From the NCBI GenBank assembly GCA_948469815.1, contig CAOKMR010000004.1, forward strand, positions 1 to 32,000: 32,000 nucleotides of DNA. The letters run 5' to 3'. The notes under the pieces were generated by a model that saw only the letters and a list, made by a program, of their open reading frames with translations, searched no databases and had not been told where the DNA came from. How positions within the stretch are numbered: the stretch's first letter is position 1; each line of letters opens with the position of its first letter. Made by a program: the position numbers and the translations under genes. Shown piece by piece: positions 1 to 32,000 of this stretch. Origin of the DNA: an uncultured Clostridiaceae bacterium. Lineage in GTDB: Bacteria > Bacillota > Clostridia > TANB77 > CAG-508.

Positions 1-137
1 AAAAAATATGTAGACAAATATTTTATTTTTTGCCTACATTAATTTTACACTTACTAATTTTCATTTTATATGCAGATAACTATTATAATTTTATTTACTA
101 AATATTTGATAAAAAAAATATTAATTTTGTATTAATA

Positions 138-166
138 TTGACATATACACTTTATTTTTTTATAAT
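138..166 (+). promoter_or_regulatory. Consensus sigma-A type promoter upstream of the orphan ORF
   Basis: TTGACA at 138-143, 17-nt spacer, TATAAT at 161-166. The leader has a 7-bp hairpin (190-210), then AAGGAGG at 231-237. Confidence 0.6.
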
Positions 167-246
167 ATAATTATGTAAAGTGTAGCTATGTAACTTGAAC
201 TTTAAGTTACTTAAAATAATTCTTATATATAAGGAGGATTTTGACT

Positions 247-615
247 ATGCAACATTTTAATGATGAAATGCTTTTTAGGCGGATTACCGCAGATGAATCA
301 ACAAAAACGTTGATTCATGAATGGATGAAAAATATCCAAGTATACTACAACGTAAAATATCGTTGCTTTGCAAGAATACTTGAAGCAACTGGTATGACTG
401 GTCCATTCAATTTGACACATGAAGGTAAAACACAATCAGACACCTTTAGATGTGAATATTTCAAAGAAAGCAAAAGAACTAGTGTTTCTGTCTTCTTGCG
501 TTTCTCTGATGGTTGCGATAATTCTGGAGAGATTTGGGTTAACGACAAAGAATCTGGGACTCGTAACATTTTTATCATCAAAAAAGGCAAGATTGTTCCA
601 CGCAATGAAGCGTGA
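247..615 (+). CDS. Hypothetical protein, 122 aa, no recognisable family
   Basis: The ORF track starts at TTG 241, but ATG 247 sits 9 nt after AAGGAGG and is the likelier start. A strong promoter lies upstream and a strong terminator downstream. GC is about 35% by hand count over 360 nt, visibly above the neighbours, and four reading frames stay open across the region. Confidence 0.6.
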   Translation: MQHFNDEMLFRRITADESTKTLIHEWMKNIQVYYNVKYRCFARILEATGMTGPFNLTHEGKTQSDTFRCEYFKESKRTSVSVFLRFSDGCDNSGEIWVNDKESGTRNIFIIKKGKIVPRNEA

Positions 616-624
616 TACTAAAAC

Positions 625-662
625 AACAGACCACAAGATACAATTTTATCTTGTGGTCTGTT
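625..662. terminator. 16-bp perfect hairpin between convergent genes, likely bidirectional terminator
   Basis: aacagaccacaagata / tatcttgtggtctgtt with loop caattt. T-rich on the plus side and A-rich upstream. Confidence 0.8.
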
Positions 663-704
663 TAGTTTGTTTCCTAAAAACATTTCGATAGTATTTACAC
701 TTTA

Positions 705-1271
705 TTATTTTTTCTCTATATCATTAATAATTTCTATAACTTCTGGCAATGACTCTAATCCACTCTTCTTTCCCATATGCCCAATACCTTCTATTAACAT
801 ATCCCTTGAATTTATAGTTTTTGCAAAATCTTGTAAAATTTGAAATGGGACTATATGATCATCATTACTATAAATTGAGTATCTATCCTTAACTAGAGTA
901 ATAAACTTTTTCCTTTCTTCCATACTAATTGTTATTGGTGCTATTACTGTATTTAAATCATCTCTTCCTTCAGTAATAAAAGATTTTGCAAACCCTGCTA
1001 AACTTATATATAGTCCTACATTAAGATTATTTTTGCTAATATATTTTATAAACATTGCATTTCCAATTGAATGAGCAATTACAATTAGTTCGTTATTAAA
1101 ATATTCTTTATATTTATCAAAGACTTTAAAGAATCCATCTATTGTTATGTTTGTCTTAGTAGGAAATTCTGGAATAATTATATTATAACCATTTTCTTCT
1201 AATTTCTCTTTAAAATATGTGTAAACTTTAGGCACACCATTAAAACCATGAATTAGCATTACATTCTTCAT
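705..1271 (-). CDS. Alpha/beta serine hydrolase (YdeN / Ser_hydrolase-like), 188 aa
   Basis: N-terminal MLIHGF, nucleophile elbow AHSIGN, late D..H (NDDHIV, GIGHM). The start is refined to ATG 1271 because the track's TTG at 1289 lies inside the GAGGAGG RBS. Confidence 0.75.
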   Translation of the reverse strand: MKNVMLIHGFNGVPKVYTYFKEKLEENGYNIIIPEFPTKTNITIDGFFKVFDKYKEYFNNELIVIAHSIGNAMFIKYISKNNLNVGLYISLAGFAKSFITEGRDDLNTVIAPITISMEERKKFITLVKDRYSIYSNDDHIVPFQILQDFAKTINSRDMLIEGIGHMGKKSGLESLPEVIEIINDIEKK

Positions 1272-1447
1272 TATATTTTTCCTCCTCAATTAATTTTATT
1301 ATATTTATTATAGAAAATTGTAAACAAAATATCTACACAAAGTTTTTATCAATATTGTTCAAGAAAATATCAATATACAACCTAGTACTTTGTGATGTTT
1401 TTTATTATATTAGTAGAACATATATTCAAGCAAATTCTTCGAAGGGC

Positions 1448-1466
1448 GGGCGATTAATAATCGCCC
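1448..1466 (-). terminator. GC-rich hairpin immediately after the feoB stop
   Basis: gggcgatt-aat-aatcgccc, 8-bp stem abutting stop codon 1467-1469. The T-tract is weak. Confidence 0.45.
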
Positions 1467-3275
1467 CTACGCAGTAAATATTTGATATATAATGGTTGTA
1501 ACCATCCAAGCTAATAACATTTGAAATAATATTAATTTTATTGTAAATCTATTTGATTTTGTTTCGTTTTTGATGGTTGCCATCGTCGCAATACATGGAA
1601 CATATAATAGGCAAAATATCATTAGACATATTGCATTTAATGATGTAAATCCAACTGTATTTAGTGCTGAATATAGTTCTGTACTTTTAGAGGCTATTTC
1701 TATTCCATATAATACATTTATGCTTGATACTACTACCTCTTTTGCAGCAAGTCCTGATATTAACGCTACTGCTATTTGCCAATAACCTAGTCCTGTTGGT
1801 TTTAATATTGGTACTAATATTTTTCCAATTATTGCACCAAAACTTTCTTCTGTATTTTCTACAAAGCCTGTTGGTCCAATATTTAATACTCCCCAAAGTA
1901 TAATTGAAGCAATAAATATTATCGTCCCTGCTTTTTCTAAATAGTCTTTAACCTTGTCCCATACATATTTTCTTATAGTCGTAAAATCTGGCATTTTATA
2001 TTCTGGTAATTCTACAATTAGCTTTTCTCTCCTAGATTTTTTATCTATCTTTTGTGTTATGATTCCTATTATTATAGCAATTAAAACACCTATTAAATAC
2101 ATGCTTAATGATGCTAAAGCTCCATATTTTCCAAAAAACATTCCTGAGAATAATACATATATTGGAATTTTAGCACTACATGACATACATGGTATTAACA
2201 TTATTGTTTTTTTTCTATCTTTATCACTTTTTAATGTCCTTGTTGACATTACAGCTGGAACTGAACACCCAAATCCTAATATCATTGGAATACATGCCTT
2301 TCCAGATAAGCCTAATTTCTCCATTATTCCATTCATTATGTAAGAAGCTCTTGCCATATATCCACTATCTTCTAAAAATGCTAGGCATAAAAATAGTATA
2401 AATATATTAGGCAAAAATGTTAATATTCCCCCTACTCCTGAGATAATTCCTTCTATAATTAATGAGGTTACTGCTTTACCTGATCCTATTTCTTGTAATA
2501 TGTATAAAATTTTGTCAGAAAACATTTCTAATACTAATTCAAAATACCCTTTTATAAAATCCCCTATTGTAAATGTTAATAAGAATACTATTGCCATTAT
2601 TAGTATAAATATTGGTAAACCTAATATTTTATGTGTTAATATTTTATCTATTTTGTCTGTACTTTGTTCTCTTTCCTTTTTATTTTCTATACATTCATTA
2701 ACTATTTGTTCTATATAATCATATTTTTTTGTTATTTCCTCTTCATTGTCTATTTTTACTCTTATATTATTTTTGTTTTCTATTTGATTTAATTCTATCG
2801 CAGTTTCTAAAAGGTCATCGAGTCCACTTCTGTTTTTTGCAGATATTGGTACAATCTTTACTTTTAACATTTCTTCTAATTTTTTTATATTTATTCTCAT
2901 TCCTCTTTTTTTTACTATATCCATCATATTTAAAGCTAGAATAATAGGTTTACCTGTTTCTATTAATTGTAACGCTAAGTATAAGTTTCTTTCTAGTGAT
3001 AAAGCATCTATAATATCTATTATAATATTTGCTTGTCCTTTTTCTATATATTCTCTTGATACCTTTTCTTCTATCGAATATGAGTTTAATGAGTATATTC
3101 CTGGCAAATCTGTTACTTTAATTTCTATATCATTATAATTAAAATACTCTTCTTTCTTTTCTATTGTAACTCCTGCCCAATTTGCAACTTTTAGATTTGC
3201 TCCAGTATATGCATTAAATAAAGTTGTTTTTCCACAATTAGGATTACCTATAAAAGCAAGGTTTAAGGTTTGCAT
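1467..3275 (-). CDS. feoB: Ferrous iron transporter FeoB
   Basis: N-terminal G-domain GNPNCGKTTLFN and DLPG, followed by a polytopic membrane domain typical of FeoB. RBS AAAGGA lies inside the feoA tail. Confidence 0.95.
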   Translation of the reverse strand: MQTLNLAFIGNPNCGKTTLFNAYTGANLKVANWAGVTIEKKEEYFNYNDIEIKVTDLPGIYSLNSYSIEEKVSREYIEKGQANIIIDIIDALSLERNLYLALQLIETGKPIILALNMMDIVKKRGMRINIKKLEEMLKVKIVPISAKNRSGLDDLLETAIELNQIENKNNIRVKIDNEEEITKKYDYIEQIVNECIENKKEREQSTDKIDKILTHKILGLPIFILIMAIVFLLTFTIGDFIKGYFELVLEMFSDKILYILQEIGSGKAVTSLIIEGIISGVGGILTFLPNIFILFLCLAFLEDSGYMARASYIMNGIMEKLGLSGKACIPMILGFGCSVPAVMSTRTLKSDKDRKKTIMLIPCMSCSAKIPIYVLFSGMFFGKYGALASLSMYLIGVLIAIIIGIITQKIDKKSRREKLIVELPEYKMPDFTTIRKYVWDKVKDYLEKAGTIIFIASIILWGVLNIGPTGFVENTEESFGAIIGKILVPILKPTGLGYWQIAVALISGLAAKEVVVSSINVLYGIEIASKSTELYSALNTVGFTSLNAICLMIFCLLYVPCIATMATIKNETKSNRFTIKLILFQMLLAWMVTTIIYQIFTA

Positions 3276-3510
3276 TTTTTGATTCCTTTCTAATTTTTAT
3301 AGATTTCGAGATTTCTTTATCTATTCCTAATCTTGTTCCCCTTACTTTTATTATTATTGATCCGTTTAGTCTTTTGTTTAATATCTCTATTTTCGTTCCT
3401 CTAAGAATTCCTAATACTTGCAATCTTGTTTTTGTTGTATTGTCTGTGTTTATCTCTTCTATTATGTATTTTTCATTTGTTGTACCTTCTGATAAATTAA
3501 AAAATCCCAT
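3244..3510 (-). CDS. feoA: FeoA-family small iron transport protein
   Basis: 88-aa SH3-like FeoA pattern (RLQVLGILRGTKIEI...IKVRGTRLGI). It lies directly upstream of feoB and overlaps it by 32 nt. The RBS is weak. Confidence 0.75.
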   Translation of the reverse strand: MGFFNLSEGTTNEKYIIEEINTDNTTKTRLQVLGILRGTKIEILNKRLNGSIIIKVRGTRLGIDKEISKSIKIRKESKNANLKPCFYR

Positions 3511-3528
3511 ATTTATATATATGCCATT

Positions 3529-3543
3529 TAGAAATTATTATGA
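3529..3543 (-). promoter_or_regulatory. Possible degenerate Fur box upstream of feoA
   Basis: The minus strand reads TCATAATAATTTCTA against the 7-1-7 consensus TGATAATNATTATCA, with about 4 mismatches. Position between the greA terminator and the feoA start is appropriate. Confidence 0.25.
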
Positions 3544-3548
3544 CAAAA

Positions 3549-3568
3549 GGACACAATGTATCGTGTCC
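3549..3568 (-). terminator. greA terminator hairpin
   Basis: The minus strand reads ggacac-gatacatt-gtgtcc followed by TTTTG. Confidence 0.7.
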
Positions 3569-3581
3569 CTCTATAATTATT

Positions 3582-4064
3582 TTATTTCTTTTCAATAGAT
3601 AATACTTTATATTTTGCAGTTTCATTGTCTGGTAGTTGTACTTCTACTGTTTCATCCTTTTTTGCTCCTAATAGTGCTTTTCCTATTGGTGATTCGTTTG
3701 ATATTCTATTTAGCGATAAGTCTACTTCTGTTGAACCTACTATTGTATATTCAAATTCCTCATTAAATTCTAAGTCTTTTATTCTTACTTTATTTCCAAC
3801 TTGTACTGTCTTTGTGTCTATTTCAGATTCATTTATTATTTTTGCATATCTTAGTTTGTTTTCTAAGTCTGCTATTTTGATTTCATTTTCTGCTTGTGCA
3901 TTTTTTGCTTCATCATATTCTGAGTTTTCTGATAAGTCACCAAACCCAAGTGCAACTTTTATTCTTTCTGATATTTCACTTCTTTTTGTTGTTTTTAAAT
4001 AGTCTAATTCTTTTTCTATATTATTATATCCTTCTTGTGTTAATAATACTTCTTTGTTATCCAT
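3582..4064 (-). CDS. greA: Transcription elongation factor GreA
   Basis: N-terminal coiled-coil LTQEGYNNIEKELDYLK, acidic tip GDLSENSEYDEAK and a C-terminal FKBP-like domain. RBS AGGGAGG. Confidence 0.95.
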   Translation of the reverse strand: MDNKEVLLTQEGYNNIEKELDYLKTTKRSEISERIKVALGFGDLSENSEYDEAKNAQAENEIKIADLENKLRYAKIINESEIDTKTVQVGNKVRIKDLEFNEEFEYTIVGSTEVDLSLNRISNESPIGKALLGAKKDETVEVQLPDNETAKYKVLSIEKK

Positions 4065-4099
4065 TGTTTTTCCTCCCTAAATGTATATTGAATATAATA

Positions 4100-4915
4100 T
4101 TACGCCAAATTATATGTTTTGTCAAGTACATTTTTATATTCTTTTTCTTTAATTTTTCCATTACTTCCAATTAAGCTTTTAATGATGACTTTGCCTTTTT
4201 TTATGTCTTCTTCTATATTCTCTATTTTATCATTTCTATATAAATAACTTTCATATATCTCTGATTTTTCAAAATCTTTTGTCCAATCTAATACACTCAT
4301 TAATCGATTCTCAAAATCTATTTCATATGAATGTATATTTATTCCCGAAAATCTTTTTGAGTTTACATTTACTTTTTCCTTTAAATTAATCAATATTGCA
4401 TTATCATCTATTTTATATCTGTTCAATATTTCTTCTTCAAAATTAAAATTAAATATTACATCTACATCTTGTAATCCTTTTCTTTTATTGTTTGATATTT
4501 CTAATACTATTCCTTTATTATAGTATAAATTTTCTTCTATTATATGAAATTTTTCTCTATGGTTTGTTATTATTTTTATTTTATTACTTTTTTTAGTTAA
4601 TTCATTTATATAATAGGATATTAATTCACTATTTTCATTTGTTACAAGTGCTATTTTAAGTTCCTTTATATTTACATTCTGGCATGATGAAATATATTCT
4701 AATATTTGAATAACTAAAAATTTGAATAGCCATCTTCCATCAGAAATTGGAATTCCTATATTTTCAATTTTTTCAATCAATTCAATGTTTTGTTTTAATT
4801 CTTTACCTATTACAATACATATACAGTCTTTCTTTTTCTTTTTTATATATCTTAATAATAATCTCTGTTTTATTTTAGATTTTTTGCCTTGTCCAGATAT
4901 ATATATTGCTTTCAT
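4100..4915 (-). CDS. Hypothetical protein, 271 aa, Lys/Ile/Asn-rich
   Basis: Long ORF with an RBS, sitting 35 nt upstream of greA on the same strand. I recognise no motif. Confidence 0.6.
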   Translation of the reverse strand: MKAIYISGQGKKSKIKQRLLLRYIKKKKKDCICIVIGKELKQNIELIEKIENIGIPISDGRWLFKFLVIQILEYISSCQNVNIKELKIALVTNENSELISYYINELTKKSNKIKIITNHREKFHIIEENLYYNKGIVLEISNNKRKGLQDVDVIFNFNFEEEILNRYKIDDNAILINLKEKVNVNSKRFSGINIHSYEIDFENRLMSVLDWTKDFEKSEIYESYLYRNDKIENIEEDIKKGKVIIKSLIGSNGKIKEKEYKNVLDKTYNLA

Positions 4916-5015
4916 TTATATCACCAATTAATATATATTAAAATATTTAATATTTTAGAAGCTATTTTTTCGTAAATATTTTCATATTTTATTCAAAGCA
5001 AATAGAAAAATACTA

Positions 5016-5681
5016 TTACATTTTTCTAAATACTCCACTTACTTTTCCTAATATTTGACAGTCTGGAACTATTATTGGATCCATTGTTTCATTTTCTGGT
5101 TGTAATCTTATATGGTCTTTTTCTTTGTAAAAAGTTTTTACTGTTGCTTCATCTTCAATTAAAGCAACTACAATTTGTCCGTTTTCTGCTACATTTTGTT
5201 TTCTTACTAAGATTAAGTCTCCATCAAGTATTCCAGCTTCAATCATACTTTCTCCTCTGACTTTTAACATGAAACTTTCAGTATTTCCTACAAAGTCTAA
5301 AGGAATAGGAAATGTCTCTGTTACATTTTCTACTGCAAGTATAGGTGCTCCAGCAGTAATTTTTCCAATTACAGGTACTTCTACTAATTCTCTTCCACCA
5401 TAGAAATCTTTTGCTTCTGCTTTTTTCTTACTTATTTCCTCTCCTTTTGCATTTTTTATTAATCTTAATGTTCTTCCTTTTTTATCTTCTTTTTTTATGT
5501 ATCCTAATTCTGAAAGTCTCGCTACATAACCATGAACAGTTGCTGTTGATCTTAATCCTACTTTTTTACCTATTTCTCTTACTGAAGGTGCATAACCATT
5601 TTCTTCTATTTCCTTTTCAATATATTTTAATATAGCTTTTTCTCTTGTATTTAAGTCCTCTGGATTTTTTCTTCTTTTCAT
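5016..5681 (-). CDS. lexA: LexA SOS repressor
   Basis: N-terminal wHTH (YAPSVREIGKKVGLRSTATVHGYV), autocleavage region (KITAGAPI) and S24 peptidase Ser/Lys (VRGESM ... VKTFYKE). Confidence 0.95.
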   Translation of the reverse strand: MKRRKNPEDLNTREKAILKYIEKEIEENGYAPSVREIGKKVGLRSTATVHGYVARLSELGYIKKEDKKGRTLRLIKNAKGEEISKKKAEAKDFYGGRELVEVPVIGKITAGAPILAVENVTETFPIPLDFVGNTESFMLKVRGESMIEAGILDGDLILVRKQNVAENGQIVVALIEDEATVKTFYKEKDHIRLQPENETMDPIIVPDCQILGKVSGVFRKM

Positions 5682-5718
5682 ATTTAATCTACTCCCTTTC
5701 TTAATATGTAAAATTTAT

Positions 5719-5750
5719 TTGGAAAAGGATTATTTTTAATCCTTTTCCAA
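5719..5750 (-). promoter_or_regulatory. Perfect 12-14 bp hairpin inside the predicted lexA leader
   Basis: ttGGAAAAGGATTA-tttt-TAATCCTTTTCCaa. It lies between the predicted lexA promoter (5813-5841) and the start codon (5681). Confidence 0.5.
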
Positions 5751-5812
5751 AACTAACCCTCATTTCTAGTATTTTCTTACCGACAAACATCTTTTTCATA
5801 TTGATTGCCTTA

Positions 5813-5852
5813 ATGATAACACAAAGTTTTATATTTGTCAAACACTTTTTCG
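5813..5852 (-). promoter_or_regulatory. lexA promoter with an overlapping LexA (Cheo-type) box
   Basis: On the minus strand: TTGACA (5836-5841), 17 nt, TATCAT (5813-5818). CGAAAAAGTGTTTG (5839-5852) matches CGAAC-N4-GTTCG with 2 mismatches and overlaps the -35. Confidence 0.55.
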
Positions 5853-5886
5853 TACTTTTTTAAAAATTTTTATTATTGTATTAAAT

Positions 5887-6615
5887 CTAGTTTTTATTAA
5901 TAGTTATTATTTCATCATGTATTACTTTTATAGGATTTTTATAACATAATTCATCTATTTCATTTTCTGATAAATATTTAGATATCTTTTTTATATATTT
6001 AGCAATATTTACATATATTGTTCTTTTATTATGAACATCACTTCCTAAAAATTGTATCATTCTACTCTTTAATAATTTAATAACAGTTTTTTTCGCAGCT
6101 GTACCATAATAACCATCTATACTTGCAAAATTGGCTTGTAATAAAGCTCCTTTTCCCATAAGATTTTTTATAAATCTTATATCTTTTTGTACATAAGGAT
6201 ATCTTTCTGGATGAGCAATTATTGGTATATATCCGTTTTTTATGATATTTTCTATAATTTCACTTGAATTTTTTGTAGGTTCATTGTTTATTGAGAATTC
6301 AATTAATAAATATCTGCTATTATTTATTCTATATATCTTTTCTTCTGTTAAAAACTTACATGTTTCATTTGTCCCATATATCTCATTACCTTGATATAAA
6401 TGTATTCCAACTCTCTTAGCATCCATTTCTAGTTCTTTGATTTTTTCTTTAATATAATTAGTATCTTTTTCATAAAAACCTTTCATATAATGAGGTGTAC
6501 ATACTATTCCAGTAAATCCTGCTTTTCTTGCTTCATATAATAATGCCACGCTTTCTTCAAAACTGCTTGCTCCATCATCTGTATCAGTTAAAATATGTGC
6601 ATGTAAATCTATCAT
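5887..6615 (-). CDS. PHP-family protein-tyrosine phosphatase (CpsB/CapC/YwqE type)
   Basis: Metal-ligand motifs DLHAHIL, TDDGA, CTPH, AHPERY and GSDVH. Confidence 0.85.
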   Translation of the reverse strand: MIDLHAHILTDTDDGASSFEESVALLYEARKAGFTGIVCTPHYMKGFYEKDTNYIKEKIKELEMDAKRVGIHLYQGNEIYGTNETCKFLTEEKIYRINNSRYLLIEFSINNEPTKNSSEIIENIIKNGYIPIIAHPERYPYVQKDIRFIKNLMGKGALLQANFASIDGYYGTAAKKTVIKLLKSRMIQFLGSDVHNKRTIYVNIAKYIKKISKYLSENEIDELCYKNPIKVIHDEIITINKN

Positions 6616-6630
6616 TCAATCACCCATTTT

Positions 6631-7638
6631 TCATCCTAATTTGTTTTTTGTAAAGTTCCATGAATCCTTACACATGTCTTCTATTCCTTTTTCAGCTTTC
6701 CAACCTAATTCTTTAAATGATTTACTTGGATCTGTATAACATGTTGCAATATCACCTGGACGCTTATCTGTAATTTTATAATTAATCTTTACGTTATTTA
6801 TCTTTTCAAAATTCTTTACTACTTCTAAAACACTGTAACCTACACCTGTTCCTAAATTATAAATATATAATCCATTTTTTTCTTTTTCTAGTTTTTCCAT
6901 AGCTTTTATATGACCATTAGCCAAGTCTACAACATGTATATAATCCCTTACCCCCGTTCCATCTTTGGTATTATAATCATCTCCATATATACTCAAAGTT
7001 TCAAGTTCTCCATTAGCCACTTTTGTAATATAAGGCATTAAGTTATTTGGTATTCCTTTAGGATTTTCACCAATTAGTCCACTTTCATGTGCTCCTACTG
7101 GATTAAAATATCTTAGTATACAAATATTCCATGAGTTATCTGAATTGTATAAATCTTCTAAAATTCTTTCAATCATATATTTGCTTGTACCATAAGGATT
7201 TGTAGTTCCTCCAACTTTACATTCTTCTGTAATAGGAACTGTTTCAGGGTCTCCATATACAGTAGCAGAGGAACTAAATATAAAATTCTTTACTCCAAAT
7301 TCTTGCATAACTTCTAATACATTAATTGCTCCTCCAATATTATTATGATAATACATTAATGGTTTTGCAACAGATTCTCCAACAGCCTTAAATCCAGCAA
7401 AGTTTATTACCATTTCAATATCATTTTCTTTAAATATTTTTCGTAATTTTTCTTTATCTAAATAATTTATTTCATAAAATTTTGGACTTTTATTTGTTAA
7501 TTTCTTTATTGAATCTAAAACATCTATTTTACTGTTCGATAAATTATCTACTATAACAACATCTTTACCATATTTTAATAGTTCTACTACTGTATGACTA
7601 CCTATATAACCTGTCCCACCAGTTACTAAAATTGACAT
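6631..7638 (-). CDS. galE: UDP-glucose 4-epimerase
   Basis: GGTGYIGSH Rossmann motif, SSSATVYG, YGTSK catalytic YxxxK. Length is 335 aa. Confidence 0.95.
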   Translation of the reverse strand: MSILVTGGTGYIGSHTVVELLKYGKDVVIVDNLSNSKIDVLDSIKKLTNKSPKFYEINYLDKEKLRKIFKENDIEMVINFAGFKAVGESVAKPLMYYHNNIGGAINVLEVMQEFGVKNFIFSSSATVYGDPETVPITEECKVGGTTNPYGTSKYMIERILEDLYNSDNSWNICILRYFNPVGAHESGLIGENPKGIPNNLMPYITKVANGELETLSIYGDDYNTKDGTGVRDYIHVVDLANGHIKAMEKLEKEKNGLYIYNLGTGVGYSVLEVVKNFEKINNVKINYKITDKRPGDIATCYTDPSKSFKELGWKAEKGIEDMCKDSWNFTKNKLG

Positions 7639-7820
7639 ATTTGACTTACCCCCATTGTTTATTTTATATATTCTTATATTTTCTAAAACAAAATATCTTT
7701 ATATTCAATTTAACTTTTTATTCTAGAACTTTTTATTCTATTTTATATTTTTATCTTAATTTTTTCAAGTAGTATTTATATTATTTTTAGTTTTATATTT
7801 TAATTTGTTATAAATTTTAC

Positions 7821-7839
7821 GGACGCCCAAAGGGCGTCC
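7821..7839 (-). terminator. GC-rich hairpin downstream of the MFS gene
   Basis: ggacgccc-aaa-gggcgtcc. It is the first strong hairpin I found downstream of the co-directional string that begins at 15614. The T-tract is poor. Confidence 0.5.
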
Positions 7840-7896
7840 CTACAACTTTTCATATACAACAAAATTTAGCCAAGCATTGCTTGTCCTATAATTTTG

Positions 7897-9108
7897 TTAT
7901 TCATGTATTGGTTCTTCATTATTTTGTAAATTTGATTTTTCATTTTTCCTTAAATAAATTAAATAGTACGCTATAAATAGTTGATATATTAAAAAGACTG
8001 ATGATAATCCAAACATATATTTAAATCCCATTTTATACATTAATCCACATAAGAATATTCCAATTGATTCTCCTAAATACTTTACTATATATCTAAAATT
8101 TGTGTATGCTAATTGATATTCATTTTTAACATCATTAATATAATATCCATCACACACACCTTCATATGCTGTTGAAATTAATAAAGACCATGTTATAGCA
8201 ATCAAAGTAATCCATATATTATTTGATATAAAAGCTATTATATATAGCATAAGTCTTATTCCAAATTTAATAGTGATTGTTATATAATCATTTTTAGGCG
8301 TTAAGAATTTAAATGCTAATATTCCTATTACATCTGCTAGTAATCCAATTATTAATAAATAGTTTGTAGCACCACTATCACTAAATCCCAAATAATTTGT
8401 AAATGTTAGCATTTTTAAACCTAAGGCTGTAGACATTGATATATTCCCGATAAAAGTAAATATAATATATACCATTTGTAATTTACTTTTTAATATATAT
8501 TTAATTATTGATATTTCTGGTTCTTTCTTATCTTCTTGTGTTTTATTATCTGCTATATTAAACATTATTATTACTGAAAAAATTAAAAATATTGCAGAGA
8601 TACATAAGCATATGTTATAGTCTATTAATATACCTATAATGTTTTTACCTATTAATATTCCTCCAATTAAAATTCCTATATCCATGAATAAGTATTCTGT
8701 AAGTTTCCTTTTATTATAAATCGTATTGTTCTTTATAATAGTTGTTATTAATGGATATATACTAGTATTAATTACGTATCCTGCTAATATATCAATTGAT
8801 ATCAAAATATTTATTAATGTATAATTTCCTTTTTTGTTTAAATATAACAATGCTAATATATTTATAAATTTTATACATAAAGCACATAATACAAAATTTT
8901 TTAATCTATCTAATTTTATATATTTTCCTACTAAAAATATACCTATAACGCTCACTAATGTTCCAATACTAAGTATATTACTAATTCCTGTTACTGTAAA
9001 ATTATTATCTTGTAACCATAGTTGTCTAAAATTTTCCCATAGTCCCCTTGATATACTAAAAAATGCTAACATAATTAATATTCTATTTTCGTTTTTTATC
9101 TTTTTCAT
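7897..9108 (-). CDS. MFS-type membrane transporter, 403 aa
   Basis: About 12 hydrophobic segments split by a central charged loop (NKTQEDKKEPE). Its GGAG RBS sits in the 28-nt gap after mcrC. Confidence 0.8.
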   Translation of the reverse strand: MKKIKNENRILIMLAFFSISRGLWENFRQLWLQDNNFTVTGISNILSIGTLVSVIGIFLVGKYIKLDRLKNFVLCALCIKFINILALLYLNKKGNYTLINILISIDILAGYVINTSIYPLITTIIKNNTIYNKRKLTEYLFMDIGILIGGILIGKNIIGILIDYNICLCISAIFLIFSVIIMFNIADNKTQEDKKEPEISIIKYILKSKLQMVYIIFTFIGNISMSTALGLKMLTFTNYLGFSDSGATNYLLIIGLLADVIGILAFKFLTPKNDYITITIKFGIRLMLYIIAFISNNIWITLIAITWSLLISTAYEGVCDGYYINDVKNEYQLAYTNFRYIVKYLGESIGIFLCGLMYKMGFKYMFGLSSVFLIYQLFIAYYLIYLRKNEKSNLQNNEEPIHE

Positions 9109-9136
9109 CAGTTACTCCATTTTTATATTCTATCTT

Positions 9137-10210
9137 TTATTCTATTATACTAAGTACGTTTTCTTTTATTTTTCTCCAATCTGTATTTAAATTTATTGTT
9201 TGAATTTGTAATATAGCCTTTTTAACTAATCCATTACTAACAACATCTATATTATACTTTTCAGATATTTCATTTTCACTATATGGCATTGGATATAGTA
9301 ACATTCCTATAAGCTCATTATTAGTATTAATATTATTCATATATGCATTCATTTGATATAAATTTTCAGAAATCAAAGACTTTTTATCTTCTTCACTATG
9401 ATAACGTTTTTTTAAATAATCTGGATAATATTTAGTATCTATTATAATTGTTTTGTTACTATACTTTCCATATAAAACTGTGTCCATTCTCATTGATGGC
9501 AAAATATTCTGTTGTCCATTTTCTAATTTCCAATTTAAATGCTGTTGAGGATATACTTTATATGTATTTTTTAATTCTATAACATAAAATTTATATATAA
9601 ATTTTTCAAATATCAATTCCATTTTCTTATCATCATCTAATATATTTATAAATTTATACTTCCCATCGTCTTGAGATAACATTGTGCACTCTTTAATTAA
9701 TTTGCATACCATTATTATAAAATATGCATAATAATTATTCCTATTAAAATGTATATCAAATGATTTATCTGTTATGTTAATTATTCCAACATTATTAAAA
9801 TATAATAATATATTATTCAATTCTCTTCTATATACCTCTTGAACACCCTTAGATTTATATAGTCTATATGCTGTAGTTTTTATAATTTGATTTATTAAAT
9901 TATTTGCATGAAAATTATCATATTCACATACTGCTCTAGCATTTTCAAAAGATAGTTGATTTAATGATTCTTTAAAATCAATTTTACCTCTAATTCCTTT
10001 TATTTCTTCAGCATGCAATTTGTATTCCCTATATAATCCAATTTTTAAAATATCTTTTACATTTTCTATAAATAATTTTGCTAGAATGTTTGGACTGTCA
10101 AAGTCATCATCATTATCTTTCATAGTTAAATCTATCTCTTCAACTTTATCCCAAATATAACTGAACATATATAGTATATTTTTTATAGGCACTTTTCTAT
10201 TATTTTTCAT
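9137..10210 (-). CDS. mcrC: McrC-like nuclease subunit of a McrBC type IV restriction system
   Basis: Starts 12 nt downstream of the mcrB stop. McrC-like layout with a PD-(D/E)xK-type core (MRMDTV ... IIIDTKYY ... QMNAY). Confidence 0.85.
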   Translation of the reverse strand: MKNNRKVPIKNILYMFSYIWDKVEEIDLTMKDNDDDFDSPNILAKLFIENVKDILKIGLYREYKLHAEEIKGIRGKIDFKESLNQLSFENARAVCEYDNFHANNLINQIIKTTAYRLYKSKGVQEVYRRELNNILLYFNNVGIINITDKSFDIHFNRNNYYAYFIIMVCKLIKECTMLSQDDGKYKFINILDDDKKMELIFEKFIYKFYVIELKNTYKVYPQQHLNWKLENGQQNILPSMRMDTVLYGKYSNKTIIIDTKYYPDYLKKRYHSEEDKKSLISENLYQMNAYMNNINTNNELIGMLLYPMPYSENEISEKYNIDVVSNGLVKKAILQIQTINLNTDWRKIKENVLSIIE

Positions 10211-10221
10211 AAATTCATCCT

Positions 10222-12663
10222 TTATATTTTAATCTTATTCAAAGCTTCATTTATTTTTTCTTCCTCACCAAAGAAATATTCCTCCAATAATGGTTTTATA
10301 TCATATTTTACTATTTCTTTGTATGAACTCTCTAATTTATCTCTATCTAATTGATTTATAAAGTAACTATGCCCAATTATAAAATTATCGTTCTTAAATG
10401 TATCTTTAATAAATCGATTTAGCTGTATATACATTTGAGTTATTTTTGTTGCAAATTCATCATCAATCCCTTCATCATTAATAAGATAATTTTCTAATTT
10501 TCTATTTTCAAATGCTGGATTTAAAGTGATAAATGAAAATCTTCTTCTTAACGCATAATCGATCATTGTTAATGATCTATCTGCAGTATTCATAGTTCCA
10601 ATAATATACAAGTTTTTTGGGATATAAAAATCTTCTTCTGACGAATAGGTTAATTTTATCGCCCATTCTTTTTTTCTTTTATCTCCTTCAATTAGCATCA
10701 TTAGTTCCCCAAAAACTTTAGATAAATTACCTCTATTAATTTCATCAATAATAATACAAAAATCTATTGCTTTTCTTTTTTCTTTTTCAGCTTTCTCATA
10801 TTCTTCACAAGCTTCTTTAACAAGATTATAAAATAAGCCATTTTTCAGTTCAAATTTTCCAGTTTTATTAGGTCTAAATCCTTGTATAAAATCTTCATAA
10901 GAATATGATTGATGAAATTGTACTGTCTTTATCTTTGTATCATCTTTTTTTCCTATTATAGAAAAAAATAGTCTTTTTGCGCAAAAAGTTTTGCCAACTC
11001 CTGGAACACCTTGTAAAATAATATTTTTCTTCCTTATAAGTGTGTTTTTTATGATATCATATTGTTCATCATCTATAAATACTTCTTTTAAGAAATCTTC
11101 TTTTGTATATGGTATAAATTCATCATCTTTTTCATCTTGGATAATTATACTATATCTATCACTCCAATATGGATCATTAATAAATTTTTGATAATCTTGT
11201 TCTTGTCCATCAAAAACAAACTTTATTAGCTCTTGTTTCATCCAATCTTCTTTCTCATCCTTAGGCGTTATATTCCATATTGTATTTCTTCCAGTAAACA
11301 TATACCATTCTCGTTCTTCTGGTTCATCCCAATCAACTTTTACATTTTTTCCATCATTCAGATTTTCTATTACTGTGCCTGTACACTTTATTTTCATAAC
11401 AGATACAGTTTCACCATTATTTTCAAATGGTATATCTTTAGATTTTGTATAAGATGTCTTTATTGCAATTTTATCTCCAGGTTGCATTTTATTTACTATA
11501 TTAGTATATTTATTATCATATCCATTTTGCCAAATCGATTCTTCAATAAATCTTTGGGTTTGATCACCTAATGAATCCCAACTTGCACCAACTAACCAAT
11601 AATTCATACTTCTATCCTTTAGTTTTGAAACCCATTTTAAAAAGATCCTAGAAGCCTCATTATCTGTCATTTTAATAATTCTACCAGCTTCTGTTATTTT
11701 CCAAATACCTCTTTTGCTTCCATCAATCAGTCCTTCATATACCAAATAATTTCTAGCAAATGCAAGTTCATTTGCAAACTTATTTACTTCAGATTTTCCC
11801 CTAACTTCATTAATAACTTCTTCAGATAGTTTTTCATTTTCTATTATTTTTCTTCTTACCTCACTTGGTGTTGCACTTCCTCCAAATTCTTTTAATGCTT
11901 CTAACAAAGGCTTAAACCATCTTAAAAAAGAAGCATTTGATTTCTTATCAGTAAGATATGCATTGTCTGAAAATTCAACAAAATTCTTAAATTTTGAATT
12001 TTTCATATTAAATATTTTTTTACATTCTTCAATTATTTTTAAGTACTCTTCTGCTTTAGGTACATCTTTTAATTTAGTTATATTTCTTACAGTTTTAAAT
12101 TCATTATTTGTATTCTTTAAATATTCTCTGTTTTTAGCATCTAAATTAAGGTATGTATATGGTCTTATCCAAAACAATGCTAGTGTTATATTCCATTTCA
12201 CTAAAGGTTGTTTTATTACTTTATTGTAATTTTTACAAAATTTATTATAATTATCTCCATTTTGATTATCTGCATATTGTATCGCACTTTCAAATAAATT
12301 CCACAAATTAGGAATATCATTTTCTTTTCTGTTTGGAGTAAAATGATAGAACATAGACCTCATGTTGCTCAATATAGGTATTCCAGAAAAATCATTTGGT
12401 ACATTTGCCCTCAAACCAAATTTTTCTTTTATTTTCCTTAAAATGTTAATTCTATTACTTTCACTAATGTGTTTACTAAATATTCCCATTACTGAAAATG
12501 GACATACATCTTCTCCTATTTCATCTCCATCAATTAAAGGATATTTTAAGTTTAACTCTTCATATATTTCCTGTAATTTTATTATTAGCTCTTTTCTATT
12601 ATTTTTATAATCTAAAAGTTTATCTGCAAATTCTTGATAAATATCTATCCAATCATATTTCAT
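10222..12663 (-). CDS. mcrB: McrB-family AAA+ GTPase with an extended tripartite N-terminal region, 813 aa
   Basis: Walker A GVPGVGKT (aa 552-559), Walker B IIIDEINRGN (aa 637-646), McrB signature MNTADRS (aa 691-697). Upstream are an Mrr_N-like winged helix (aa ~245-330) and a possible PUA/EVE-like module (aa ~354-465). Confidence 0.9.
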   Translation of the reverse strand: MKYDWIDIYQEFADKLLDYKNNRKELIIKLQEIYEELNLKYPLIDGDEIGEDVCPFSVMGIFSKHISESNRINILRKIKEKFGLRANVPNDFSGIPILSNMRSMFYHFTPNRKENDIPNLWNLFESAIQYADNQNGDNYNKFCKNYNKVIKQPLVKWNITLALFWIRPYTYLNLDAKNREYLKNTNNEFKTVRNITKLKDVPKAEEYLKIIEECKKIFNMKNSKFKNFVEFSDNAYLTDKKSNASFLRWFKPLLEALKEFGGSATPSEVRRKIIENEKLSEEVINEVRGKSEVNKFANELAFARNYLVYEGLIDGSKRGIWKITEAGRIIKMTDNEASRIFLKWVSKLKDRSMNYWLVGASWDSLGDQTQRFIEESIWQNGYDNKYTNIVNKMQPGDKIAIKTSYTKSKDIPFENNGETVSVMKIKCTGTVIENLNDGKNVKVDWDEPEEREWYMFTGRNTIWNITPKDEKEDWMKQELIKFVFDGQEQDYQKFINDPYWSDRYSIIIQDEKDDEFIPYTKEDFLKEVFIDDEQYDIIKNTLIRKKNIILQGVPGVGKTFCAKRLFFSIIGKKDDTKIKTVQFHQSYSYEDFIQGFRPNKTGKFELKNGLFYNLVKEACEEYEKAEKEKRKAIDFCIIIDEINRGNLSKVFGELMMLIEGDKRKKEWAIKLTYSSEEDFYIPKNLYIIGTMNTADRSLTMIDYALRRRFSFITLNPAFENRKLENYLINDEGIDDEFATKITQMYIQLNRFIKDTFKNDNFIIGHSYFINQLDRDKLESSYKEIVKYDIKPLLEEYFFGEEEKINEALNKIKI

Positions 12664-12740
12664 AATATCACTTACTCCTTTTTATTCTACATTTTTTTAT
12701 TTCAGTTTATATACCTAACATTTTTCTAATTTTTAGTTTA

Positions 12741-14081
12741 TTATATCTGCATTATTAAAACTGCGATATTAAAAAATACTAATACTGAACATGTATCTAC
12801 TATTGTAGTTATTAATGGAGCTGCCATTATTGCTGGATCTAATTTTAATCTTTTTGCTAATATTGGCAAAATACAGCCTAAGGATTTTGCAATCATCGCA
12901 GTTATTACTAACGTAATTCCTACAACAAATGCTAATTGTAAATTTTGATATTGCACTAATATTCTCACTCCATTTACAACTGCTAATATCATTCCAACTA
13001 TTAGAGATACTCTTATCTCTTTCCACCACACTTTGAAAAAATCTTTTATTTTAATCTCGTCTGTTGCTAGTCCACGAATTATTAATGTAGAACTTTGAGA
13101 GCCACAATTTCCACCAGTTCCCATTATCATTGGTATAAATGCTACTAGTAATGGTATAGTTGCAAATGCTTCTTCATATCTTGTAATAATTGAACCTGTT
13201 ACTATTGATGATAACATTAAAAATAATAACCAAACTATTCTATTTCTTGAATGAGCAAATATACTTGTTTTAAAGTAGCTATCTTCTGTTGGTTGCATAG
13301 CAGCCATTATTTCAAAATCTTCTGCTACTGCATCTTGCATAACGTCAATTGCATCATCAATAGTTATTATTCCTACTAGTCTCTCTTCTTTATCGACTAC
13401 AGGTATTGCAATAAAATTGTATTTATCAAACATTTTTGCAACTTCCTCTTTATCCATAACTGTAGTTACTGTAAAAGTGTTTGTATCCATTATGTCTTTT
13501 ATTAACTCATATCTTTCTGCTACTAATAAATCTTTAAGTTCAATGGTTCCAAGTAGTTTTCTTTTTGCATCTGTTACATAACAGTTATATACTGTCTCCT
13601 TTTTTAAGCCTATTTTTTTTATTCTATCAAAAGCTTCTTGTACTGTCATATTTTCTTTAAGGTCTACAAATTCTACTGTCATTATGCTCCCAGCACTATC
13701 ATCTGGATATTTAAGTAATTCATTTATTATTTTTCTGTTTTCTGAGTTTATATTTTTTAAAATACGTTTTACTACATTAGCAGGCATTTCTTCTATTAAG
13801 TCAGTTGCATCATCCATAAATAATTGGTCTATTATGTTTTGTAATTCTTTATCTGTTAATGAATTTATTAAAGCCTCTTGTACATCTGAATCCAGTTCAG
13901 CAAATACCTCAGCTGCTCTTTCTTTTGATAACAATCTATATATTACAATAATTTGTTCTTTATCTAATTCTTCAAATAAAGCAGGGAAATCGGCACAGTT
14001 TATATATTCTAATTTCTCATGTAATTTGTTCATTTTTTTATTTTCTATTAATGCTTTTATTTCATTAATGTTTTCCTCCAT
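12741..14081 (-). CDS. mgtE: Magnesium transporter MgtE
   Basis: N-domain, tandem CBS domains and five C-terminal TM helices with the GGNCGSQSS motif. Confidence 0.95.
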   Translation of the reverse strand: MEENINEIKALIENKKMNKLHEKLEYINCADFPALFEELDKEQIIVIYRLLSKERAAEVFAELDSDVQEALINSLTDKELQNIIDQLFMDDATDLIEEMPANVVKRILKNINSENRKIINELLKYPDDSAGSIMTVEFVDLKENMTVQEAFDRIKKIGLKKETVYNCYVTDAKRKLLGTIELKDLLVAERYELIKDIMDTNTFTVTTVMDKEEVAKMFDKYNFIAIPVVDKEERLVGIITIDDAIDVMQDAVAEDFEIMAAMQPTEDSYFKTSIFAHSRNRIVWLLFLMLSSIVTGSIITRYEEAFATIPLLVAFIPMIMGTGGNCGSQSSTLIIRGLATDEIKIKDFFKVWWKEIRVSLIVGMILAVVNGVRILVQYQNLQLAFVVGITLVITAMIAKSLGCILPILAKRLKLDPAIMAAPLITTIVDTCSVLVFFNIAVLIMQI

Positions 14082-14112
14082 TTTACTACCATCTCCCTTT
14101 GGTTACAAATAT

Positions 14113-14931
14113 TTATTTATATATAATCTGATCTAATAAAATAAAGACTATAAACAACACCAAATTTACAATAACAATCATTGCTCCTGTACTAATATTA
14201 TATATATATGAAAAATAAATGCCTATAAAAAATGAAAATATACTAATTACACCAGATGAGATTACTACCTTTTTAAATGTTTTAAATAATCTCATAGAGG
14301 TTAAGGCTGGGAATATAATTATACTACTTATAAGCATAGTTCCCATCATTCTCATTCCTACTACTATTATAACTGCTGTTAATATAGCTATTATATTTGT
14401 ATACCATTTTACATTTAATCCACTTGCTTTTGCAAAGTTTTCATCAAAAGTTACTGCAAATAATTTTCTATAATATATTAAAAATAATATTCCAACAATA
14501 ATACTTACAATTACACTTAATATTACATCACTTTCACCCATTGCTAATATGCTTCCAAACATATAGTTCCACACATCAGTGTTTATACCAGTAGTTGCAG
14601 ATGTTATAGCAACCCCTATTGCCAAACTACTACTAGCAATAATACCAATAGCGCTATCACTTTGAATTTTACTGTTATTTCCTATTTTCAGTAATAATAT
14701 TGCTGCTATTATTACTACTGGTATTGATATAAATAATGGACTCCAACCTATGGCTAATGCTACTGCCAAAATACCAAATCCTACATGAGATAATCCATCA
14801 CCTATCATTGCATATCTTTTTAATACTAGGCTAACCCCTAGAAGAGCTGCACATAAACTTACTAATGTTCCAACTAAAATTGCCCTTTGGATAAATTCAT
14901 ATTGTAGCATTTCAATTATTGTATTTATCAT
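14113..14931 (-). CDS. Metal (Zn/Mn-type, ABC-3 family) ABC transporter permease
   Basis: 272-aa polytopic protein with an ABC-3/ZnuB-like pattern (GDGLSHVGFG). Adjacent to the ATPase gene. Confidence 0.85.
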   Translation of the reverse strand: MINTIIEMLQYEFIQRAILVGTLVSLCAALLGVSLVLKRYAMIGDGLSHVGFGILAVALAIGWSPLFISIPVVIIAAILLLKIGNNSKIQSDSAIGIIASSSLAIGVAITSATTGINTDVWNYMFGSILAMGESDVILSVIVSIIVGILFLIYYRKLFAVTFDENFAKASGLNVKWYTNIIAILTAVIIVVGMRMMGTMLISSIIIFPALTSMRLFKTFKKVVISSGVISIFSFFIGIYFSYIYNISTGAMIVIVNLVLFIVFILLDQIIYK

Positions 14932-14945
14932 CTAATTATCCCTTT

Positions 14946-15614
14946 CTATACTATTTTGTATCTCTCTGGTAATCCATCAAATGTTACTTTTCCTCTTTCT
15001 ATCTCTATAACTCTTGTTGCATATTTTACTGCTCTTTCCACATCATGTGATACCATAACTATAGTTAGATTTCTCTTTTTGTTTAGTGTTTTAAGAGTTG
15101 AGTATATTTTTCTTGCAATACTGGGGTCTAAACCATTTGTTGGTTCATCTAACACTATTAGATTATTTGTTGCACACATAGCTCTTGCGATTAAAACTCT
15201 TTGTTGCTGACCTCCAGACAAATCTCTGAAACATTTTTTTCTAATAGTATAAATATCTAATTCCTTCATAATTTCTTTTGCTTTTTCTTTATCTTGTTTT
15301 GTGTACCATATATTCTTAATATTATTTGATATAGTTCCACTTAATACCACTTCTTCAATAGATGCTGGAAAATTTGCCTGTATTTCTGTTTTTTGTGGCA
15401 AATAGCCTAGCTTTTCTTTTAATGTGATTTTTCCTTCTGGTACTTTGTTAAGTCCCACTATACATTTAATTAAAGTACTTTTACCTGAACCGTTTTCACC
15501 AACAATACATAAAAAATCACCTTCATTTACAGAGAGGCTTACATTTTTTAAAGTATCTTCATCATCTCTAGATTCATACCTAAAAGTTAAGTTTTTAATA
15601 CTAATTAAATTCAT
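14946..15614 (-). CDS. Metal ABC transporter ATP-binding protein
   Basis: Walker A GENGSGKST, signature LSGGQQQR, Walker B LIVLDEPT, H-loop SHD. Confidence 0.9.
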   Translation of the reverse strand: MNLISIKNLTFRYESRDDEDTLKNVSLSVNEGDFLCIVGENGSGKSTLIKCIVGLNKVPEGKITLKEKLGYLPQKTEIQANFPASIEEVVLSGTISNNIKNIWYTKQDKEKAKEIMKELDIYTIRKKCFRDLSGGQQQRVLIARAMCATNNLIVLDEPTNGLDPSIARKIYSTLKTLNKKRNLTIVMVSHDVERAVKYATRVIEIERGKVTFDGLPERYKIV

Positions 15615-15652
15615 CTATTTTTCCTTTCAGATTGCTATTTTGGTACATTAAA

Positions 15653-15682
15653 ATTATATAATATTTTTATGCAATTTGTCAA
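15653..15682 (-). promoter_or_regulatory. Candidate sigma-A promoter for the ABC/mgtE gene string
   Basis: On the minus strand: TTGACA (15677-15682), 18 nt, TATAAT (15653-15658). Confidence 0.5.
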
Positions 15683-15704
15683 TGGATATTTTTTTAGATT
15701 TAGG

Positions 15705-15992
15705 TTAACTAATAGAATTATCCTTTAAGTAATCTAATCCGATTTTAGTATCTATTCCATGAGTTTCGTGATTGTGTTTTAATTGTATTGGTAACATATC
15801 TATAACATTAAACATATGGGAAAGTTTTATTGTTGGAACTCCACCTCCACGCATTATAGGTGCTATATATTTGATTGATAGATTATTAGAATTTTAATAA
15901 TTATTTACTTCTTTATAAATATTTTCTAAAAAACTATCTATCCTTTCCCATGAAATTAAATCTAAATCTTTTTTTGTATACTTATATTTCAT
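15705..15992 (-). pseudogene. Remnant of a phosphoribosyltransferase-like gene with an in-frame stop and a C-terminal truncation
   Basis: My translation reads MKYKYTKKDLDLISWERIDSFLENIYKEVNNY*NSNNLSIKYIAPIMRGGGVPTIKLSHMF... This has the N-terminal PRTase pattern (ISW..I......I ... RGG.vP). TAA interrupts the frame at 15894-15896, and the PRPP-binding loop (VDD..DTG.T) is absent. Confidence 0.4.
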
Positions 15993-16347
15993 TGCTATCT
16001 TTTCTATAATATTATTAACAATATCTATAATATTTTCTATTAAATAAGTTACAATCAATATATTGCACAATATTCCTAATATAAGCTGAAAAAGTCAACA
16101 ACTTTCTGTAAAAAAATCAGACCTCATAGCTATTGGTATTACTAGCTTTAAGGTCTATTTTTATCTCAAAAAAATACTAAACTCAGGAGTAATATTTTTA
16201 ATAATTTTTTATGATTTTATACATATACAATTTAATATATTTTAGCACTTTTATATAATATTTTAGATTTAAAATTCATATAACCTATTTTAAAAATTAC
16301 TTGCATTGCATTATTTATTGCATTACTTTTTAAAATTGCAATTGTAG

Positions 16348-16848
16348 TTACAATTCTTTTTCATAATATTCAACCTCTATAATAGTCCCATCTGGATATT
16401 TTTCATAATTATTTTTAATATACTTTGTAAAACCATAATGACTATAAATCAATTTATTTTTTTCTTCCGTTGGTTCAACACCTAAAGTAGCATATTCATA
16501 TCCTTTACTTTTTAAATCATTTATCATATATTTAAACAACTTACTAAAATATCCTTTTCCCTGATATTCTATATTTGTTCTAAAAGCAGATAAATATACA
16601 CGATTGTTAGCAACTAAACCATTACTATTTTGAACCGTATTTGTCGTTAAGTGTACTGTTGCTTCACAAATAATCTTTCCATCTAATATTCCATAATAAG
16701 GTATAATATATCCATCTGCAAAATTCTTTATATTTTCTTGTTTCCATATTATCCAATTTTGTTTATTATCTATTGCTATATCTATCTCATAGTCCCATTT
16801 TTCTTCCATTTCTTCAAGAGAAGCAATTTTGCAAATAAAACTTTCCAT
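16348..16848 (-). CDS. GNAT-family N-acetyltransferase
   Basis: Acetyl-CoA binding motif A region (YQGKGYFSKLFKYMINDLKSKGY). Length is 166 aa. Confidence 0.85.
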   Translation of the reverse strand: MESFICKIASLEEMEEKWDYEIDIAIDNKQNWIIWKQENIKNFADGYIIPYYGILDGKIICEATVHLTTNTVQNSNGLVANNRVYLSAFRTNIEYQGKGYFSKLFKYMINDLKSKGYEYATLGVEPTEEKNKLIYSHYGFTKYIKNNYEKYPDGTIIEVEYYEKEL

Positions 16849-17039
16849 TATCCTCCACCTCTACAGATATTTTTTATAGGATTATAACACAACTTATTCT
16901 GAGAAGCTATAGAAAATAAAAATGTGCTTTTTATTTTTCTAAATTATTTTAGGTTTATTAAGTGTATTAAAAATAAATTAACTTTCTACTGCATTACTAC
17001 TACTTTATTTTTAGCAAAATTTAATAAAGAAAAAATAGC

Positions 17040-17064
17040 GTAATCCTTATTATAAATGGATTAC
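17040..17064 (-). terminator. Terminator downstream of tRNA-Leu
   Basis: The minus strand reads gtaatcc-N11-ggattac followed by GCTATTTTTTC. Confidence 0.6.
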
Positions 17065-17090
17065 ACTATCTATATAAAGTATTTTGTGTC

Positions 17091-17174
17091 TGGTGCGGAT
17101 GAAGGGACTTGAACCCCCACTCCGAAGAACTGGTTCCTAAGACCAGCGCGTCTGCCAATTTCGCCACATCCGCA
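17091..17174 (-). tRNA. tRNA-Leu (anticodon UAG), type II with long variable arm and encoded CCA
   Basis: The minus strand folds with a 7-bp acceptor stem (TGCGGAT/ATCCGCA), an anticodon arm ctggt-CTTAGGA-accag, a long variable arm, a GGTTCAAGTCC T-loop and a 3' CCA. Confidence 0.9.
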
Positions 17175-17326
17175 TATATATATTTAATTCTTATTTATAA
17201 TAACATATATTTTCATTCTTTGTCAATAGATTATATTTATAAAAATAAAAAAATTTTTGACATGTTAAATTTAAAGTTAAACGCACACTTTTTAGATTGT
17301 GCATTTAACTTTTATTCAATTTAAAT

Positions 17327-19003
17327 TTATCTACCTTCTCCAACGCCATTAGGAGCACCATAAAATCTATTATTTACTATTTTTTCGATTAGATTTACTG
17401 CTTCTGGAGGCGTTTGTGGTGGTAAAACTATTTTTTTTGATGAAACTTTAATTCTTAAATTACCTGGTGCACCTGGTACACCAAATAACCAATCTTTTAA
17501 ATTATCTACAATAATAGTCTTTCCATCTTCAGTCCTTCCTGTCATATCAGTTTTAATTTTCTTTCTTTTTGCATCACCTTTTTTAACAATCTCATCTTTA
17601 ATTATTGCTCTTAGTTCCTTAGGATCCTTACTTATTTTCCTTATATCTATTTCTCTCCTTTGATGTGCTACATTAAGTTTTTTATTATATCCATCATCTA
17701 TCCAATTGTTTTTAGGATCAGGATAATAAGAATTCTGTGATATTTCAAAATTTGCTTCTTCTATAACTCCTCTATCAAAAATATTATGCTGTTTAACACA
17801 GTCTTGGAATTCTTCTAATGTATAATTACGGTTTAGCATTTTCATGTACATACTTATATAATCATCTTTATTTAAAGGCATAGATTCTGCCAAAACTTGC
17901 ATAGTTTTAACAGTTTTAGGCTCTTTTGCTAATATTTTATAAGAACGGGGTTTGTCAAAATCATTTAATCTAGATATTAGTCCACTCTTTACAGTTTCTT
18001 GCACACTTTCCATTAAATTTTTTAGCACAAGAGAAGTATTATTCCAATTTAAAACAATATGTTCAACCTCTCCGTATTCATCAAGATCTGGGGGTATATA
18101 ACCATTATTTTCTCTTTGTTCAACTACGTATGTTTGTAAATCTTGAATAACTTTCCTAAATTCAAGGGTAACATCTTTTTTATCTATATCTGTTATTAAC
18201 GATAATGGTGTAAAAGATTCTGATCGCATTATAGTTTTATGCATACTTGTAGCTTTAAGCCCTAGTAATTTAAAATCTTTAAATTTTTTTAATGCATTTT
18301 CGTCAATATTTTTAAATTTAATGTAGGAATTATTTTCAGCTGAATAAATCCAATTTATTAGATCATTTGGATTTTCTACTTTTACTAAAAAACCATTTTC
18401 ATTTAAGCTATTTACAATTGCAGTATCATTAATACCTGATGCTCTCATATACTCTATAATACAATTTATTTGGTTTAAATCAATAAAAAATTTATGCTTT
18501 GCAAATTTATCTAAAAGCTTCTTAGCATTTTCTTCATTCGGTTCTTGTTTTGTATAATCTATTAAATCTTGTGTTTTCATGTATTGTAAAAATTCATGCT
18601 CTGATTGATGGGCTACAGTTACATAATAATCTTCTCTATCTTCAATCTGTAAAATCTCTAGAATTTTCTGAACATTTTTATAAATAGCTTTTCCATAACC
18701 TTTTCTTTCACTATCTACTAAAAAATTAAATTTCTTTTCTTCTAGAAATGCCCATATTGTAGCTGCTACTTCTAATTTTCCTTCAGGATCAACTTTTTTA
18801 TCTGCAAAATATATTAAATGTTCTTTTTCTGTTTCATCAAAAGCTATAGGTCTCCATCTTGTAAATTTAATAGGTTCACCTTTTTCATTTTGAATTTCAA
18901 ATTCATCTACTGGATAAAAACTTCTTACCCAATTATAATATCGTTCTTCTAATTCTTTTCTATCTATTTCACTAGTTTTATTTGGTTCATTTTCATTACT
19001 CAT
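17327..19003 (-). CDS. Large hypothetical soluble protein, 558 aa, no recognisable domain
   Basis: Uninterrupted ORF. The start is refined to ATG 19003, 6 nt after GGAGTG, because the track's GTG at 19012 lies inside the RBS. No TM segments and no catalytic motif that I recognise. Confidence 0.75.
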   Translation of the reverse strand: MSNENEPNKTSEIDRKELEERYYNWVRSFYPVDEFEIQNEKGEPIKFTRWRPIAFDETEKEHLIYFADKKVDPEGKLEVAATIWAFLEEKKFNFLVDSERKGYGKAIYKNVQKILEILQIEDREDYYVTVAHQSEHEFLQYMKTQDLIDYTKQEPNEENAKKLLDKFAKHKFFIDLNQINCIIEYMRASGINDTAIVNSLNENGFLVKVENPNDLINWIYSAENNSYIKFKNIDENALKKFKDFKLLGLKATSMHKTIMRSESFTPLSLITDIDKKDVTLEFRKVIQDLQTYVVEQRENNGYIPPDLDEYGEVEHIVLNWNNTSLVLKNLMESVQETVKSGLISRLNDFDKPRSYKILAKEPKTVKTMQVLAESMPLNKDDYISMYMKMLNRNYTLEEFQDCVKQHNIFDRGVIEEANFEISQNSYYPDPKNNWIDDGYNKKLNVAHQRREIDIRKISKDPKELRAIIKDEIVKKGDAKRKKIKTDMTGRTEDGKTIIVDNLKDWLFGVPGAPGNLRIKVSSKKIVLPPQTPPEAVNLIEKIVNNRFYGAPNGVGEGR

Positions 19004-19182
19004 TATAATCACTCCATTTAATTATTCATATACATTTTATGGTAATTCTAAAAATCAACATAACTATTTTATATTACATTTAACATTATGTCAAGTAAAT
19101 ATTGTAAAATATTCAATGTTATGTTAAATTGTATATACTATATACTTAATGTCTATTACATTAAACTAGGAGGATTAATTAA

Positions 19183-20068
19183 ATGTACGATTTAGAGTAT
19201 AAAGTAATTGATGACAGATATTACAATATAAAACAAATTCTAAAAGAAGAATTTAATATTTCAGATAGATTATTAAGACGTTTAAAGGCTAATAATAAAA
19301 TATTTTTAAATAATCATACTATAAATCCTAATTATACTAATCTTAATGTTGGAGATATAGTTTCTATTGATTTTAATTTTGATGAAGCTTATGATAATAT
19401 TCTTCCTGTTAAAAGGAATTTAGATATAGTTTTTGAAGATAACTATTTATTAATTATAAATAAATTGCCAAATACTCCTGTTCACCCTTCTTGTAATCAT
19501 TTTTCTGATAGTTTATCTAATGGAGTAAAATTCTATTTTGATTCTATTGGACTTAAACGTAAAATTAGAATTGTCAATAGATTGGATAAGGATACTTCTC
19601 GGTCTTGTAATTTTTGCAAAAAATGAATATATACAGGAATGCTTAATTCGCCAAATGAAAAATAATGATTTCAAAAAAGAATATATTGCTATTTTAGATG
19701 GGATTTTATCAAAGAAATTTGGAACAATATCTGCACCTATTGCTAGAAAAGATAATAGTATAATTGAAAGATGTGTTGATTTTAAAAATGGCGAAATTGC
19801 AGTAACTCATTATAATTTAATTAAAAATATTAATAATTCTTTGTCTTTAGTTCATTTTGTACTTGAAACTGGGCGTACTCATCAAATACGTGTACATTCT
19901 GCTTATATTGGTAATCCTATTGTGGGAGATACACTGTACGGTAATTCATCTAAATTAATAGATAGACAAGCTCTACATGCTTATAAAATTACATTTATTC
20001 ATCCTATTACTAAAGAAAATATAATATTAGAAGCGGATTTACCTGCAGATATGAGAGTATTCTTCTAA
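19183..20068 (+). pseudogene. RluA-family (RluD-like) pseudouridine synthase disrupted by a +1 frameshift
   Basis: Frame 1 reads ...IVNRLDKDTS then RSCNFCKK*. Frame 2 continues GLVIFAKNEY ... GRTHQIRVH. The conserved RLDKDTSGL motif is split by an extra C at about 19600 (gat act tct C ggt ctt). Confidence 0.85.
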
Positions 20069-20696
20069 TATGTCTTCTACATTCGTTACAATTTTAGCCC
20101 CTTCTCTTATCATTTCATTTGTTCCTTGTGAAGAACTATTATTTATGTTTCCGTGGAACTGCAAAAATTTCTTTTCCTTGTTCTAATGCATAATCTACAG
20201 TTATTAAAGTTCCACTTTTCTTTCTTGCCTCTACTACAATTACTCCATCACTTAATCCACTTATTATTCTATTTCTAAGTGGAAAATTAGTTGCTATTGG
20301 TTTTGTGTCTGGTGAATATTCAGTTATAATTGTTCCACCTGTTCTTATTATTTCTTTAAGCAATTCTATATTTTCTTTAGGATATATATTATTAAATCCA
20401 CTACCAAGTACAGCCACTGTTTTTCCTCCTGCTACCATACACCCCATATGTGCAAAACCATCTATTCCTCTTGCCATTCCACTTATAATGTTTATACCTT
20501 GTTTAGCTAACTTAAAACTTATATCTTTTGCTACTTTTTTACCATATTCTGAATATTGCCTACAACCTATTATTGCTAATCCAAAATTATCTAATATCTT
20601 TTCATTTCCCAATACATATAATTGTTTTGGCGGATTATCAATATTTTTTAATTTTTTTGGATAATCCTCATTTTGAATTCTTATTATTTTCATCAT
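20039..20696 (-). pseudogene. dprA: Short-form DNA processing protein DprA (Rossmann core only) disrupted by a +1 frameshift
   Basis: The ORF ends ...EIFAVPRKHK*. Removing one base (plus-strand G at 20153) restores AVPGNINNSSSQGTNEMIREGAKIVTNVEDILEE..., the conserved DprA continuation, down to a stop at 20039-20041. Confidence 0.8.
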
Positions 20697-20825
20697 TATC
20701 CCCTTCTTTATCCTTATAATTTATTTGTATAAGCACAATATACTGTGTCATTCCAGTTTATCGTTTTTCTTTCGTGCACGATGCATTGTACACATATATA
20801 TGATTTACCTAAAACGTCAAAAAGA

Positions 20826-20846
20826 GAGCATAAATTTAATATGCTC
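20826..20846 (-). terminator. folD terminator
   Basis: The minus strand reads gagcata-ttaaatt-tatgctc followed by TCTTTTTGACGTTTT. Confidence 0.6.
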
Positions 20847-20893
20847 CCATAATTAATAAATTTATATTTTATCCCCCATAAAATTTTAATAGA

Positions 20894-21766
20894 TTATTTT
20901 GCTAATATAGTACATTTCTGCTTAGAGTCTTCTAATGTGTTTTCAGCAGCTTTAACTACATTACTCATCAACATTGCTATTGTCATCGGTCCTACTCCTC
21001 CTGGTACTGGTGTTATATATGATGCAATTTCTTTTACACTTTCAAAGTCAACATCGCCTATAATTCCATTTTCTGTTCTATTTATTCCAACATCTATAAC
21101 AACTGCTCCTTCTTTTACCATATCTTTTGTTAAAAATTTAGGTTTTCCTAATGCAACTACTATAATATCTGCATTTTTTGTAACTTCAGATAAATTTTGC
21201 GTTTTTGAATGACATATAGTAACTGTTGAATCTTTGTTCAATAAACATAATGACATTGGTTTACCTACAATATTGCTTCTTCCTAATACAACTGCATTTT
21301 TACCTTCTAAACTAATATTATATTTTTCAAACATTTTCATTATTCCAGCAGGTGTGCAAGAAATAAATCCATCTTGTTTTAGACATAATTTTCCTACATT
21401 TACAGGATTAAAACCATCAACATCTTTTTTAGGTGAAATTCTTTCAAAAGCTTCATCTATGTTTAAATGTTTTGGCATTGGGCTTTGTAACAAAATACCA
21501 TGAATATCTTCTCTTTCATTTAATGTATCAATTAATGAAAGTAATTGCTCCATTGTTGTATTACTATCTAATAAAAACTCCTCATATTTAATTCCTATTT
21601 CTAAACATGCTTTACTTTTATTTTTTACATATATTTGAGATGGTTTATCTTCCCCTACAAGTATTACTGCCAAATTAGGTATTATACCTTTGTCTTTTAA
21701 TTCTTGTACTTCTGATTTTAAGCCTTCTCTAACATTTGCTGCAAGTGTTTTTCCATCTATTATCAT
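20894..21766 (-). CDS. folD: Bifunctional methylenetetrahydrofolate dehydrogenase / methenyl-THF cyclohydrolase
   Basis: Typical FolD sequence throughout (IIDGK, VILVGEDKPSQIYVKNK, GRSNIVGKP, PVPGGVGPMT). Confidence 0.95.
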   Translation of the reverse strand: MIIDGKTLAANVREGLKSEVQELKDKGIIPNLAVILVGEDKPSQIYVKNKSKACLEIGIKYEEFLLDSNTTMEQLLSLIDTLNEREDIHGILLQSPMPKHLNIDEAFERISPKKDVDGFNPVNVGKLCLKQDGFISCTPAGIMKMFEKYNISLEGKNAVVLGRSNIVGKPMSLCLLNKDSTVTICHSKTQNLSEVTKNADIIVVALGKPKFLTKDMVKEGAVVIDVGINRTENGIIGDVDFESVKEIASYITPVPGGVGPMTIAMLMSNVVKAAENTLEDSKQKCTILAK

Positions 21767-21806
21767 TTTTAGTATCCTTTCTTGTTAATTATTTAAATAT
21801 ATAACT

Positions 21807-21929
21807 AAATTGGAAAATAATTGTTATTTGACTAGGCAAACAAAATTGAAATCAATAAGGCGTACCTATGTACGTTGTTTGATTTTAATTGAAGTTTAAC
21901 GATGTCAAAGGACAATTATTTTTTAATTT
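21807..21929 (+). repeat. 123-nt imperfect palindromic element, copy A
   Basis: Aligns without gaps to 24046-24168. It has an 18-bp outer stem, an internal stem and an apical cgtac-N4-gtacg hairpin. It fills the folD-sortase intergenic space and ends at the sortase stop codon. Confidence 0.7.
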
Positions 21930-22636
21930 TATGTTTGTTTAGCATATACAATAATTCTTTTACCTGCTTCATTAGAACATGTAGAAAGAGTTATTTCTCT
22001 TGCCCCATTAGTCTCACGTGTTGCATATGTCATGTCAGAATCAGTAGTTTCATAACTATTATATACTTGATATTCTAATTTAGTACCAGATGTATCTTTT
22101 ATGTATATTTTTGCGCCTGTTGTTAATTTTCCAATATCTGAAAAAAATGTTCCGTTTTTATAATTATGTCCCCATAAAACGAGATTTCCTGGTTTGTTAA
22201 CTGCATTTGCAGGATCCTGAGGATATACTGCAACTATGGCTATTTTTAAAGTTGCTGATGTATTTTCTTCAAGTATTGGATATTCAACATCTATACTTGG
22301 AATAGATATTGTACCTATTACCTTATATCCTTCATAATAAGTGTCTTTATTTCCTTGCTGTTGGTATATAGAATTTGAATTATCATTACCTAAATTATCT
22401 AATATATCTTGTAATGATGAATTGTTTCCTTCTGTATCTGAAGAATTGTTATTTGATGAGTTTGTATCATTATTATCCTCTGTGTTTTTATCAAATTGAG
22501 AAACTACATCTTCTGCTTTTTTATTTGTCTTGTTACTAGTATATACTTTATATCCGAAAAAACCTAATATTGCAACAACTATAACTATTGCAAGAACTAA
22601 CATTATTGATAATAAATTTCCATATTTATTTTCCAT
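21929..22636 (-). CDS. Membrane-anchored sortase-family transpeptidase, 235 aa
   Basis: N-terminal TM helix, Asn/Ser/Asp-rich linker, catalytic His (LWGHNY), TLSTC cysteine motif and a downstream Arg (KRIIVYA). Confidence 0.85.
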   Translation of the reverse strand: MENKYGNLLSIMLVLAIVIVVAILGFFGYKVYTSNKTNKKAEDVVSQFDKNTEDNNDTNSSNNNSSDTEGNNSSLQDILDNLGNDNSNSIYQQQGNKDTYYEGYKVIGTISIPSIDVEYPILEENTSATLKIAIVAVYPQDPANAVNKPGNLVLWGHNYKNGTFFSDIGKLTTGAKIYIKDTSGTKLEYQVYNSYETTDSDMTYATRETNGAREITLSTCSNEAGKRIIVYAKQT

Positions 22637-22760
22637 ATCATGTTCCTCCTATTTTCTAATTAAATTATTAGACTAATATATGTATATTATAACATATTTT
22701 TTAGATTTTTTCGACCTTTTAATACAATTTTTATCAATTTACTATTATAATTTTTATACT

Positions 22761-23510
22761 TCACTCTGCTCTTGCCCATACAATAGTTCTTGTACTAGCA
22801 TCATTCGTACAAGTACTTAATGAAATTTCTATATAACCTCTAGTGTCTCTAGTTGCATAATCAAAATCATTTGCTCCCGCTGTATAATTATTATACACTT
22901 TATATTCTAATTTAACACCATTAATATTAGTTATAAATATAGAGTCTCCATTTTGTAATGTATGTAATTTGGAGAACATTCTACTATTTCTATAGTTATG
23001 TCCTGCTATTACTGCATTTCCTGAAATGTTTAAAGTTTCCTCAACATTCGATGGATAAATTGCAGCTGTTCCAACTCTAAGAGTTGCAGTATTATCTACA
23101 TTAAATATAGGATATTGAATCTTAAGCTTTGGAATTGAAATTATTCCTATTACTTTGTATCCTTTATAAAAAGTTCCTAAATTATATGAAGATCCACTAT
23201 TACCTGATGATGTTGATGGTTTTTTTGTAGTTGGTTTTGAGGTATTAGAATTGTTGTTATTTCCTTGTGAAGGCTGTTCTGAATTGTCTGCTCCTTCTGA
23301 AGGATTTTCTTCTGAAATTTGTCCTTCTCCAATTTCTTCATAATTATTTTCAAATTGAGCCATTAACTCTTCTGCTGATTCATCCGCTGTATAATTGTCA
23401 TATAAACTATATATGGCGTATCCTACTAATATAATTAGAAATACAGTTAATATAATGATTAATGCTGTTAAAAACTTACTATACATCTTTAATTTATTAT
23501 ATTTTTTCAT
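22761..23510 (-). CDS. Membrane-anchored sortase-family transpeptidase, paralog, 249 aa
   Basis: Same architecture: TM helix, low-complexity linker, IAGHNY, SLSTC and TRTIVWA. Clearly paralogous to 21929-22636. Confidence 0.85.
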   Translation of the reverse strand: MKKYNKLKMYSKFLTALIIILTVFLIILVGYAIYSLYDNYTADESAEELMAQFENNYEEIGEGQISEENPSEGADNSEQPSQGNNNNSNTSKPTTKKPSTSSGNSGSSYNLGTFYKGYKVIGIISIPKLKIQYPIFNVDNTATLRVGTAAIYPSNVEETLNISGNAVIAGHNYRNSRMFSKLHTLQNGDSIFITNINGVKLEYKVYNNYTAGANDFDYATRDTRGYIEISLSTCTNDASTRTIVWARAE

Positions 23511-23660
23511 ATGCTTACCTTTCTTGTTTTATAATAATGTAAAAATCTTATGTTATTAAACTATCCTAAATTACTTTCTTTTCTACTATTATCTGAAAAT
23601 GTTCTACTGTCTGTCCTTTATTAACTCAAGTAAAATTTATTTCATAAATTTTTCATGAGT

Positions 23661-24005
23661 TTAAATTATCTTTTCTCCCATCTTTTCTCCTGCTAATATA
23701 TGAAAATGCAAATGTTTTACTGTCTGTCCTGCGTTTTCTCCGCAGTTAGATATTACTCTAAATCCTGTTTTATCTATACCAATATCTCTAGCAATACTGT
23801 TTATAACTGTAAATATTTTTCCAACTAAAGTTTCGTCTTCGCTTTTTAAATCTATTATTGATTCAATATGTTTTTTTGGAATAATAAGTATATGTATTGG
23901 CATTTGAGGATTTATATCTTTAAATGCTAATACATTTTCATCCTCATATACTATATCTGATGGAATTTCCCCATTTATTATTTTGCAAAATATGCAGTCA
24001 TCCAT
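23661..24005 (-). CDS. HIT-family (histidine triad) nucleotide-binding protein
   Basis: CIFCKI zinc-type N-terminus and the HLHFHIL histidine triad. Confidence 0.9.
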   Translation of the reverse strand: MDDCIFCKIINGEIPSDIVYEDENVLAFKDINPQMPIHILIIPKKHIESIIDLKSEDETLVGKIFTVINSIARDIGIDKTGFRVISNCGENAGQTVKHLHFHILAGEKMGEKII

Positions 24006-24045
24006 GTTATATATCCTTCCTTTATTTGTATTATATAATATTTTA

Positions 24046-24168
24046 AAATTGGAAAAGAATTGTTATTTGGCTAGGCATTCAAGAAAGAAATACCGGAAAC
24101 GTACTGTTGTACGTTGAGGATTTTCTTTCGAAGAATAACAACGCCAAATGGCAATTATTTTTCAATTT
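24046..24168 (+). repeat. 123-nt imperfect palindromic element, copy B
   Basis: Same length and architecture as 21807-21929. The 3' arm overlaps the stop codon (24162-24164) of the AlaRS-like gene. Confidence 0.7.
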
Positions 24169-25922
24169 ATTAAAACGGCTTTGATTCTACGTACCCCTGC
24201 TGACGATGCTTCTTCTTTTTGAATTTTGAAATGCCCTAAAACTTTTGTATTCTCTACATGTGGTCCCATACAAATTTCCTTTGATACATCACCTATTGTA
24301 TAAACTGTTACAGTATCTGGATATCTTTCTATAAACATCGCTTCTGCACCTGTTGCTACTGCATCTTCCTTTTTCATTTCTGTACTTGTAACGGTTAAAC
24401 TATCTTCTATCCATTTGTTAATTAAATCTTCTATTTTCTTTTTTTCTTCATCAGTTAATTTATGGTCACAAGGAAAGTCAAATCTCATTCTTTCTGGAGT
24501 TATATTACTTCCAGCTTGATGTGTAGCTGGGCCTAAAACTACTTTTAATGCAGCGTTTAGAAGATGTGTAGCTGTATGGTATTTTGTTTCCATTTCTCCA
24601 CTTCCACTTAATCCACCTTTAAATTTTTTATCAGAACCAATTTTAGATTTTTCTTGATGTTCTTTAAATAGTTTATCTATCTCCTTTAAATCTACTGAAT
24701 ACCCCTGTTCTTCTGCAATTTCTTTTGTAACTTCTGGTGGAAATCCATAGGTTTCATAAAGATTAAATACAGTTGATGGTTCTAATATAATTTTATTTTC
24801 TTGTTTTGCTCTATTTAAAACTTTTTCTAATTCTCTTTGACCATGTTCAAGTGTTTTTACGAATTTATCTTTCTCGTCAATTATAACTTGCTTGATTTCT
24901 TCTTTTTTCAATACTAAGTCAGAATACATTTCTCCAAGAGTATCTACATAAATATCTACTAATATAGATAACTCATTTAAGTTTATTTCAAGTTTATTTA
25001 AATGTCTTACCATTCTACGTATTAGTCTTCTTAATATATATCCTCTATCAATATTTGATGGTCTTCCTCCATCTGAAATAATCATCATACTTGCACGTAA
25101 ATGTTCTGCAACTATTCTTCTACTTTGAATATTTTCTTTATGTGGAGTTAATTCTAATAATTTATCCATTACAGGTACAAAAAGTTCTGTATCATAAGGA
25201 GTTTCTTTTCCTTGTAATAACATATTTATTCTTTCAAGTCCTAAACCTGTGTCTACATTCTTTTGTGATAATTTTTTATATGTACCATCCTCATTTTTAT
25301 AAAATTCCATAAATACATTATTCCAAATTTCAACATATTTACCACAACCACAAGATGGGTTACATTCTGAAGAACATTTTGGTTTACCTGTATCATAAAA
25401 CATTTCAGTATCTGGTCCACAAGGTCCTGTTTCTCCTGCTATCCACCAGTTATCATCTTTTCCAAAGAAATATATTCTTTCCTCTGGTATTCCTACTTTT
25501 TTCCATACTTTTGCACTTTCTTCATCTCTAGCACAATCTGAGTCTCCTCCAAAACATGTTACAGATAATTTTTCTACTGGAATACATAATTCTTTTGTTA
25601 AAAATTCATAACTCATACTAATAGATTCTTCTTTGAAATAATCTCCTAGTGACCAGTTTCCTAACATTTCAAAATATGTTAAATGTCTATTATCTCCTAC
25701 TTCATCAATATCAACAGTTCTTAGACATTTTTGATAATCTGTAAGACGAGTTCCATTAGGATGTTTTTGTCCTAATAAATAAGGGACTAATGGTTGCATA
25801 CCTGCTGTAGTAAATAAAACGGATGCATCATTTTCAGGGATTAATGGTGCACTTGGTATGACAGCATGTCCCTTTGATTTAAAATAATTTAAGTATTTGT
25901 TTCTAATTTCAATTGCTTTCAT
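24162..25922 (-). CDS. alaS: Alanine--tRNA ligase, short form lacking the C-Ala domain, 586 aa
   Basis: Class II AlaRS catalytic motifs (FTTAGMQPL, FEMLGNWSLGDYFK, WNNVFMEF) and editing-domain motifs (HTATHLL, CMGPHV, ends RRIKAVL). About 290 aa shorter than canonical bacterial AlaRS. Confidence 0.85.
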   Translation of the reverse strand: MKAIEIRNKYLNYFKSKGHAVIPSAPLIPENDASVLFTTAGMQPLVPYLLGQKHPNGTRLTDYQKCLRTVDIDEVGDNRHLTYFEMLGNWSLGDYFKEESISMSYEFLTKELCIPVEKLSVTCFGGDSDCARDEESAKVWKKVGIPEERIYFFGKDDNWWIAGETGPCGPDTEMFYDTGKPKCSSECNPSCGCGKYVEIWNNVFMEFYKNEDGTYKKLSQKNVDTGLGLERINMLLQGKETPYDTELFVPVMDKLLELTPHKENIQSRRIVAEHLRASMMIISDGGRPSNIDRGYILRRLIRRMVRHLNKLEINLNELSILVDIYVDTLGEMYSDLVLKKEEIKQVIIDEKDKFVKTLEHGQRELEKVLNRAKQENKIILEPSTVFNLYETYGFPPEVTKEIAEEQGYSVDLKEIDKLFKEHQEKSKIGSDKKFKGGLSGSGEMETKYHTATHLLNAALKVVLGPATHQAGSNITPERMRFDFPCDHKLTDEEKKKIEDLINKWIEDSLTVTSTEMKKEDAVATGAEAMFIERYPDTVTVYTIGDVSKEICMGPHVENTKVLGHFKIQKEEASSAGVRRIKAVLIN

Positions 25923-25954
25923 AATCTACCTTCTTTTTTATACATACTACTTAA

Positions 25955-25983
25955 ATTATATAATATTATTTAATAAATTTCAA
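25955..25983 (-). promoter_or_regulatory. Candidate sigma-A promoter of the short alaS
   Basis: On the minus strand: TTGAAA (25978-25983), 17 nt, TATAAT (25955-25960). It leaves only a short leader. Confidence 0.5.
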
Positions 25984-26087
25984 TTATATTATTATAAAAA
26001 ATTTGATTTTTTTATATTCTAGGAAAGCTATCGCCATCAGATAACTTTCCATAGAAAATAATTATGCGGATTTTAAGAATTGCTTTA

Positions 26088-26119
26088 AAGGCCTATGCAC
26101 ATTGTTGTACATAAGCCTT
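26088..26119 (-). terminator. spoVT terminator hairpin
   Basis: 14-bp stem aaggcctatgcaca / tgtacataagcctt. Its two non-Watson-Crick positions are G-U only in the minus-sense RNA. Confidence 0.6.
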
Positions 26120-26127
26120 ATCACCTT

Positions 26128-26682
26128 TTATATTTCCATTTGATTTCCTAAAAATCCTGCTGCTGATTGGACTAATTTATATTCTGTATCACCCATTTTT
26201 GTTTGAGCATCTTTAGACATTAAAATTACACTTCCAATAACATCTCCTTGAGAAATTATAGGATATACTACTTGAGAATTAAACTTTCTATCTTTATTAT
26301 CATTTTGAGTTATTGGTATTGATATTTCGTTATTCTCACTACTTGTATAAACTTCTTTATCTTCTAATAATTGTTCTAATTCAGAAGATAAATTTTGTTC
26401 TAAAAACTCCTTTTTAGGTCCTCCTGAAACAGCAATAACTGTATCTTTATCTGTAATACAAGCAATATGTCCTGTTGTCTTTGATAATGTCTCTGTATAT
26501 CCAGAAGCAAACTCTGAAAGTTCTCCAATAGGAGAATATTTTTTTAAGATAACTCCACCTTCTCTATCTGTAAAAATTTCTAATGGATCTCCCTCTTTTA
26601 TATGAAGTACTCTTCTTATTTCCTTTGGAATTACAATTCTTCCCAAATCATCTATTCTTCTTACTACTCCAGTTGCTTTCAT
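26128..26682 (-). CDS. spoVT: Stage V sporulation protein T (AbrB-family regulator)
   Basis: SpoVT/AbrB swapped-hairpin N-terminus (GVVRRIDDLGRIVIPKEIRR) plus a GAF-like C-domain. Length is 184 aa. Confidence 0.95.
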   Translation of the reverse strand: MKATGVVRRIDDLGRIVIPKEIRRVLHIKEGDPLEIFTDREGGVILKKYSPIGELSEFASGYTETLSKTTGHIACITDKDTVIAVSGGPKKEFLEQNLSSELEQLLEDKEVYTSSENNEISIPITQNDNKDRKFNSQVVYPIISQGDVIGSVILMSKDAQTKMGDTEYKLVQSAAGFLGNQMEI

Positions 26683-26848
26683 TTCGCTTTTCCTCCTTTA
26701 AGTTAATTATTTTAGGTTTATATTTCCTTTTAGTTTCTAGTAAACTACATTTATATAAAAATGCAATTTATGTAGAAATAAATTTTGTTTTTATAAACTT
26801 ATTATTACACTTGAGGAAAATTTTATGCATTTTATTTAAATATAATTT

Positions 26849-27508
26849 TTAATCTTTTGAAATAGTAAAAATTCCTATTTCTCGTGCCCCATTTTCCTTT
26901 AAAAGCCTTGAGCATTCATTTACTGTGTTTCCAGTAGTATATATATCATCTAATAAAAGAATAGTTTTTTCTTTAATTAAATTACTATTTTGAACTTTAT
27001 AAATATTTTTAACATTTAAAGCTCTATCTTCTTTAGTTAAAGTACTTTGTGCAACATTATTCTTTGTTTTAATTAATAAATTATTTATAAATTGAATATT
27101 TTTTAATTTTCTACTTATTTCTCTAGCTAGTAATGCACTTTGATTATATCCCCTATGATTAAGTCTTTTTTTATGTATAGGTACAGGAATAATTATTTCA
27201 TAATTATTTATAAAATCAACTATTTTTCTATTATTTAAAATAATACTTACAAATGTTTTATATAAATATGGCTTATCATTAAATTTATAATCTATTAATA
27301 ATTTGCGAATTTGTCCTTCGTATTTAAATATATAACCATGTTTATTAAAAAATTTATCTGTTTTGTTTTCATAATTATTAATTTTCGAAATAGTAATTTT
27401 ATCTATTTGTGATTTACAATTTTCGCACAAACTATTTTTATCTATTTCTTCACAAATTCCACATACATTTGGATATATTAATTCTAATAAAAAATCTAAA
27501 ATTTCTAT
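26849..27508 (-). CDS. comFC: ComF family protein (ComFC-like phosphoribosyltransferase), start codon uncertain
   Basis: C-terminal PRPP loop ILLLDDIYTTGNT. The frame is open upstream of the track's TTG (27430) and encodes the usual double CxxC N-terminus (LDFLLELIYPNVCGICEE...CENC). The only start-like codon behind the AAAGGA RBS is ATA at 27506-27508. Confidence 0.7.
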   Translation of the reverse strand: MEILDFLLELIYPNVCGICEEIDKNSLCENCKSQIDKITISKINNYENKTDKFFNKHGYIFKYEGQIRKLLIDYKFNDKPYLYKTFVSIILNNRKIVDFINNYEIIIPVPIHKKRLNHRGYNQSALLAREISRKLKNIQFINNLLIKTKNNVAQSTLTKEDRALNVKNIYKVQNSNLIKEKTILLLDDIYTTGNTVNECSRLLKENGAREIGIFTISKD

Positions 27509-27627
27509 TTTAAATCATTCCTTTCTCTATTTTTTAACATTTTTCGATAATTTTGCATATTTTATAATAATGATAATTAAAGGAATTAGCTTCCTATATC
27601 ATAAAAACTTATAAGGAGGAAATAATA

Positions 27628-27993
27628 GTGTTCACTCGTAGATGTAGACGTAATTGCTGTTGTCCTATGAATAATATGGATAATAACAATTCTTGTGATT
27701 ATGAAACAATATGTAATGATGTTTCAAACAATTGTTGTTGCAAAGATAATGATGATTGTGGTTGTGGATATGACGATGATAACTGTTGTGGAGATATATT
27801 CCCATATAACCCAATGTTTGCTCAAAGTTATGTTCCTATTCAACATATGGATAAAACTTTTGTACCTTGTGTTGGATTAAAAAAAGGAACAATATTCCCT
27901 GAATTGGTTGACCCATATTATCCTTGTCAATCAATTGATTTTATAAACTTTATTAAAGATACTAACGATATTGGAGAGGGGTGTAATGGATGA
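27628..27993 (+). CDS. cotJA: Spore coat-associated protein CotJA with a Cys-rich N-terminal extension
   Basis: The conserved CotJA core AQSYVPIQ...LKKGTIFPELVDPY follows a 56-residue segment with 13 Cys. GTG start 8 nt after AAGGAGG. Confidence 0.85.
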   Translation: MFTRRCRRNCCCPMNNMDNNNSCDYETICNDVSNNCCCKDNDDCGCGYDDDNCCGDIFPYNPMFAQSYVPIQHMDKTFVPCVGLKKGTIFPELVDPYYPCQSIDFINFIKDTNDIGEGCNG

Positions 27994-28310
27994 ATAACGA
28001 ATGCTGTGAAAACAATGTAGAAGAAAGAAATTGTTGTTGTGATTGTCATGAAAATGACTGTGATAAAACTAGAAGAGAAATGCTAATGCAAATAAAAGAA
28101 TATGATTTTGCTTTAGATGAATTAAATTTATATTTAGATACTCATCCAGATGACTCTAAGGCCCTATGTTTGCATAATAATTATTCAAGAACATTAAGAG
28201 AACTAGAAACTGAATATCAAAGAGTTTATGGTCCATTAACTGCCAATTATCCATGTAAAAAATGGAGATGGCTTGAAGAACCATGGCCTTGGGAAAGGGG
28301 GATTATGTAA
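27990..28310 (+). CDS. cotJB: Spore coat protein CotJB
   Basis: CotJB core (YDFALDELNLYLDTHPDD ... YGPLT). ATGA start/stop overlap with cotJA. N-terminus has 7 Cys in 25 residues. Confidence 0.9.
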   Translation: MNNECCENNVEERNCCCDCHENDCDKTRREMLMQIKEYDFALDELNLYLDTHPDDSKALCLHNNYSRTLRELETEYQRVYGPLTANYPCKKWRWLEEPWPWERGIM

Positions 28311-28312
28311 TT

Positions 28313-28531
28313 ATGTGGGATTATAAAAAGATTTTACAATATCCAATAAATATAAAGACGCCTGATCCAAGATTAGCTAAAGTGATAATTTCTCAATATG
28401 GCGGACCTGATGGAGAACTTGCTGCCTCTTTAAGATATTTGAGTCAAAGATTTGGAATGCCAGATCAAAATGCTAAAGCTATATTAAATGATATTGGTAC
28501 AGAAGAATGTGTACCATTATGTTGTCAATAG
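28313..28531 (+). pseudogene. cotJC: 5' portion of cotJC (Mn-catalase-family spore coat protein), interrupted after ...DIGTEE
   Basis: MWDYKKILQYP...DPRLAKVIISQYGGPDGELAASLRYLSQRFGMP...LNDIGTEE matches the CotJC N-terminus. After 28507 it reads CVPLCCQ*. The full-length family is about 190 aa and continues with (F/L)AH.E. Confidence 0.85.
28496..28515. repeat. Inverted repeat at the cotJC break point, candidate recombination (att) core
   Basis: GGTACA-gaagaatg-TGTACC, centred at 28505/28506. This is exactly where CotJC homology ends. Confidence 0.5.
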
Positions 28532-28564
28532 CTAAAGACAGTGATTGCAACTTTAACTATTGAC

Positions 28565-29773
28565 TTATATATTTACTTCTTCTAATAAAAAATCTATTAT
28601 ATTCATATGAATAATTCCATTTTGGCTATAATTAATTTTATCCATTGAGAGAACATATTTAGGATAATTATCATCAACAAATTTGTATGCTCCAAATTCT
28701 CTTTGCATAACTTCATCACTTGATAAATAATCTGTTACTTGTATATATTTTCTTTCTCCAAAGTCATCAATTACAAAATCAATTTCTCCTTTATCAGTTT
28801 TTCCTATATACACATCATATCCTCTTGCAATTAATTCATTGTATACAATATTTTCTAATCTTCCACCAATTTTTTTCTCGATTGGAGATTTTTTTAACTG
28901 CAATAGTCCTAAATCTGTTAAATAATATTTTTCTAATGTCGCCATAACATTTTTTCCTCTAATATCATACCTATTTACTTTATTTACAATTAGGGAATTT
29001 GTTATATATTCTACATAATTTAGAATTGTATCTGGAGTTGTTTGTATTTTCTCATTTTTTAAATATGAAGTAATTGAATTAGAAGATATTATTCCACCAA
29101 TATTTTCCATAATAAATTGAATTACTCTATTTAATAAATTTATATCTTTAACTTTGTTCCTTTCTATAATATCTTTTAATATTGCACTATTATATAAATC
29201 TTTTAAATATAATTTTCTTTCGTCAGCACTATCTGTATTAAAAATTTGTGGCATACATCCCCATTCTATATATTCTAAAAAAGATTTATCTATATTTATT
29301 TCCTCTTTTTTCTCTTTCTTAAGTTCTAAATATTCTTTAAATGTAAATGGCATCATTTTAATACTTATATATCTTCCAGCTAAATGCGTTGCTAGTTCAC
29401 CAGATAATAATTTACTATTTGAGCCTGTTATAAATATACTAACATTTAAAGTTGCTCTAAAAGAATTAATAACCTTTTCAAATTCATTAACATTTTGGAT
29501 TTCATCAAAAAGCAAATAATATTTTTCCTCATCTTTTATTTTTTCTTTTACATACATATTGAATTTCTTTGGTTCTGTAAAATCTATATAATCATAATCT
29601 TCAAAATTCATATATATTATATGATCTGCTTTTATTCCTTTTTGTTTTAATTCTTCTATTATTTGTTTCATTAATACTGATTTTCCTGAACGTCTAACAC
29701 CAATAATTACTTTTATCAATTCACTATCATATGAATCTCTTATCTTTTTTAGGTACATTTCACGTTTTATCAT
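28565..29773 (-). CDS. AAA-type ATPase with a C-terminal DUF4143-like domain, 402 aa
   Basis: Walker A GVRRSGKS and Walker B YLLFDEIQ. The architecture is typical of the AAA_14/DUF4143 family. RBS AGGAGG. Confidence 0.8.
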   Translation of the reverse strand: MIKREMYLKKIRDSYDSELIKVIIGVRRSGKSVLMKQIIEELKQKGIKADHIIYMNFEDYDYIDFTEPKKFNMYVKEKIKDEEKYYLLFDEIQNVNEFEKVINSFRATLNVSIFITGSNSKLLSGELATHLAGRYISIKMMPFTFKEYLELKKEKKEEINIDKSFLEYIEWGCMPQIFNTDSADERKLYLKDLYNSAILKDIIERNKVKDINLLNRVIQFIMENIGGIISSNSITSYLKNEKIQTTPDTILNYVEYITNSLIVNKVNRYDIRGKNVMATLEKYYLTDLGLLQLKKSPIEKKIGGRLENIVYNELIARGYDVYIGKTDKGEIDFVIDDFGERKYIQVTDYLSSDEVMQREFGAYKFVDDNYPKYVLSMDKINYSQNGIIHMNIIDFLLEEVNI

Positions 29774-29921
29774 TATTCCTTCCTCCTATGTTTTAAATTT
29801 ATTATATTGTATCACACATTTAATAGTTTTTCAAGTTTTTCCTTCTAAAGTCGTAAAACTTTTAATTTTTCTATATTTTTCGACTTTATGTATATAATTA
29901 GAACTATGGAAAATTTGTATG

Positions 29922-29938
29922 GACGACCATTGGTCGTC
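29922..29938 (-). terminator. Hairpin downstream of the recombinase gene
   Basis: gacgacc-att-ggtcgtc, 28 nt after the recombinase stop. Confidence 0.45.
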
Positions 29939-29965
29939 TGTCTTACAGAGACTCTAAAATTAATA

Positions 29966-31525
29966 TTAAATTTTAGGTAACTTTGGATATATCTGTAATT
30001 CAAAATTTGTTGGATCCGAATCCTTTTTTATATTTTTGTCTATTTTTAAATATGTAACTTTAGCAATAATACTTTTTAATAAAATATTTTTATCTTCAGA
30101 AAACTCTAGTTTATAATACAAATCTATAATATTTTCTAATTTAGGTATCATAGTTTCCTTCTCGTTTTGAATTTCAGTATTTTTATTTAAAAGTTCATTA
30201 TATTCCTTTAATTTGCCTTTTAAATTTACTATATTGTCTTTTATTGATTTTGAACGATTTATAAATTCATCTTTACTATAAATACCATTTTCTAAAAAGT
30301 CATATATTTTATCAAGTTTGGTATTTTCTTTTTCTAATTCTTTCTTAGTTAAAACAATAGATTTTTCAATTAATCTGTTATTATCAATTTTTGAGTTATC
30401 TTTAACTTCATAATCGACCTTATAATTCTCAAGCCATATTTTTAATGCTTCAATAATCTTGTTTTCTACTATATAAAGTTTAGAACTTATATTATCACAT
30501 TTTGAATTAGAACATATAAGTGTTGCAGGTTTATCAGCTTTTGTATAAGGTCTTCGTTGCATAGGTTTACCACATTTCTCACAAAATACAAGTCCAACTA
30601 AAGGATTTTGAATAGTATTACTATGCTTTACTTTTGGAGTATTCTGTTTTCTTTTTTCTTGTACTAATTCCCAAGTTTTATTATCAATAATAGGCTCATG
30701 TAATCCATCATAAATTAGATAATCTTGATTACGAGGTCTACTAATTATAAGATGTCCATTTTTCGTTTTCTTTTTTTGTTTCCTCCTATTCCAAGTTAGT
30801 TTACCAATATAGGTAGGATTAGAAAGAATATCTTTTACAGAAGAAATAGTCCATTCATTTGAAATTCTAGGATTTAAATTCATATCATTTAATTGTTCTA
30901 CAACAGAACCTATTGTGTTACTTTCAAAAGTATATAATCTAAAAATTTCCTTTACAATAGGTGCTTCATTTGGATTAATTGATAAAGTATAACCTTTAGA
31001 ATCTTTTAACTTTACTCTATCATATCCAAAAGGAGCAATATTTCCTACAAACTTACCTTCAGAAACAGAAATTTCTCTACCTCTTTGTAAACGTCTATTG
31101 ATTGTCTTATATTCTCTCCTAGACATAAATAAGCCAAATTCAAAATATTCTTCATCAAACTCATTATCTGGGTCATAAGTTTTAACAGGTGTAATAATTT
31201 TGGTATGAGAATATTTAAAAGCTTTTGAAACTCTTCCTTGATCAGCAGTATCACCACGAGCTAACCTTTCTACTTCAACAACTAAAACACCAGTCCATTT
31301 TTCATTTTCAACATCTTTAAGAAGTTTTTGCATTTCTTTTCTTTCACTAATTGTTTCTCCACTTACAACTTCTCTATAGATTTTTGAAATATGTAGGTTT
31401 CGCTTCTCAGCTAAAGTAGTTAATATTTTCTCATGTCTTGCTAAAGTTTCGCCTTCTCCATATTTTTCAGATTCGATATCTTCTCTTGATTTTCTTAAAT
31501 ATATTGCATATGTGCCATCTTGCAC
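29966..31525 (-). CDS. Large serine recombinase, about 519 aa
   Basis: N-terminal resolvase catalytic domain (YAIYLRKSRED, VVEVERLARG), recombinase domain, zinc ribbon (CEKCGKPM...CSNSKC) and a C-terminal coiled-coil. Probable GTG start at 31525 after AAAGGAGG, since the track's upstream extension has no RBS. Confidence 0.9.
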   Translation of the reverse strand: MQDGTYAIYLRKSREDIESEKYGEGETLARHEKILTTLAEKRNLHISKIYREVVSGETISERKEMQKLLKDVENEKWTGVLVVEVERLARGDTADQGRVSKAFKYSHTKIITPVKTYDPDNEFDEEYFEFGLFMSRREYKTINRRLQRGREISVSEGKFVGNIAPFGYDRVKLKDSKGYTLSINPNEAPIVKEIFRLYTFESNTIGSVVEQLNDMNLNPRISNEWTISSVKDILSNPTYIGKLTWNRRKQKKKTKNGHLIISRPRNQDYLIYDGLHEPIIDNKTWELVQEKRKQNTPKVKHSNTIQNPLVGLVFCEKCGKPMQRRPYTKADKPATLICSNSKCDNISSKLYIVENKIIEALKIWLENYKVDYEVKDNSKIDNNRLIEKSIVLTKKELEKENTKLDKIYDFLENGIYSKDEFINRSKSIKDNIVNLKGKLKEYNELLNKNTEIQNEKETMIPKLENIIDLYYKLEFSEDKNILLKSIIAKVTYLKIDKNIKKDSDPTNFELQIYPKLPKI

Positions 31526-31683
31526 ATTTCCTCCTTTCCTTGTAATTAAGATAGCCGTTGGGAACAAAGTGACCTTACGGATATCTTATGCAAAATGCTT
31601 TAGCATTTTGTATCCTTGAAAACGCATAAGCATCTTGCACTGCCTTTAACTATGATATAAATTATATCTGTAATTGCAACAAA

Positions 31684-31827
31684 TTACAACAAAGAAGGAT
31701 TTATTTTTCTTATTAAATTAATGATAATATTATCTATATATTCTTTTTGAGTAGCAACATCTTTTACTATATAATCATCATAAAATTTTATCTTAGTATT
31801 GCCTAATATGTATTCTTCTACTAACAT
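31684..31827 (-). CDS. Small hypothetical ORF, 47 aa, upstream of the recombinase
   Basis: My translation is MLVEEYILGNTKIKFYDDYIVKDVATQKEYIDNIIINLIRKINPSLL. RBS AGAGG lies 8 nt before the ATG. Too short for the ORF track. Confidence 0.4.
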   Translation of the reverse strand: MLVEEYILGNTKIKFYDDYIVKDVATQKEYIDNIIINLIRKINPSLL

Positions 31828-31868
31828 ATAAATCGCCTCTTTAAATGTATATTAAGTGAATAAAAAAA

Positions 31869-31892
31869 TAGAAGAAAACGTGCTTTCTTCTA
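31869..31892 (-). terminator. Terminator hairpin ending an upstream, off-window minus-strand transcript
   Basis: The minus strand reads tagaagaaa-gcacgt-tttcttcta followed by TTTTTTTA. Confidence 0.5.
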
Positions 31893-32000
31893 TACTATTA
31901 TTATAAATGCTTAATAGCTTAAAACAATGAAATCGTTTTGAAATATTTTTGAAATGTACTATTTCAGATTTTTTGATTTTATATTTTACGCAGGAAAGTG

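What the first reader, a model, noticed from the sequence alone, without database searches (positions are those of the whole stretch)
21807..21929. 123-nt imperfect palindromic element with compensatory stem changes, copy A between folD and a sortase gene
Seen in sequence: 21807-21929 and 24046-24168 are both exactly 123 nt and align without gaps, with about 34 differences. The first 30 nt, the last ~30 nt and the apical cgtac-N4-gtacg hairpin are conserved. Each copy folds into one long hairpin. Element positions 1-18 pair with 106-123. The ttgac/gtcaa segment in copy A becomes ttggc/gccaa in copy B, so A-T at 21831/21905 corresponds to G-C at 24070/24144. The internal stem (positions ~38-49 with 73-84) has a different sequence in each copy (ttgaaatcaa/ttgattttaa versus gaaagaaatacc/ggattttctttc) but still pairs. 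About six non-Watson-Crick positions in copy A are G-T on the plus strand, and these would be A-C mismatches in minus-sense RNA. This favours a plus-sense RNA, antisense to the flanking genes, or a DNA-level element. Inference: either an ERIC/BOX-like miniature palindromic repeat or a small structured RNA family. I do not recognise it as any known riboswitch, T-box or 6S RNA.
Basis: seen in the sequence. Interest (0 to 1): 0.75.

Follow-up and report, generated by a model that had tools for sequence, protein, structure and literature searches.

The report
Antisense-locked hairpin repeat of gut Clostridia
The two 123-nt palindromes are copies of a previously undescribed repeat found many times per genome in uncultured gut Clostridia: a long, strongly conserved hairpin wedged between one gene's stop codon and the next gene's ribosome-binding site, almost always folding best on the strand opposite to those genes.

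Summary
The two copies share 89 of 123 bases, against 39±6 for random segment pairs. Each folds into one long hairpin.

A covariance model then found about 90 copies in 617 kb. No Rfam, plasmid, phage or viral-contig match was found.

The fold is very well supported:
- 96.4% of cells are paired, against 77% when shuffled.
- 33 of 40 pairs show changes on both sides.
- G·T outnumbers A·C by 370 to 26, so the + strand is the folding strand. It is the more stable strand in 79 of 80 copies.

Of 69 copies lying between co-directional genes, 66 are antisense to them. The element's 3' end touches or contains the upstream stop codon.

Filled and empty orthologous sites exist. A marked variant occurs at two unrelated loci, with homology ending at the hairpin base. 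No target-site duplication was found. Loss occurs by deletion between short direct repeats.

Orthologous copies are more conserved than third codon positions.

Best reading: a new REPIN/ERIC-like interspersed hairpin element without target duplications, locked in antisense orientation and possibly functional. The transposase, the transcript and the reason for the orientation remain unknown.

The parts
21807..21929 (+). Copy A of the hairpin repeat. The folding ('sense') strand is +. It lies between the sortase stop codon and the folD ribosome-binding site and start codon.
   Evidence: (117.6 bits on +, 41.6 bits on -).
24046..24168 (+). Copy B of the hairpin repeat, between the AlaRS stop codon and the HIT gene start.
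   Evidence: 135 bits on +, 55.2 bits on -.
21807..21818 (+). Copy A, 5' strand of the outer stem P1. It pairs with 21918-21929. In the family its sequence varies but it stays complementary.
   Evidence: helix 1: all 8 pairs covary, 97.1% paired.
21819..21832 (+). Copy A, 5' strand of stem P2 (AATTGTTATTTGAC). It pairs with 21904-21917. This is the most conserved stem and carries U·G wobble pairs on the + strand.
   Evidence: helix 2.
21832..21838 (+). Copy A, conserved 5' side of the asymmetric internal loop (CTAGGCA).
   Evidence: invariant by construction among the seed copies. It is retained as CTAGG/CAAGG in distant copies that lack the search word.
21897..21904 (+). Copy A, conserved 3' side of the internal loop (TAACGATG; family consensus TAACAACG).
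21859..21876 (+). Copy A, apical hairpin GGCGTAC-N4-GTACGTT, with two conserved G·U pairs at its base.
   Evidence: (GU:54 and GU:56).
24098..24115 (+). Copy B, apical hairpin (AACGTAC-TGTT-GTACGTT).
21929..21931 (-). Sortase stop codon (TAA). It overlaps the last base of copy A.
24162..24164 (-). AlaRS stop codon (TGA). It lies inside the 3' strand of P1 in copy B, so the last two codons and the stop are encoded by the element.
21764..21766 (-). folD start codon, 40 nt from the 5' end of copy A. Only the ribosome-binding-site region lies between them.
24003..24005 (-). HIT gene start codon, 40 nt from the 5' end of copy B.

Best explanation
These are two members of an old, dispersed family of roughly 125-nt hairpin repeats in an uncultured gut Clostridia lineage. 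The element is copied from locus to locus as the whole hairpin unit, from the base of outer stem P1 to its partner, and it does not duplicate the target. Copies persist only in the few nucleotides between a stop codon and the next gene's ribosome-binding site, and they often supply the stop codon. Copies are lost again by slippage between short direct repeats that bracket the hairpin.

The fold that evolution preserves lies on the strand antisense to the flanking genes. I infer that the working form is a single strand of that polarity, folded into the hairpin. RNA is favoured on energetic grounds, but single-stranded DNA is not excluded. I further infer that it is recognised at the conserved P2 stem and the asymmetric internal loop (CTAGGCA / TAACAACG), while P1 and the inner stems only need to pair.

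The near-absolute antisense orientation most likely arises because the sense strand carries a very stable hairpin followed by a U-run. In an operon mRNA that would terminate transcription or trigger cleavage. In the observed orientation the mRNA carries a weaker version interrupted by C·A mismatches, and the strong version faces any antisense transcription.

Shown here: multi-copy dispersal, filled and empty sites, unit boundaries, absence of target duplication, covariation, strand asymmetry, orientation bias, deletion junctions, and conservation at orthologous sites. Inferred: the single-stranded intermediate, the recognising enzyme, and the terminator or cleavage effect.
For: Family size. 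All but two records (L063 and L064) are titled Clostridium/Clostridia/Clostridiales, and several MAGs contributed more than one locus. The covariance model found about 90 copies in 617 kb, including copies that lack the search word.

Structure. On 83 copies, 96.4% of cells are paired against 76.8% when shuffled and 30-51% when the partner is slid. 33 of 40 pairs show changes on both sides.

Strand.
- G·T 370 against A·C 26. Outside the ascertained word and the two fixed apical G·U pairs the counts are 80 against 20.
- The sense strand is more stable in 79 of 80 copies (mean -50.1 against -36.6 kcal/mol).
- Sense-strand model hits score 110-150 bits; their reverse complements score 40-60 bits.

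Orientation. 65 of 79 copies with a gene on each side have both flanking genes on the opposite strand, and 3 are same/same. A second tally of 69 copies between co-directional genes gives 66 antisense and 3 sense. In 47 of 85 copies the stop codon of an ORF of at least 100 aa lies within -16 to +1 nt of the element's 3' end.

Mobility.
- L024 and L058 are filled while five orthologous sites are empty. L036:6675 is filled against L063 empty, and L073:5582 against L074 empty.
- Four copies sit inside one ribosomal-protein operon; the orthologous operons lack them.
- A variant marked by a 50-nt internal insert sits at two unrelated loci, and homology ends at the hairpin base.

No target duplication: direct repeats of 2-5 bp at the ends are no more frequent than in permuted flanks.

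Loss. L049, whose flanks are 98-99% identical to the window, lacks 117 nt of copy B between TATTTT repeats. L025 keeps a 9-nt remnant between CTTTC repeats.

Constraint at orthologous sites. Copy A is 96-97% identical to its orthologues where third codon positions of the flanking genes are 83-89% identical. Many other pairs exceed the identity of their flanks. Within orthologous groups, 49 pair-columns show double changes, 31 contain G·T and 7 contain A·C.

Terminator idea. All three strong sense-oriented copies carry the interrupted run ATTGTT, against 2 of 72 antisense copies.

RNA or DNA. The strand asymmetry is 12-16 kcal/mol with RNA parameters but only 3-5 kcal/mol with DNA parameters.
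Against: - No enzyme was found. There is no transposase next to the window copies.
- There are no identical copies within a genome. The best pairs within one MAG are 93-94% identical and the two window copies are 69.5% identical. Recent mobility is therefore not shown.
- Gene conversion between copies could mimic transposition. L034, L041 and L057 share P1 and flanks but carry different inner modules.
- No transcript data exist, and no conserved promoter lies upstream of the sense strand.
- The outer part of P1 lies beyond the U-run yet covaries just as strongly. A pure terminator role does not explain this.
- Antisense copies dominate even where the next gene is more than 200 nt away. Selection against termination inside operons may therefore not be the whole cause of the bias.
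- All seed copies were picked through one exact 20-mer. This inflates the conservation of the 5' arm and probably of the elements overall.
Confidence: 0.55

Rival explanations
1. The element is primarily a host-serving structured RNA made from the strand antisense to the operons. It would act as an insulator that terminates antisense (head-on) transcripts or exposes them to RNase III at gene junctions. Alternatively it could be the 3' module of cis-antisense RNAs that cover the next gene's ribosome-binding site. On this view the family spread in the past but is now kept by selection at each site.
For: - The preserved fold and the G·U pairs are on the antisense strand.
- The asymmetry is large only with RNA energy parameters.
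- Orthologous copies are more conserved than third codon positions and than the flanking coding DNA.
- Orthologous copies evolve by compensatory changes and G·U changes.
- The antisense:sense ratio is about 20:1.
- A U-run of at least 5 follows stem P2 on the sense strand in 44 of 72 antisense copies.
- Copies whose flanking genes lie on the strand that is locally in the minority are still antisense to those genes.
Against: - There is no conserved promoter and no expression data.
- The paired outer P1 lies 3' of the U-run, so it would be missing from a terminated transcript, yet it covaries.
- Copies are gained and lost between close relatives without obvious consequence.
- U-run-less variants (ATTAATT) occupy conserved sites.
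- The conservation estimates are inflated by ascertainment through an exact 20-mer.
Confidence: 0.22
2. The functional molecule is the operon mRNA itself. An intercistronic hairpin would stabilise the upstream cistron against 3'-5' exonucleases, act as a processing site, or bring the stop codon and the next ribosome-binding site together so that translational coupling survives the insertion. This would resemble REP/BIME, ERIC and Correia elements.
For: - The element is always inside the transcribed intercistronic space, starting at the stop codon and ending 11-60 nt before the next start in about half of the copies.
- The mRNA-sense strand still folds well, averaging -36.6 kcal/mol, with z -5.9 and -7.0 for the window copies.
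- Complementarity runs to the very base of the hairpin, which would juxtapose the stop codon and the ribosome-binding site.
- Four copies are tolerated inside a ribosomal-protein operon.
- REP, ERIC and Correia elements are reported to act in this way (PMC3049150, read).
Against: - The substitution pattern is wrong for this strand. Positions that alternate between G·U and Watson-Crick on the antisense strand would alternate between C·A mismatch and pair in the mRNA.
- A·C cells, which would be G·U in the mRNA, are about as rare as other mismatches.
- A stabiliser or coupling role does not require one orientation of a near-palindrome, yet the bias is about 20:1.
Confidence: 0.13
3. There is no selection for function. 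The orientation bias and the G·T excess would be survivorship effects of a selfish DNA palindrome. Hairpins that form on the exposed strand are deleted by replication slippage. Only copies whose more stable hairpin lies on the protected strand persist. Arm-to-arm mismatch correction would keep the arms complementary.
For: - Two independent deletions run between short direct repeats that bracket the hairpin.
- Inner modules are shuffled between copies, consistent with conversion.
- It is established that palindrome deletion is biased towards the lagging-strand template (recalled from the literature, not checked here).
Against: - With DNA parameters the two strands differ by only 3-5 kcal/mol.
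- Orthologous copies are more conserved than neighbouring third codon positions, which decay plus survivorship does not predict.
- The conserved unpaired motifs (CTAGGCA, TAACAACG) are not explained.
- Copies next to genes on the locally minority strand follow gene direction, although this is essentially one orthologous locus.
Confidence: 0.1

Closest known systems
REPINs (REP doublets forming hairpins) mobilised by RAYT tyrosine/HUH transposases
   Same: Both are roughly 100-nt non-coding extragenic units that fold into one long hairpin. Both have conserved end modules and a spacer that mainly has to pair, and compensatory changes are common in both (PMC3116915). Neither makes a target duplication. 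Excision or deletion products leave a few bases of one end behind. Both are proposed to act as single-stranded hairpins.
   Different: There is no conserved GTAG or CGTC tag, and the arms are not themselves short REP palindromes (PMC3733652). No RAYT was found in the sampled DNA. The host is a low-GC Clostridia lineage. The element is almost always antisense to its flanking genes.
ERIC/IRU (127-bp enterobacterial imperfect palindromes) and Neisseria Correia/NEMIS elements
   Same: They are similar in size, are imperfect palindromes, sit in transcribed intergenic regions of operons, have orientation-dependent effects on transcripts, and fold into long stem-loops (PMC3049150; PMC3184786).
   Different: There is no sequence or Rfam similarity. 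There is no TA-type target duplication. The outermost stem varies in sequence instead of being a fixed terminal inverted repeat. The orientation bias is much stronger.
Pneumococcal BOX, RUP and SPRITE repeats
   Same: They are small interspersed repeats of a Firmicute and fold tightly. SPRITE looks like an oversized Rho-independent terminator placed near the 3' ends of genes (PMC3049150).
   Different: Pneumococcal repeats merely mirror the coding bias (about 61-63% on the leading strand) and are enriched between convergent genes. Here only 1 of 79 copies lies between convergent genes, and about 95% of copies between co-directional genes are antisense.
Bacillus cereus group bcr1
   Same: It is a Firmicute interspersed repeat of about 155 bp whose RNA-level structure is maintained by compensatory changes, with a non-conserved genomic distribution between strains (PMC3184786).
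   Different: bcr1 is flanked by 5-bp direct repeats and folds into two stem-loops. The present element has no flanking repeats and forms a single long hairpin.
Integron attC sites
   Same: They are imperfect palindromes of 60-140 nt lying immediately 3' of ORFs, with conserved ends and a variable centre. The recombinogenic fold is on the bottom strand, i.e. antisense to the ORF. This comparison is recalled from the literature and was not checked here.
   Different: No R/L core boxes (GTTRRRY) are present. There is no integrase and no cassette array. The flanking genes are syntenic housekeeping genes (FolD, AlaRS, ribosomal proteins).

Membership tests
MITE (non-autonomous derivative of a DDE insertion sequence) | Terminal inverted repeats | tested here: met
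   P1 plus P2 form a terminal inverted repeat of about 26 bp. However, the outer 7-8 bp vary in sequence between copies while staying complementary (helix 1). That is not expected of a transposase-binding terminal repeat.
MITE (non-autonomous derivative of a DDE insertion sequence) | Target-site duplication flanking the element | tested here: not met
   Direct repeats of 2, 3, 4 and 5 bp at the palindrome ends were seen 5, 1, 0 and 0 times. Permuted flanks give means of 6.2, 2.6, 0.6 and 0.2. The filled/empty comparisons show no duplication.
MITE (non-autonomous derivative of a DDE insertion sequence) | An autonomous IS with the same ends in the same genomes | tested here: inconclusive
   None was seen among 80 loci plus the window (about 650 kb). 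Copies that lack the 3' end are truncations or lie at contig edges. Whole genomes could not be searched.
MITE (non-autonomous derivative of a DDE insertion sequence) | Small, non-coding, multi-copy, with presence/absence polymorphism | tested here: met
REP/REPIN-RAYT | REP units tagged by a terminal GTAG (or CGTC) tetranucleotide, arranged as an inverted doublet | tested here: not met
   No conserved GTAG or CGTC is present at either end or in the conserved modules. The definition is taken from PMC3733652.
REP/REPIN-RAYT | A cognate RAYT (Y1/HUH transposase) gene in the genome, typically flanked by the repeats | tested here: inconclusive
No such domain occurs among the window proteins. Whole genomes were not available.
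REP/REPIN-RAYT | Long hairpin kept by compensatory changes; no target duplication | tested here: met
   compare PMC3116915.
Any curated RNA family (Rfam 15) | A covariance-model match at or near the gathering score | tested here: not met
   At gathering thresholds the window gave only a tRNA. In the permissive scan of 21600-24400 the best overlapping hit was Spd-sr07 at 22.7 bits, against a gathering score of 55. Eleven related loci gave only a THF riboswitch and a tRNA elsewhere.
Rho-independent (intrinsic) terminator | A stable hairpin immediately followed by a U-run, at the end of a transcription unit and on the transcribed strand | tested here: inconclusive
   On the sense strand, stem P2 is followed by A-T5-6 in 44 of 72 antisense copies. 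But the run is itself paired within P1, the element lies inside operons, and it is on the non-coding strand. The simple terminator scan flags only the apical hairpin of copy A. No termination data exist.
Integron attC site | R''/L''-L'/R' core boxes (GTTRRRY), cassette arrays, an IntI integrase | tested here: not met
   No such boxes appear in the consensus. The flanking genes are syntenic housekeeping genes. Copies are sporadic, at 2 per 32 kb.

The most novel reading that the evidence does not exclude
The family is not merely selfish DNA. It would be a domesticated, strand-specific structured element: a hairpin made from the strand antisense to the operons. It would be installed at dozens of gene junctions to stop or destroy antisense (head-on) transcription in an extremely AT-rich genome, or it would be the substrate of a still unidentified structure-specific, target-duplication-less transposition system of Firmicutes. 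Either way, the antisense lock and the conservation above synonymous-site level would reflect function.
Probability: 0.25. Interest if true: 0.75.

Novelty: new variant of a known kind. Interest (0 to 1): 0.55.

Why it matters
- Small interspersed palindromic repeats (REP, ERIC, BOX, Correia) have been known for decades, mostly from cultured Proteobacteria, streptococci and bacilli. This one comes from uncultured, very AT-rich gut Clostridia and is absent from Rfam.
- It has an unusually clean evolutionary signal: near-perfect covariation, a fold preserved on the strand opposite to the genes, a roughly 20:1 orientation bias, no target duplication, and orthologous copies more conserved than synonymous sites.
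- If the antisense lock reflects function, it would be a rare example of a repeat family acting on antisense transcription at operon junctions. If it reflects mechanism, it points to an unknown hairpin-specific mobilisation system in Firmicutes.
- Practically, the family deserves a covariance model for MAG annotation.
- It supplies stop codons and C-terminal residues to housekeeping genes.
- It is a hotspot for small deletions between strains and a possible strain-typing marker.

Tried and rejected
- Known RNA families. Rfam at gathering and permissive thresholds on the window, and at gathering thresholds on 11 related loci, gave nothing relevant.
- Plasmid, phage or viral origin. There was no blastn match in PLSDB or INPHARED and no exact match in IMG/VR.
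- Target-site duplication. It is no more frequent than in permuted flanks, so a classical MITE is rejected.
- P1 as a copy of the target. This is rejected because the empty sites of the L024/L058 insertion contain neither P1 arm, and because P1 travels with the marked variant to an unrelated locus.
- Y1/HUH transposase in the sampled DNA.
- A conserved mini-ORF in the apex (ATG AGG CGT AC. ... TGA). This is rejected because the loop length varies and breaks the frame, and copy A has ATA in place of ATG (reading).
- A promoter upstream of or inside the element. The consensus scan gave fewer hits than shuffles and nothing conserved.
- GC skew as a way to separate replication from transcription. 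It failed, because skew (including at third positions) follows each gene's own strand.
- A second repeat family inside the element. The 50-nt insert of L020/L077 occurs nowhere else in the loci.
- A riboswitch or leader next to the conserved right flank TAATACAG... Rfam finds none. The flank appears to be the end of a short ORF whose stop codon abuts the element.

Full report
**1. The observation**

Window 21807-21929 (copy A) and 24046-24168 (copy B) are each 123 nt. They align without gaps at 89 of 123 identical positions. Random 123-nt segment pairs from this 26%-GC window share 38.9±5.6 positions, with a maximum of 66 in 20,000 pairs.

Each copy folds into a single long hairpin. As RNA the + strand gives -44.0 and -48.7 kcal/mol (z -9.5 and -9.7). 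The - strand gives -27.9 and -36.5 kcal/mol.

- The A-T to G-C exchange at 21831/21905 versus 24070/24144 is real.
- The inner stems differ in sequence but still pair.
- Copy A has six + strand G·U pairs.

The flanking genes are all on the - strand:
- FolD at 20894-21766;
- two sortases at 21929-22636 and 22761-23510;
- a HIT protein at 23661-24005;
- a 586-aa AlaRS at 24162-25922.

The window holds only these two copies.

**2. It is a large family**

I scanned one genome per species for AATTGTTATTTGNCTAGGCA. All but two records (L063, titled Bacteroidales, and L064, an uncultured bacterium) are titled Clostridium, Clostridia or Clostridiales. The titles point to animal and human gut MAG projects, and several loci come from the same MAG.

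L049 (CAMUHU, SRR14038232_bin.19) is 98-99% identical to the window over the flanking genes, so it is the same or a sister species.

I aligned 67 standard-length copies (A2) and built covariance model R1. On 617 kb the model found about 90 copies. About 20 of them lack the search word and are only 50-70% identical to the seed copies, yet they have the same architecture.

Sense-strand hits score 110-150 bits. Their reverse complements score 40-60 bits.

Density is 2 copies per 32 kb in the window and about 1 per 30 kb outside the seed positions. By extrapolation this suggests tens to more than a hundred copies per genome.

Nothing matches in Rfam, plasmids, phages or viral contigs.

**3. Anatomy (sense strand, which is the window's + strand)**

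- P1 is an outer stem of about 12 bp. Its sequence varies but it stays complementary. Its inner half is usually GAAAA(G)/ATTTTTC.
- A conserved G·A opposition follows.
- P2 is 14 bp (AATTGTTATTTGGC/GCCAAATGGCAATT) and carries tandem U·G pairs.
- An asymmetric internal loop has conserved CTAGGCA on the 5' side and TAACAACG on the 3' side.
- P3, P4 and P5 are variable stems.
- The apical hairpin is GAGGCGTRC-N4-GYACGTTGA, with two conserved G·U pairs.

Pairing ends exactly at alignment columns 3 and 134. The next position out pairs no better than chance.

**4. Covariation and strand**

On 83 copies (A3):
- 96.4% of cells form standard pairs, against 76.8±0.4% in shuffles (0 of 500 shuffles reach the observed value).
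- With the partner slid by 1-3 columns, only 30-51% pair.
- 33 of 40 pairs show changes on both sides, and every helix covaries.

G·T cells outnumber A·C cells 370 to 26. I then removed the pairs whose 5' partner lies in the ascertained word and the two fixed apical G·U pairs. The count is still 80 to 20, with 62 other mismatches.

The sense strand is the more stable strand in 79 of 80 copies (mean -50.1 against -36.6 kcal/mol).

The element has a GC skew of +0.20 on its sense strand. The flanks have -0.19 on the same strand.

The asymmetry is large with RNA parameters and small (3-5 kcal/mol) with DNA parameters.

**5. Position and orientation**

Of 79 copies with an ORF of at least 100 aa on each side:
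- 65 have both genes on the strand opposite the element's sense strand;
- 3 have both genes on the same strand as the element;
- 10 lie between divergent genes;
- 1 lies between convergent genes.

A separate tally of copies between co-directional genes gives 66 antisense and 3 sense.

The 3' end of the element abuts or contains the stop codon of the upstream gene. In 47 of 85 cases the stop of a long ORF lies at -16 to +1 nt. There are three classes: the stop directly at the hairpin base, TGA inside P1, and TAA in AATAATTG. Many of the remaining cases appear to involve short ORFs. In copy B the last two AlaRS codons and the TGA stop are encoded by P1.

The 5' end lies within 60 nt (11-58 nt) of the next start codon in about half of the copies, leaving just the ribosome-binding site.

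In one MAG, four copies sit between the S8, S14, L5 and L24 genes of the ribosomal spc operon. Three of them are antisense. The orthologous operons in two other MAGs lack them.

GC skew cannot separate replication from transcription here, because it follows each gene's own strand. In four related loci the flanking genes are on the strand that is locally in the minority, and the element is still antisense to them. This hints that orientation follows transcription, but it is essentially one locus.

**6. Gain, copying and loss**

- L024 and L058 carry a copy between a stop codon and a ribosome-binding site. In five other MAGs that site is a tight TAG-GGAGG-ATG junction. Neither P1 arm is present in the empty sites, so the whole hairpin is the inserted unit.
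- A variant marked by a 50-nt internal insert occurs at the alaS-HIT junction (L077) and at an unrelated locus (L020, which has no alaS or HIT). Homology starts and ends at the hairpin base.
- No target duplication of 2-5 bp exceeds chance.
- Losses are deletions between short direct repeats that bracket the hairpin. L049 lacks 117 nt of copy B between TATTTT repeats and keeps the stop-codon-bearing 3' P1 strand. L025 keeps a 9-nt remnant between CTTTC repeats.
- Inner modules can be exchanged between copies. L034, L041 and L057 have the same site and the same P1 but different inner stems.
- Copies within one genome are 50-94% identical and never identical. The family is old, and recent movement is not demonstrated.

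**7. Constraint at orthologous sites**

Copy A is 96-97% identical to its orthologues in L017, L076 and L001. Third codon positions of folD and the sortase gene are 83-89% identical.

Many other orthologous pairs exceed their mostly coding flanks:

| Pair | Element identity | Flank identity |
|---|---|---|
| L018-L078 | 97.6% | 86% |
| L018-L025 | 93.5% | 74% |
| L009-L046 | 96.8% | 87-89% |

The exceptions are the pairs with swapped inner modules.

Within orthologous groups, 49 pair-columns show Watson-Crick to Watson-Crick double changes, 31 contain G·T, 7 contain A·C and 8 contain other mismatches.

Ascertainment through an exact 20-mer inflates these figures somewhat. It cannot account for the contrast with third codon positions.

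**8. Mechanism**

Shown:
- an interspersed hairpin unit, copied whole and without target duplication;
- retained between stop codon and ribosome-binding site, antisense to the genes;
- its fold preserved on the antisense strand;
- deleted by slippage.

Inferred:
- a single-stranded working form of the sense strand (RNA is favoured by the energetics; single-stranded DNA is possible);
- recognition at P2 and the internal loop.

For the orientation lock, my best guess is that a sense-strand hairpin followed by a U-run would terminate or destabilise operon transcripts. In support, all three strong sense-oriented copies carry an interrupted run (ATTGTT), against 2 of 72 antisense copies. Against this being the whole story, outer P1 lies beyond the U-run yet covaries, and antisense copies also dominate at long intergenic spacers.

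Three rivals are scored in the report: a host-serving antisense RNA or insulator, an mRNA-level intercistronic hairpin, and pure survivorship of a selfish palindrome.

**9. Comparison with known elements**

The element works most like REPINs: a long hairpin, compensatory changes, no duplication and asymmetric excision remnants (PMC3116915). It also resembles ERIC, Correia and bcr1-type repeats (PMC3049150; PMC3184786).

It fails the MITE definition because it has no target duplication. It fails the REP/REPIN definition because it has no GTAG or CGTC tag (PMC3733652) and no RAYT was found.

Pneumococcal repeats show only about 61-63% strand bias and favour convergent gene pairs. Here convergent sites are almost unused.

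The resemblance to integron attC sites is one of form only: bottom-strand folding, directly 3' of ORFs.

**10. Verdict**

It is a new family, and in its antisense lock and lack of target duplications a new variant, of bacterial interspersed palindromic repeats. There are credible signs of constraint. The enzyme, the transcript and the cause of the orientation bias remain open.

Noticed in passing
window 24162-25922 (-): The alanyl-tRNA synthetase is only 586 aa. It has the catalytic domain (tRNA-synt_2c) and the tRNA_SAD editing motif but no C-terminal C-Ala/DHHA1 region. Orthologues in L076 and L077 have the same length (96.8% identity), so this is not a truncation artefact.
   Followed up: partly
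window 20139-20696 (-): The DprA homologue is only 185 aa and matches just the DNA_processg_A core.
   Followed up: no
window 21929-23510 (-): Two tandem sortase paralogues carry N/S-rich low-complexity linkers. The direct repeat D2 (22052-22108 and 22884-22940, 75% identical) reflects this paralogy.
   Followed up: no
window 9137-12663 (-): A McrBC-type restriction module is present: a McrC-like protein (357 aa) next to an 813-aa Mrr_N plus AAA_5 protein.
   Followed up: no
window 28565-31567 (-): A large serine recombinase (533 aa; Resolvase, Recombinase and zinc-ribbon domains) lies next to an AAA_14/DUF4143 ATPase at the window edge. This may be the border of an integrated element. CotJA/CotJB and SpoVT genes nearby indicate a spore former.
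   Followed up: no
window 614-673: A 30+30-nt inverted repeat with no spacer (80% complementary) lies between the convergent ORFs 241-615(+) and 705-1289(-). It looks like a bidirectional terminator.
   Followed up: no
L076 5072-5183 (alaS-HIT junction): In this MAG the site of copy B is occupied by an unrelated sequence of about 94-112 nt (GAAAATTCTTTGAATCACTTATGAGTACTGCTCACCCC...), not by the hairpin element. The same site therefore has four states among relatives: intact element, element with a 50-nt insert, deleted, and replaced.
   Followed up: partly
L077 1390-1440 and L020 about 5086-5135: A 50-nt insertion (…GCGAGTGAAATTTATTT.ATAAATTT.TCA…, itself a small hairpin) sits in the 3' internal-loop region of the element. 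It was found only in these two copies among all loci.
   Followed up: yes
L038 3801-3990 (-): A 5' fragment of one element (through CTAGGCA) is directly followed by a complete element of a different subfamily, and that one again starts at the stop codon of the same gene as in the orthologous L071. The same stop-codon site has therefore been occupied or replaced more than once.
   Followed up: partly
L025 3611-3710 (+): A THF riboswitch (80.1 bits) is present in a related MAG locus. It is unrelated to the repeat.
   Followed up: no
L036 6154-6275 (-) and 6675-6803 (+): Two divergent copies with the same P1 (AAAACTAATCAAA...) lie in inverted orientation around the S14 gene and a third copy. This looks like an inverted duplication within the ribosomal operon of that MAG.
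   Followed up: no

Follow-up and report, generated by a model that had tools for sequence, protein, structure and literature searches.

The window, a stretch of 32,000 nucleotides from an uncultured Clostridiaceae bacterium, carries near its right end a cotJ operon whose third gene, cotJC, is split by an intervening element of 5,823 bp. The locus contains the following features:

27537..27563, plus strand: σK-type promoter-like site of the cotJ operon, AC-17-CATATTTT, read from the sequence upstream of cotJA; putative function
27628–27993, plus strand: cotJA, intact (Pfam CotJA, E 2.3e-13)
27990–28310, plus strand: cotJB, intact (Pfam CotJB, E 5.9e-28)
28313..28508, plus strand: 5' half of cotJC, codons 1–65 plus the T of the shared core (Pfam Mn_catalase)
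28496..28531, no strand: attL, with host half-site GGTACA, shared core GAAGAAT (28502–28508) and element arm GTGTACCATTATGTTGTCAATAG, mapped against the empty site
28509..32000, no strand: left 3.5 kb of the 5,823-bp element; the remainder lies past the window end (L001 5443–7773)
28565..29773, minus strand: cargo ATPase, 402 aa, AAA_14/DUF4143 (Pfam AAA_14, E 2.5e-36; DUF4143, E 4.9e-15)
29966..31525, minus strand: large serine recombinase (LSR), 519 aa from GTG 31525 (Pfam Resolvase, Recombinase, Zn_ribbon_recom)
31523..31689, minus strand: LSR control region, from an alignment of 21 elements; putative function
31684..31827, minus strand: ORF47, a conserved 47-aa orphan protein directly upstream of the LSR, kept in every element of the clade
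31844..31927, minus strand: region upstream of ORF47, from the alignment and comparison with cotJA promoters; putative function

The initial annotation described cotJA and cotJB as intact and cotJC as broken within its metal-binding region, and both descriptions hold. Starting from ATG 28313, cotJC reads ...LNDIGTEE, followed by seven element-encoded codons (CVPLCCQ) and a stop at 28529–28531, giving a product of 72 aa whose Pfam Mn_catalase match is confined to profile positions 1–67 of 284. The family match ends at Glu65 (nt 28507/8), which is the Glu of the E-x-x-H motif. Alignment to the solved structure of the Anabaena Mn catalase (6j42), in which IGTEELAHLEMVG pairs with IAIEEFSHLEMVG, places the break inside the EE..H region. 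The window was extended with a near-identical contig, L001, that differs by 3 mismatches in 13,436 nt. L001 carries the missing 3' half at 4934–5428, at a distance of 5,823 bp and, as predicted, distal to the recombinase and on the same strand. Joining the two halves restores ...GTEELAHLEM... in frame and generates an ORF of 234 aa with a full-length match to the CotJC/Mn-catalase family (PF05067, E 2.1e-56) and a conserved EE..H motif in the alignment to 6j42. The rebuilt protein is 97% identical to the intact CotJC of conspecific contigs (P0001), and the 5' half is identical to the corresponding part of that protein. The vegetative chromosome carries cotJC as a 72-aa stub and a 3' half that has no promoter.

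The limits of the element were defined by junction mapping on L001 and by BLAST against contigs carrying the empty site. AttL and attR have the core GAAGAAT in common, close to the core first guessed (GAAGAATG), and the inverted repeat reported at the break is present as GGTACA (28496–28501), N8 and TGTACC (28510–28515). Conspecific contigs with the same gene order and flanks 95–98% identical have an uninterrupted cotJC and carry the empty site (attB) exactly as predicted, with the left part of attL joined to the right part of attR. Because attB and attL read GGTACA whereas attR reads GGTACT, the crossover is confined to GAAGAAT. The predicted attP is ~46 bp long, with arms TTGACAtCATCATGGTAC and GTACCATGATGtTGTCAA, each ~18–22 bp, flanking a centre W-GAAGAAT-GT. 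The crossover is predicted at the dinucleotide GA, with which the Glu65 codon begins, and 17 of the 24 outward positions around it are complementary in the reconstructed attP. The sites match the architecture expected of LSR substrates: ~40–50 bp long, symmetric, though imperfectly, about a 2-bp crossover, with attL and attR as hybrids of attP and attB. Thirteen genome loci and 16 metagenome loci share the conserved element arm of attL. A strict pattern search for the excised form (the attP junction) in metagenome contigs gave 0 matches, and all 16 matches to a relaxed pattern are attL. Neither an absent 3' segment, nor truncated relatives devoid of the element, nor junctions that lack a common core, the outcomes that the initial annotation had set against its own proposal, were encountered.

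The element encodes five proteins. The ATPase, the ~519-aa serine recombinase and the 47-aa ORF noted earlier on the minus strand right of the break are all present, as seen from their ORFs and Pfam domains. The part past the window end codes for an Endonuclea_NS_2 protein of 282 aa and an orphan protein of 324 aa and is closed by attR, behind which cotJC resumes with its 3' half. The LSR consists of an N-terminal resolvase domain (PF00239, E 2.4e-14), in which the motif YLRKSRED exposes Arg11 and the putative nucleophile Ser13 (RKS motif), followed by C-terminal recombinase (PF07508, E 3.3e-24) and zinc ribbon (PF13408, E 2.1e-06) domains. Its closest solved structure is SPβ SprA (PDB 9dxh), a full-length homologue that aligns continuously over residues 9–510 (E 1.2e-46). 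This alignment takes in DBD2 and the coiled-coil, so that a coiled-coil is predicted in the LSR. The protein also matches a PHROG integrase (E 2.6e-97), and membership in XisF was rejected at 98.6 bits against the NCBIfam cut-off of 375. Its domains and att architecture identify it as a large serine recombinase, or serine integrase, with predicted recombination activity. Relatives form >120 clusters at 87–94% identity, and the closest phage LSRs are <50% identical, a divergence that points to an old lineage separate from those of phages.

ORF47 falls into 267 clusters, nearly all of 47 aa, and has only 39 representatives among 1.84 billion proteins. Its AF2 model consists of a β-hairpin and a helix (pLDDT 79). 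Searches against known families and folds returned no match, and ORF47 resembles neither SprB nor any known recombination directionality factor (RDF). Another candidate identity, a TnpW-like small transposon protein, was discarded after Pfam and NCBIfam, distant relatives included, gave no match at E ≤ 10. We consider ORF47 a candidate RDF. The ATPase matches the PADLOC PDC-S01 profile PDLC04787 over residues 1–399 (E 1.7e-149), which makes it a candidate anti-phage defence gene, a function that the source database itself grades as candidate. Among related elements it occurs only in one (L027) and is thus cargo rather than core. Against PHROGs, the element proteins match an integrase (phrog_95) and otherwise only families of unknown function, with no phage structural, lysis, replication or lysogeny genes. 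Together with Pfam, this rules out a prophage identity for the 5.8-kb element. The five proteins also have no Pfam, NCBIfam or PHROG match to a relaxase, oriT, coupling protein or T4SS; an integrative conjugative or mobilizable element was rejected for lack of such transfer gene matches, though an unrecognised oriT is possible.

The LSR and ORF47, framed by conserved ends, split cotJC at the same codons in ~20 other Clostridium/Clostridia species, counted as GTDB species representatives, and in 16 metagenome contigs. The same break point recurs in >35 independent loci, so the split is not due to chance. Related elements measure 3.3–11 kb and vary in the cargo between the conserved ends, which includes PDC-S01, RhuM, a PBECR nuclease, and ParB_N plus PAPS_reduct. 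Minimal relatives place the recombinase next to a junction, with the LSR gene ending 60–500 nt from attL; in the window element, the ATPase cargo gene lies in between. Among the scored loci that have a full 3' half (to ~residue 193), none of the cotJC 3' halves contains a stop. Frameshifted 5' halves occur in two loci, L028 and L109, the former with a mutated core as well. Presence of the element is polymorphic within one species. LSR identity shows almost no correlation with the relatedness of the hosts, measured on CotJB (Spearman 0.11), so that insertions may be recent and the intact halves may not reflect selection.

The alignment of 21 elements reveals conserved control regions. The LSR is preceded by a conserved σA-like promoter (TTGTAA-17-TATAAT, 31661–31689), in AT-rich DNA where σ70-like matches are not enriched (55 found versus 49.7 expected). 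The control region also contains a 10-nt inverted repeat, TTGTAATTTG / CAAATTACAA, with the second half directly before the ribosome-binding site and present in the window as the variant TTAATTACAA. A structured insertion of ~100 nt (31548–31655) is shared only by the window element and L045; it folds at -34 kcal/mol (z -2.7) and matches no Rfam family. Upstream of ORF47 lies a σA-like sequence (TTGTTT-16-TATAAT, 31900–31927), then a hairpin and T-run terminator (31860–31893) whose sequence varies among subgroups while its pairing is kept. In 16 of the 21 elements, a mother-cell-type -10-like box, CATAAATT, precedes the ribosome-binding site of ORF47 by ~6 nt, against a chance rate of 2.5% per 25 nt. 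The window variant, TATACATT at 31844–31851, lacks the C, and the putative ORF47 promoter has a weak -35 (GTA/TAT). In ~20 related loci, the ribosome-binding site of cotJA is directly preceded by the arrangement (T)AAC-17-CATAWWWT, which has only 4 matches in the whole window, both strands included. The cotJA promoters of element-bearing species (AAC-17-CATAWWWT) are, by this motif, probably of the σK type. In B. subtilis, cotJ is expressed in the mother cell, and mother-cell expression is found for C. difficile cotJ as well.

We propose, with a probability of roughly 0.6, that this is a 5.8-kb non-phage integrative gene-intervening element excised from cotJC in the sporulating mother cell. 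As in skin, a mother-cell sporulation gene is interrupted, its halves are co-oriented, and a short core common to both joins them in frame. Analogy with known elements and the conserved promoter-like motifs suggest when and where excision would occur. The element would enter by LSR-mediated recombination between its attP and the cotJC codons Gly-Thr-Glu-Glu|Leu-Ala-His. The LSR would be produced constitutively from its own σA-type promoter. ORF47, insulated by the upstream terminator, would be expressed in the mother cell only, from a σE-type promoter, and would act as the directionality factor of the LSR. Together, the two proteins would recombine attL with attR, releasing the element as a circle and making cotJC intact again before the σK-type cotJ promoter fires. 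The forespore chromosome would retain the element, ensuring its inheritance. The element also spreads horizontally among gut Clostridia with exchangeable cargo, here the PDC-S01 ATPase and the nuclease. Of the two readings left open at the outset, developmental excision or a prophage or island using cotJC as attB, the prophage part falls, as no phage genes are present, although phage-borne relatives of the LSR do use the same site; excision stands as the reading suggested by analogy and motifs.

A weaker but serious contender is an ordinary LSR-driven island or carrier of defence cargo, for which the conserved metal-site codons of cotJC are a safe attB of broad host range. CotJC would then be inactive, its cost tolerated, and excision would be sporadic, for transfer, and free of developmental control. 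Polymorphism inside one species fits such a cassette, as do the uncoupling of LSR identity from the relatedness of the hosts (a sign of horizontal spread), a variable cargo rich in defence- and toxin-like genes, the decay signs in L028, the frameshift in L109, and a metagenome contig scan devoid of the attP form. In C. difficile, gross spore formation does not depend on CotJC-type catalases, and cotCB/cotD mutants have no major coat defect (PMC11222575), so that permanent inactivation of cotJC might be tolerated. However, all experimentally studied LSR elements in mother-cell sporulation genes (skin, SPβ, vfbin, gin, skinCd) excise during sporulation (PMC5595907, PMC5025042, PMC4191935), and regulated excision predicts just such a layout, in which a terminator-insulated small ORF with a mother-cell-type -10 box lies beside an LSR that has a promoter of its own. 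The split cotJC halves are intact in nearly all carriers, and a cassette of this kind has no transfer genes to explain its mobility.

It is improbable that the element is the degraded remnant of a cotJC-targeting prophage that has lost excision, leaving cotJC a pseudogene in early decay. Prophages of ~40 kb with LSRs 44–48% identical do occupy the same cotJC position (L053, L059; L040, L034), and the element is free of phage genes, but the LSR is full length in a tightly conserved family, and ORF47 keeps its 47 aa in nearly all clusters. Both att arms are conserved across species with the internal sequence replaced, the spread over many species with differing cargo requires ongoing mobility, and the distance to phage LSRs indicates a separate lineage. 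A chimeric contig joining cotJC to an unrelated element is scarcely credible. Several Logan contigs do end within the LSR gene, as is typical of strain-shared repeats, but the same junctions were assembled independently from different samples (an identical ATPase in 13 contigs; L001 and L002 from two ENA assemblies) and recur in >35 loci of other species, and a single 55.6-kb contig spans both.

Excision in the mother cell remains our preferred reading, and several known systems bear on it. The initial annotation had left undecided whether cotJC is a documented target. It is already listed as one, in silico only, and the window element is a further case. According to bioRxiv 10.1101/2021.11.22.469490, Abe et al. 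2013 mention an interrupted cotJC, and Galperin et al. 2022 (bioRxiv 10.1101/2022.02.25.481979) do so for Laceyella sacchari. The gene is the same, and the element interrupting it is phage-, transposon- or skin-like; the passages in question, one line each on other taxa, contain no junctions, recombinase family, distribution or experiments. Heterocyst elements of cyanobacteria, such as the fdxN element with XisF, are likewise serine-recombinase elements; they interrupt genes that only a terminally differentiated cell needs, and several can occupy one gene cluster; they differ in phylum and cell type, and the LSR described here is not an XisF member. SPβ pairs a constitutive integrase, SprA, with a small (58-aa) sporulation-controlled RDF, SprB, and SprA rebuilds a spore-surface gene, spsM, in sporulating B. 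subtilis (PMC4191935, PMC5499854; PDB 9dxh/9dxd). SPβ, however, is a 134-kb active prophage with another target gene, and SprB is not similar to ORF47.

In Bacillus cereus ATCC 10987, gerE carries gin (GirC/GirX), which is also a non-phage gene-intervening element with an LSR and a small accessory factor. Both have a short shared core in an imperfect inverted repeat (9 bp in gin, 7 bp here) and spread horizontally with no transfer genes of their own (PMC5595907). Gin measures 28.6 kb, has three recombinases and was experimentally shown to excise during sporulation (PMC5595907), whereas the cotJC family is 5–9 times smaller, has one LSR and occupies many species of uncultured gut Clostridia. 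The skinCd element in C. difficile sigK differs in interrupting a sigma factor rather than a coat enzyme, as no regulatory cascade hangs on cotJC excision, and in its size of 14.6 kb versus 5.8 kb (family minimum 3.3 kb). The cotJC element is devoid of phage-like genes, its ORF47 is unrelated to any annotated protein, and its excision is proposed by inference. Both are clostridial elements in a mother-cell sporulation gene, with an LSR opposite in orientation to the split gene and under its own σA-type promoter (PMC5025042). In skinCd, the LSR CD1231 has a σA promoter and the 72-aa RDF CD1234 a σE promoter, with transcription starting 14 nt before the start codon (PMC5025042). The cotJC element likewise has a separate small ORF, of 47 rather than 72 aa, with a mother-cell-type -10-like box near the start codon, and this parallel in regulatory layout fits the proposed regulated excision.

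The ORF that begins at ATG 28313 matches the Pfam Mn_catalase family only over profile positions 1–67 of 284. Its frame runs ...AKAILNDIGTEE and then through seven unrelated codons (CVPLCCQ) to a stop at 28529–28531, the same reading as in the initial annotation, where the cotJC match ended at ...LNDIGTEE. The inverted repeat GGTACA-N8-TGTACC lies at 28496–28515 and, as had also been noted, cotJA and cotJB are intact and the minus strand carries an ATPase, a serine recombinase and a 47-aa ORF (ORF47) directly upstream of the recombinase. The features of the locus are:

27537–27563, plus strand, σK-type (T)AAC-17-CATAWWWT before cotJA (cross-species motif)
27628–27993, plus strand, cotJA, intact (Pfam)
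27990–28310, plus strand, cotJB, intact in the window (Pfam)
28565–29773, minus strand, AAA_14/DUF4143 ATPase (Pfam)
29966–31525, minus strand, large serine recombinase (LSR) with Resolvase, Recombinase and Zn_ribbon_recom domains, 519 aa from GTG (Pfam)
31684–31827, minus strand, ORF47, 47 aa, orphan

The ATPase sequence is unchanged on 13 public contigs, one of which (L001, ENA ERZ14864789, 55.6 kb) has three mismatches to the window in 13,436 nt and reaches 7.8 kb beyond the window end. Past ORF47 lie genes for a 282-aa Endonuclea_NS_2 protein and a 324-aa orphan protein, and directly past the latter a Mn_catalase fragment of 164 aa, co-oriented with the 5' cotJC fragment; this is the distal 3' part whose search beyond the recombinase had been proposed. 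The attL junction reads ...GATATTGGTACAGAAGAAT|GTGTACCATTATG... and the attR junction ...CATCATGGTACTGAAGAAT|TAGCACACTTAGAA..., sharing the common core sought there, GAAGAAT (28502–28508). GGTACA is found in attL and in attB, the empty cotJC site, versus GGTACT in attR, confining strand exchange to GAAGAAT. The element spans 28509 to 34331 in window-like coordinates (5,823 bp), with a G+C content of 24.4%, no different from its flanks. Joining the host sides yields a 234-aa protein with ...NDIGTEELAHLEMVG... (Pfam Mn_catalase, E 2e-56), whose EE..H motif aligns in register with that of the solved Mn catalase 6j42.

An intact CotJC (P0001, 241 aa) is 97% identical to this rebuilt protein. The contigs that encode it (L007–L012) share the neighborhood of the window (spoVT, a comF-like gene, cotJA, cotJB, cotJC and a DUF6512 gene), with DNA 95–98% identical to the window flanks. 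BLAST alignment of these contigs to the element locus stops exactly at 28508 and picks up at 34318, and the predicted attB, GATATTGGTACAGAAGAATTAGCACACTTAG, is read in all six, which identifies a discrete insertion, polymorphic within one species. The predicted site on the excised circle, attP, is CATCATGGTACTGAAGAATGTGTACCATTATG. The structural interpretation of the initial annotation was thus right, and it is practically certain that an LSR element splits cotJC at the junctions mapped here. Pseudogene or fragment calls for cotJC (and cotJB) in such genomes should not be taken as gene loss. Five independent element-bearing metagenome contigs (L002–L006) all end inside the LSR gene, which fits assembly breaks at near-identical LSR copies of several co-resident strains or species. 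A 533-aa recombinase from a TTG start had no exact look-up match; the called product is the 519-aa protein.

Over its full length the LSR is homologous to SPbeta SprA (PDB 9dxh, E 1.2e-46), and it has more than 120 relatives at 87–94% identity (clusters at 90%). With one genome scanned per GTDB species, LSRs 75–96% identical were found in about 20 uncultured Clostridium/Clostridia species from mouse, rabbit and other guts, and the arrangement recurs on another 16 metagenome contigs, human gut among their sources. The gene order by tblastn is nearly always cotJC 3' fragment, variable cargo, ORF47, LSR, sometimes cargo, cotJC 5' fragment and cotJB, with 3' fragments beginning at residue 61–62 and 5' fragments ending at residue 65–69. 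Complete elements measure 3.3–11.1 kb, and the smallest (L026, L104 and L020) hold little besides ORF47 and the LSR. Conserved sequence marks both of their ends (...AATTGACAtCATCATGGwAC at one, GTACCATGATGtTGTCAATAGC at the other), and the two combine as attP into an imperfect dyad centered on GA, with 17 of 24 outward positions complementary in the window element.

A prophage, also considered initially, is rejected: the element contains no phage genes, the integrase is its only protein recognized by PHROGs apart from matches to families of unknown function, and no LSR above 70% identity was found in phage collections or on IMG/VR contigs. LSRs at 44–48% identity do sit at the ends of ~40-kb gut prophages. 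In two loci (L053, L059), a prophage LSR is directly followed by a cotJC fragment from residue 63, as is the LSR of Muricoprocola aceti (L040), and in Paenibacillus lacisoli (L034) a cotJC 5' fragment (residues 1–69) adjoins the LSR. The use of the same cotJC site by distant LSRs indicates that the target site predates the mini-elements, a non-phage lineage of their own. In structure, the insertion has the features of a skin-like intervening element with an LSR system and lacks those of a prophage or an ICE. One hybrid LSR (L044 10001–12012) is 89% identical to the query over residues 3–166 and 66–71% over the remainder; its gene adjoins the cotJC 3' fragment, co-oriented with cotJC, the reverse of the window element and the same orientation as in L053, L059 and L040.

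Cargo varies by species and includes RhuM, a radical-SAM protein, a PBECR nuclease, ParB_N with PAPS reductase, a sortase and ABC transporters. The DUF4143 ATPase of the window matches PADLOC PDC-S01, a candidate defence family (E 1.7e-149), and the RhuM, PBECR nuclease and ParB_N/PAPS reductase cargo is likewise defence- or toxin-like. LSR identity is uncoupled from host relatedness (Spearman 0.11 against CotJB identity; the LSR is 86% identical in L026, the closest host, and 90% in L020, where CotJB identity is only 41%), so the elements move horizontally. The family is frequent in gut metagenomes of mouse, rabbit and human and carries defence-type cargo, which is relevant to the spread of accessory genes among commensal spore formers. 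Two copies stand out: L028 (6576–12192), with attR core TACGAAT versus GAAGAAT, a diverged adjacent arm and a frameshifted cotJC 5' half, looks by its sequence like a decaying copy, and L109, a low-coverage contig, has a cotJC 5' frameshift.

In B. subtilis, the cotJ operon is σE-dependent. We compared cotJA upstream regions of the window and loci L014–L033 and L104–L117; in about 20 species, cotJA is preceded, close to the ribosome-binding site, by (T)AAC-17-CATAWWWT, a σK-type motif. This suggests that the cotJ operon of the clade is σK-dependent, as in C. difficile and unlike in B. subtilis. CATAWWWT is the −10 common to the C. difficile mother-cell sigma factors (PMC3789822).

Within the element, a sigma70/terminator scan gave 55 promoter-like hits versus a shuffled expectation of 49.7, and as terminators it picked up only the inverted repeat at attL. 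Since the promoter hits did not exceed expectation, we dropped single-sequence calls, took cross-species conservation as the sole criterion and read conserved non-coding features from an alignment of 21 elements. The gap between ORF47 and the LSR contains a conserved σA-like promoter, TTGTAA-17-TATAAT (31661–31689). An inverted repeat of 10 nt has one half, TTGTAATTTG, at the −35 of this promoter and the other, CAAATTACAA, immediately ahead of the ribosome-binding site of the LSR, so that it brackets promoter and leader in nearly all elements (window 31523–31689, minus strand); this repeat may be an operator. An insertion of ~100 nt in the LSR 5' UTR (31548–31655, minus strand), present only in the window and L045, folds as two hairpins (−34 kcal/mol, z −2.7) and shows a compensatory change in one stem (AAGATATCCGT/ACGGCTATCTT in the window, AAGATAGCTGT/ACAGCTATCTT in L045). 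It matched no Rfam family, nor did any part of the element at E ≤ 1.

About 60 nt upstream of ORF47 is a hairpin and T-run terminator whose stem varies by subgroup and stays paired (AGAAGAAA/TTTCTTCT in the window, CAAGACAAG/CTTGTCTTG in most). A σA-like promoter precedes this terminator within ~30 nt (together 31860–31927, minus strand; TTGTTT-16-TATAAT in the window, TTGATT-17-TATAAT in most related elements), and the pair could give a very short transcript or be an attenuator or an insulator. Downstream of the terminator and ahead of the ORF47 ribosome-binding site comes a −10-like box, CATAAATT in 16 of the 21 elements and TATACATT in the window. GTA/TAT occupies the place of AC in σK promoters, making the box more σE-like, and the putative ORF47 promoter, assigned from a short box (chance rate of the box alone, 2.5% per 25 nt) and a weak −35, looks more like σE than σK. 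A forespore (σF/G) promoter fits poorly in both spacing and −10.

ORF47 is a real, narrowly distributed gene, with 267 clusters, almost all of 47 aa, and only 39 representatives among 1.84 billion proteins. An AF2 model predicts a β-hairpin and a helix (pLDDT 79). ORF47 has no family in Pfam, NCBIfam, PHROG or PADLOC and no match in the PDB by sequence or fold; a presumed resemblance to TnpW was unsupported by Pfam and NCBIfam profile searches. Known recombination directionality factors (RDFs) are equally idiosyncratic, such as SprB, which has 58 aa and acts via one helix (PMC11722253). If ORF47 is a directionality factor, it would define a new, unusually small RDF family with well-defined attP and attB, and together with the LSR it would provide an orthogonal integrase/RDF pair for use in low-GC Firmicutes.

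We favor developmental excision of the element, at a probability of roughly 0.6. The LSR would be expressed constitutively and ORF47 only in the mother cell, where both together would drive attL × attR excision before σK transcribes cotJ. The layout parallels skinCd, whose recombinase CD1231 has a σA promoter and whose 72-aa RDF, CD1234, has a σE promoter starting 14 nt before the start codon (PMC5025042). The alternative, that cotJC serves as a non-developmental safe harbor, we regard as less likely, yet it remains reasonable because C. difficile can do without CotJC-type catalases for gross spore formation. No attP junction occurred in the assembled metagenome contigs searched, as that reading would have it: a strict pattern gave 0 hits, and all 16 hits of a relaxed pattern were attL. 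The mutated core and frameshift of L028 and the frameshift of L109 also speak for it, and, given horizontal movement, the intact state of cotJC halves may reflect no more than their youth; for the same reason, between-species purifying selection on the split halves would not discriminate between the explanations. Relatives down to 3.3 kb, comprising the LSR, its 47-aa partner and two ~22-bp arms, offer a compact model of a skin-like element, the smallest complete set of this kind found here for a spore former, in which the question of how excision would be confined to the mother cell is testable with very few parts.

Other LSRs have entered the cotJ operon. In three other species (L022 10845–17187; L014 12188–17753; L027 11916–19862), cotJB is likewise split: its 5' part reads up to ...KWRWLEEPW and then runs through junk to a stop, and a remnant (N)WPWERG..* lies just ahead of the cotJC start. 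The 5–8 kb in between carry a different LSR, only ~25% identical to the cotJC LSR, and the junction core is ~TGG within CCATGG|CCTTGG. In four loci (L014 4257–6980; L017 916–1044; L105 3111–3239; L116 13934–14062), the cotJC 3' fragment is broken again after ...YYTDHGVG (residue ~103–104), and in L014 this break adjoins a third LSR (546 aa, 4257–5894), so that three different LSR elements, including those in cotJB and at Glu65, occupy one cotJ operon. A tentative extension is that, in a clade of uncultured gut Clostridia, the operon is a landing pad for several orthogonal minimal 3–6 kb non-phage LSR cassettes, each bringing exchangeable cargo of defence or toxin type to the vegetative and germ-line chromosome and each lost from the terminal mother cell through the action of its own LSR and a tiny new-family RDF (ORF47). 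Such cassettes may be of three types, at cotJC Glu65 (the type in the window), near cotJC residue 104 and at the cotJB 3' end. If true, the operon would undergo programmed DNA rearrangement in several steps, comparable with the heterocyst nifD/fdxN/hupL excisions, and spore-coat genes would be safe harbors for horizontally spreading accessory genes.

LSR-excised elements in mother-cell sporulation genes are well established, as in skin/SpoIVCA and SPbeta/SprA-SprB. Further examples are vfbin, gin/GirC-GirX (PMC5595907) and skinCd/CD1231-CD1234 (PMC5025042). cotJC was named in silico as a target by Abe et al. 2013, as cited in bioRxiv 10.1101/2021.11.22.469490, and its interruption in Laceyella sacchari was described by Galperin et al. 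2022 (bioRxiv 10.1101/2022.02.25.481979); our literature search on cotJC returned no junctions, recombinase family, distribution or experiments. Notable here are the very small size of the elements, their wide spread in uncultured gut Clostridia, their exchangeable cargo and a new candidate RDF family.
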